Shown: positions 1 through 64,000 of the stretch, piece after piece
How the letters are laid out: each line of letters opens with the position of its first letter
How positions within the stretch are numbered: the stretch's first letter is position 1
Assembly (NCBI GenBank): GCA_964016885.1
Contig: OZ024750.1
Location: forward strand, 52,266,001 to 52,330,000
Reading direction: 5' to 3'
Source of the DNA: Eledone cirrhosa
Taxonomy: Eukaryota
DNA: 64,000 bases
Position numbers and translations under genes: made by a program
The notes under the pieces: generated by a model
The model's input: the letters and a program-made list of their open reading frames with translations, nothing else
Databases searched by the model: none
What the model was told of the DNA's origin: nothing

Positions 1-347
1 TAGGCATCTCTAACAAAATTCACCCCCGTCCCACCCCATCCACACCGCCCCCTTCAATGCAAAGTTATGTTGGTGCCACAACATCCAGGCCGAAACAAAC
101 GAGATCGTGTAGGTGTCACGACAAAAAAACACAGTCCACGCTGTAATGTGACCGTGTAGGCAACACGGTAAAAACCTCCCAGCCCCACACTGTAAATGTG
201 GTTGGTGTTAGGAAGGGCATCCAGCTGTAGAAAACCCGCCAGACAGTCCTATGCGAGCAAGACAACCACTCTTGCCTCAAGTGGGAAAACCCCCGTCCAA
301 ACCCATGCAAGCGTGGAACAGGGACGTTAAACGATGATGATGATGAT
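1..347 (+). mobile_element. RTE LINE 3' UTR and (GAT)n tail; element extends off the window start
   Basis: Nearly identical to 63448-63801, which directly follows an RTE ORF stop; ends GGACGTTAAAC(GAT)n. Confidence 0.85.
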
Positions 348-906
348 ATATATATATATAAACACTTTAAAATACAGTTTTTATCTTTTGCCATCAAAAA
401 GGTTAAACTATTAGAAACATAGTGATTTGTATTTGAAAGTTTAACACTTTCATACATTTTAACTCTGGTATTCCTTATGAGTAAGTTGTCGCTGAGAGAT
501 GATGAATGTTTTGTAATCACTATTTTCTTCTTATTGTTGTTGTTGATTACATTGTATATTTATAGTCTGCTGTTTTATCTACAGACTCCAAATAATGACA
601 TTTTTAACCCTCTTGATTCCAAACAACCTGACACCACCCCTGCTTCTCTAATACACAGCTTATTATTCCCACCATTTTTACATACACTCCCTCCTCCCAT
701 TTCTGCATGGTTTAGACAAAACCTCTCCAGTCCAGCAAAATATTTGGATAAAAACATTACTTCATAATTTTGTGTAAGAACATTTATTAAACTGCTCCAT
801 ACACCAGCTTAAAAGTTTCTGATTTAAGCACAAGGCCAACAATTTGGGGAGAGGGGGAAAGTCGATTAAACTCAGAACATAAAGGGCTATAATTATATGC
901 TGCAAA

Positions 907-1098
907 GGGCGGTGGATTGGCAGTATCGGTAGAGGGTCGGACGCCATGCTTTGCAGCACAGTTACGTCCCTTTACGGATTGCGTTCAAATCTCGCCGAGG
1001 TTAACTTTGCCTTTCATCCTTATGGGGTCGATAAAATAAAGTACCAGTAATACACTGGGATAATTGCTGGCCTTGTGCCAACAGTAGAAACAATTATA
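907..1098 (+). mobile_element. tRNA-derived SINE, family A
   Basis: A-box-like TGGCAGTATCGGTAG, B-box GTTCAAATC, body CTTTGCCTTTCATCC..GGGGTCGATAAAATAAAGTACCAG, tail GGCCTTGTGCC..AGTAGAAAC; many copies in the window. Confidence 0.85.
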
Positions 1099-1640
1099 TG
1101 CTGCAAAGCATATTGTCCAATACTCAACCGATACTGCCAATCCACCAGCTTAATAATGAGAGTTTATTATGTTACTAAATCTTTCAAAATTCTTGATTTG
1201 AAAATATGATGCAGCCATTTTTCTTGTGTGCAGAATGGTTAAGCCATAATTCTAAAAACTTCACATCACTGTTTAGAAATATCCCACCTTGTTACCTATG
1301 AGCTGCTTATTTTGAAGGGTTTATATTTATCTAAAAACCTTCAATCATTATTTTATATATAAGAACCTTTGTTGTGTTCCAAACACCAGTTTAATAATGG
1401 GAAAGTTAGTTACTAAATTATAGCAAATTATGTTATTATTCAAAATAAGTATAGGAAGTGGATTATATTAGGAATATGGTAATGAAAGGGTTTCAAAAAA
1501 AGAATTGACTATATAAATGAACACATTCCAATAGCATCAGGTCAATTATACTTCTGTAATTTTAACCCAGGGATTTTTATTTCAAACAATAAATAAAATA
1601 CCATATTACTAAATATATATTGAGGTATATATTTCAGCCA

Positions 1641-2011
1641 TTATTAGTTATCAGTATGTTGGAAATATAAGAAGGGAGATATACCCCCCCCCCCCCCCCA
1701 AAAAAAACATTTTTTTTTCCTTTGGTTACTTTACACCTGTTTAAAATACTATATATATATATATATATATTATTTGTTTCTACTTTTGGCACAAGGCCAG
1801 CAAATATATCCCAGTGCATTACTGGTACTTTATTTTATCAGTAATGCACTGGGATAATTGCTGGCCTTGTGCCAAAAGTAGAAACAAATATTAATATATA
1901 TAGTATTTTAAACAGGTGTAAAGTAACCAAAGGAAAAAAGTTTTTTTGGGGGGGAGGGTGGGGGTTATCTTTCCCTTCTTATATTTCCAACATACTGATT
2001 AATATTAATAA
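1641..2011. repeat. Long inverted repeat (~180-bp arms, 14-bp spacer)
   Basis: Arms 1641-1824 and 1839-2011 are reverse complements apart from homopolymer/TA-run lengths; the ORF track shows the same peptide on both strands (PKVETN..YSILNRCKVTKGKK). Confidence 0.9.
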
Positions 2012-2600
2012 CAGAATAGACAGAGCAAAACACGCAGATTTTTATCAACTCAACAACCCAAAACACAGAACCACAAACAATACCTTACCATATGTATCCA
2101 CGTTCAACCCCGGAAACACCAAAATGTTCAACCTCCTACACAAAAACCTCCCCATTCTATTTAAAGATGAAAAAATAGAAAAAATTTTAGAAACACACAA
2201 GGTCATTAAAAGTAAAAGGCAACCCAGATCACCCAGAAACACATTCTCACTGGAACAAAGATACACAAACCTATCTCTAACCTTACAGTAACAAAGTGTG
2301 GAAGAACAAACTGTGGCACATTTAAAGATGGCCAAACTTTCGCAGTGAGAAATAACTTCACTTGCAACTCAGAGAACCTGATCTATGTAATCAGTGCAGT
2401 GGCTGTCGACATAACTACATAGGGTTGACAACTGTGTCATTACGCAAGAGAATGACCATCCATTACCAAATCTCCTTAAGTTGTCACATTGCAGGAATAA
2501 CACTACCCAACTTTAAAATCTTCACCCTTTATAAGTGCTTCGATTCTTCCACACAACAACAAAGAATAAATAAAGAAAAACTATTTATTAACAGATTTAA

Positions 2601-3874
2601 CCCTTTCGTTACCATATTTCTGACCAAAATACACCCCTTATGTGTTTCAATTAATTTCTAACATAATCATAAATTTAGTCTGGTTTCATTAAACAACTTT
2701 AACTTTTTTATTTATCAACATATTATGATTTTTGCAAGAAATTTTAACGAAAGGTTCTCAACCAATTCTTTTCCATAATTTTTGTCTCAAAGTGACTCTA
2801 ATTACAGGTAAATACAGGTAAATTCAACAAAATATGAAATTATTTAAATTTTGTTCAAACATCGCTATAGAAAATGGGTTATTAGCTAATATTCAATTGG
2901 GTATACAACAAAATTTTACTATAGAAGAGTTGTGCACATTACTGGATTTATCAGGTGAATTTAAACACATAAAAGACAGGTGTACCGTAAAGGTATAAAT
3001 AAAACGAAAGACTGGAATTTGTCTGTGAAGAAAACTAGAAAACAAAATACACACACACCATCAACTAGATTAAATAAGCTCTCCCACATACATAGATACG
3101 CAGAAATATACAATAATGATTTACAAAAGAAATTAATCAAAACTTAGGTGAATTAAAATAACAGGTAAATTAAAATTACACAAATAAAAATAAAAACGAA
3201 GTAAATTTGAAAATATTAATAAAATCAAATTACACATATATACAAATCAAACAATATTCCTATCATGAAAACTTGTAAAGCACCCTGCTCTACATCATGC
3301 AACCTTGCAGAATGCACATTGGAAAGTTGTTTCAACAGACCTTCCACTTAGGAGCTTTCCTTTTTTTGATGAAGGCATTCACGACGCTGCCTTTTGCGAC
3401 CCTCGTTTTTTTTTTTTGTTTTTTTTTTTTTTTCTCTCTCTAATTTATGGAGATCGGCTGAATTCAGAGGGATATCCCTCTGGCAGGGTTTGTTTTTTTC
3501 TCCCTACAGTCATTTTTTTTTAGGAATAACCGGCTCTTAATTGTGTTGCTATATCTGCTTGGAACTGCAGATGGTCGCATTGCTTTCGAGCCGGTCCCGA
3601 TTTGGTATATAGTATAAATGCATTAGTAATACTCATATTTACTATATACCAAACCAGGTATCGCCACCATTTATTCCCTGATCTGCCAACTGGATAATAA
3701 GACATCTGATTCATCCGATCTACACCACCCATGTACCTGTTATAATTGAGATTCACAAATGGGGTGCCATTTTCATCCACATGTGGCCCTGCACAGGTAG
3801 AGAGAAAATTGATCTGCCTCTTATCTCTGTATGCAGTCGCTAGCAAATTTCCTTTCTGCCATTGAATTATTTCA

Positions 3875-3914
<40 letters not shown>

Positions 3915-5078
3915 TTTTTTATATCCAACGGCGGTCCTTTTCTACTAGCGACCACTGTAGCACATGTATGTGTTGCCACAGTATCTAAATTCTCCGCAAG
4001 TTTGACCGAACTGAAAAACCGGTCAAAAAATAATATACGGCCCTGGTTATGGTATGAAAGTGATAAATTCCAGACCACATCATACCGTAGGCCATGCTGA
4101 CTTACATAATTGTCTCTTTTGTCAATATAAAATTCAAATCCACTGTTTTATATGCGTTTTAAACAGTCAATGAGGGGTCTTATTTTAAATAAGGGATCAT
4201 AGTTTGGTTCTCCACGTACTGGTGTACTGCTCGGGTCTCTTACATTTTTGCGTCAATTTTAAAAACCGTGTCCTCGTCATTATACTTGAGACATATCCGT
4301 CTCCAAAGGGTTCATCGCTACTCCAGTAATTTGTAATTCTGGGTAGCTTTCTAATGCCCATAATAATATTTATGGCAAAATAAGCTCTAATTTCATTTAA
4401 GCTTGTGGGAAACCACAAACTATCCTTTTTTTTTTTTTGCTTTGTTTACTTTCAGCGTAACGGTTTGTTTCCGCCGTAATGATTTCAAACAAGCTCAGAG
4501 GAAAAAGTAAAAGGAAATAGTCTAAAGCTTTGCTCTCCTGGGATAGACTGTGACTTGGTCCAGTTTCTTCACAAAAATCACTGAAAGTTTTTAAATTTTT
4601 ACTCCATTCAGGTGCCAATTCATTTTCTTTATCGCTGTCATCGGAGCTCTCGGATTCACTGTTTTCACTTTCGTAAAATTAAACATCGGATTAGTTAACA
4701 AATACCACGTGCTTTTTTTTTTTTTCTGTTATAGAGTTAGATTTTTCAAGGTCTTCAGTGGAAAATCCTTCGAATTCTGACTCACTGCTTGACGGAATGA
4801 AATTGGTATCCATTTTTTGTCAGAATTACAAATTTTCAAAACACAACAGGAACAAATTTGGAAAAAAATCTCCCAAAATTCACATAATTAAAATAACACG
4901 TCGATCGTTGTCCAAAACTGTAGCTCAATTGTTTACGCAGTATAAGCACGTGTTTTCACGAATGTACTAACGAGATTTGCTCTGATATTCTCATTTAAAT
5001 ATGTGTGAGTACGGGCCGTTTTGGGCCGCTTGGTCACATGAACCAAAATCTTTTTTGGGCGGTTTGGTAACGAAAGGG
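2601..5078 (-). mobile_element. piggyBac DNA transposon with degenerate PGBD4-like transposase
   Basis: TTAA TSDs at 2597-2600 and 5079-5082; perfect 14-bp TIR CCCTTTCGTTACCA; minus-strand fragments SESEFEGFS, YFLLLFP..ITAETNRYA, YWS..IMTRTRF, FFDRFFSS, YNRYMGGVDRMNQ..KWWR, C-terminal CAFC..C..CF..FH; many stops and frameshifts. Confidence 0.95.
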
Positions 5079-5614
5079 TTAAACCAAAATTAAATATGTA
5101 ATCACTCCCATTAGAGTCTCTCTCCCTCCCCCCCCCCCCCCATGCACGCACGAACGAAGTAAGAAAGAAATTGCTCATACATATTTTCCAAAAATTCCAC
5201 CACAAACAAACCTGTGACAGACTGAGGCACACACACACCCATCCTCTTTAAAAAACCATATTCCAAAAATAGAATTTCTTTTACAACCTTACTTTTGCCA
5301 ATCCCATTTACCTCCCTCACGCAGAGATTTTGTCTCTAGCTTACATTTCCCCTCTCGCCACCCTCATTTGACCTCTTGACTAGTCAATTAACACAATTGA
5401 GATACACACACATATTTACAGAAAATCTCAATCTCCCTAAAAACAATTTTGTTCTTTGTGAAAAAACAACTATCACCACCACCACCACTGCTACTGCTAC
5501 TACCATGACTCTCTCTATACACGAGATTCCATTTTTCCAATCTTCTCAACAAGATCAAAAAAGTTACCTCAACACTTAATTTTAAATCTTTAATTTTTAA
5601 TTGTAATACTCAAC

Positions 5615-5656
5615 ATTTGATAAGATGGATTTTACTAATACATCGAAACCGGTAAT
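5615..5656 (+). ncRNA. Minimal type I hammerhead motif, U3:A8 core variant, at PLE 3' end
   Basis: au-UUGAUAA-GAUG(13 nt)CAUC-GAAA-CCGG-UA-au; palindromic ACCGGU helix III; helix I only 2 bp. Confidence 0.55.
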
Positions 5657-5821
5657 ACTTTATATATTTTATATGCATTATAAAACTCTTTTAAAAAAAG
5701 AAATTTCCCTCTCATTTTTTCAATGTCACTTTGACGAATCAAAGAAAGGAAAAAAAGAAAAACTGATCCTTTAAATATATTTTCCATGCTATTTCCAATT
5801 TCACGCCCCTCTCTCTCTCTC

Positions 5822-6150
5822 TCATGAAGACCCAACTTCCCAAGGGAACAAGCAAAAGCAGAGACAATATGCCCCATCCCCTCGCACTGCAAAGTGGTCG
5901 TGGAGGTGTCACGACAAAAAAGCACCCAGCCCACACTGTAAAGTGGTCGTGTAGGCGCCATGGAAAGAAAGCACCCATCGCTAACTGTAAATGATGTTGG
6001 TGTTAGGAAGGGCATCCAGCTGTAGAAATCAAGCCAAAATCAGTTCCTGTATGAGCAAGACAAGGTCAGCCGACCTAACATTACCCACAACAGGACAACC
6101 CGTCTAACCCATGCTAGTGTGGAAGAAGAGACTAAAACGGTGATGATGAT
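5822..6150 (+). mobile_element. RTE 3' UTR/tail fragment
   Basis: Repeated AAAAAGCACCCA..CACTGTAAA modules, GTTAGGAAGGGCATCCAGCTGTAGAAA, (GAT)n tail; related copy at 18215-18530. Confidence 0.8.
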
Positions 6151-6156
6151 ATATAT

Positions 6157-6289
6157 ATATAATGAAAATAAAAAGTTACGGGCGAAAGAGGGTAATATCC
6201 ATCATCAGTTGTCTGCTAGAGGATTCCTAGCAAACAACTGATGATGGGTATTACTCTCTTTCGCCTGTAACTTTTTATTTTCATTATAT
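6157..6289. repeat. Short palindromic element (~63-bp arms) in TA-rich site
   Basis: AATGAAAATAAAAAGTTAC..CATCATCAGTTG / CAACTGATGATG..GTAACTTTTTATTTTCATT; 7-bp spacer. Confidence 0.85.
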
Positions 6290-6421
6290 TTAATTGCAAC
6301 CACACAGCCCGCCATTTTATTCATATATATATATAGTAATAATAATAAATTTGAAGACTAAAATCCAAAGAGGGCTCGATAAGGATAAATATATATCAAA
6401 TATATAAGAACCGTAGAGCAA

Positions 6422-6653
6422 ATATTTATTAAAATAACAGATTAAAGTTTAAGCAAAGAATCGCTGCTTTCACCCTTAACGGGATCTTCTGAAACTAACA
6501 AAGTATTGTCTTCCTGTCTTCCTCCGGTTGCAACGTTTTTTGAAATATCCAGTTCTGCGTTTACAGATTGACTTTGTTAGTTTCAGAAGATCCCGTTAAG
6601 GGTGAAAGCAGCGATTCTTTGCTTAAACTTTAATCTGTTATTTTAATAAATAT
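6422..6653. mobile_element. Palindromic element with perfect 83-bp arms, each carrying an HHR-like motif
   Basis: Arms 6422-6504 and 6571-6653 are exact reverse complements; followed by (TA)n. Confidence 0.85.
6579..6629 (+). ncRNA. Hammerhead-like motif, CAGAAGA (U4A) core; mirror copy on minus strand 6446-6496
   Basis: AGUUU-CAGAAGA-U.CCC(guuaa)GGG.U-GAAA-GCA(9 nt)UGC-UU-AAACU; all three helices pair; AATAAA ~15 nt downstream. Confidence 0.55.
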
Positions 6654-6666
6654 ATATATATATATA

Positions 6667-6853
6667 ATTGTTTCTACTTTAGGCACAAGGCCAGCAACTA
6701 CCCAGTACATTACTGGTACTTTATTTTATCGACCCCGTAAGGATGAAAGGCAAAGTTAACCTCGGCGGGATTTGAACTCAGACTGTAAAGGGACGTAACT
6801 ATGCTAGAAAGCATGGCGTCCAACCCTCTACCGATACTGCCAATTCACCGCCC
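6667..6853 (-). mobile_element. tRNA-derived SINE, family A
   Basis: Reverse complement of the 907-1098 type, full length. Confidence 0.85.
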
Positions 6854-6860
6854 TATATAT

Positions 6861-7444
6861 AATAATAAGGGTTTAGATCGATGTCCTGTGATTATGATCT
6901 TATTGTTTACAATTTGCTCAACAAATTCGTTTGGAGCATACGCAAAGAAGTAATTGTATCGACAGATTAACATATGAAAACTTTTAAGTTCCCATAGTTT
7001 CGTCAATTGAAACAGCCAGTATCCTTGTTTAGCACACACAAATTCGCCTAAGCTGGTACTGTTTCAAATCCCTTGAAAAATCTGCTGGTCATCGATTAAT
7101 AATAAATCAATAACCAACAAGTTCCGGACGAAGGAATTGCCAACAGTCCTACGGAGGATCAGCGAAATTCAACCTTAATACTAAATCTTTAGGTCAGTGA
7201 TTGTATCCCATGTGTGGCATTAACTGCTATTCTGTCAACGAATGACAGTAGCTGTGGCAGACTGGCTGGGGTTGGTGTTAATGCTTAAAGGCAGCATGGC
7301 GTCACCAATATGGAGCACTCGACTATTAAAGAAAAAATTTGGTGAGTTAATTATAATAATAATAATAAGGGTTTAAATTGATATCCTGTGATTTCGATCT
7401 TGTTTACAATTTGCTCAACAAATTCATTTGGAGCATTCACAAAA
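6861..7444. repeat. ~500-bp unit with ~85-bp terminal direct repeats
   Basis: AATAATAAGGGTTTA..TGTTTACAATTTGCTCAACAAATTC.TTTGGAGCAT at 6861 and 7361. Confidence 0.75.
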
Positions 7445-8183
7445 GTGTGTTGTATGTGTGTATCACCATCGTTTGACGTCCATCTGCCACAGTAGGGTCT
7501 CGGGCAGGTTTTCTACGGCTGGATGCCCTTCCTAACACCAACCACTTTTACAGTGAGGACTGAGAGCCTTCTTACCGTGTCTCCTACACGACCACTTTAC
7601 AGTGTGGACTGAGTGCTTTTTGTTGTGTCACTGACACAGTGGACAGAAATGGGAAGGTGGGGTGGAGTGTATATTGGGTGCCTAGTGACTAGGTTTGTAT
7701 GTAAGGGAAGGTGGATCTTCTGTGTGTGTGTGTATAGTAAACTGGCAACAACCTTAGAACGTCAGACAGAATGCTTATTTGTTCCAGTTCTCTGTGCTGC
7801 CAATGTCAACTTTGTCATTCATCCTTTTGGTGGCTATTAAAAAATAACTACTATTCAATTACTGGAGTTGATTCTTCCTCTATATCACTTTTTTAATTCA
7901 CTTCTCTATGCTTCCCTCTTCCTCTGGGAGAAATGAACTATATTCGGAGCTGGTGATGGTTGGGCTCTGTTTTTAAAAAGAATGCCCAAGGCATGCCATG
8001 TGTATGATGGCATCTCTATGACTCCATATTACAGGTCCATACTTACACACATACATATGTGTGTAATTTGAATAGATTTGAGGGTTTAAAACTAATTTTT
8101 CAGTGCAGGCAGAATATAAATTGTCTGCACTGAAAAATGAATTTCCAAGTGTTTTGTCTGTTAGTACCTCTGAATATCCAATG

Positions 8184-8513
8184 TTTCATTTCATTTTACG
8201 TCCGCTTTTCCCTGCTTGCAAGGGTGGGACGGGAACTGATTCTGGCTTGATTTTTACAGCTGGATGCCCTTCCTAACACCAACCTCATTTACAGTGAGTG
8301 CTGGGTGCTTTTTTTCCGTGGCACCTCCACAACCACTTTGCAGTGGAATAAGGACCCCAGTCCCTATCATCTCATTTCTACAGCTGAGTAAACTGGAGCA
8401 TTGTGAAATAAAGTGTCTTGCTCAAGGAAACAACACATTACCCAGTCTGAGAATTGAACTCACAACCTTTCGATTGCAAGGCCAATGCTCTAACCACTAA
8501 GCCATATGCCTCC
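8184..8513 (-). mobile_element. tRNA-derived SINE, family B (RTE-type 3' tail)
   Basis: tRNA head GGAGGC..TGGCTTAGTGGTTAGAG..GAGTTCAATTC, core CCTTGAGCAAGACACTTTATTTCAC, tail shared with RTE 3' UTR; copies at 21516-21834 and 61081-61408. Confidence 0.85.
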
Positions 8514-8853
8514 ATTCAGATTGCTTATTCAGCACAAAAATATTTTTAACAATAAGTAATATTTCTACTGCCAACACCACCACCATGAACAACTAAAACT
8601 GTGGCATCATTGATAATTGATCAGGCAGTCTCTCACAAGTTTGGCTCTGTCCGAAGTGGTCGCAACTTGCGAACCCATGAGGGGGTAAAGGGAGAAAAGG
8701 AGAAGAGGAGGAATAAAAAGATGAGCAATTTTATAATTTCTGAACTTCTAAGGGGAAAAAAAATTTAAAGGACATTTTATGTTGAAATATCTAAGAAAGA
8801 TACTTCAAATAGTCTTCACTGACAAATGAATTTCAAAATATTTTTGTCAACAC

Positions 8854-8855
<2 letters not shown>

Positions 8856-8906
<51 letters not shown>
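8856..8906. repeat. (TG)n microsatellite
   Basis: Direct inspection. Confidence 0.95.
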
Positions 8907-8909
<3 letters not shown>

Positions 8910-9604
8910 TGAGTGTATATGTATTTTAAATTGGTAACACACATGGATAGGCTTTTGATGTAAATAGGAATTACAGAGTACCTGTAAATTGTGACTTTAT
9001 TTTATCAACCTTGGAAGGATGGAAGGCTGAGTTGATCTCAGTAGGGTTTGAACTTGTTTTAATTAAATGCTGCAAAGGATTTTGTCCTGTACTCTAATGA
9101 TTCTGCCAAATACATTGCCATGATGATGATGATAATTGGATCAGCAAGAATTATCTGGAAAATCATTGACACAAAATAACTTGTATGGAACAAATATGGA
9201 AGGACCTTGTTAGGAACATTTCTTATTCTAAAGCAAGTGTTGTGGTCCTATAGGAAGTGTACTTATACTGGTCACAACATAAATACCATTTAATGATAAT
9301 GGTTTTATTTTATTGACCCTGTAAAGATGAAAGGCAAAACAAACCTTGGTGGGATTTGAACTCAGAATGTAAAAGAAAGTATCGGTAGCATGTCCAACAT
9401 TTTACCGATACTGCTAATAATAATAACAATGACATCAATATAAGATATTATTTAATGTCTTTCGTTTTACTTTTGTAGCACATTCCGGCATAGTTTGGTC
9501 TGCACAATGCCATCCAACAGAATCGGAACAGTTTGTTTCTTGTTCACAGGTAAGAAATCTTATATTTTTTTTTTTTTTGCCTTTAAATTCCATTTTTTTA
9601 ATCT

Positions 9605-10042
9605 TCAAAGATGTTCCAACTCTGATCATTCTGTCTTTAATCCCAGCTCAGCACTGATCTAGCCGAGCTAAGATCAAAGATGTTCCAACTCAGATCATTC
9701 TGTCTTTAATCCCAGCTCAGCACTGATCTAGCTGAGCTATGATCAAAGATGTTCCAACTCAGATCATTGTCTTTAATCCCAGCTCAGCACTGATCTAGCT
9801 GAGCTATGATCAAAGATGTTCCAACTCAGATCATTCTGGCTTTAATCCCAGCTCAGCACTGATCTAGCCAAGCTATGATCAAAGTTGTTCCAACTCTGGT
9901 CATTCTGTCTTTAATCCCAGCTCAGCACTGATCTAGCTGAGCTATGCTCAAAGATGTTCCAACTCTGATCATTGTCTTTAATCCCAGCTCAGCACTGATC
10001 TAGCCGAGCTATGATCAAAGGTGTTCCAACAGTGATCATCCT
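9605..10042. repeat. 67-69-bp minisatellite, ~6 copies
   Basis: Unit TCAAAGATGTTCCAACTCAGATCATTCTGTCTTTAATCCCAGCTCAGCACTGATCTAGCTGAGCTATGA. Confidence 0.95.
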
Positions 10043-11514
10043 GACATTTATATAAACATACCAACACCTTGGTTTCTGGATTATATCATATACTAAATCT
10101 CAAACTATATTATCCAATGTGCCTAATGTTTTTTTTTAAAGACTGAAGTTTGAGTTGAGTAAGATTTAGCTGTTATTTCTAGCTGGTGTTGATACTGGTC
10201 TCTATTTGCAAGGTGACTATAAAGGCTTCCATCATTGAGCATCTTTATTAACATATTTAGTATCTGTAGTTCAGTATTTCCCAGAGTGGCTTCTGAAAAA
10301 TAAGTGTCTTTTAATAAGTTATATATATATTGCTGGATGCCTTATCACTTTACAGAGAGGTTGAAAGGTTGTCTGCCAGGATTTAACTGTTTTCTCCACA
10401 TTTTATTTTTTCAAGTCATTGCACTCCTACTACAGCTTATGGAGTCCACAATTCTTCCATGCATTTGTTCAAAGTGACTGCTCTCTTAGACAGAGTGGTG
10501 AGAATTGTCTGTAAAATATAGATATGGCCTCTGCAGATTTTTGGAAGTTTGTATAAGGGTTCAAAATAAATTTAGGCACCACTTCTCTAGTATAAGAGGA
10601 TCAACATCATTGACCCCTTAGTACTTTACATTTAAAAGAATATATATGTATTTTACACCTTTACAATATTGTCTCCTATAATCCACCCTCTCACTAATCA
10701 GCAGTGCCTCTCTTATATAAGACCTAGTATGTTGACAGTTGAGAAAATACCTATTGTATTGTCATAGTTGTAAAAAATCTAATTGTGGCTGGTATTAAGG
10801 AGTGGCAGTCTCTCCTGCAACCACCAACAACAGCAATCCATTGATTCATAAAAGTACTTTCTGATATTTGTAGTAATAGTAGTAGAAGGTTTAGTTGTCT
10901 TCCTACCAGGTTGTATATCTTGGGTGTTTAATAATTGAAACCCCAGTCCTATCATGAAAATACCTGTTCTGGACTGGTTGATTACCAATCTGTTGCAGGG
11001 GTTATCCCTCAGTTGTTACTACTGCTGGTACTCATTTACTTTCATCTGAATGGAGAGAAGCAACATGAAATGAAGTGTCTTGCTCAAGGACTCAATGTGC
11101 TACCCACCCTGTCCAACACTGTACCTAACCACTAGTAACTGCATAGTTTTTTTTTTGTTTTTGTTTTTTTATGAATGGAATGTGTGTGGGTGTTTTTAAA
11201 GTAAATAAGAGCTGAAAGGAACCAGTGACTTGTATTTATTTAAACTTGTTAAACGACAACGACAATGACATAATAGCTTTAATGTTGTGTAACACTGAGA
11301 AAACATAGTGTTAGTCGGTCATTTATTAGTGTCACTAAATCTTGATTATTTGACCTAATTTTCTTGAAATTTCTTTTCTGAATTAAACCATATTTTCAGA
11401 GATATTTTTTTCTACAAAACCTGTTTAATAATATATTTGTTATCCTGTGTAAAATATAGGAGTTAAACCTGAAGCTCATTGTCATTGTCATCATTTAATA
11501 TACATTTTCCCTGG

Positions 11515-11770
11515 CTACAAGTGTTGGACATGTTGGTACTTAGACAATGTTATTGACCTCTCTGATAGGTTGGAGGACATATCTCATTTATATTACAAGG
11601 GTTGGACAGGTAGCCACAGACCAGGTTGGTACTTATTTGCAGCTACTCACCTTTAGGCTGGAAGACACATCTCACTTATGTTACAAGGGTTGGACAGGTC
11701 ACCACAGACCAAGTCGGTACTTAGTCACAACAACTCACCTCTGATAGGTTGGAGGACACAACTCACATGT
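11515..11770. repeat. Degenerate ~80-90-bp tandem repeat, ~3 copies
   Basis: Recurrent ACAAGGGTTGGACAGGT..GGTACTTA..ACCT..AGG.TGGA.GACA. Confidence 0.7.
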
Positions 11771-12884
11771 TTCTGCATGCTACGGAGTACACCAAGTTTA
11801 TTTTATCGTGGTACTAACACTAGGTAAATGGTCATGTATTTGACACAACTGAAGAGTCTTAACCTTTTCTTTGGTAAGTTTTCTGCAAGTGGATGCCCTT
11901 CCTATCACCAACCACTTTACAAAGTATACTGGGTGTTTTTTATTATGGCACCAACACTAGAAAGGTAGTTGATACCTTGATGCAACTGAAGTTTCTCTCA
12001 AACTTGACATAATTTCTACAGCTGGATGCCTTTCCTATCAACAACCACCTTAAAGGCTCTCCTGGGTTTGTTTTCATTTTATTCCTATCACTAGCTATAA
12101 TACTCTTGATAAAGGCATGAACGCCACAAGTTCCTATATGAAGTTTCAATTGAATGACACTGAAATTGACTACTTTGGGTGGTAGATTTAACTCTTTGTT
12201 GCCTTATTTCATGAAAATTACTGCCTATAGTTTCCAAATCATTTTAAAAATAATCGAGTAGTGTAGGCACATGGCCTAGTGGTAAGGGTGTTGAACTTAA
12301 CCATAATGTGGTTATTCTAGTACCGTGATGTAAAATCACCCAGTTCACTCTGTAAAGTGGTAGTGGTGGTGTCACCAAAAAAATTCTTAGTCCATGCTGT
12401 AATGTGGTTGGCATTAGGAAAGGCATCAGTTGTAGAAGCCCAAAACAGATCTGTATGAACTAGACATGGTTACCTGATGTAGTTACCAGCTAACCTATGT
12501 AAGCATGAACAATGGCTGTTAAATGGTGCTAATGATGATGCTTGCCCTTTTCCTCTCTCACACCCTCATCAATCACTCCAACTATGTTTAATTCCCTCAC
12601 ATCAACTTTATATAAAATTCTTTTACCCAAATGTTCTCCAGAGCCACAAAACTCTCATCCATCACTCCCAACTGTCTTTTGTCATTTCACATCACACCAA
12701 CTTTATATAAGATTCTTTTGCCCAAATCTTTTCTTCCCCAGAATCACACAGAGAAGCAGGTGTCTGTCCCTCCCCTCTCTGTGTTCCAATAACACAGACC
12801 TTATAAAATGCTACTGCCACCCTCCATGTATCTCTCCACCCTTCACTCCCTCAGTCTTGCCATCAATCATACCAACTTTGTCAC

Positions 12885-13070
12885 CTGGTGTCCACTCACC
12901 TTTACCCAATCAGCTGGAATGGCTCTTCCAACACATCTTCCTCGCTATCCTCCAACGAAATGTCTTCTCTATTCTGTCTGTTCGGGCCAGCCAGCAAGCA
13001 GAGCAGCCAGCCCCACTCCAACTCCACACACTTATAATAGTGAGATACAGAGGTAGTGACTATACCCCCA
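12885..13070 (+). mobile_element. Possible CRE-clade non-LTR retrotransposon C-terminal fragment
   Basis: QLEWLFQHIFLAILQRNVFSILS resembles the CRE C-terminal motif (L/F)QR(I/L)SLAIQRGNA.SIL, recalled from memory. Confidence 0.45.
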
Positions 13071-13149
13071 TAATTATATATATATAATAATAATAATAAT
13101 ACTATTTATAGTTATGTATATAGTATAAACAACTATAAACAGGAAGGTC

Positions 13150-13980
13150 AGTAATTTCTTAATTACCTTATTACCAGTAAGAGAAATAGCTCAATGTATG
13201 GACATCAGTTCGTTTTACAGAGCAGGAAAATAAATAAATTATACAGTTATCAAAGTTGTGTTCAAATCATTTAATAGCTGACAATTGTTTCTTCCAAACT
13301 CTTGTTTGGAGTCATCGGAGCATTATCAATGTTTGCACATATAATTACCCTCCTATTCAACTGAACAATAATATAGATACATATAAATTGATGTTGTGAG
13401 CAACGGTTTCATATTTACAGGGTGGAATGGATGTGACATTTTACGAGAATTGTACAATAATTGTACAAACATTCAAGTTAAAATTAAAATTAAATTAAAA
13501 TCAAAATCAAAAGCACGGAGTGGAATACATGCAACAGTTAAAACAAGGGAATAGTCCAAATATTAAAGAGTCATTGAGAAAGCAGTTTTGAGAAAGGAAG
13601 AGTGTGATAACAATTCATATGCAGGCGTGTGGATAGTGTGACTGCGTAAGTCATATACATGAGAAGGAGACAAGCAAAGCTATTATGCATATATAGATGA
13701 ATAAATACTGCAGTTAAAGCAAATATGTTAATGTATTAGAGTCTATGGTGGGTGTTGAATGTTGATGGTGTTCGAATTAATGTGTGTTGAGAAACACAGT
13801 TTTTGCAGACTTTTCCATGACATGTTGAATTAAATTTTAGTTAATGTTTATATTGAATGTTTTAAGTTAGTTAGAGCAATGGATTGTAAATTAGTCTTAA
13901 TGAATTCATATTCATAGACTATATTTGATCAACCGTTAAATTTTCAATCGTTAATATCCGGAAGTGAATAAGGGGAGCTA
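13150..13980 (-). mobile_element. Penelope-like element 3' end / pLTR remnant
   Basis: Minus-strand EYEFIKT-like end of a GIY-YIG ORF, pyrimidine-rich UTR and TTTTAA repeats as in the 5100-5750 PLE, ending in a clear HHR. Confidence 0.55.
13277..13321 (-). ncRNA. Minimal type I hammerhead ribozyme motif, CCGAUGA (U4C) core
   Basis: Minus strand: GCU-CCGAUGA-c.UCCAAAC(aaga)GUUUGGA.a-GAAA-C(AAUU)G-UC-AGC; GUC cleavage triplet, palindromic helix III loop. Confidence 0.8.
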
Positions 13981-14397
13981 TATGCTCCCGAAATTTACCC
14001 CATCCCCTCTTCTTACTCCTGTACTTCATACTTTCACTACAACCACCACCATAATTACATCCCCTACATATAATAGACAGAAGCTATGTACATTAACACT
14101 CAGATTTTAAATATCACATATATCACTTATAGAAGAAAAATCTTAGTTTATATGCATCAGTAAGGCTGCAATCTAATGACTGAACCATATATATATGTCA
14201 CCATTTAATTATTTAATGTCTGTTTTCCTTGCTAGTAAGGGCTGGACATGTCGCAGAATGCTCTCTACTTAAACAGAGCCTTTGACCTCATTGTGGAAGG
14301 GTGGGCAACATATAATCCTGTCATGCGCATTTTATGTGCTAAATCCACTAAACATAGACTGAATAGGGGACTTAAATACAATGTATATAGTCAAAAT

Positions 14398-14581
14398 AAT
14401 TGTTTCTACTTTTGGCACAAGGCCAGCAATTACTAGTACATTACTGGTACTTTATTTTATTGCCTCCATATGGCTGAAAGGCAAAGTTAACCTCGGCGGG
14501 ATTTGAACTCGGATTGTAAAGGGACGTAACTATGCTGCAAAGCATGGTGTCCGACCCTCTACCGATACTGCCAATCCACCA
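14398..14581 (-). mobile_element. tRNA-derived SINE, family A
   Basis: Reverse complement of the 907-1098 type. Confidence 0.85.
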
Positions 14582-14717
14582 AGCTAATAATGGTGACTGT
14601 TTACTAAGAAGTTTCAACATTATTGCTGTATCGAAATATCACCAAAAGTCAACACTATAACTCATTATTAAAGTGTTGTAGTTTGCTTAAAGCATTGTGG
14701 AATAAAAACCACCTTAG

Positions 14718-14889
14718 ATATAACTAGGAAATACGTTTATTTGGAAGCCTGACGTGTGAGATTTATAAGTGCCAATGTAATAAGAAGTAGAGAAAATAGG
14801 ACAAAAGAATGAGAATGGTAGAATTTTACCATAGCACGTATAATCTCACATGCTTTGTCAGGTTTCCAAATAATTAAACTTAGTTATAT
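14718..14889. mobile_element. Degenerate MITE-like element
   Basis: Imperfect TIRs ATATAACTA..TATTTGGAAGCCTGAC..GTGAGATT / AATCTCAC..GTCAGGTTTCCAAATA..TAGTTATAT. Confidence 0.5.
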
Positions 14890-15224
14890 TTGTATTTTTA
14901 TCATTATTGTTATTATATTGGTAGTATCGATAGTGCATCAGACGCCAAGCTCAGCAGCATAGTTACAACCCTTTACGTTCTCTGTTCGAATCCCACTAAG
15001 GTTAGCTTTGCCTTTCATCCTTATGGGGTTGATAAAATAAGTACCCATCACACACTGGGGTCGATTTACACCCTAATGTATGTTTATGTATACACTCACG
15101 CCATCTTTCTGTTTACACAAGTGTTAAGGCTTGTAAAATAGGTACTTTTAGTATATAATAGTAATTATTTAAAGAAAAACCTAGAAAAAATGGTATATAT
15201 GTATTTATGTATGTGTGTATATGG

Positions 15225-15291
<67 letters not shown>

Positions 15292-15685
15292 TACACACAC
15301 GCACACAAACATTCATATTCATATGCACACAGTTTCCTCCAGTCTTTTATTGTTTTTCCTTCAGAAGATATTTTAGGTAACTTCCTTTTACCTGTTTTTT
15401 GCTGTTTTCACCAGCAGTTCTTTACTTTACATGTTACCCTCTTACTACTACAGCTGTTATGGGTGAGGGGGACTTCTTATGGTCAGTCAACATGATGAAA
15501 ATAACCCTCCCTCCTCTTCCCCTATCTCAAATCACTTACATTTTTTTTAAAAGAAAAAGTGGTGGGAGCATATGGATAGCAGAGTCTGAGATAAACTAAT
15601 TGGGGGTGGTCGTGATTAGAATGCATTGGATCATAGGTCTGCTCAGAGAGGGCCTAGGGTTAAATAACACCTGTTGTTGTTGCTG

Positions 15686-15790
15686 TTACTACTACTACTA
15701 CCACCACCATTACTACTACTACCACCACCATTACTACTACTACTACTACCACCACCACCATTACTACTACTACCACTGCAGCTACTACTG
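15686..15790. repeat. Compound (TAC)n/(CAC)n microsatellite
   Basis: Direct inspection. Confidence 0.9.
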
Positions 15791-16705
15791 TGCAGCACAA
15801 TGTAGATTATTTTTCTTGAAACAATTTTTTGAAATATTTTAGTGATTTTTGTCTTTTTTATTTTTATGGTGTTGATATTTTTGTTTCCTGTGTGTTAAGT
15901 ATTAGTTATTGTAGTACAGATGTCAATTTTAAACTGAGACCACCCACAAACTATGACACCCAGCAAGTTTTATATAGTTATGTAGCAGTAACAAGTATTA
16001 ACCCCTTTCATGCCAAACCAGCCCTGCATTTATTGTACAAATCTGTTTATTTTAAAGCAGATGTGGCCAAACTGTAGCTTGTTTCGCTTTCTGAATGGCA
16101 CACCTAATGAAACCTTTAATTCTTTAGTGTAGCCCAACATATGATCAACTGTATCTCATGTCCCACCACTCAAAAGAAGTTGCCCATGTCTGTTTTAAAG
16201 TGTTCATCTGAAAACCTTCTAATATCATAATTGTAAGGAACTTCATGTTCCAAGTAAATAATAGGAAAGTTAGTTACATTACTAAATCTCTCTAATTTCT
16301 TATTTTCAAAATGACTTGAAAATCATAGACTGTGGTTTTCATTAGAAATATATTAATGAAATGGTTAAAGCCATTTTTTCCTGCTCAGCAGAGTTAACCT
16401 TTCATGCTCCATAAAAGGCTTTGTGTTCTAGGGTCCTTTTTAAACCAATGTTTTATATTTAGCATTATAATTAATTTATTTTCAGAGTTGTAAATGTTGG
16501 TAGAAGAACCAGCTATTTTAGCCATTTTACTGTTTTGATACCATATTTCTAATAAAAAAACATTGAAAATAATTAAGAATTTGGAAGGATTTAGTCATAT
16601 AGCTGACTTTTTCATTATTAAACTTGTATTTGGAGCATAACAAGAAAGGATCTTACATAAAGTTCTGATAGAAGGTTTGTAGATAAATAAATGTAAACAC
16701 TTTAA

Positions 16706-17817
16706 CCCTTTAGCATTCGCATTAATTTTCAAATGTCCTGCTTATCTGTTCGCATTATTTTGAGTTAATCATTACGGGGTCGATAAAATAAAGTACCAGT
16801 AATGTAGTGGGTATTTGCTGGCCTTGGGCCAAAAAAGTAGAAACAATTATTTTGAGTTAATCATACTCAAGAGGGTTATCAATTTTATTTGTTTGTAATT
16901 TTCTTAATTTTCTATGTGCAGGCTTGAAATTTTGTCAGATGTTTAAATATCAATAATTTACAATTATATAATTTTACCTGATTTCTTTTGTCAAATTTGA
17001 CTTTTATGGGCAGGTGAAATTAATTAATAGGGGCATTTGAAGTATCAACCATGTGCAAATACTGGTTTAATTTTAAATACGTTGTTTTCGGCATAATACT
17101 TGATATATAAGGATCAGTAAACCTTATATCAGTGCTCCAGTAATTCCAGTGTCTTGGAAATTGTTTTATACCGAACATAATATTTACGGTAAAAAATGCT
17201 TGCATTTCCACAGCATCTGTCAGTCGCCAAAGAGATCGGGTTTTCCTTGATTTGAAATCTGTTGTTGAGCATATCGATTAATCTCTTCTGCCACAACTTC
17301 GAAATTTGTGGTAAAAACAAAGAAATAATCCAGTGCTTTAGCATCGGGAGCTAATATGTGTTGTGGACCAGTATTTTGAATAAAATCGGGAACAAATATT
17401 GGTGTGGTATTTTTCAACCATGTTGCTGTAATATTTTCAATGGTGCCCTGGAGATCTCCTTCGTTTTCACTTTCAAAACAACAATCATCGTCGGATGAAA
17501 TTTCAGAAATGTAAACATCTGATTCATTTGAAGATAAATCACTAATATTATCTTTTGTTCATTCTGAATGTCGTCGTGTGTAAAACCTTCAAAGTCGGTA
17601 TCGCTACTTTCACAAGCCATGTTGATACACAAAAAATCTGTTCTACTTTCAACGTTAAAAAACACGTATTTTAAGTTGTTTCACTATTTTAAGTGTTAAT
17701 TTTCGTGGTAAGGGCCTAATCTCGAATTGACGAGATTTTGATGGTTTGTTTATTTTTAGAACAATATTTTAGTGTGGGTGTTATTGGCCTGTTTCGGGCG
17801 GTTTGAACACTAAAGGG
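16706..17817 (-). mobile_element. Non-autonomous piggyBac deletion derivative, copy 1
   Basis: TTAA TSDs at 16702-16705 and 17818-17821; TIRs CCCTTTAGCATTC/CCCTTTAGTGTTC; N-terminal transposase remnants SSDTDFEGF, KALDYFF..EEINRYA, YWSTD..IMPK..YLH. Confidence 0.92.
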
Positions 17818-18144
17818 TTAAAGCAGTATTCTAGAACCAGGATGACTTCATGTGGTTTAGTATCGCAAGGAACCACATTAGCAAGACATTCTTAAAACAA
17901 CACTACGACTACATCACATGAAAAATTAAAGCCTTTACTCTAATACTGAATATTTTCACAATGATTTCACTACTAAAGATTCTATAATGTTCACTACTAA
18001 AGGTTCTATAAACATTTGAATTAACAAACCTGCTTTTTTTGTAGAGGGGTGACATTTTCTGCTAAATCATTACAGGATGTTAAGAGATAGCTGAGACATA
18101 ACTTAACATATTCCTAGGGAGTTAAACAAACACACACTCTATTA

Positions 18145-18201
<57 letters not shown>

Positions 18202-18214
18202 GACGACCCCCCCC

Positions 18215-18530
18215 CCCTACAGGAACAAGCCGAATCTGAAGCATATAGACAATATGCCCCACACTCTCCCACTGCAAAGTGGTCGTGGAGGTGCCACGGC
18301 AAAAAAGCACCCAGCCCACACTGTAAAGTGGACGTGTAGGCGCCACGGAAAAAAGCACCCAACACTCACTGTAAATGAGGTTGGTGTTAGGAAGGGCATC
18401 CAGCTGTAGAAATCAAGCCAAATCAGTTCCTGTATGAGCAAGGCATGGTCAGCCGACTGGACACTGCCCACAACAGGACAACCTGTCTAACCTATGCTAG
18501 CGTGGAAGAACGGGCGTACAACGATGATGA
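18215..18530 (+). mobile_element. RTE 3' UTR/tail fragment
   Basis: Same modules as 5822-6150; (GAT)n tail. Confidence 0.8.
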
Positions 18531-20569
18531 TATATATGATGTAATATAAAGTAGTTTCTTCAATACTAAGAGCATATACATGTCAATGTTTCTCATCACA
18601 CCTCTGTTACCTGGTCACTGCTACTGGTTAGGTCCATTGTAGTAGAATTGTGTCAGTGACCAGGTTCCAGTAGAATTGTGTCAATGACCAACTCTCACAG
18701 GTGTGGTGAGAAAATATTTGAAAGGTGGATATAACAAACTGTTTTCTGTGTGTATGTTTGTGTTTTATTTTTACCTTTCTGATATGACCTGAAATCACCT
18801 GAAACTGGCCATTTTATCTAAAAACCTTCTGTCGTAATTTTATGTTATATTCCAACCTTTAAATTGTTCCAAACACCAGCTTAAAAATCTCAACATATTT
18901 TTGATTTGAAAATCATAAGCAGTGTATTTCATTAGAAATATGGTAATAAAAGGATTAAGTGGCTAAATTAGCTCTACCATGATGTAATTGTTAATTTAGT
19001 ATCTCCTGACAAGTCTTTCTTCTCTAAGTCTTGAAGAAACTACTTTATATTCCCAGTAACAATGAATGAAATTGAATCCAATGAGGGTTAGCATCAGGAG
19101 GGGCAGCATATAGCCATAGAATTATTATTATAATTGGCAGAATTACAAAAACATCAGACAAAATGTATAGTAAAGGGTTCTGATTTATTTTACTTGTTGA
19201 GTTCAAATCTTATTGAAGTCAACTTTGCTTTTCTGACTTCCGGTGTTAATAAAATAAGGTACCAGTCAAATACTGGGGATCGATATAACTGACTGCCTCT
19301 TTCACCAAATTGTGCCTGTGTAAGAAGTTGTTACTGTTATTGAAGTTAGTATTCAAGGAAGTAGTGGAAAACCAAGAAAGACACAGCTAAAGATAATGGA
19401 GGAAATGAAAGTTGGTTGAGGGGGAGGTACAGCTGATAGGGAAAAAGGCAGAAACTTATTATGGGGCCATGAGAACAGTTTGTTGTTGTTGGTATCAATT
19501 TTAATTGTAGTATCATATTCTGTTGATGTTGGATAAGCGTCCCTTCTGTATTTCCTATTTCAGTTTCTAAAGCCCCCTCAATTAAAAAAGGGAAGGACTG
19601 TAATATAAAGAGACCCTTTCATTAAAATGTCCACCCTTTAAATTTATTTTATTTTTAATTCTTTCAGCTATAAAATTTAGCTTTCCTTTCCCTTAACCAT
19701 TTTCAGTCTTGGTGTGGGTTACACAGGCCTCCCTGCACACATTGTTACACATACCACTTTAAATCACTTAATACATTGTTGGGTGTGGCAGTTTTATTAT
19801 TTATTGAAGATATGTGTAAACTTGTCTTGTACATCACCTTTATTTCCTTCTTCCAGTCACTTCTATGTGCCAACACACTTCTTGTCTTCCTCTTTCAATG
19901 TTTTCTATATTTCATTTGCTTGTCACCCACCTTGTGGATTGTCTCTCTGTTGACCACTGGTTGCTGGTCTCTGGGGGATTTCTACCCATTGCTGTCTTTG
20001 ACACCATTTAGCTGATCTAGCAATAAATTTTCTCATTTTTATATATATTTATTTTTGTATTTCTGGTTTAAGTGGAATTGTAGCAGCTTTTATTTCCTTT
20101 CCAAAGTACCAATTATTCTGTTTGATAAGTTATGTATAAGTATAGGTGTATGCTGTAGAGTGTAAAGTAATGCCTGATGTAGAATAAACTTCCTTTCTGG
20201 GATTGGAGATATGAGGATTTGTTGGTTTGGTGTGGGTTAAATAAGATTTGGAGGTTAAATGTAATCTGAGTGGTGTTTTTACAGATAGATATATATTCAT
20301 GTTTAAGCTGCAGCTATTTCCATGAAAAACACCAACATGTGATATATGGTGGCATGTAGCCTTATGGTTAGGGTGCTCACAATCATAATGCAGTTGTGGG
20401 TTCAATTCCTGGACCGGGGACATATTTTCTCAAGCAAAATGCTTCATTTAAAAGTGCTCCAGTTCACTCAGATGAATAAAATGAGCAACAGTAGCTGAAG
20501 GTTAAGTCTAATAGATTGCTTAACACCAATGAAGCTGAGGTAAGCTTCACTCTGGTGACTCTATATAAT

Positions 20570-21260
20570 CAACATCACCGTTTAACTTTCATTTTTCCAC
20601 ATTGACCTGGGTTAGACGAGTTGTCATTGTGAGAAATGCTGTGTCAGGTGACCATGTCTTGCTCATACAGAACTAATTTTGGCTTGGTTTCTACAGCTGG
20701 ATGCCCTTCCTAATGCCAACCTCATTTACAGTGTGGGCTGGGCACTTTTTGTTGTCGCCATCAAGACCACTTTACAGTGTGGGCTGGAGGCTCCACTAGA
20801 TGTATGCTTCAGCTTGTCCTCATTGGAGATGTATGAAGGTGGGGGGGGTGAAGGTGTGGATGGTGTATACTAAGTATATGCTGCAGCTTCAGCCTGTTCC
20901 CATGGGAAGGTGGGTCTTCTGTATTACTTCATAATGCCCGAGATCTGGATTTTTGAGGGGTGCAATTGCACATGGTCAGCTTCTATCACCTCATCCTAGG
21001 TCTTCCTGGGTCCCCCCCACTCCAAGACTTCCATCGACTTTGAGCGTCCTGCACCTTTTTTATATAGTTGTCATCCTTCATTCACATCACATGTTGATAC
21101 CAATGCAATCTCCTCTCCTACACACTGCATCTGATTCCTCTTATGCCTAGTTTCTCTCTGTTCATTTATGCTTTGCCATCCACATATATTAACTATTACA
21201 CATCCATCAGAGCATGCAAGCTTCATTTCTTTCCAATCTTCACACAGCCTTCTGCAGCAA
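20570..21260 (-). mobile_element. Decayed RTE 3' end (ORF C-terminus + UTR)
   Basis: Minus-strand GVGGPRKT*DEVI near 21000; RTE tail motif CTACAGCTGGATGCCCTTCC at ~20690. Confidence 0.6.
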
Positions 21261-21515
21261 GCCCTATGCTGACATCATTTAAATACACATACAAGAAAAA
21301 TTCAATTTAGCCAACTTTTTTTCTCACTCAGTATTGAGGTCAGAATGATTGGCAGTATCTCACCTCTGAGCTTTCTGTGTTCAAATACCAGCTCACTGAG
21401 AAAATGGTGACATGGTAGGACTCCATTGCACCCTCCCCCTTCATACCATCAACACTTTGATGCTTATATTTCTAATGAAATACACTATTTCTATTAATTA
21501 AAAACTTTGAGAGAT

Positions 21516-21834
21516 TCATCATCATTTCCTTTTAAGTCCGCTTTTTCCCTGCTTGCAAGGGTGGGACGGGAACTGATTCTGGCATGATTTCTACAGCTGG
21601 ATGCCCTTCCTAACACCAACCTCATTTACAGTGAGTGCTGGGTGGTTTTTTGCCGTGGCACCTCCACGACCACTTTGCAGTGGAATGATAGGGACCCCAG
21701 TTCCTATCATCTCATTTCTACAGCTGAGTAAACTGGAGCAATGTGAAATAAAGTGTCTTGCTCAAGGAAACAACACATCACCCGGTCTTTCGATTGCCAG
21801 GCCAATGCTCTAACCACTAAGCCATGTGCCTCCA
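21516..21834 (-). mobile_element. tRNA-derived SINE, family B
   Basis: Near-identical to 8184-8513 with a small deletion in the head. Confidence 0.85.
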
Positions 21835-23944
21835 TATATTCACTAAAATTATTATTTCATTACAAAGATATGGTTTTTATATACAATTTTGTTGGACGAT
21901 TTTAATTTACTCCCCCCCCCCATTTTAAAATAGGTGGTTTTGTTTCCTAGTAGCAGAACCAGTGTTGATATGTAAAAGGGTTAAAGTACCCAAGAGGTCA
22001 GCTAAACATACACAGGTGTGAGCAGTAACAACTTCTTTTTCTGTATAGACAGGTTAGTTGTCAACTATTACTGGCTAGTCTCTATCTCTCTTCTATTAAC
22101 TATCTGGTTTTAGTACAATTTATTACTCCTTATGACATGTCTTTAGTTTCTGTCATAAATACCCCTAGAAAATATTTACATTTCTCAGCCACCACCTCTA
22201 TCATTCCCCTCTATTACATCCTTTGTCATTATTCCGCTGACCTCCTTATCTCTGCTTTATTCTCTCACTTTGTGTTAATCTTATTCTAGTTTACAGGCTT
22301 AAACAATGTTTTCTTTATTACAAATGAGCAGCAGAAATGGTTGTGTAGTTAAGTTTACTTCTCAATAATTTGTGGGGGGGACTTCTTTGTGGTTGCCTGT
22401 TCTGCTAGTAATAGCAGTCAAATTCCTTGCTCAAATCACACAAAATGTTTATATTTATCTAAAATCATTCAATTATAATTCTATATGAGAACTTTTGTTA
22501 TGCTCCAAAAGCATAAATTATTTTCCAGAATATTTAAAAATTATAGACAGTTTCTTTCATTCGAAAAATAATGACGGAAGGGTTAAATTTCTTGGGATAA
22601 GGGAAGGAGTGTGTGTAATATTCACATGGGGTAGATGGAGGGTGGCAGAGATCTAGAGTATTAGTAATGTAACTAGAGTTAAATTACTATCAACAGGAAT
22701 TGCAGTAGAGCATACCAGCAGGATTAGTTTTACTCTACAGAGTTTAGTAGACTACTTAACTCTAATAATAATTTCTAACATAGGCACAAAGCCAGAAATG
22801 TTATGTGAAGGAATAGTTGATTATATCAGCTTCAGTACTTGACTGGTGTCTTATTTTATTGGTCCCGGAAAAGAAAGTTAACCTCAGCAAGATTTGAACT
22901 GAGGGCGTAAAGAACAGTAGCAAATACTGCAACCTCTTGCTCTTGCTACTAAGTCAATGATTTGGCCTGCAATTTATGGGAAGGAAAAGATTATTATGTC
23001 AACTACCCATCAGGATAAAAGGTTGACCGTACCAGGATTTGAACTCAGAATGTAAGGAGACATGATTGAATGCCACAAAGCATTGTCTGGTGCTCTAATG
23101 ATTCTGCCAATCCACCACCCTCTACTAACCCTAATTATTGTGTCTGTTTGGCACAAGGTCAGTACTTTATTTTATCGATCCTGTATGGATGAAAGGCAAA
23201 GTTAACTTCTTTGGTATTTGAACTCAGAATATAAAAGGGCCATAACTCTATGCCGCAGCAGGTTGTCTGACTCCACCGCCCTCCATTATCTGGTAGGACA
23301 TAAAAATGGAGGATGATGACAATTCACTAAACTTCTCTCAATGTTTTAATCATTTAAATAGTTTGTTTTAATTGGTAGTTTTTGATTGAATGTTTTAATA
23401 GGCAGTTTGTTTTAATTGGTAGTTTGTTTTGATGGGATATGTTGATCATTAAAATACCTAAGCAGTCTATACCTGTTAGAAATGTAGTCCTGAAAGAGTT
23501 AAAATAAATTTAAAAAATAGGTTACCTCTATAGCAATAAATCTATAATTGTATAACCTAATATTATTAGTTACTATATTACAAAGAAAAGATTGAACTTA
23601 TGAATGGCCACAGCAATTATTCTCAATTTCATTCAAAAAACTTTATCTAAAAAAATTAGGTTGTTTTTGGCACTGCTCCTGTTATCTTCATAATTAACAC
23701 CATGCTGCTAAATTTGGTAAATTCCTCGGTAAACTGGATATGAAAACATGATTCATTATTATGAATGAAATGTTGAAATAAGAGAAGTTATATGTCTGCC
23801 ATGTGTTAAATATGAGTGAGTTGATATTGTGACAAGATCAACAGTCAACATAGTAAATCTTGGCTGGATAAAAAGATATAAAAGATTGCTTTCAAGATAA
23901 TTTCAGCATCAATTTCTTTTAAATATCTCTTTGCTAATTTGTCA

Positions 23945-24515
23945 ATTATTATTATTATTTTCTTGGAGTCTCAGTCATTGATGTTATTTAACAAGAAGGT
24001 TTGTTAAAATAAACATCAAGCTGCTACCTGCAGCCTCAGATGTTCAGGACATATTGGAGGGTTCTTGCTGTTCCCAGCAAGCATACCTTTTGAAGTGTTC
24101 CAAAAAAGGGGGTTGCATTAATGTTCTTTAACCATCCTTGAAAACTCTTTGAGATAGTACCGAGTGCTCCTACGACAATCGGGACGACCTTGATCTCATG
24201 ACAGTCCCAAATTCTTTTTAATTCTCACTTTAAGTCTTGGTATCGGTTAATTTTCTCCTCCTTTTCTTGCACTCTTGTGTCAAAGGGGCAGGCTACATCT
24301 ACAATCAGGCATGATCTTTTTTCCTTGTCAAAAACCACCAGATCAAGTCTATTGTGTTCTAATTGTATCCTGAAATCCCATAGCATCTTCACTCAATTAT
24401 TTTCTGTTTTCTATCGCGACTCAGATTTATGCTCATACCACTTCTCAGAATGTTGTAAACTATTTAGTTTCCATAAATGCCAGTGAATCACCTTTCCTAT
24501 TATATCATGCATTGT
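23945..24515 (-). mobile_element. R4/Dong-like non-LTR retrotransposon 3' fragment (restriction-like endonuclease)
   Basis: HDIIGKVIHW..KWYEH, MLWDFRIQ..HNRLDLVVFDK..CLIVDVACPFD..EKINRYQDL..VVPIVVGALG..LQKVCLLGTAR; (TAA)n tail at ~23945-23960. Confidence 0.8.
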
Positions 24516-24529
24516 TATCTTTACTATAG

Positions 24530-24745
24530 TGTGGTGGATTGGCAGTATCAGTAGAGCACCAGACATGCTTTGTGGCATATAGTTATATCCCTTTACATCT
24601 GATTTCAAATCTCTCCAAGATTAGCTTTGCCTTTTATCCTTATGAGGTCAATAAAATTAAAGTACCAGTAATGTACTGGGGTCGATTTAATTGACTTTTC
24701 TCTACCTTAAAATTGTTAGCCTTGTGCCTAAATCAGAAACCATTA
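24530..24745 (+). mobile_element. tRNA-derived SINE, family A
   Basis: Diverged copy of the 907-1098 type. Confidence 0.75.
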
Positions 24746-25239
24746 TTAAAGTAAATGGTTGAGTCTGCATATTTTTGTAATGAAATATTATCAGTTGATG
24801 GGTCAATCATCTCCGTTTAATGTCTATTTTCCATGCTTACATGGGTTAGATGCATTTCATTAATATACACTCTGCCTTTTTCTTGTGTCTTTTATGAGAG
24901 TCAGCTAAAAGTAAACATCAGGAAGTCAACTAGCTATAAGAACTGCCTTAAAAAGTCTCATCCAACCCATACAGTGGTCGAACTCAGGTCCACGTGGTTG
25001 TGAAGTAAACTTGTTAACCACTTTATAATGCCTGCATCCATATATAAATTTACTTTTAATTGCATTATGCAACACAGAACTGGTCAATAATGAACCAGTT
25101 TGAAGCACTTGGTCTCAAAAGAAGGGAGGTAGGTGTAGAAGCCAAACTTGATGCCTTCAGGTGTTCAGACCTACCTTAACCAATGGTCATAAATCTTGGA
25201 TAATAACTGAAAGAATATCATATTGAATACAAGCAGTTG

Positions 25240-25460
25240 AAATGGGGTTCATTTGAAGTCTTTGAAGTAATGTTAGCAACCAGCAGAATACCGAGAGGTA
25301 GACCAAGAAAGTTGGATAACATCCATAAGCTTGGTTGGTCTTGCTTGGGGATCCAGCCAGATCATATGGAGACAATTGCTTCTGGTGGGACCCTCTGGAA
25401 TACATGTCTCTACCCCAACAACTTTCTCAGGAATATGTGGGTGAAAAAAGAGAGGAACAA
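25240..25460 (+). mobile_element. RTE-clade ORF C-terminal fragment
   Basis: RGRPRKLDNIHKLGWSCLGIQP; homologous to 26710-26940. Confidence 0.65.
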
Positions 25461-26709
25461 CTCAGTAAAACAAAACTTATGGACCATCAAAACTAGGGTA
25501 TGACCCCCCCCCCCCATCCCCAGTGGTTCACCTGGGTTGTGTATCACTGGCTTACAACATATTTACCTGTCAGTCTTCACTAATTACACCTGAGTTTCTT
25601 ATACAGTAATATACTGTATATAGAATCATTTACTATGATTTATGCTGTGTATATCCAGTTAAGAATAGGTACACTGTATCTATGTGTCTTAACCCTTTTA
25701 TGGCTGCAGTTCAAAGGAAAAACACTCTTATTAATTAATGAAGAATTTTGTTGGATTGATTAAAATTAATATTTCATTACTAAAATAGTAACTTAATGTA
25801 AGGTTCTTATATAAAATTATATTGGAAACCTTTAAAATGGTGGTTTTATTTCATAGAACCAGGTTGTGGCTGGATTGGTAACTAAAGGGTTAAGAGGTAA
25901 TTAAAAGAAAGGGCTTCTGACCATAAAACATTGCCTCGAAAAGGACACAGTGATGAGTGTGAAGCTTGTCAGGGGGCCTGCAATGCTAACCCCTAGCAGG
26001 GAAATGGTCTTAAACAACTTGCCATATACTGTATATAATCATGTATAAATGACACCTATTTTACAGGCATTTACAGTGTACCATATACTTTGAATTGAAG
26101 TTTTGTAGATCCACTAGATAAGTCATATGCTGCTTTTTCATGTATTTTCATTGGAAAAGATACAGCTACAAAAAAAATAAAAACCTCAGTGCACTCTTAA
26201 AGGTGATTGGCATTATGAAGGACATCCAGTTGTAGAAAACATGGCAAATATAGAATTTATAAAGATGCAGTCACTTCTGGTCTCTAACCATGACGGCCCT
26301 TCAAACCTATAAAAGCATGGAAAGCAGATGTATAATAACCCAAGCTAGCATGGAAAATAGATGTTAAATGATGATGATGATATATATGGTGTAATCTATG
26401 TATGCATGCTTGGAAAGCTGGACATGCTTCCCACCTGCTCTCCCACAGTGCTGGTGCCATGACAAAAAAAAAAAAAGCACCCTGTCCACTCTGTAAGAAG
26501 ATTATGATGGAACCACAACAAAAAAAGCACCCAGTCCATGCTGTAATGCGGTTGACATTACAGCATTGGGAGGGCATCCAGCTGTAGAATACCAAGCTCA
26601 AAACAGATCAAAATGAACAAGACATTGTTACCTGAGCCAGCTAGCTTCATAACATGACATCCCAACCCATGCAAATATGGAAAATAGATGTTAAACAGTA
26701 ATCTCCTTC

Positions 26710-27240
26710 TTCACCCACTTATTCCTGAGAGGGTTGTGGAGGCAGTGTCTTCAAACACTCCTTCCAGCAGGTCCTGTCAGAAGCAAGCATCTCCAACAGA
26801 TCCGACTGGATCCCCAAGCGTGACCAGCCAAGCTCATGAATGTTATCCAACCATCTTGTTTGGGGTCTACCCTTGGATCTCTTGTCGGTTTGTTTTGCCC
26901 GTAAAATCTGTCCAATGAGTCTTTCATGGGGCATTCAAACCTCTTGTCCATAGTATCAGAGCTGTGATCTCTCAATTTGGAGAAGTAGCAACTCTACCTG
27001 GAGTGACACTCTGATCTCCAAGCTACACACACTATCGAGTAACGTTACTCCAAGGACCCTTTGGGGGGAACCCTGTTTCAGTCATTACCCAAAATTCATG
27101 ACCATAGGTAAGGGTTGGCATGAATACCAAATTGAAGATAGTGAGTTTGATTTTTACACATACCAGCTTCTGCAATTCTTACATTTTATTCAGCCTCCTG
27201 CCTTCCATCTCTCTTGAACATGGCCCCAAGATCCTTGAAA
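26710..27240 (-). mobile_element. RTE-clade (Expander/Rex3-like) ORF C-terminal fragment
   Basis: MPHERL..KRSKGRPQTRWLDNIHELGWSRLGI..DRTCWKECLKTLPPQP. Confidence 0.7.
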
Positions 27241-27473
27241 TGCTTCAGTGGAACTCCATTTACATGTAGTAATGAATTATAAATATGTATACATATACAC
27301 ATAAGTTGTATCCATTTTTACAAATATTTTAGAATTGGGGTTTCACATCATATTTTTGTGGAGAAAGGTGTGATATATATAGTTATATACACAAGTATAT
27401 GCAGTAATGTAAATTATACCTGAATCTACAGTGGAGGTCCACAGTAGGCCATATGTTTTACACTTCCTGTTAC

Positions 27474-27525
<52 letters not shown>

Positions 27526-27898
27526 CCTGCAAGCAGGGAAAAGCGGACGTAAAATGATGATGATGATGATGATGATATATGTATGGTGAATAAGGTTTCA
27601 TGTAGGTTTATTACATTTGCTAATGTTGTTGATAGGATGTTTGTTTATATGTTGGGGCAATATAGATATATATGTCATCACTATTTAATGTCTATCTTTC
27701 CATGCTTGCATGGATTAGACAGGTCTTCCACTTTATATGGCATGTCTGGCCAGCTAGCTGCACCATACCTTGCTCAAACACAACTGTATTTTGGCTGAGA
27801 TTTTTACAGTTGGATGCCCTTGTAGATATAAGTAGATCCTGAGTTGAGTCGGGGGTAACCACAGTAAATAAGGTACTCAACACGTGTAGTGATGACAA

Positions 27899-28023
27899 GT
27901 TTATATAGAAAAGGCTTCTACAGGACTAGAACTATTTCATTTGTATGAAATCATCAGGGCATTCCTGATGATTTCTTATGAATGAAACAGTTCTAGTCCT
28001 GTAGAAGCTTTTTTTATATAAAC
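27899..28023. mobile_element. Short palindromic element with an HHR motif in each arm
   Basis: ~60-bp arms CTTCTACAGGACTAGAACT..TCATCAGG / CCTGATGA..AGTTCTAGTCCTGTAGAAG; TA-rich ends. Confidence 0.8.
27962..28006 (+). ncRNA. Type I hammerhead ribozyme motif, canonical core
   Basis: UUC-CUGAUGA-U.UUC(uuau)GAA.U-GAAA-CAG(8 nt)CUG-UA-GAA; GUA triplet; mirror arm keeps the core but helices I and II are disrupted. Confidence 0.7.
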
Positions 28024-29140
28024 ATGTATATATATAAATAATCATGATTTCCTGTGCAGTGTATCGGTAGATACTGAAATGAAGATTTATTTGACAGTTT
28101 CAACAGTTTAAAATGAAATCCACCACCTTTTCAATTAATTTTGTAAAGATTTAGTAAAATAACTAACCATACCATTAAGCTGGTGTTTAGTACATAGCTT
28201 AACAAAAATATTCTTCAAAATCATTGTTTATTTAAATATGAATAGTTTAAAACAAGGCTTGTCATGGTAGAATTGGGACAGCTTTAGGTAGGTTGCTAGC
28301 AAAATGGGTTTTTTTTTAAATATTATTTTGAGGGAAGGGCCACACAGTCTCTGGCCCTTTAATATTTTCAAGGAGTTTGAGACTGATGGGAAGCAGTTAC
28401 CCTGAAACAGGAGACCTGACCTGAGGGCTTACAACAGTGAACCTTGCTAAAAGCTGGTGGTGGTCCTGTGGTGGATTAAATCTACTACCTAAGTGGTCCT
28501 AAAGTAATTTTAATGCAGAATGCAATGAGGTGTGGGTGACCAACCACTCTGGACTGGTAATTTATTTTATTGACCACAGAAGGATGACAGGCAGATTTTA
28601 CTATGGCTGGGTACCCACAACACAAGGAACTGAAATACCACAGTCTTATAATCTAATGTCTCTGACAATTTGTTGTCATGTGGAGTGTGAGGGAGATGTC
28701 ACTGCTATTTCTTGCAGGTTGTACAACCATGTAGAGGATTCCTTGCTGAGTTGTGTGTGTATGGTATCTGATGCTACGGAAGTATTCTGAAATATAATAT
28801 GATTGTGGTACACCCTTATTTAAACTGTACTCAAACATATAGATATATGTATTTATATATATTATACATGTTTGTGTGTGTGTGTCTGTCTATATACATG
28901 TGTGTGTTAGTGACTGTGTGTGTGTGTTTAGTTAGAGTATCTGGTGATATGACAGTGGAAGTGTGTTCTGAAATATACTTTTGAAGCAACCCTATTTAAA
29001 CTGTTTCCTATAGGAGGAGGGGGGGGGGGGTTTAAATACATGAAACAATACAATGATAGTGTGATATCTGATTTCTGTCAGATATTTGCTATTGTAGGTA
29101 GATTGGTAGATATATAGGTAGATTGGTAGGTAGATAGATA

Positions 29141-32100
29141 TATTTCTTTATTAGCCACAAGGGCACATAAGAAAAGGGGACAAAACAGACATGCCAGGGA
29201 TTTTACAAACAGTTATAACAATCGAAATCCCCACAAGGGAGGAGGTGCCACAAATGGGTTGTTTAATACCCCGTCGATAGAACAACCCTCAACTTCAGGA
29301 GCATGTTGTGCAAGTGCTCCTTTCTTCCTTTTGCTCTCTTCTTCAACTTACAGGTTTATAAACCGAGAAGGCCCAATCACTCGGGCCATTTTCGCTTCAT
29401 TCACCCACCTTTCAGTAAATTTACTGGGGTGCAGTGCCTCTCTCTCCACTCTGATTCTCCTTCTAAAGTGATACCTAAAGAAGGGAATGAATTGTTGTCC
29501 GGAGAGAAAGACATCTGTCCTCAGTCCTCTCAATCTCGTCCACCATATAACCTCTTTTACCATAGCCTCCCTTTCGTTTTTGAAAGAAGTTGGCGGTTTG
29601 ATCCTTATTATGGACTTGGCAGTCAACTGGATTTGTCCCATACGTGACAGCAGTTGTTCTGCATAGTTCCACAGGCCACTTACGCCCGGGCAGTGTACAA
29701 TTGCAAGCAAGACAGTTTCAATGTCTTGCCCGCATCTTGGACACGTCCTCTTGGAAGGATCCCTGCCGGGGCGTCCGTGGTTGTAGATCTTGTCACAAAC
29801 TGGTAGAGCTCCTCGGTAGCACTGCCAGAGTCTCTCCGAGCACGTCGTCGCCCTTGTGATGTACTAACCCTCTATAGAATGTTGAAGTGGAGTCTCCATT
29901 GATTGCCGTGCCTGCTTGACAGGACTGTGAGCGCATTCAATGTGCCAGGCACCCATCTTTGGTCTCCGCTTGACCCAGGACTGAAGCTACGTCAGCGAGA
30001 CAAGTTGCGGGAAGGCCTGTCTCATAAACGGTGCCCACACCGGTTGGGGGTCGTTGAGGAATACCTGTAGATGCTGTAGCTTCAGCGCATGTTTGCGCTT
30101 CATCAGCCACGGCATTCCCAGCCCTCCGTTGGAAGGGTGTTGAGAGCAGATGGATCTCCTCACCAGTGGAGGCTGCTTCTTCCAAAGGAACTGGAAGAGC
30201 ATGCGTTCCATCTTGGTGAGGTGTTCACGGGGACAAGGCACGACGGTCAAGCGGTAGTAGATAACGGACACTATGAAAGTGTTCGCCACCTCCGCTTGAC
30301 CTTTCAAAGATAGTTTGCACTCTGCCCACTTCTGGGTGAGCGCAAATACCTTAGCCGTGACTTCGTTCCAGGTTTTTCTCCACCTGGAGGTCCGAACCAG
30401 ACCCCGAGCAATTTCACCAGTCCATCCAGCGTCCAACAACGCTGTCGGACGGCATCGGTTTGCCTCTCCACATTCCGAGTTGCAAACTGACAGACTTGTC
30501 CGGGTTCAGTTTTGCTCCTGTGAGCCTTTCATATTCTTGCAGTAAGTTGCCGATCGCCCTGATTTCCGAGGTTTCCAACACCATTACTGTTACATCGGCG
30601 CCACTTTCCGCAGTCTCGGTTCCAATGAAATGCCCTGCAGCAGCTCCAACTTCCGCAGTAGTGGTTCTAGAGTCAGTACGTACAGAATGGAGGAGAGAGT
30701 GCATCCCTGTCGGATGGAACGCGTGATTGTGAATGGCTCCGATAGGTAGGCGTTCACCTTGACCATCGAGCAGATGTTGGTGTGCATTGCGGCGATCCAG
30801 CTCTCGGAGACAGGTCCGAAACCGGCCGCCTTGAGAACCGCTTAGACTTGATGGTCGAACGCCTTAGACTGATCTAAATTGATCAAAGCCCCACCGAAGC
30901 CGGGTTTACACCCCACCCTTTCTATGATGTATCGCATGAGGTAGCGGTTGTCGTGTATGGACCTGGTCGGGATTGCACACGTTTGCGCTTTCCCTACCAG
31001 GTTCTCGACAACAAGCGCCAACACCTTGGCCAAAATCTTTAACTCTGTGTTGAGCAGAGTTATGGGCCTAAAGTTGCTTAGTTTGTCCCCCTTGTTCTCG
31101 TCTTTCCTGATCAGCTTTACTATGCCCCTGCCTGCAGAACTGGGAATTCTCCCGTTCTGCTGCCAGTTGCAGTAGACGGCTTCGAGGTCGCCAGAGAACA
31201 AGTGCAGCATGCCTATGTAAAACTCATGGGGTAGACCATCTAGACCGAGTGATTTGCGTTTCCCGCAGTGGCTGTGATCGGTCTTTCGATAAACTTGGCG
31301 TCCATGCTCAAGAGATGCGGCAGGCCGTTGAGGTATGAACCGAGGTCCATTGCCCCATTTGACTTACCGCCACTCTGTTTGAGCAGTTGTGCAAAGTGCC
31401 GCTGAAAGGCCGCACACATGCGATTGGGGTCAAGTAGCACATGTCCGTTTTGGTCTTTCAAAGACCGAATCGTGGGCTTGTTGCCCCTTTTCACCTCTGC
31501 CACTCGGGCCCAGCTAACAGCTTTTGCTCCCACGTTTCCTAGAGCACGTGATTTACTTCTGACCACGCAGCCTTCGTGTTTCGCGTCGAAGAACTGGTCC
31601 AGTGCCGTTCTCGTTTCTAGCACTCTAGCTGCGTTTCCACTCCTAAGCGCCTCCTCTACCTTGGCTATTAGTTCTGTTTCTGTTTCGTTTTTCTCTAAGA
31701 CTAATTCTCTGCTAAAGTCTATCGACTCTACTCTAGTTGCTCTCTTGAGAGAGTACCACCATCTGTTGTTGACGATGGCTCCCGTCAACTCTTGCTTAAC
31801 TAATCTACTTATCCGTTCACTGTAGGCTTTACGTGTCGGTAGCGACACATTCAGCTTCCAGTATTCGGATCCTTGTCTATGTATTCTATCACGGTTGACT
31901 ATGCAGATGACTAGTTTGTGGTCTGAATAGGCAACCATGTGCATTTGTGGACAGCTTAACATCTTTTCTCTCTCTAATTAAAAAAAAAAAACCTGTCTAA
32001 ATACGATCTAGATGTCCCGCTGTGGTTTGTCCTCGTCCACTGTGGTGCAGTCGGGAAATCCAGTCGATACCTATCGGCTAGTTGGAATTGGCCGATTAAA

Positions 32101-33333
32101 TATTTGAGGCTGTTGCAACCGCCTCCCCCCCCCTCTACTGGGACATGACCCTACATAGTCCCATCGTACGTCTAGGATACCATTCCAGTCCCCCACTAAA
32201 AGCAAGGAGCCAGACATTCCCAGAAAAGACTCTAGACGTTTAAAGAAGTCGGGGCATAAACGGCCACCAGTCTGAAGGCTCCACCTCCAATACTGTTCAC
32301 GTCTAGGACTACCAGTCTACTCTCCGGGTCCAAGTGTACTTGTTGTATTTTGAGGTCCGGGGTTTTTCGAAACATGACAGCCACTCCCCCTCCACCTCCT
32401 GGCTGTCAGAGTGATACGTAGATAGATCTGTCATTGAAGATGAGGGTTAGTTGCTGCCTGTTGTGGATCCTGGACTCGGTGATGGCTATCACATCCATAC
32501 CGTGTGACCTAAGGTCGTTTAAAAGTTGGCCCTGTTTCCAGGGCATCCCTAGGCCACGCATATTCACACTTCCAACTCGTAATTAGCCATCGTTGGTGGA
32601 GAAGAGTTGGTGAAAAAGGATGAAAAGATGCACTTAACTTTTCGTTTCCTGGAGATCGAGTTGTTCAATCGCCATTTGGGTGGGGGTGGGGAAACATTTT
32701 AATAGGACGCGGTTAATGGGCTTTTGACGGGTTGCCAACATCCTGTGAAAATTGTTCTTTTAATTTCTGATAGGTTTCTATCGAAACCCTTATTAGTTTT
32801 AGGTGTGGTTGTGAGTCTGCCTTGACAAAAGTTTTCGCCTCAGTTTCTACTTTGGGGTCTTGGGAGATGACCTCCATCAGGTTTTTGTTGTTTGTGTTAA
32901 TGTATGTATATTGTTGTTTGTTTTTTGTTGTTGTGTTGTTTTGGTTTATTGTCCATTTTGGAGTTTTCTTTTTATGGTGGGCATTTGTGTTTGGGGTGGT
33001 GTTGGTGTTTGTTTTGCTGGTAGTGTTGGGGGGGGGGGGGGTGATTGTTGTTTTTGTGGCTTTGCCGCGTCTCTTTTTATTTTTATTTTTTATTTTTTTT
33101 TATTTATGAGGCTCTCCATCTTCACTTGAGGATGGAGAAGTAGCCTCGTCTGGCGATGAATCATCATCAGGGAGTGTGTGGGAGGGGTATGTTATGTGGT
33201 GATGGTGTGCTTGTGTGTGTGATTGTGGTGGAGTGGGACTGTTTTTCAGGGGAATTGTTTGTGGTTGAGCAGTTGTTTGTTTTTGTGTGTTGTTGTGGTT
33301 TTGGTGTTGGTGTTGGTAAAAGTACTTTTTTGG
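29141..33333 (-). mobile_element. Tx1/L1-clade LINE: ORF1 C-terminal remnant + decayed ORF2 (APE, RT, Zn motif)
   Basis: RVGSVNMRGL..VIAITES, LLLVGDWN, SRSYLDR, YSDHKLV..YWKLN, NFRPITLLNTELKILAK, NLDQSKAFD, RSIRQGCTLS, GGLGMP, CPRCGQD.ETV..C; ORF2 ~32590 to 29348 with frameshifts; both ends in GATA/GGTA microsatellite. Confidence 0.92.
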
Positions 33334-33574
33334 ATAGATAGATTGGTAGATAGATAGGTTGGTTGGTAGCTAGAGCTTCTTTTGTCCTGAAATCATCACA
33401 AAACGAATGTGGTAAGATATATCATATATACACTTACACATATCTTACATGTATACATACATACTATCACACACACACGCAGTGTTAAACTGTCACACAC
33501 ATCCTTCGACATACTTCTCTTTAGGCTGCAATAAAGGTGGCCTGTATTATTAATTCCTACAAGTTTTATGTCAA

Positions 33575-33900
33575 TGTGTGTGTAAGTCCATGTATGTGTA
33601 TGTCTGTATGTCAATGTATGCGTGTCAATGTGTGCGTAAGTCCATGTATGCGTATGTCAATGTGTGCGTAAGTCCATGTATGTGTCAATGTGTGTGTATG
33701 CCAATGTATGTGTGTAAGTCCATGCGTGTATGTCAACGTTTGTGTAAGCCCATGTATGTGTATGTCAATGTGTAAGTCCATGTGTGTGTGTATGTCCGTG
33801 TGTCCGTGTGTGTCCATGTGTGTGTATGTCCATGCGCGTGTATGTCCATGCGCGTGTAAGTCCGTGTCAATGTGTGTATTCACATTTGTGTGTGTGTTGG
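33575..33900. repeat. TG-rich degenerate minisatellite
   Basis: Recurrent TGTCAATGTGTG..TAAGTCCATGTATG. Confidence 0.85.
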
Positions 33901-33914
33901 GGTGGGGGTATATA

Positions 33915-34124
33915 TCATCATCATCATTGCTGTTTAGCATCCACTTTTCCATGCTAGCATGGGTTAGACGAGTTGCCCTGTTGTGGGCGATGCTAGGCCA
34001 GCTGACGATGTCTTGCTCATACAGAACTCATTTTGGGTTGGTTTCTATGGCAGGATGCCCTTCCTGATGGCAACCTTATTTACAGTGTAGGCTGGGTGCT
34101 TTTTGTGGTGGCACCTACACAACC

Positions 34125-34130
<6 letters not shown>
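33915..34130 (-). mobile_element. RTE/SINE 3' tail fragment
   Basis: (CAT)n..TTTTCCATGCTAGCATGGGTTAGACG..GGATGCCCTTCC. Confidence 0.75.
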
Positions 34131-34166
<36 letters not shown>

Positions 34167-35288
34167 GTGTGTATGTATATATAGGTATGTGTGTAAATAC
34201 ACACATACACATCTGTGTATGTGTGCACATATGAGAACATATTTTTATGGTGATGTAATTTCACACTTTGTAAGTCTCCCACTCTAATAATTGTTTAAAG
34301 TTTGTCAGCCGCTACTTAACCAATATCCAAATAGTTGTTTAGTTCTGCCAGGCATCTGTAATGTCGCCTCAGTTTATGAGAATTTGAAGTAACTGTCTCT
34401 CTTATCTCTTGTCTCTGTGTTGTTTGAGACATACTGACATATTTACTGTTGAAACAGCATGGATGATGTCTCTGCCGCCTTTCTTTCACTGTTTTCTTTC
34501 TTTTTTATTTTCTTTATTTTTTAGTTTTAATTACATTTTCTTTTCATATTGGAAAGTATGCTTTTCAAACTGAAATATGGGATATAGTATTTATACTACA
34601 AATACACTATGTATATATATATGTACACACACGTAAATATCATCATCATAATTTAACATGGGAGGGGTGGGGCTTGCTATTGCACGCACACACTGTATAT
34701 ATATATATATATATATATATATTCATGCCTTGACTTTGCTAACCCTTTCACTACTGCATTTCTAATGAAACCACTGTTGCAATTAATTTATTAATTTTCA
34801 AAATAAGCAAATATTTGGAGGAATTTTATAAAATAACTTTTTCATTAGTAAGCAGATATTTAGAACATTAAGAAAAATATCTAAAATTCAATTATGGTGG
34901 AAGGTTTTAATTTAAGGATAAATATTTTTATGCAAGTAGTTTTGTATCATAAATCCAGGGTGGTTTCAAGCAGGTCGATATCAAAGGAGTCAAAGAGAAA
35001 TATATAAAAAAGACATATGTCAGTGTTGATTTACATATTTTCAGTTAAATTTTGCAGTTTTCTGTACAGTTATTTGGTTATTGAATATCTCAGCTGCTTA
35101 GTACTCAGTTTAACCTTTTATCATTTAAACTGGCTATATCCGACCAGAATTCTTTCACCTATTCCTGTTCAAACTGGCTGTAACCAGCCACTCATACTGG
35201 TAAGATATTGTTCTCAAAAGAAATAACAAAATCTCATAGATTCAATATAATGTGAGATAAGCCTTTACCACAAAAATACAATAGTATA

Positions 35289-35940
35289 AGTATGTACACG
35301 TACATACATATATGTATACAGACGTACAGTAGTATGTATATATATATATATACATACATGCACACATATATATATGTACATATGGATACACCGAACATTT
35401 ATTATAATGATCGGTGTGTCTGTAAACAAACATCCCGTATTAAGCCGTAGTGTCTAGCAACCATCGTTGCTCGTTTGTTCAACACTGACAAAGGAACGCT
35501 GTACTAGTTTCAAGCTTATAGCTATCGTCAGCAACGTATACCTTCCTGCCAGATTGTTGAACGTATATACTTACCTTATGCATATTAACGGCTGAGTAGC
35601 TCAATTTGCATATCGAGTGGGTTAATCGGCCGGGTGCACAGAAAACGATAAACGGAAAAATGAAACGAAATTTCATTTCCCACTCTTAGTACGGCTGTTA
35701 CTTAAATATAAGTATGTACACGTACATACATATATGTATACAGACGTACAGTAGTATGTATATATATATATACATACATGCAGACATATATGTATGTACG
35801 TATGGCTTCACCGAACATTTATTATAATGCTCGGTGTGTCTGTAAACAAACATCCCGTATTAAGCCGTAGTGTCTAGCAACCATCGTTGCTCGTTTGTTC
35901 AACACTGACAAAGGAACGCTGTACTAGTTTCAAGCTTATT
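35289..35940 (-). mobile_element. Retrozyme-like non-coding insert: ~1.55 tandem copies of a 420-422-nt unit with HHR
   Basis: Unit restarts at ~35710; 13-bp TSD ATACAATAGTATA at 35276-35288 and 35941-35953; HHR on minus strand; no credible ORF. Confidence 0.8.
35496..35537 (-). ncRNA. Minimal type I hammerhead ribozyme, canonical core
   Basis: Minus strand: ACGUUG-CUGACGA-U.AGCU(aua)AGCU.U-GAAA-CUAG-UA-CAGCGU; 6-bp helix I with one G.U; palindromic ACUAGU helix III; partial second copy 35916-35939. Confidence 0.88.
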
Positions 35941-36809
35941 ATACAATAGTATAGAGTAATGTAAATACTAAAGAACTAACCTATTTATGACCGTATTTCT
36001 AATGAAATAAATTATTTTGGAAATAATTTAATTTAACTCTTTCATTACCATATTTCTAATAAAATACCCTTCCTATGATTTTCAAATAATTTGGAAAATA
36101 ATTAAGATTTTGAAGATATTAGTGATATGACTTTCTCATTATCAAACTGGTGTTTGGAACATCACTTATAAATGTTTTTATATAAATATGAAACACTTTA
36201 AAATAAAAGTTTTATATCATAGAACCAAGGACAGTTTCAAGCAGTATAAAAAGGGTTAACATACATAGTCAAGTACTATACATATCAAGGCTGCTTCCTA
36301 AAAGATAGGGTTTCTTTTCAAAGACAGAAAATACAACAGTTTTGATCAATTACTGATGATCTTAAGACTAAGTGTGACCTTATAAGAGTACTGCTCATAT
36401 ATCTAGGACATTACTCTTATAGACCACACCCAGTTGATAATCTAATTGATTGACATTCATAGATATGTTGTTTCTTCTTTTTTGTTTTTAACCACTACTA
36501 CTATAACACCATCTGTTTGTCTGAAGCAACAATCTGTCTACTACCACCAACACCACTACCTCCTCATTCCTCTCCTCCTCTCTCTACAATTTTCTTCACC
36601 AAATCCTGTACAAAACACTATGATCAATCCTTCCACAACATCCCATTGTAACTCCTGTTCACAGTTCCTCTACAGTAAAGCGCCCCAAACTTGGTGTTGT
36701 GAAGGAAATTGAGAATTCTTTATATATATATGTTTTAGTATTGAAATTTTCCCTGCAAAAAATAAATCTTTGTTGTTGTACATAAAAAAACAACTCCACG
36801 AATTTAAGA

Positions 36810-37030
36810 TAATGGTTTTTGATTTAGGCACGTGGCCAACAATTTGGGGGGAGGGGAAGTCAATTAAATTGAATTCCAGCGCATTACTGGTACTTTATTT
36901 TATTGACTCCGTAAGGATGAAAGGCAAAGCTAATCCCAACAGGGTTTGAACTAAGAACATAAAGGGACTTGACTCTATGCTGCAAAGCCTATTGTCCAAT
37001 GCCCTACCAATACTACCAATCCACTGCCCT
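36810..37030 (-). mobile_element. tRNA-derived SINE, family A
   Basis: Diverged reverse copy. Confidence 0.75.
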
Positions 37031-37351
37031 CCATCTTATTAAGATAAGGGCACAAATTTCTTTTACTTAACTGGGGCTTTATGACAACTTTTCTTTTTTT
37101 AATAAAAAAGGGGATCATGATTTAAAATGTTTGAGAAGGCCTGCCCTGGAGGCATCAACTTAGAAAATATTTAAACTGTCAGCCATAAGACCACATCTGC
37201 CACAGGAGGTGGGGAATCCATTTCTTCTGGGTAAAATTTTACTCGCATTCAAATTTGAAACTACTGATGAAGTCTTTAAAAACTTAAATGTTAAAAGAAA
37301 TATTGAACCTCTAGACCAAAATAGTAATTTAATGTGTTACATATTTGTGCA

Positions 37352-37601
37352 TGAAGGTACATAGCCTAGTGGTTAGGGTGTTGAATTTATGATCATAGTG
37401 TGGTAGGTTCAATTCCTGGACAGGGTACTGCATTGTGTTCTTGAGCAAAACAGTTCATTTCACATTGCTCCAGTATACTCAGTTGAAAATGAGTACCAAT
37501 GGTGCACTTGGAAGTCTTCTACCCTCAGTCGCTTAACGGTGGGGAAACTAGGATAAGCAGTGATCTGATGAACCTTCTGACTTGAGACAGACTTAACATA
37601 C
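37352..37601 (+). mobile_element. tRNA-derived SINE whose 3' terminus is the first satellite unit
   Basis: Head TAGCCTAGTGGTTAGGG..GGTTCAATTCC, core TTCTTGAGCAA..TTTCACATTGCTCCAG, tail GAAACTAGGATAAGC..CTGATGAACC..AGACTTAAC. Confidence 0.75.
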
Positions 37602-40600
37602 CTGATGAGCCTTCCAACTTGAGACACTTAACATACCTGATGAACCTTCTGACTTGAGACAGACTTAACATATCTGATGAGCCTTCCAACTTGAGACAGA
37701 CTTAACATACCTGATGAGTCTTCCAACTTGAGACAGACTTAACATACCTGATGAGTCTTCCAACTTGAGACAGACTTAACATACCTGATGAGTCTTCCAA
37801 CTTGAGACAGACTTAACATACTTGATGAGCCTTCCAACTTGAGACAGACTTAACATACCTGATGAGCCTTCTGACTTGAGATAGACTTAACCCTTTAGTG
37901 TTCAAACAGCCCGAAAACACCCACACTAAAAAATCATTCTAAAAATAAACAAACCACCATCAAAATCTCGTCCATTCGAGATTACTGTGAGATTAGGCCA
38001 TTACTGCGAAAATTAACACTTAATATAGTGGAACAACTTAAAACAACACGTTATTTTAACTTTGAAAATGCAACAATTTTTTTTTCCGTATCAACATGGC
38101 TTATGAAAGTAGCGATACCAACTTTGAAGGTTTTACACACGACGACATTCAGAATAAACAAGAAACAAACGATAATATTAGTGATTTATCTTCAAATGAA
38201 TCTGATGTTTATATTTCTGAAACTTCGTCCGACGATGATTGTTTTGAAAGTGAAAACTAAGGAGACTTCAGGACGCCATTGAAAATATTACAGCAACGTG
38301 GTTGAAAAATGCCACACTAATGTATGTTCCCGATTTTATTCAAAATACTGGTCCACAACACACATTAGCTCCCGATGCTAAAGCACTGGATTATTTCTTT
38401 TTGTTTTTACCACAAACTTTCTTCGAAGTTGTGACAGAAGAGATTAATCGATATGCCCAACAACAGATTTCAAATCAAGGAAAACCCGATCTGTTTGGCG
38501 ACTGACATGCTGCGGAAATGCAAGCATTTTTTACCGTAAATATTATGTTCGGTATAAAAGAATTTCCAAGACTGTGGAATTGCTGGAGCACTGATATAAG
38601 GTTTAGTGATTCTTATATATCAAGTATTATGCCGAAAACAACGTATTTAAAATTAAACCAGTATTTGCACCTGGTTGATACTTCAAATGCCCCTATTAAT
38701 TAATTTCACCTGCCCATAAAAGTCAAATTTGACCCAAAAAATCAGGTAAAATTATATAATTGTAAATTATTGATATTTAAACATCTACTGACAAAATTTC
38801 AAGCCTGCACATAGAAAATTAAGAAAATTACAAACAAATAAAATTGATAACCCTCTTGAGTATGATTAACTCGAAATAATTATTTCTACTTTTGGCACAA
38901 GGCCAGTAATTACACAGTACATTACTGGTACTTTATTTTATCGACCCCGTAAGGATGAAAGGCAAAGTTAACCTCGGCGGGATTTGAACTCAGATCGTAA
39001 AGGGACGTAACTATGCTGGAAAGCATGTCCGACCCTCTACTGATACTACCAATCCACCGCCTTGATTAACTCAAAATAATGCGAACAGATAAGCATGACA
39101 TTTGAAAATTAATGCGAATGCTAAAGGGTTAACATATCTGATGAGCCTTCTGACTTGAGACAGACTTAACATACCTGATGAGCCTTCTGACTTGAGACAG
39201 ACTTAACATACCTGATGAGCCTTCTGGCTTGAGACAGACTTAACATATCTGATGAACCTTCCGACTTGAGACAGACTTAACATATCTGATGAACCTTCCG
39301 ACTTGAGACAGACTTAACATACCTGATGAGCCTGCTGACTTGAGACAGACTTAACATACCTGATGAGCCTTCTGACTTGAGACAGACTTAACATACCTGA
39401 TGAGCCTTCCGACTTGAGACACTTAACATACCTGATGAGCCTTCTGACTTGAGACAGACTTAACATACCTGATGAGCCTGCTGACTTGAGACAGACTTAA
39501 CATACCTGATGAGCCTGCTGACTTGAGACAGACTTAACATACCTGATGAGCCTGATGAGCCTGCTGACTTGAGACAGACTTAATATACCTGATGAGCCTT
39601 CTGACTTGAGACAGACTTAACATACCTGATGAGCCTTCTGACTTGAGACAGACTTAACATACCTGATGAGCCTTCTGACTTGAGACAGACTTAACATACC
39701 TGATGAGCCTGCTGACTTGAGACAGACTTAACATACCTGATGAGCCTTCCGACTTGAGACAGACTTAACATACCTGATGAGCCTTCCGACTTGAGACAGA
39801 CTTAACATACCTGATGAGCCTTCCGACTTGAGACAGACTTAACATACCTGATGAGCCTGCTGACTTGAGACAGACTTAACATACCTGATGAGCCTGCTGA
39901 CTTGAGACAGACTTAACATACCTGATGAGCCTTCTGACTTGAGACAGACTTAACATACCTGATGAGCCTGCTGACTTGAGACAGACTTAACATACCTGAT
40001 GAGCCTTCCGACTTGAGACAGACTTAATATACCTGATGAGCCTTCTGACTTGAGACAGACTTAATATACCTGATGAGCCTTCTGACTTGAGACAGACTTA
40101 ATATACCTGATGAGCCTTCTGACTTGAGACAGACTTAACATACCTGATGAGCCTTCTGACTTGAGACAGACTTAACATACCTGATGAGCCTTCTGACTTG
40201 AGACAGACTTAACATACCTGATGAGCCTGCTGACTTGAGACAGACTTAACATACCTGATGAGCCTGCTGACTTGAGACAGACTTAACATACCTGATGAGC
40301 CTTCTGACTTGAGACAGACTTAACATACCTGATGAGCCTTCTGACTTGAGACAGACTTAACATACCTGATGAGCCTTCTGACTTGAGACAGACTTAACAT
40401 ACCTGATGAGCCTTCCGACTTGAGACAGACTTAACATACGTGATGAGCCTTCTGACTTGAGACAGACTTAACATACCTGATGAGCCTGCTGACTTGAGAC
40501 AGACTTAACATACCTGATGAGCCTGCTGACTTGAGACAGACTTAACATACCTGATGAGCCTTCCGACTTGAGACAGACTTAACATACCTGATGAGCCTTC

Positions 40601-43600
40601 CGACTTGAGACAGACTTAACATACCTGATGAGCCTGCTGACTTGAGACAGACTTAACATACCTGATGAGCCTGCTGACTTGAGACAGACTTAACATACCT
40701 GATGAGCCTGCTGACTTGAGACAGACTTAACATACCTGATGAGCCTGCTGACTTGAGACAGACTTAACATACCTGATGAGCCTGCTGACTTGAGACAGAC
40801 TTAACATACCTGATGAGCCTGCTGACTTGAGACAGACTTAACATACCTGATGAGCCTTCTGACTTGAGACAGACTTAACATACCTGATGAGCCTGCTGAC
40901 TTGAGACAGACTTAACATACCTGATGAGCCTGCTGACTTGAGACAGACTTAACATACCTGATGAGCCTTCCGACTTGAGACAGACTTAACATACCTGATG
41001 AGCCTGCTGACTTGAGACAGACTTAACATACCTGATGAGCCTGCTGACTTGAGACAGACTTAACATACCTGATGAGCCTGCTGACTTGAGACAGACTTAA
41101 CATACCTGATGAGCCTGCTGACTTGAGACAGACTTAACATACCTGATGAGCCTGCTGACTTGAGACAGACTTAACATACCTGATGAGCCTTCCGACTTGA
41201 GACAGACTTAACATACCTGATGAGCCTGCTGACTTGAGACAGACTTAACATACCTGATGAGCCTGCTGACTTGAGACAGACTTAACATACTTGATGAGCC
41301 TGCTGACTTGAGACAGACTTAACATGCCTGATGAGCCTTCCGACTTGAGACAGACTTAACATGCCTGATGAGCCTTCCGACTTGAGACAGACTTAACATA
41401 CCTGATGAGCCTTCCGACTTGAGACAGACTTAACATACCTGATGAGCCTTCCGACTTGAGACAGACTTAACATACCTGATGAGCCTTCCGACTTGAGACA
41501 GACTTAACATACCTGATGAGCCTTCTGACTTGAGACAGACTTAACATACCTGATGAGCCTTCTGACTTGAGACAGACTTAACATACCTGATGAGCCTTCT
41601 GACTTGAGACAGACTTAACATACCTGATGAGCCTGCTGACTTGAGACAGACTTAACATACCTGATGAGCCTTCCGACTTGAGACAGACTTAACATACCTG
41701 ATGAGCCTGCTGACTTGAGACAGACTTAACATACCTGATGAGCCTGCTGACTTGAGACAGACTTAACATACCTGATGAGCCTTCCGACTTGAGACAGACT
41801 TAACATACCTGATGAGCCTTCCGACTTGAGACAGACTTAACATACCTGATGAGCCTGCTGACTTGAGACAGACTTAACATACCTGATGAGCCTTCCAACT
41901 TGAGACAGACTTAACATACCTGATGAGCCTGCTGACTTGAGACAGACTTAACATACCTGATGAGCCTTCCGACTTGAGACAGACTTAACATACCTGATGA
42001 GCCTGCTGACTTGAGACAGACTTAACATACCTGATGAGCCTTCCGACTTGAGACAGACTTAACATACCTGATGAGCCTGCTGACTTGAGACAGACTTAAC
42101 ATACCTGATGAGCCTGCTGACTTGAGACAGACTTAACATACCTGATGAGCCTGCTGACTTGAGACAGACTTAACATACCTGATGAGCCTGCTGACTTCAG
42201 ACAGACTTAACATACCTGATGAGCCTGCTGACTTCAGACAGACTTAACATACCTGATGAGCCTGCTGACTTGAGACAGACTTAACATACCTGATGAGCCT
42301 GCTGACTTGAGACAGACTTAACATACCTGATGAGCCTGCTGACTTGAGACAGACTTAACATACCTGATGAGCCTGCTGACTTGAGACAGACTTAACATAC
42401 CTGATGAGCCTGCTGACTTGAGACAGACTTAACATACCTGATGAGCCTTCCGACTTGAGACAGACTTAACATACCTGATGAGCCTGCTGACTTGAGACAG
42501 ACTTAACATACCTGATGAGCCTGCTGACTTGAGACAGACTTAACATACCTGATGAGCCTGCTGACTTGAGACAGACTTAACATACCTGATGAGCCTGCTG
42601 ACTTGAGACAGACTTAACATACCTGATGAGCCTGCTGACTTGAGACAGACTTAACATACCTGATGAGCCTTCCGACTTGAGACAGACTTAACATACCTGA
42701 TGAGCCTGCTGACTTGAGACAGACTTAACATACCTGATGAGCCTGCTGACTTGAGACAGACTTAACATACCTGATGAGCCTTCTGACTTGAGACAGACTT
42801 AACATACCTGATGAGCCTTCTGACTTGAGACAGACTTAACATACCTGATGAGCCTGCTGACTTGAGACAGACTTAACATACCTGATGAGCCTTCCGACTT
42901 GAGACAGACTTAACATACCTGATGAGCCTGCTGACTTGGGACAGACTTAACATACCTGATGAGCCTGCTGACTTGAGACAGACTTAACATACCTGATGAG
43001 CCTGCTGACTTGAGACAGACTTAACATACCTGATGAGCCTGCTGACTTGAGACAGACTTAACATACCTGATGAGCCTGCTGACTTGAGACAGACTTAACA
43101 TACCTGATGAGCCTGCCGACTTAAGACACTTAACATACCTGATGAGCCTTCCGACTTGAGACAGACTTAACATACCTGATGAGCCTTCTGACTTGAGACA
43201 GACTTAACATACCTGATGAGCCTGCTGACTTGAGACAGACTTAACATACCTGATGAGCCTGCTGACTTGAGACAGACTTAACATACCTGATGAGCCTTCC
43301 GACTTGAGACAGACTTAACATACCTGATGAGCCTGCTGACTTGAGACAGACTTAACATACTTGATGAGCCTGCTGACTTGAGACAGACTTAACATGCCTG
43401 ATGAGCCTGCTGACTTGAGACAGACTTAACATGCCTGATGAGCCTTCCGACTTGAGACAGACTTAACATGCCTGATGAGCCTTCCGACTTGAGACAGACT
43501 TAACATACCTGATGAGCCTTCCGACTTGAGACAGACTTAACATACCTGATGAGCCTTCCGACTTGAGACAGACTTAACATACCTGATGAGCCTTCTGACT

Positions 43601-43988
43601 TGAGACAGACTTAACATACCTGATGAGCCTTCTGACTTGAGACAGACTTAACATACCTGATGAGCCTTCCGACTTGAGACAGACTTAACATACCTGATGA
43701 GCCTGCTGACTTGAGACAGACTTAACATACCTGATGAGCCTTCCGACTTGAGACAGACTTAACATACCTGATGAGCCTGCTGACTTGAGACAGACTTAAC
43801 ATACCTGATGAGCCTGCTGACTTGAGACAGACTTAACATACCTGATGAGCCTTCTGACTTGAGACAGACTTAACATACCTGATGAGCCTTCTGACTTGAG
43901 ACAGACTTAACATACCTGATGAGCCTTCTGACTTGAGACAGACTTAACATACCTGATGAGCCTTCCGACTTGAGACAGACTTAACATA
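37565..43988. repeat. 37-bp satellite: ~9 units + piggyBac insert + ~131 units
   Basis: Unit CTGATGAGCCT(GCT/TCT/TCC)GACTTGAGACAGACTTAACATAC. Confidence 0.98.
37891..39128 (+). mobile_element. Non-autonomous piggyBac deletion derivative, copy 2, containing a full SINE A (38878-39061, minus)
   Basis: TTAA TSDs at 37887-37890 and 39129-39132 (the TTAA of a satellite unit); same TIRs and peptides as 16706-17817. Confidence 0.93.
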
Positions 43989-45074
43989 TGTGTATTTGTA
44001 AAATAAAGATATATTTCTCTTAGCACAGATACTCCCCTCCCATTTTGGTTTATATACAGTAGTTATTCACTCCTGGTTCTTGAAAGGTTTCCCACCATTG
44101 CTCTACATGGTGGCTGAACCTGCTAAAAATACCAACCAAAAATCTTTGAAATTGCACCCTTCTGTCTTAAAAAAAGATATTGTCCTAAAGATAAATCTTA
44201 TTAGAAAGGGGCTTAGTATATCAGTCCAAGGTCTGGAAAGGTTCATAAATATTTGAGGTCACTGTCCGTATCTCAGCTATTTTGAATTTTGAGAGGAGCC
44301 TCTCTCCTCTGGGCCTGAACTCAGTGTTGTTCCACCTTGCAAAACTCCCCTTGAAGGCCTTTCCGAAAGACTCTATGACCGATGTGAGGGGCTGGTGGTT
44401 ACTTTGATCATAGGTTTGTTTAATCAAGGCTGGGGTTAAACCACCATATCAGTCAACCCTACAAAGTGTGCTGTTCTTCTCTTCCTTCTCATCTGAGTAA
44501 ATAATTGTGACATGAAGGTGTATGTATGTGCTGTTAAGTACAACTGCCTATCTCTGCTTACATACAAAAATACATGTATCAACCAAAGTTATGTTGACTG
44601 TGGAGAATTTTAATTAAAACAAGACAATTTGATGATGGAAGCTAACCTTTTATCAACCGAGGAATGTTTTTTATTCTTTGGTGAAAATTAGAAATGTTGA
44701 TTGATTGATTAATATTGCAGTTTTTAGTTTAACCCTTCAACATTTAAACCAACCAGAACTCACCTCTTTCTGTTCAAACCAATTGTAAGTGGCCATTCAT
44801 ACCAATGTTAAGGTATTGTTCTCAAAATAAATATCAAAATCTCAGATTTAATATTATGTGAGCTAAAGCCTTTACCAAGAAAATACAATAGTAAATATAG
44901 AGTAATGTAAAGAAAGTTTTCTACTAGGAACTTTGTAAAACAAACAGCAATTTAAACCCTTATTCAGTTGTTTTGTTTGTTTTTTTGTGTTGTTTATTAA
45001 TTTTTGTCTATTTTCAGACCTTTTCTATTAAAATTCATTTACTAATCAGTTTAAATTCCTTTCTTTTTTTTAAG

Positions 45075-45129
45075 GATGGTAGAGTGTTGTTTTGGGATAC
45101 AAGAAAATCTCGTCCAGCCTGTATTGTTG
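45075..45129 (+). CDS. WDR77: Internal coding exon of a WD40-repeat protein, probably methylosome protein 50 (MEP50)
   Basis: Pyrimidine tract-AAG acceptor, GTAAGT donor; phase 0 to phase 1, 55 nt; DGRVLFWDTRKSRPACIV resembles human MEP50 DNRILLWDTRCPKPASQI (recalled). Neighbouring exons were not found in the window. Confidence 0.65.
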
Positions 45130-46185
45130 GTAAGTAAAACTTTCAAAGAATTTAAGCCATTTGTGACCAATCACCTGAAATCACCCCTGGTTCTATGATA
45201 CAAGACAATTTATAATGTCTCTATTCATCTAAAAACCTTCCATCATAAATTTTATCTAACAACTTTAACTTATGCTTAAAACACCAGCTAAATAATTTTA
45301 CTAAATCCCACTAAATACTTGATTATTTTCAACAAAAAAATTTGAAAAACTTGGGCAAAGTTGACTTCGGTGAGATTTGAACAATGTTCTAATGACTCTA
45401 CCAAATTTATTATTTGGAGGAGCCAGGGGACAATTTACAGTTCACACCTATGTAAGTTTAGTTGGATTTTAATGAGAGGAGCCCAGACCTATCATAAGAA
45501 GCAACATGAAATAAAGCATTTGCTCATGGACACAATGTGCCACCCAGTCCTGGCATTGAACCCACAACTAAATGATTGTGAATCTAACACCCTAACCATG
45601 TCTTCACCTATTATTATTATTTATTTGTTATAATTTTTTTTTTTACTTTGATTTCTTATCTTATCACATTACGTCTCCAATATTGTATTTCACTCTTCAG
45701 TTTCTTACCAAACTTAATTAAATATGTCCTTATCACTTTCTAAAAATAGATTCTGGTAAACATGGCATTTTATTGTGAGTTTCTCAAGATAAATTCTTCT
45801 AGAATCTATCAACATAGTTGTTTTGTTTTATTTATTACAATTTCACATTCTCTAATAAGTAACATTAATATACAGACACACACACGGATTATTGTTACTT
45901 ATCAGAGAAGATGAAATGTATGTATATATGTTTGTCTGTCTGAAAGTATTGTGCATATTTTTAGTTTGGATAAATTCCAGTTCTGTAAAATTGTGTGTGT
46001 GTGTGCAGACACAGCTGTGTGGTTAAGGAGTTCATTTAGTGTTCTAAGCATAATAGCTAGTACAGAGCCTAAGGGTTGGATACATGGGGGGAGGAGAAGT
46101 TGAGGCCTGAAAGCAAGCTCCAAGGAGTAGAAGCCATTGTAGTAGTGGTAGATGAGACAGGTGAGTGGAACATTATACTCCATTG

Positions 46186-46350
46186 TATGTTGTTGTGGTC
46201 CTAAAGAGAAAGGTCATGGGATGTGGCTCTTAGTCACCTGCACTATGTTGTTGTGGTCTAAAGAGAATGGCCACGGGGTGTGGCTCTTAGTCACCTGCAC
46301 TATGTTGTTGTGGTCCTAAAGAGAAAGGCCACGGGATGTGGTTCTTATGT
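46186..46350. repeat. ~57-bp tandem repeat, 3 copies
   Basis: TATGTTGTTGTGGTCCTAAAGAGAAAGG..TGTGGCTCTTAGTCACCTGCAC. Confidence 0.9.
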
Positions 46351-46504
46351 TGGGGATATAGAAACTTTTAAAATAAAACATTAACAATAATTTTAAAAAA
46401 CTAAACAAAAGGTAAAGTATTTTCTACATTTAAAAAACACACAAAAACTATTAACTTTATTTTATATTATTTCTTGGTGTCAACATTTTGTAGTCTGGTG
46501 CTGA

Positions 46505-49500
46505 CTGACAGATGTGAATTGATGTCACAGTATCTTCTGTCATCCTAGATCTGGAGCTGACAGATGTGAATTGATGTCACAGTATCTTCTGTCATCCTAC
46601 ATCTGGTACTGACAGATGTGAATTGATGTCACAGTATCTTGTCATCCTACATCTGGAGCTGACAGATATGAATTGATGTCACAGTATCTTCTGTCATCCT
46701 ACATCTGGTACTGACAGATGTGAATTGATGTCACAGTATCTTCTGTCATCCTACATCTGGTACTGACAGATATGAATTGATGTCACAGTATCTTCTGTCA
46801 TCCTACATCTGGTACTGACAGATGTGAATTGATGTCACAGTATCTTCTGTCATCCTACATCTGGAGCTGACAGATGTGAATTGATGTCACAGTATCTTCT
46901 GTCATCCTAGATCTGGAGCTGACAGATGTGAATTGATGTCACAGTATCTTCTGTCATCCTACATCTGGAGCTGACAGATGTGAATTGATGTCACAGTATC
47001 TTGTCATCCTACATCTGGAGTTGACAGATGTGAATTGATGTCACAGTATCTTGTCATCCTACATCTGGTACTGACAGATGTGAATTGATGTCACAGTATC
47101 TTGTCATCCTACATCTGGTACTGACAGATATGAATTGATGTCACAGTATCTTGTCATCCTACATCTGGTACTGACAGATATGAATTGATGTCACAGTATC
47201 TTCTGTCATCCTACATCTGGTACTGACAGATGTGAATTGAGGTCACAGTATCTTGTCGTCCTACATCTGGTACTGACAGATGTGAATTAATGTCACAGTA
47301 TCTTGTCATCCTACATCTGGTACTGACAGATATGAATTGATGTCACAGTATCTTCTGTCATCCTACATCTGGTACTGACAGATGTGAATTGAGGTCACAG
47401 TATCTTGTCGTCCTACATCTGGTACTGACAGATGTGAATTGATGTCACAGTATCTTGTCATCCTACATCTGGTACTGACAGATATGAATTAATGTCACAG
47501 TATCTTGTCATCCTACATCTGGTACTGACAGATATGAATTGATGTCACAGTATCTTGTCATCCTACATCTGGTACTGACAGATATGAATTGATGTCACAG
47601 TATCTTGTCATCCTACATCTGGTACTGACAGATGTGAATTGAGGTCACAGTATCTTCTGTCATCCTACATCTGGAGCTGACAGATATGAATTGATGTCAC
47701 AGTATCTTCTGTCATCCTACATCTGGAGCTGACAGATGTGAATTGATGTCACAGTATCTTCTGTCATCCTACATCTGGAGCTGACAGATGTGAATTGATG
47801 TCACAGTATCTTGTCATCCTACATCTGGAGTTGACAGATGTGAATTGATGTCACAGTATCTTGTCATCCTACATCTGGTACTGACAGATGTGAATTGATG
47901 TCACAGTATCTTGTCATCCTACATCTGGTACTGACAGATATGAATTGATGTCACAGTATCTTGTCATCCTACATCTGGTACTGACAGATATGAATTGATG
48001 TCACAGTATCTTCTGTCATCCTACATCTGGTACTGACAGATGTGAATTGAGGTCACAGTATCTTGTCGTCCTACATCTGGTACTGACAGATGTGAATTGA
48101 TGTCACAGTATCTTGTCATCCTACATCTGGTACTGACAGATATGAATTAATGTCACAGTATCTTGTCATCCTACATCTGGTACTGACAGATATGAATTGA
48201 TGTCACAGTATCTTGTCATCCTACATCTGGTACTGACAGATATGAATTGATGTCACAGTATCTTGTCATCCTACATCTGGTACTGACAGATGTGAATTGA
48301 GGTCACAGTATCTTCTGTCATCCTACATCTGGAGCTGACAGATATGAATTGATGTCACAGTATCTTCTGTCATCCTACATCTGGAGCTGACAGATGTGAA
48401 TTGATGTCACAGTATCTTCTGTCATCCTACATCTGGAGCTGACAGATGTGAATTGATGTCACAGTATCTTGTCATCCTACATCTGGAGTTGACAGATGTG
48501 AATTGATGTCACAGTATCTTGTCATCCTACATCTGGTACTGACAGATGTGAATTGATGTCACAGTATCTTGTCATCCTACATCTGGTACTGACAGATATG
48601 AATTGATGTCACAGTATCTTGTCATCCTACATCTGGTACTGACAGATATGAATTGATGTCACAGTATCTTCTGTCATCCTACATCTGGTACTGACAGATG
48701 TGAATTGAGGTCACAGTATCTTGTCGTCCTACATCTGGTACTGACAGATGTGAATTAATGTCACAGTATCTTGTCATCCTACATCTGGTACTGACAGATA
48801 TGAATTGATGTCACAGTATCTTCTGTCATCCTACATCTGGTACTGACAGATGTGAATTGAGGTCACAGTATCTTGTCGTCCTACATCTGGTACTGACAGA
48901 TGTGAATTGATGTCACAGTATCTTGTCATCCTACATCTGGTACTGACAGATATGAATTAATGTCACAGTATCTTGTCATCCTACATCTGGTACTGACAGA
49001 TATGAATTGATGTCACAGTATCTTGTCATCCTACATCTGGTACTGACAGATATGAATTGATGTCACAGTATCTTGTCATCCTACATCTGGTACTGACAGA
49101 TGTGAATTGAGGTCACAGTATCTTCTGTCATCCTACATCTGGAGCTGACAGATATGAATTGATGTCACAGTATCTTCTGTCATCCTACATCTGGAGCTGA
49201 CAGATGTGAATTAATGTCACAGTATCTTGTCATCCTACATCTGGTACTGACAGATATGAATTGATGTCACAGTATCTTGTCATCCTACATCTGGTACTGA
49301 CAGATGTGAATTGAGGTCACAGTATCTTCTGTCATCCTACATCTGGAGCTGACAGATATGAATTGATGTCACAGTATCTTCTGTCATCCTACATCTGGAG
49401 CTGACAGATGTGAATTAATGTCACAGTATCTTGTCATCCTACATCTGGTACTGACAGATATGAATTGATGTCACAGTATCTTGTCATCCTACATCTGGTA

Positions 49501-51390
49501 CTGACAGATGTGAATTGAGGTCACAGTATCTTCTGTCATCCTACATCTGGAGCTGACAGATATGAATTGATGTCACAGTATCTTCTGTCATCCTACATCT
49601 GGAGCTGACAGATGTGAATTAATGTCACAGTATCTTGTCATCCTACATCTGGTACTGACAGATATGAATTGATGTCACAGTATCTTGTCATCCTACATCT
49701 GGTACTGACAGATGTGAATTGAGGTCACAGTATCTTCTGTCATCCTACATCTGGAGCTGACAGATATGAATTGATGTCACAGTATCTTCTGTCATCCTAC
49801 ATCTGGAGCTGACAGATGTGAATTAATGTCACAGTATCTTGTCATCCTACATCTGGTACTGACAGATATGAATTGAGGTCACAGTATCTTCTGTCATCCT
49901 AGATCTGGAGCTGACAGATGTGAATTGATGTCACAGTATCTTCTGTCATCCTACATCTGGAGCTGACAGATATGAATTGATGTCACAGTATCTTCTGTCA
50001 TCCTACATCTGGAGCTGACAGATGTGAATTAATGTCACAGTATCTTGTCATCCTACATCTGGTACTGACAGATATGAATTGATGTCACAGTATCTTGTCA
50101 TCCTACATCTGGTACTGACAGATGTGAATTGAGGTCACAGTATCTTCTGTCATCCTACATCTGGAGCTGACAGATATGAATTGATGTCACAGTATCTTCT
50201 GTCATCCTACATCTGGAGCTGACAGATGTGAATTAATGTCACAGTATCTTGTCATCCTACATCTGGTACTGACAGATATGAATTGATGTCACAGTATCTT
50301 GTCATCCTACATCTGGTACTGACAGATGTGAATTGAGGTCACAGTATCTTCTGTCATCCTACATCTGGAGCTGACAGATATGAATTGATGTCACAGTATC
50401 TTCTGTCATCCTACATCTGGAGCTGACAGATGTGAATTGAGGTCACAGTATCTTCTGTCATCCTACATCTGGAGCTGACAGATATGAATTGATGTCACAG
50501 TATCTTCTGTCATCCTACATCTGGAGCTGACAGATGTGAATTAATGTCACAGTATCTTGTCATCCTACATCTGGAGTTGACAGATGTGAATTGATGTCAC
50601 AGTATCTTGTCATCCTACATCTGGAGTTGACAGATGTGAATTGATGTCACAGTATCTTGTCATCCTACATCTGGTACTGACAGATGTGAATTGATGTCAC
50701 AGTATCTTGTCATCCTACATCTGGTACTGACAGATGTGAATTAATGTCACAGTATCTTGTCATCCTACATCTGGAGCTGACAGATGTGAATTAATGTCAC
50801 AGTATCTTGTCATCCTACATCTGGTACTGACAGATATGAATTGATGTCACAGTATCTTGTCATCCTACATCTGGAGCTGACAGATGTGAATTGATGTCAC
50901 AGTATCTTGTCATCCTACATCTGGTACTGACAGATATGAATTGAGGTCACAGTATCTTCTGTCATCCTACATCTGGAGCTGACAGATATGAATTGATGTC
51001 ACAGTATCTTCTGTCATCCTACATCTGGAGCTGACAGATGTGAATTAATGTCACAGTATCTTGTCATCCTACATCTGGAGCTGACAGATGTGAATTGATG
51101 TCACAGTATCTTCTGTCATCCTACATCTGGTACTGACAGATATGAATTGATGTCACAGTATCTTCTGTCATCCTACATCTGGTACTGACAGATATGAATT
51201 GATGTCACAGTATCTTCTGTCATCCTACATCTGGTACTGACAGATATGAATTGATGTCACAGTATCTTGTCATCCTACATCTGGTACTGACAGATGTGAA
51301 TTGATGTCACAGTATCTTCTGTCATCCTACATCTGGAGCTGACAGATGTGAATTGATGTCACAGTATCTTCTGTTGTCTTAACATCTGGT
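46505..51390. repeat. 50/52-bp satellite, ~95 units, with higher-order structure
   Basis: Unit CTGACAGAT(G/A)TGAATTGATGTCACAGTATCTT(CT)GTCATCCTACATCTGG(TA/AG). Confidence 0.98.
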
Positions 51391-51925
51391 ACTGACAGAT
51401 GTGGGTTGATGTCAGTATCTTCTGTCTTACATCTGGTACTGACAGATGTGGGTTGATGTCAGTATCTTCTGTTTTACATCTGGTACTGACAGATGTGGGT
51501 TGATGTCAGTATCTTCTGTCTTACATCTGGTACTGACAGATGTGGGTTGATGTCAGTATCTTCTGTCTTACATCTGGTACTGACAGATGTGGGTTGATGT
51601 CGGTATCTTCTGTCTTACATCTGGTACTGACAGATGTGGGTTGATGTCAGTATCTTCTGTCTTACATTTGGTACTGACAGATGTGGGTTGATGTCAGTAT
51701 CTTCTGTCTTACATCTGGTACTGACAGATGTGGGTTGATGTCAGTATCTTCTGTCTTACATCTGGTACTGACAGATGTGGGTTGATGTCAGTATCTTCTG
51801 TCTTACATCTGGTACTGACAGATGTGGGTTGATGACAGTATCTTCTGCCTTACACCTGGTGCTGACAGATGTGGGTTGATGTCAGTATCTTCTGTCTTAC
51901 ATCTGGTGCTGACAGATGTAGGTTG
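51391..51925. repeat. 47-bp variant sub-array, ~11 units
   Basis: Unit CTGACAGATGTGGGTTGATGTCAGTATCTTCTGTCTTACATCTGGTA. Confidence 0.95.
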
Positions 51926-52469
51926 TCGGATGTTTAAGAGGAGTGATAAAAGGACGTGAATATTGTATATTCTAACTACATACAAGCAATTGTAATGGCA
52001 GTGAAAGTTAGAGTAGCAGAGTTTTAAGCACTTTCATACCAAACTTCCTAAAAGGTTAATGACCTTACATGGTGTCCTACAATCATATAAAACACAGTAC
52101 CAACTGACCATTCTAATATTTCTGTCATTCCTCAGCTAAAGTCTCACAACTTCACAAACAACAATATAGAACAATATATTTAACTTGTTTATAGTTATCT
52201 AAAAACCTTCATCTGAGTTTTAAGTAAGAACCTTTATTAAGTTATGTTCCAAACAAGAAAGTTATATTACTTGAAAATTTAGAAATTATAAATAGAAATA
52301 TGGTATCTAAAGGGTTAGTGTTCTATTTATGTAAATACCTTTAAGTTATGTTCCACCTGCTTAATGAAGATATTATTACTAAATCCCTCTGTTTGGGGGG
52401 GGGGTCTAAATTATTTAAAAATCATAAGTGTTTTCATTAGAAATATGGTAATGAAAAGGTTAGTGGGAG

Positions 52470-52620
52470 TGGTGTGGACTGGAGTGTAGTGTGAGGGGGT
52501 GTGGTCTGGAGTGAAGTGTGAGGGGTGTGGTCTGGAGTGAAGTGTGAGGGGTGTGGTCTGGAGTGAAGTGTGAGGGGTGTGGTCTGGAGTGAAGTGTGGG
52601 GGTGTGTGGTCTGGAATGAA
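52470..52620. repeat. 26-bp G-rich minisatellite, ~5 copies
   Basis: GTGTGAGGGGTGTGGTCTGGAGTGAA. Confidence 0.9.
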
Positions 52621-54806
52621 GTACTCGTGTTTAGTTTCTTTTGTGAAGTTACTAAAATCAAAATAATCTTGTTTCCTTTTCTTCCTACTCTTCAGATATT
52701 TTCTGACCATATTTCACTAGTGTTTGTGTGTATGGGGTCTGTAAGAGAGCATGGCTTTAACACCGGTACACTGGTTGGGGAGGGCAGGGTAGAAAACCAA
52801 AATGCCCCTCTATAAAACTTATCAACTAACATGGAATTTTGAGAGAAGCCACCCCTTCAGCACTAATGCCTGAAAGCATCTATCTTGAAAAATTACTGTG
52901 TTGATACACGGATGGCTGGTTAGAATGTTTGCTTCAAAATCATAAATTTCTGGGTCCCATCCCACTCTGTGGCATTTGGAGGAAATTTTTATCATAGTCT
53001 TTGCATCAACCCAGGCCTTGTGAGGGAAATTTGGTTGGCTGAAACTGGAAGCCCATCAGATGATTTTAGGGAGATTCGGCTGCTGTTTTTAGCTGGTACT
53101 TGTATTCATAACAGTCGACCTCCTCTCTATCTTCATAAGGTATCTTCGCGCTTGAGCCAAGGAGACAGCAGAAGGTTAGATGGCATCATGATCTTCCTAT
53201 TCTGTGGTGGTAAGCCCCGCATCTATTACATTCTGCAACAGACTCGGGTTTCATTGCTCAATAAGCTGAAGGTTTCATTGTTGTTGCAGTACCGGCCGAT
53301 TTCCAGGGTTTGTCATTGAGCCTGTAATAGTGAAAACCTCTGGTGTTCTGGGGTCCCCCAACTACCTCCCAACTCATTACTATCTGGGTGGTATTGGCCA
53401 CCTGCTGGAGTGAGCCCCCACATGTGAGAATGACTATTTAAATATCTCTCCCTCACTATGCTCCAGGGTAGTGCTTTTTCTATTTTATCCACTGGGATCA
53501 TGAGGCAGCATATGTGAGAGGGTGTTTTCTCATACTGTCTTGGTTTGTATCATTGGTGTAACGATAGTATGGGTTGTTGCTATCTATAACATCTGTTCAC
53601 ACACCAATGAAATATTGTAGGTATCTGTTGACAGCTGATTGGCAGTATGAGAAGAGTGTCGGACAACATGCTCTGCAGCATAGTTACAGCCTTTTACGTT
53701 CCGAGTTCAAATCCTGCCAGAGTTAGCTTTGATTTAAACCAGCCAGAATTCCATCACCTCTTTCAGTTGTAACTGGCCACTCATACTGGTGTTAAGGTAT
53801 TATTCTCAAAATAAATATCAAAATCTCATAGATTCAATATTATGTGAAATAAAATGTTTACTCTATATTTACTATTGAATTTTCATGGTAATGTAAATAC
53901 CAAAGGATTACGTCCAAATCCTACCTAGAGTAGTTTTGCCTTTTATCCTTACAAGGTGTATAAGATAAAGTACTGATTTAATCAACTTTTCCCTTCCCTT
54001 CAAATTGTTGGCCTTGTGCCAAAAGTAGAAACAATTATTATTACCAGTTGAGAAGTACCAGTCTTTAATGACTTTACCATATCTCACATGTCAGACAAAC
54101 CATTTAACCCTTCTGGTATCTAACATGAAATCACCCCAGGATCTATCATACAAAACTGTTTATTTGAATGTGTTTATATTTATCTAAAAACTCTTCCATC
54201 ATAATTCTATGTAAGAACCTTTATTAAATGATATTCCAAACACGTGTAATAAATATTTAAAACTAAATCTCTTGATTACTTTCGAAATGATTTGAAAATC
54301 ATAGACAGTGTCTTTCATTAGAAATACGGTAACAAATGGGTTGACCTTTTTGTTACCATATTTTGAATGAAAAACTCTATTTCCATTTATGAAGGATTTA
54401 GTAACTTAACATGATCCTTGTATAAAATTGTCGGAATATTTTAATTTGAATAGAAACTCTTTAAAATGTTTTGTTTGACTAGAGTTGAGTTTTGGCTGAG
54501 TTGAAGGATTGTTGTGGTGCAGTGAAACCATAGACGGTCTTAATATGGTAACAAAAGGGTTCAACCTTACTATTGGGCTGGAGTTGGCCACTCACAGGAG
54601 TGAGCCCCACGACTTGGATTGGCTATTCCCTTACCATCTCCCTGGGTAATACTTTCTCTATTTTGTCTGTTGGGATCATGAGGCAGCATATACCTGAGGT
54701 TTTACACGTGGAACGTTCTCCCATATTGTCCAGACATATATCATTGTGTATATATATATATATATATGGACGTTAAACGATGATGATGATGATAGAGATA
54801 TATATA

Positions 54807-55104
54807 TATAAAACGAAAAATCATTGATGCATTTTAACTCAATTTATTGTGTGTTACAATTGTTTCGCCGGCGGAGAGCTCGAGACGCGATCATTGTGTG
54901 GATCTGTCTGATTCTGGACCCGCAGGTTCGACGGACACGTCGTGAAAGAATTTGCTCCGAAATCAGTAGACGTGTCCGTTGAACCTGCGGGTCCAGAATC
55001 AGACAGATCCACACAGTGATCGCGTCTCGAGCTGTCCACCGGCGAAACAATTGTAACAAACAATAAATTGAGTTCAGATGCATCACTGATTTTTCGTTTT
55101 ATAT
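54807..55104. mobile_element. Palindromic element with ~135-bp CpG-rich arms next to (TA)n
   Basis: Arms 54807-54941 and 54969-55104 with ~10 mismatches; GGCGAAACAATTGTAACA then AATAAA in each arm. Confidence 0.85.
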
Positions 55105-55189
55105 TATATCATACTCTACTGTGTAAGAGCATAGAGTGCTCAACCGGCATACCGCCTATGGAAGCATCTTAGCTACCATCAGACACATA

Positions 55190-55243
<54 letters not shown>

Positions 55244-55830
55244 TATATACTTACATAATTACATGTGTCCTTCTTGTCTGACCAACCATATAAAAGATGG
55301 TACCAAGTGACAATTCTAATATTTCTGATTCCTCAGCCAAAATCTAACAGACATTTTTCATATCTTCCCTCACTCTTCCTTCTCTCCTCTTCTTTCTCTT
55401 TTCACCTTCCTCCTCTCCTTATTTTAAAGACTGGTTGGGACAAAACATCCTAAAAAGCAGACATCTTGTCTGCTTACAACAGAGTAGGCTGGCTAAAGGT
55501 ACCTGAGGATCAAGAGGACCCCATTACCTAACCCCCCCCCCCCCCCCCCCCCATTACATAATTGTTTAACCCTGTAATCTCTGCTTGTATAGTGTGAGAC
55601 AACTGATTTGTCTCCCCTTATACCACTACCTCCTCCTTCTCCCCTCATACCACCACCACCTCCCCTTCATAGTTGAGGTGGTGACAGACAGTTGGTGTTG
55701 TGCTGATTCTCAGAAATTCCTGCTCTCTTGGAGTGGCTCTCAGTCAGTAAACAACAACAACAACAACATGTAACTTGGCAGTCTCTACAGCAATAATAGA
55801 TTTATGATATCACTATTACTATCACCACGG

Positions 55831-56003
55831 CCACCAATGATAGATATTCTGGTCTACACCCCCCTCCTCTCTGCCACCAATGATAGATATTCTGGTCTAC
55901 ACCCCCCTCCCTCCCTCTGCCACCAATGGTAGATATTCTGGTCTACACCCCCTCCCTCCCTCTGCCACCAATGGTAGATATTCTGGTCTACACCTCTCTC
56001 TGC
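55831..56003. repeat. ~45-bp tandem repeat, 4 copies
   Basis: CCACCAATG(A/G)TAGATATTCTGGTCTACACCCCC..CTCTG. Confidence 0.9.
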
Positions 56004-56306
56004 TATATGATGGTACTTGTGGTGATCACATAAGCAGATATCCTTTGGAATTGTGATACTTATTTCTCTGTCTATTTGCTTACCTGACAAACCCCCCCCC
56101 CCCCCCCTCTCTCTCTCTTAATTAAAAGTACACACTTGAGAATTTGTGATATCTCAAGATAGATTCTCCTCATGCAAGGTTTATGATGTTGCAGAGACTC
56201 TATGGTGTTGGTGGTGGGTTACAAATTACCTCGTTAACTTTTTAACCCTTTTCTTAGCATATTTCTAATGCAAGATACTGCCTATAATTTTGAAAATAAT
56301 CTAGAA

Positions 56307-56503
56307 CTGTGTTTCTCAACCAGAATTCCCCAGAACCCTAGGGTTCTGCAAGAGGTCCCTAAGGGTTCTGTGAGAAACAGTGATAAATAAGCTAATGCAT
56401 TTAGATATTAATAATGGTGTATAATAATTTTTATGCAGGGATTCCCTGAGACATGAAAACTATTTCAAGGGTTTCACAAGGGTGAAAAGGTTGAGAAATG
56501 CTG
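56307..56503. mobile_element. hAT (Charlie-like) MITE
   Basis: TIRs CTGTGTTTCTCAACC / GGTTGAGAAATGCTG; 8-bp TSD ATCTAGAA/ATCTAAAA. Confidence 0.75.
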
Positions 56504-57145
56504 ATCTAAAATTTGGAGATATTTAGTAATATAACTGAGGTTCTTCTATAAAATAATGATGGAAAGCTTTTAGATAAATATAAACACTTAAAAACAGTTT
56601 TGTCTGATAGAAGCAGGGGTAGTCCCTGGGTGGTTTAGTATGAAAAGGGTTAAATAATCCATCAACTGATGAAACAGCCTGTGTCCTTTACTGATGTTTT
56701 AACCACCTCCCCATAGTAAGGAGAATTGGGAAGGTTCATAAGAGTTGTAATGAGATTTTAAGGCTTTCATGTGGAATCTATCCATTTGATGTTCTTGGAA
56801 TTGCCAGATATAACAGAATGCATTTGAGAAAATTTCACTTTGATGGTAATGATTATAGTGGTGACAGCATTTGCTGTGATGATGGTGATACAATAGCAAT
56901 GATAGTTATGGTGCTGCTAATGATAATGATGCAGCTGGGTCTTTTGGGGTTCTTTAAGTATTCCCCTTAGATATGTTTTTCTTCTTTATTATATGAAAGT
57001 TAAAATAATTTGTAATGTTTTCATCTCCTTAGATATTCAGTTCTCTTCTAGTTACATAACTTCCAGCAGCAGTTATAATAGGTTAGTTAACCCATTAGTT
57101 AGGGGGTTAGACAATCATATCGTAGCTTCAAGTGTGATATTCAAT

Positions 57146-57334
57146 AAGAGTTGGCTGAAAAGTTTATAGGTCAACCAAGATACTCTCATGGAATGACCAA
57201 ATGAGGTTTATTTTTCAACCGGAAAGAAACAAATGCTGTTATTAAGATCAGTTGAAATTAATGCATGCAAGATTTCATAGCTGTAGCATCACTCCTTCAT
57301 AGTCGGCCTATGAACTTTTTAATTAACCCTTGTA
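57146..57334. mobile_element. mariner-type MITE/deletion derivative
   Basis: Imperfect TIRs AAGAGTTGGCTGAAAAGTTTATAGGTCAAC / GTCGGCCTATGAACTTTTTAATTAACCCTTG-TA. Confidence 0.6.
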
Positions 57335-57825
57335 TGTATTTTGAACAAGATCCTTTATTTCATGTTACCTTTCATGAGAGGACTGAGGCCTCTATCATTA
57401 AAACACCAAAAAACCTCCTATGAGATACATCCTCATAGGAGACCAGAGGTGTGAGCTGCCTTGTTTTTTTTCTTTTTAAGAGCAGATGTAACCCAAACTG
57501 CACACTTCATATTCTTCTGTTTCTCAGTTGTATTGTCAGTGTAATTTGAGACAACTGACGTCACTATTTACTATTCTGTTCTTGCTAGATGACCTAGTTT
57601 CATAACATGCAGAGACCATTTTTTGACATTTAAATTTAAAAACAAAAAAGCAGCTTTAGTAGAGTAGATGTGGTTAACCCTTTCATGACGATATTTCGAG
57701 GGAGATACACTGTCTATGGTTTTGAAAATATCTTAGAGTATAGTAATCAGTAGTAAAATAACTTTGTCATTTTGTCATATTTAGAACATAGTTTAACAAA
57801 GTGTTCTGGAATATTTTTTATTAAA

Positions 57826-58036
57826 CCCTTTAGCATTTACATTACTCTATATTTACTATTTTCACGGTAAACACTTGATTTCACATAATTATCTCACATA
57901 TCGAATCTGAGATTTTGATATAACTTATTTTGAAAACAGTACCTTAACACAAGTATGAGCAGCTAGTTACGGCCAGTTTGAAAAGAAAGAGGTGAGAGAA
58001 TTCTGGCTGGATATGGCCGGTTTAAATGCTAAAGGG
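57826..58036. mobile_element. piggyBac-type MITE nested in another decayed MITE
   Basis: Perfect 14-bp TIR CCCTTTAGCATTTA; TTAA-like flanks. Confidence 0.8.
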
Positions 58037-59116
58037 TTTAAATATAAACATTTTAACGATTTCATGTGGTTTCATACCAAAAGGGTTAGCAGGCCACATG
58101 TTTTGAGATAATATTTTCCAGCTAGATGCTCTTCATGAGGCTGACCCTTTTAGTTGCTTCTTATGACATGTGGCCATATGGTTTACTTATTCTAAAAGTC
58201 TGCATAAATAAATCTGTGTCCACTTCACATTGATACTACTTGGACAATCTAACATTTGTTATGTCCCACAGTGATTTAACATACATCAATACCTTACTTG
58301 AAGACAGCTATGGGTTGGTGCCGAGAAGGTCATCACAGCCTTAGAATACTACCTCTGAAGAAGAAAAAAAGATCTTTTCATCCAACCATGCTAACATGTG
58401 AAGGCATAAAAGAAATATTGGTCTCTATAAACATGAAGTACATGTATATTTTTTAACAACACTGTGTGACTTTTTTGTAAAAAATAAATGTGTGTTAAAC
58501 ACTGAGACATGTGTCTAAAATATTGTCTCCCACTTATAGGATATGTGAGTTTGAAGCCAGTCTAGTAAGTTCAGTAAGTGTGGCCATTCCTGTAAAGTCA
58601 CCAATGAGAAGCAGATGATGAAATCTAACCATTGATAGCTGTTCCAGATGGCTGTCTTGTGTTTTCACATGATTTCAACTTTCTTCTTTCTTTTGTTTGA
58701 AAGTTCTATAGCAGTTCCCTTATTCTCTTAAGTGTAGTGTAGTTTAGGTTTACAGCTGTATGTATGTGTAAAAGACAGGAGAAAAACTATTGGCTCAAGA
58801 ACAGATTGTTAGATTAAGAAAGGAAGTGTGTGTGTGTAAAATAGTTATATCACCAGCCTTTTTATTATTATTTTTTTAGAATGTTTGTCTGTTTTTATTG
58901 TCTTTGCCGTTGGTTCTTGTATTGTAGTTTTGCTGTGTGTATGTCTATTATATAGATAGATAGATATGTAAAATCCCATCCATTTGCCGCCACAATTGGG
59001 ATTTTACATATCTCTATACCCACTCTGCATCTCATGCATTGAGTATTCCCATGATTAGTGGTCTCCTGGGTCTCAGCACCACAGTCTCTCTTTCTTTTTC
59101 TCTCTCTCTCTTTTTC

Positions 59117-59147
<31 letters not shown>

Positions 59148-59474
59148 GTGTACACACACACTCACAAACTCCACCAGCCGGCCTCAGCCCCTTTGTCTCC
59201 TAGCTTCACCAGCATTTTAACCATGAACATGAAACTTAGAATAGAATAGAAACTCTTTTGCCTCCCTCTTTATATAATATATATATATACACACCTCTCT
59301 CTCTCTCATTTGTTTTATGTGCCTTGTAAGCTGATACCACTATTGACTCAACTGTTGGGCACACTACTTACATCCCTTTATACACACATATATTCTCTTT
59401 ACTAGTCTTCCTACCAAAATTCTTTCTCTCTTAGGCAGGCATAGGTTACATAACTTCCAAGGTTTGGCTGCTTT

Positions 59475-59522
<48 letters not shown>

Positions 59523-60289
59523 CTATCTATCTGTCTGTCTTGCCTTCAGCTGCTCAGCTCTTTGGTAATTCATAAACAAGAATCTAAGTTTTGAAAGACT
59601 AAAAATGTAAAAGTCGAGATAAATGAAAAAGAAAACTGTATCTCTATCTCTGGTAGATGTTTATTGTATAGTTTATTTATCTAACCTGATTGTAGCCTTA
59701 ATGTTGTTTAAATAGCTTTCTCAATTCAAATAGAATTATATATCTTTTAGATTGAAAGTCAGGATTGTATTCACAGTACTTTAAAGCCAGTCTTCGCTAA
59801 TATTTTTTTTATTTCGTTAGGAGAAAAAAATGAAGTAATTGAATGTGTCATATATTTTAGTCATGTTTATTTTCATGACTTTCAGTTGGGTTTTTTATTA
59901 TTAAAAATATGACTGGGCATTGAAAACACTGGAAATTGAGCTTACATCTTTATGTATGTGAAGCTGCATGGCTGGCCTGGTGGTTAGGGTGTTAAGCTCA
60001 CAATCATAAGGTCATTGGTTCGAATCCCGTTGGGCATCCCGTTGTTTTTTTAGGAAGACACATTTCAGTTCATGTTGCTTTTTCATAGAATTGGGGTCCC
60101 TATCATTAGAATATCAAAGAAACCTCATAAGATATAACCTCATAGGAGGTTAGCTAAACTTGCATAGGTGTGAGTTGTAGAGTCAACTACACGTGACTAT
60201 GGCCCTTATCATTAAAACAGCCAAGAAACTTCCTAAGGAGGCCAACTAAACCTACATGGGTGTAAACTATACATTTTTTCTTTTTTATC

Positions 60290-60850
60290 TCTTCTGACGA
60301 TTTCTAAACAATTTGAGATGGCTGAGGGCAGTGTGCACAGTCATTCATGACGATCTGAACATGTGCAAAATTTGTTCCCAGGGTGCTCAATAAAGATCAA
60401 AGGCAGAGGTGTGTTGATGACAGCAGAGAGATGGTCAAGTGGGTCACTTCAAATCCAAGAGTCCTCGAGTCTCTGGTAACCTGTGACGATGACTGGGTCT
60501 GCTGTTATGATCTAGAGACCAAGAGACAGTGCCCAGTGGAAACATTCTGACTCCCCAACACCCAAGAAGGCCAAATAAAGCAGGTCCACTTGGAACCTCA
60601 AGATGTTTTCATTCTTCGACTGCAAGGGCATCATCTACATCCACTGGGTCCTCCACGGCCCAAATATTACTATGTAGAGGTTTTGAGGCAGTTCAGAAAG
60701 AAATGTTGCAAAAGACAAGAACTCTTCAAGTCTGGTCAGTGGCACCTGCTCCAGAACAATGACCCTGCCACAAATCCATCCTGGTACCAACTACATGGCC
60801 GATATGGGGATCAAAACTGTCCCTCATCCTCCCTACAATCCAGACTTAGG
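60290..60850 (+). pseudogene. mariner-family transposase fragment
   Basis: LVTCDDDWVCCYD.ETKRQ, QWKHSDSPTPKKA, FDCKGIIYIHWV, YYVEVL, WHLLQNN, KTVPHPPYNPDL; frameshifted. Confidence 0.88.
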
Positions 60851-61080
60851 GTCTCCATTGTACAGAGTGCTCAATTATTTGATATACTATGGTAAACTCC
60901 ACAGTTCCGAAGTTTTGTCCAAAGAATGGAGTATTTTAAATTCTTATGACTGGTTTAGTTCTAGTTCTTATCCTCGATTTATTTGGCGTATGGGTGTTTG
61001 AATTATAATTAATAGAGTTTCTCTTATATATGTTATTATTTTTATTAGGAATAATACTTGGATTGTTATTATCTACATAT

Positions 61081-61408
61081 TCTTAGTGGTTAGAGCATTG
61101 GCCTTGCAATCGAAAGGTTGTGAGTTCAATTCTCAGACCGGGTGATGTTGTTTCCTTGAGCAAGACACTTTATTTCACATTGCTCCAGTTCACTCAGCTG
61201 TAGAAATGAGATGATAGGGACTGGGGTCCCTATCATTCCACTGCAAAGTGGTCGTGGAGGTGTCACGGCAAAAAAAAAAAGCACCCAGCACTCACTGTAA
61301 ATGAGGTTGGTGTTAGGAAGGGCATCCAGCTGTAGAAATCAAGCCAGAATCAGTTCCCGTCCCACCCTTGCAAGCAGGGAAAAGCGGATGTAAAATGAAA
61401 TGATGATA
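61081..61408 (+). mobile_element. tRNA-derived SINE, family B
   Basis: Forward copy of the 8184-8513 type. Confidence 0.88.
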
Positions 61409-61810
61409 TTCTATGTTATTCGTATATCCTGCTCTTTTTAACGCGTTGTTGTAGTATTCAGCGTTTTGATCGAATATATGTTTATTGGCTGATATTTTAT
61501 TAATTCGTTTTTGCACACTATTTACTATAGCTTTTTTTACAGATTTAGGGTGATTGGAATGGTTACTAACATAGTTTAAGTTTTCATTGGGCTTATGAAA
61601 AGGGTAATAGAAGCTAGTGTTTAAGTTAAAGGTAACGTCTAGGAAATTAACTATTTTGGTACCATTTTCTACTTCTAATTTAAGGTTGTACATTTTAAAG
61701 AATTCTATTATACTTTTCTTTACTACATTTAGTTCTATATTGTTGTTTGACCACCGTAAATAAAACGTCGCCCCTATATAAACCATCGGTAGCCACCGGG
61801 AATCTGTAGA
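61409..61810 (-). pseudogene. Penelope-like reverse transcriptase palm/thumb fragment
   Basis: DGLYRGD (decayed GLYRDD), KIVNFLDVTFNL..PFHKPN..YVSNHSNHP..RINKIS..YYNNALKRAGY; cut by a SINE and a microsatellite. Confidence 0.85.
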
Positions 61811-62267
61811 TATACATATACATACACATATACACACACATATATATATATACACATACATACATCAAAAGAGTTAGCAGTATGTCAACAGTCAGCAGGT
61901 CAGCCACTGATAGAGTAATGAGTAATGTGGTGATGGTGGGGAGCAAGTGTAGACGTTATTGTTATTGTGGTGGCGGGGGCCAGTGAGATGTACAAGTTCA
62001 TAGTTCACTTGTCTCTTTTCCTCTCTCTTCAAAATTTTGAATTTATGACCTTTTGCAATGACGGACAAGTAAGCGTAAAATGTAAATTCTAAATAGAGAT
62101 TGCTCTGGAAGAATATATGGAATATTTCTGTAGCTTTCACAGCTTTTCTCAGAACGTTTCCCGGCTTCCAATGAGTGAGAATTATTGTTGTATTTTGGTC
62201 TTTCAGAATACGAAAATTAATAAAAGCTTACCCCCACGAAAAACCGTGTGTTGTCCTACCTATGAGC

Positions 62268-62304
<37 letters not shown>

Positions 62305-62307
<3 letters not shown>

Positions 62308-63801
62308 CAGCTTTCGTCGACTTGAAGAAGGCCTTCGACAGAGTCCCCCGTTCCATTATCTGGTGGGCTCTTAGAAAACTAGGTGTTGATGAATGGCTTG
62401 TGAGAGCTATACAAGCCATGTATAAAGAAACAGTCAGCAAGGCTAGAATTAACAACGAATATAGTGAAGAGTTTAGTGTAAAAGTTGGTGTTCATCAGGG
62501 ATCTGTTCTTAGCCCCCTACTATTTATTATTGCCCTCCAGGCTATAACAGTGGAGTTCAAATTAACCTGGCTAAGACTAAAGTTCTAGTTTGTAAGAAAG
62601 AAAATAAGGCGGCGATCCCCTCCGGCAAGTGGCCATGCGCAGAGTGTAGGAAAGGCGTAGGTAGAAACTCCATTTTGTGTCCGAAATGCAAAGTTTGGGT
62701 GCATAAAAGATGTAGTGGGATCACAGGTAAGCTAACTAAGAACATAGATTTTACATGTGGCCGGTGTTCTGGCGCAATAAGTAGCAGCAAGTGCCCACAA
62801 AATACTAGCTCTTTCAGCTGCGCAGAGGGTTCTATAGAAATAGTGGACAGCTTCCGTTACCTGGGTGACAAAATCAGCAGTGGGGGAGGGTGCTCTGAAA
62901 GTACAGTAGCTAGAGTCAGAACTGGGTGGAAAAAGTTCAGAGAGCTTATACCACTATTAGCCGCTAAAGGGTTCTCCCTAAAAATGAAAGGCAGGTTGTA
63001 CGATGCCTGCATACGAACAGCAATGTTGCATGGCAGTGAGACCTGGACATTGTGTGCAGAAGATATACGCAGACTAGAGAGAAACGAAGCTTGCATGCTC
63101 CACTGGATGTGTAATAGTAATATACGTGAACGACAAAGCATAAACGAACTAAGGAAAAAATTAGAAATAAGAGGGATCAGATGTTGTCTACTCGAGAGAA
63201 GGCTACGTTGGTATGGTCACGTGATGCGCATGAAGGACGATAGCTGTATAACAATGTGCAGGGCAATAAAGATAGACGGTAGCCACGGAATAGGCAGACC
63301 CAGAAAAACCTGGGACGAGCTGATAAACTCCGACCTCACACACTTACACCTCACCAAGACAATGTCACTGGACCGAGACCTTTGGCGGTACTCAGTAATA
63401 GAGAAGACCCGCCTTACCTAAATACAAAGTAAAACCTACTACAGTCAGTAGGCATCTCTAACAAAATACACCCCCGTCCCACCACCCCCACCCCATCCAC
63501 ACCGCCCCCTTCTATGTAAAGTTATGTTGGTGCCACACCATCCAGGCCGAAACAAATGAGATCGTGTAGGTGTCACGACAAAAAAACACACAGTCCACGC
63601 TGTAATGTGGCCGTGTAGGCAACACGGTAAAAACCTCCCAGACCCACACTGTAAATGTGGTTGGTGTTAGGAAGGGCATCCAGCTGTAGAAAACCCGCCA
63701 GACAGTCCTATGCGAGCAAGACAATCACTCTTGCCTCAAGTGGGAAAACCCCTGTCCAAACCCATGCAAGCGTGGAACACGGACGTTAAACGTTGATGAT
63801 G
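62305..63801 (+). mobile_element. 5'-truncated RTE-clade LINE with PHD finger inside the RT region
   Basis: AFVDLKKAFDRVPR..GVHQGSVLSPLLF, deletion of the YADD segment, INLAKTKV, PHD finger, FRYLG, MLHGSETW, RRLRWYGHVMR..GRPRKTW; stop at 63421; UTR and (GAT)n tail. Confidence 0.93.
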
Positions 63802-63804
63802 ATA

Positions 63805-64000
63805 CAGGGTGTGGACGATATTTGTTCACAATTTTCAACTGCTAATTTTATGCAAATTCTTTTTACTTCCGTTGTCACTCTTGTCTTCATAAAAACAGTG
63901 ACTATATTTCCATTATTTATTTTCAGAATAATTGATTATGAATAATTTTGAACCTCCAAATTTGTGGAAGAAACACGGAGTTCTTTTTGGAAACCGCGCC
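63805..64000. mobile_element. Possible Tc1/mariner terminus, runs off the window
   Basis: TA followed by CAGGGTGT directly after the RTE tail; partner TIR not visible. Confidence 0.4.

Follow-up and report, generated by a model that had tools for sequence, protein, structure and literature searches.

The genome of Eledone cirrhosa contains a high-copy, ORF-less 420-nt repeat that carries a hammerhead ribozyme motif and that was likely inserted in trans by a Penelope-like element (PLE), probably from a circular monomer RNA. The retrozyme class and its link to PLEs are already in print, the movement of animal retrozymes having so far been explained by PLE mobilization and circular templates that were proposed from co-occurrence and homology. 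The family described here gives a junction footprint that points to the enzyme class, together with two candidate start sites. Its young loci with identical units allow a test of the circle, using an RNA of 420 nt and a PLE protein of the same genome, and the PLE 'tail', so far unexplained, can be studied in this family on a large sample.

The copy considered first lies within a 64-kb stretch of DNA (hereafter, the window), where a 652-bp, ORF-less insert on the minus strand (35289-35940) is flanked on both sides by copies of a 13-bp sequence. The insert comprises 1.55 head-to-tail units with a period of 420-422 nt, the units disagreeing at 6 of 213 shared positions, and an ORF check within the window found no ORF of at least 150 aa overlapping it. 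An earlier note on this DNA had described such a partial tandem of about 1.55 units, without an ORF and bounded by a 13-bp duplication within a MITE, and the repeat, ORF and paralogue analyses bore it out on each of these points. The host MITE is about 215 bp long, is split by the insertion and has inverted ends flanked by TTAA, and it may be piggyBac-like. Among its paralogues (the best 40 scored of 4386 candidates), 19 were used for the target-site comparison, and since all 19 hold the 13-bp site once and free of insert, the duplication is a genuine target duplication. Its true length is 8-13 bp, because the element itself matches it by four letters at the element's 3' end and by one letter at the 5' end. 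Target-site duplications are present in some of the other copies, but among 39 other one-arm copies only 2 have a clear one, and several of the 39 turned out to bear very short inverted arms. The window copy is an ordinary, slightly decayed family member, of which only the clean duplication is atypical. Its features are as follows, with unit positions (q1-q420) numbered from just after the cleavage triplet, such that q equals 35922 minus the window position.

35110-35979: host MITE of about 215 bp, interrupted by the insertion (from paralogue comparison).
35276-35288: left copy of the target-site duplication, its last four letters also matching the short 3' end of the element.
35289-35940, minus strand: retrozyme insertion of 1.55 units in one arm, ORF-less (from repeat and ORF analysis).
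35289-35501, minus strand: partial unit at the terminus (unit positions 1-213/216), its end being the short 3' end of the family.
35502-35921, minus strand: full 420-nt monomer between two predicted cut sites, a predicted circular RNA (from the predicted fold).
35496-35537, minus strand: complete type I hammerhead, predicted cut 35502/35501.
35537-35532 paired with 35501-35496, minus strand: hammerhead helix I, 6 bp.
35531-35525, 35523-35513 and 35511-35508, minus strand: hammerhead core, helix II and GAAA, respectively; helix III is palindromic.
35648-35705, minus strand: PLE-type 'tail' between the short (about q216) and long (q274) 3' ends of the family.
35700-35713, minus strand: predicted small hairpin with the short 3' end in its loop, a candidate internal start of reverse transcription (from the fold and by analogy to PMC11167929).
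35716-35803, minus strand: predicted long, TA-rich hairpin, its (TA)n length setting the unit length.
35922-35940, minus strand: second, 5'-truncated hammerhead without the CUGANGA core, at the 5' junction of the insertion.
35941-35953: right copy of the target-site duplication.

On the minus strand lies a full type I hammerhead core (35531-35502), its helix I being 6 bp and its helix II 4 bp long, and cleavage is predicted between 35502 and 35501. It is the only complete motif found by a motif search of the 64-kb window; the second, 5'-truncated motif places its cleavage triplet 420 nt from that of the complete one, as had been noted before. Fold prediction gives pair probabilities of 0.45-0.94 for helix I and 0.81-0.99 for helix II. 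Helix III consists of one base pair and a palindromic four-letter loop, and its six-letter palindrome is predicted to pair with itself at -4.8 kcal/mol. Thus, the description of the hammerhead as 'canonical' holds for the core, the 6-bp helix I and the palindrome but not for the one-pair helix III, and the motif, as read from its sequence, is of the dimer type and so not fully canonical. The complete window motif is also one loop II letter shorter than that of the family. The Rfam comparison that the earlier note proposed returned no hammerhead among 50 matches at E<=1, only TA-repeat microRNA look-alikes. As a control, the motif search gave 489 matches in 1.3 Mb of loci versus 1 in the reversed sequence. 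Folded as a circle, the 420-nt monomer (GC content 38 %) is predicted to be 69 % paired, with a z of -4.5 against 25 shuffles.

Across the 3.0-Gb genome, the exact hammerhead-core pattern has 23,675 matches and a 3'-proximal 34-mer has 30,100, the reversed control giving 0 in each case; these are counts of units and not of insertions. A DNA search with the unit gave 2039 candidates, of which the best 40 scored 97-98 %. The unit is therefore not single-copy, a point on which the retrozyme reading might have failed. Loci were mapped in three samples, i.e. the 30 best matches, copies taken by position in the first 22.5 Mb of contig C1 (L081-L174; partly core-selected), and 83 copies spread along C1 for which the 3' motif was the sole criterion (L199-L288). 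Subfamily identity spans 97 % down to about 75 %, and unit length is 420-430 nt, reaching 466-520 nt in older subfamilies with expanded TA. A ~52-unit, ORF-less array of the 420-nt unit is located at 43.950-43.971 Mb of contig C28 (L175, L150, L176), with 7.5 % divergence between units (23 units compared). There is also a homologous sister family, with a unit of 466-469 nt, 9,252 core matches and a layout like that of the 420-nt family; it includes lineages that are very young, with arms reaching 31 units (L009:409-1140, L288:207-945, L319-L338).

In the family alignment, helix pairing is kept in 98.9 % of 351 cells, and pair 3 of helix I, scored among 177 motifs, is U.G in 99, G.U in 40 and A-U in 5. 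Taken by itself, the 420-nt family shows little covariation (1 pair of 27), and the ~52-unit array has a weak excess of ribozyme conservation (12 of 42 columns variable versus 182 of 420). When the 420-nt family is compared with the 468-nt sister, six of the ten helix I and II pairs, three in each helix, are changed on both sides, with conservation of the core, loop II and the palindrome of helix III. On this comparison, the putative ribozyme is under selection, with helices I and II preserved by compensatory changes in the diverged sister family.

By its sequence traits the family is a non-LTR retrozyme, with cleavage and circles as predictions: it is a short, ORF-less, head-to-tail repeat in many copies; it has one type I hammerhead per unit, with core and helices intact and Rfam models unmatched; and it is apparently without LTR, PBS or PPT, has target-site duplications of more than 4 bp when these are present and has a GC content below 50 %. 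Metazoan non-LTR retrozymes, such as those of Mytilus (350-390 bp) and Rtz331 of the axolotl (Cervera and de la Pena 2020, PMC7229834), share with it an ORF-less tandem unit of 150-450 bp with one type I hammerhead each, the low GC content, the duplications of more than 4 bp when present, a highly paired predicted circle and the presence of PLEs in the same genome. The one-pair helix III with a palindromic tetraloop resembles HHR_Amex1, and in the axolotl, cleavage by a hammerhead with such a helix is poor in the monomer and good in the dimer (PMC7229834). The present family differs from these retrozymes in its sequence, and its circle is a prediction from the fold. That same paper proposes PLE mobilization from shared traits, and the word 'inverted' is absent from its available text. 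Vertebrate non-LTR retrozymes have been presented as non-autonomous PLE derivatives (Li, Clavereau and Pollet 2026, 10.64898/2026.07.22.740005) and, like the family described here, have PLEs as the partner class and range from monomers to long arrays. Their PLE link comes from co-occurrence and from pLTR homology in Xenopus, whereas the present family has a PLE-type footprint and no pLTR homology found in 50 PLE loci; in the available text of that report, 'tail' has 0 occurrences and 'inverted' has 1, in a reference title. Among the literature searched, we found no mollusc or cephalopod description of the 420-nt family, which Repbase, Dfam or paper supplements may list, and no tail or two-ended insertion footprint for retrozymes, Repbase, Dfam, subscription journals and supplements lying outside that search.

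In the ribozyme sense, the 3' ends of the family fall at two fixed sites, a short one at about q216 and a long one at q274, 55-58 nt apart, and the 5' ends are variable in the mapped samples; 253 of 275 typed ends run into (TA)3+. Circularly permuted end points, which the earlier note had anticipated, do not occur at the 3' ends, given their confinement to two sites, and a pile-up of 5' ends at the cut site is absent as well (1 of 151 segments). In 62 of 67 head-to-head insertions, a short end is combined with a long one, the rest being four long-long and one short-short (p 1.4e-13 versus 50:50, with binary typing and two loci contributing two pairs each); these remain from 73 candidate pairs after six, all mixed, were dropped for an internal gap. 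In the sister family, 15 of 16 head-to-head pairs, one unclear locus being left out, are mixed, with ends at q235 and q304 and a tail of 69 nt. Such strict pairing of short with long speaks for a single coordinated event as the origin of both arms. The insertions thereby display what is expected of PLE-type integration, i.e. a fixed 3' end with an optional tail, variable 5' truncation and an inverted, head-to-head copy with the tail on one end only. For 5 of 41 unique 5' flanks, paralogues carry (TA)n at the junction, so the (TA)n tract would be a pre-existing target that is often trimmed by the 5' joint, and telomerase-like synthesis of the tract is unneeded. In one of the mapped samples, 5' ends seem to gather in the U-rich arms of hairpins and near the ribozyme (unit positions 7-12, 46-53, 69-78, 248-261 and 357-406). 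At seven loci (L002, L121, L122, L127, L166, L171 and L286), a 5' end is joined head-to-head to the 3' part of another hammerhead element or PLE. As a real process, chimeric joining is unsupported, both in frequency (4 of 41 junction flanks versus 108 of 800 controls) and in orientation (6:4 versus 44:38).

An inverted copy and a tail are documented for PLE pLTRs (Arkhipova 2013, PMC3846280; Craig 2021, PMC8557442; Frangieh 2024, PMC11167929). Reverse transcription by a PLE in vitro begins at two positions within the RNA, which correspond to the limits of the tail in the genome; the enzyme cuts and extends both strands and is predicted to act as a dimer, and the tail is the stretch between the two starts and has been called unique to PLEs (PMC11167929). 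Compared with the pLTRs in these three reports, the present family is alike in its partial tandems, 5' truncation, head-to-head inverted arm, one-end tail, AT-rich or (TA)n targets and frequent lack of a target-site duplication, and unlike in being ORF-less, in having a tail of 55-58 nt (69 nt in the sister) versus 30-40 nt in print and in having arms of up to 20-31 units. The non-autonomous Chlamys elements in the same reports form insertions with multiple copies arranged head-to-tail and, unlike the family here, are without canonical hammerheads. Because the insertions have two fixed, paired ends of PLE type, a PLE enzyme likely copies the unit, the partner class being read from the insertion footprint and the candidate being a PLE reverse transcriptase-endonuclease. 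Overall, the core matches, the paired ends and the compensatory changes lend support to the earlier reading of a multi-copy, probably PLE-mobilized retrozyme with a dimer-type motif.

As for the template, we think that a circular monomer RNA is likely. Rare variants, per 100 sites, are shared at 0.27 between adjacent units and at 0.19 between sister arms versus 0.019 in identity-matched controls, i.e. 14 and 10 times above those controls, and conflict of common alleles between adjacent units or sister arms is 4-5 times lower than in controls. In one lineage (284 units), ten insertions have insertion-specific median unit lengths of 469-522, and paired arms are alike in unit length (492/492, 521/523, 505-507/508); in a young lineage (629 units), the length is 422 or 424 per insertion, with up to 20 units per arm. 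These length comparisons are descriptive, as units are not independent. One sister-family insertion, with arms of about 6 and about 12 units and ends at q235 and q304, has 17 identical units among the 17 extracted. Together, these observations favour one unit being multiplied per insertion, which is what reverse transcription on a circular template would bring about. The suggestion that the greater-than-unit length is itself a sign of a circular template stands to the extent that read-through of the cut site, shared variants and insertion-specific lengths favour the circle; length alone is no proof, because partial tandems are typical of all PLEs and insertion in vitro is independent of cleavage (PMC11167929).

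Two linear templates must be weighed against the circle. In the first, an unlikely one, the retrozyme would still be mobilized by a PLE, and the template would be an uncleaved linear multimer from a long, recently homogenized array, with the hammerhead serving another step. It draws on the in vitro work, in which the PLE inserted uncleaved RNA and hammerhead mutants were inserted normally (PMC11167929), so cleavage is dispensable there. The reading with a circle must also reckon with the 8 of 9 Xenopus dimers that were uncleaved (10.64898/2026.07.22.740005). Long arrays are indeed present, including the ~52-unit array and arms of 20 and 31 units, and the three haplotype markers used in a single-locus test for the circle each occur at several long arrays, so that test does not decide the matter. 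A 17-unit arm at another place carries the haplotype of the identical-unit insertion as well (69 units, 7 loci), so a linear source is possible for that insertion. A one-circle template is also called into question by insertions that mix haplotypes between units (L139 and L140, for example): at least two common-allele conflicts were counted at 13 of 83 loci with tandems and at 13 of 69 with two arms. However, the ~52-unit array is, at 7.5 %, too heterogeneous to template identical units, internal priming costs at least one unit per round, and the insertion-specific lengths that arms share would need a separate homogeneous source for each insertion. In the second, which is quite improbable, hammerhead-cut linear monomers would be the template and the reverse transcriptase would jump end to end at the cut site, on the same or another molecule. 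Homogeneous and mixed arms would be explained alike, a modest excess of segments (11 of 151) stop no further than about 25 nt from the cut, and the haplotype switches at L136 and L140 fall in wide intervals that contain it. Yet, in the sample selected by the 3' motif, 138 of the 151 segments run through the cut site with the junction intact and a single one ends exactly there, so the usual template is something other than free cut monomers, and 17 identical units would need many faultless jumps.

A further alternative concerns the unit and not its template, namely that it is the pLTR of an unseen autonomous PLE and the window copy a 5'-truncated PLE. Among 10,596 GIY-YIG candidates in the genome, the best 150 were scored and 50 PLE loci were examined, which leaves this reading some room, as does an insertion anatomy of pLTR type. 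The examined loci encode a reverse transcriptase with a C-terminal GIY-YIG domain, and most carry a cysteine linker of the Neptune/Nematis type (compared with PMC8557442); one PLE protein of this genome has its nearest named relatives among bivalve proteins (55-63 % identity). Three ORF-bearing families of this kind end in (TA)n at two sites 40-65 nt apart, with inverted copies in which short is paired with long, and have hammerhead variants of their own. In Neptune-like pLTRs (L061, L062, L066, L067, L072, L073), these variants have UUGAAAA in place of CUGANGA, and in one Neptune-like family GCAA stands where GAAA is expected. None of the 50 loci has a pLTR homologous to the unit; a resemblance over 16-18 T-rich nt to the short end of the L067/L073 family may be chance. 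In neither the 128 loci nor the larger set that followed (about 200 sampled loci) does an arm occupy a pLTR position relative to an ORF, and none of these loci has an ORF upstream or an ORF for reverse transcriptase and GIY-YIG continuous with the repeat. PLE coding pieces do occur near copies, in 3 of 128 loci and then in 8 loci of the full sample, where they are downstream, on the opposite strand, or at least 1.2 kb off beyond a (TA)n tract. Furthermore, multi-unit arms cross the unit boundary repeatedly and remain ORF-less, and two related families have each evolved pure-tandem subfamilies. The pLTR reading is accordingly very improbable. In offering it as the alternative to a retrozyme, the earlier note was right that the unit inserts exactly as a pLTR does, but the unit is unattached to a PLE ORF in the sampled loci, and the choice is no true either/or. 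Hardly credible is the notion of satellite DNA spread by DNA-level recombination, with the identical units partly an assembly artefact, since the long arrays do show later duplication (period-2 and period-3 patterns) but recombination as the mode of dispersal is already contradicted by fixed 3' ends, 5' truncation, inverted paired arms and target duplications at thousands of dispersed sites.

If the template is a circular monomer RNA copied by a PLE enzyme, insertion might proceed as follows. Tandem copies would be transcribed, two palindromic helix III motifs would pair so that the hammerheads cut as a dimer, and the monomer would be ligated into a circle. A PLE protein, perhaps Neptune-like by its (TA)n preference, would nick both strands at a TA-rich site, and reverse transcription would be primed at two internal RNA sites, one per DNA strand. 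Each cDNA would circle the template a variable number of times, and then either the two cDNAs would join 5'-to-5' or, as may be the case for the window copy, one cDNA would join the target by microhomology. The full form of this scheme is bidirectional rolling-circle retrotransposition, in which an asymmetric pair of PLE enzymes would use a self-cut RNA circle, with starts 58 nt apart and one per nicked strand, to make palindromic concatemers of up to 10-14 kb per event; we hold it tentatively, at slightly less than an even chance.

Other hammerhead-bearing repeats were seen in the genome. A third ORF-less hammerhead tandem with a 310-nt unit (L100, L141, L149, L240) has arms joined head-to-head and ends in (TA)n at two sites 34 nt apart, and a further one has a 459-nt unit. 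In the 1.3 Mb of loci, which are (TA)n-biased, there are 165 hammerhead motifs of other families, most with a palindromic helix III, versus 1 in the reversed sequence. The window itself contains two satellites, one of 37 bp x 131 (39129-43988) and one of 50-51 bp x 107 (46504-51919), and the 37-mer contains CTGATGAG without a complete hammerhead. It also has weak matches to reverse transcriptase and PHD-finger sequences, at 30845-31363 on the minus strand and 62513-63418 on the plus strand, which are probably retroelement fragments.
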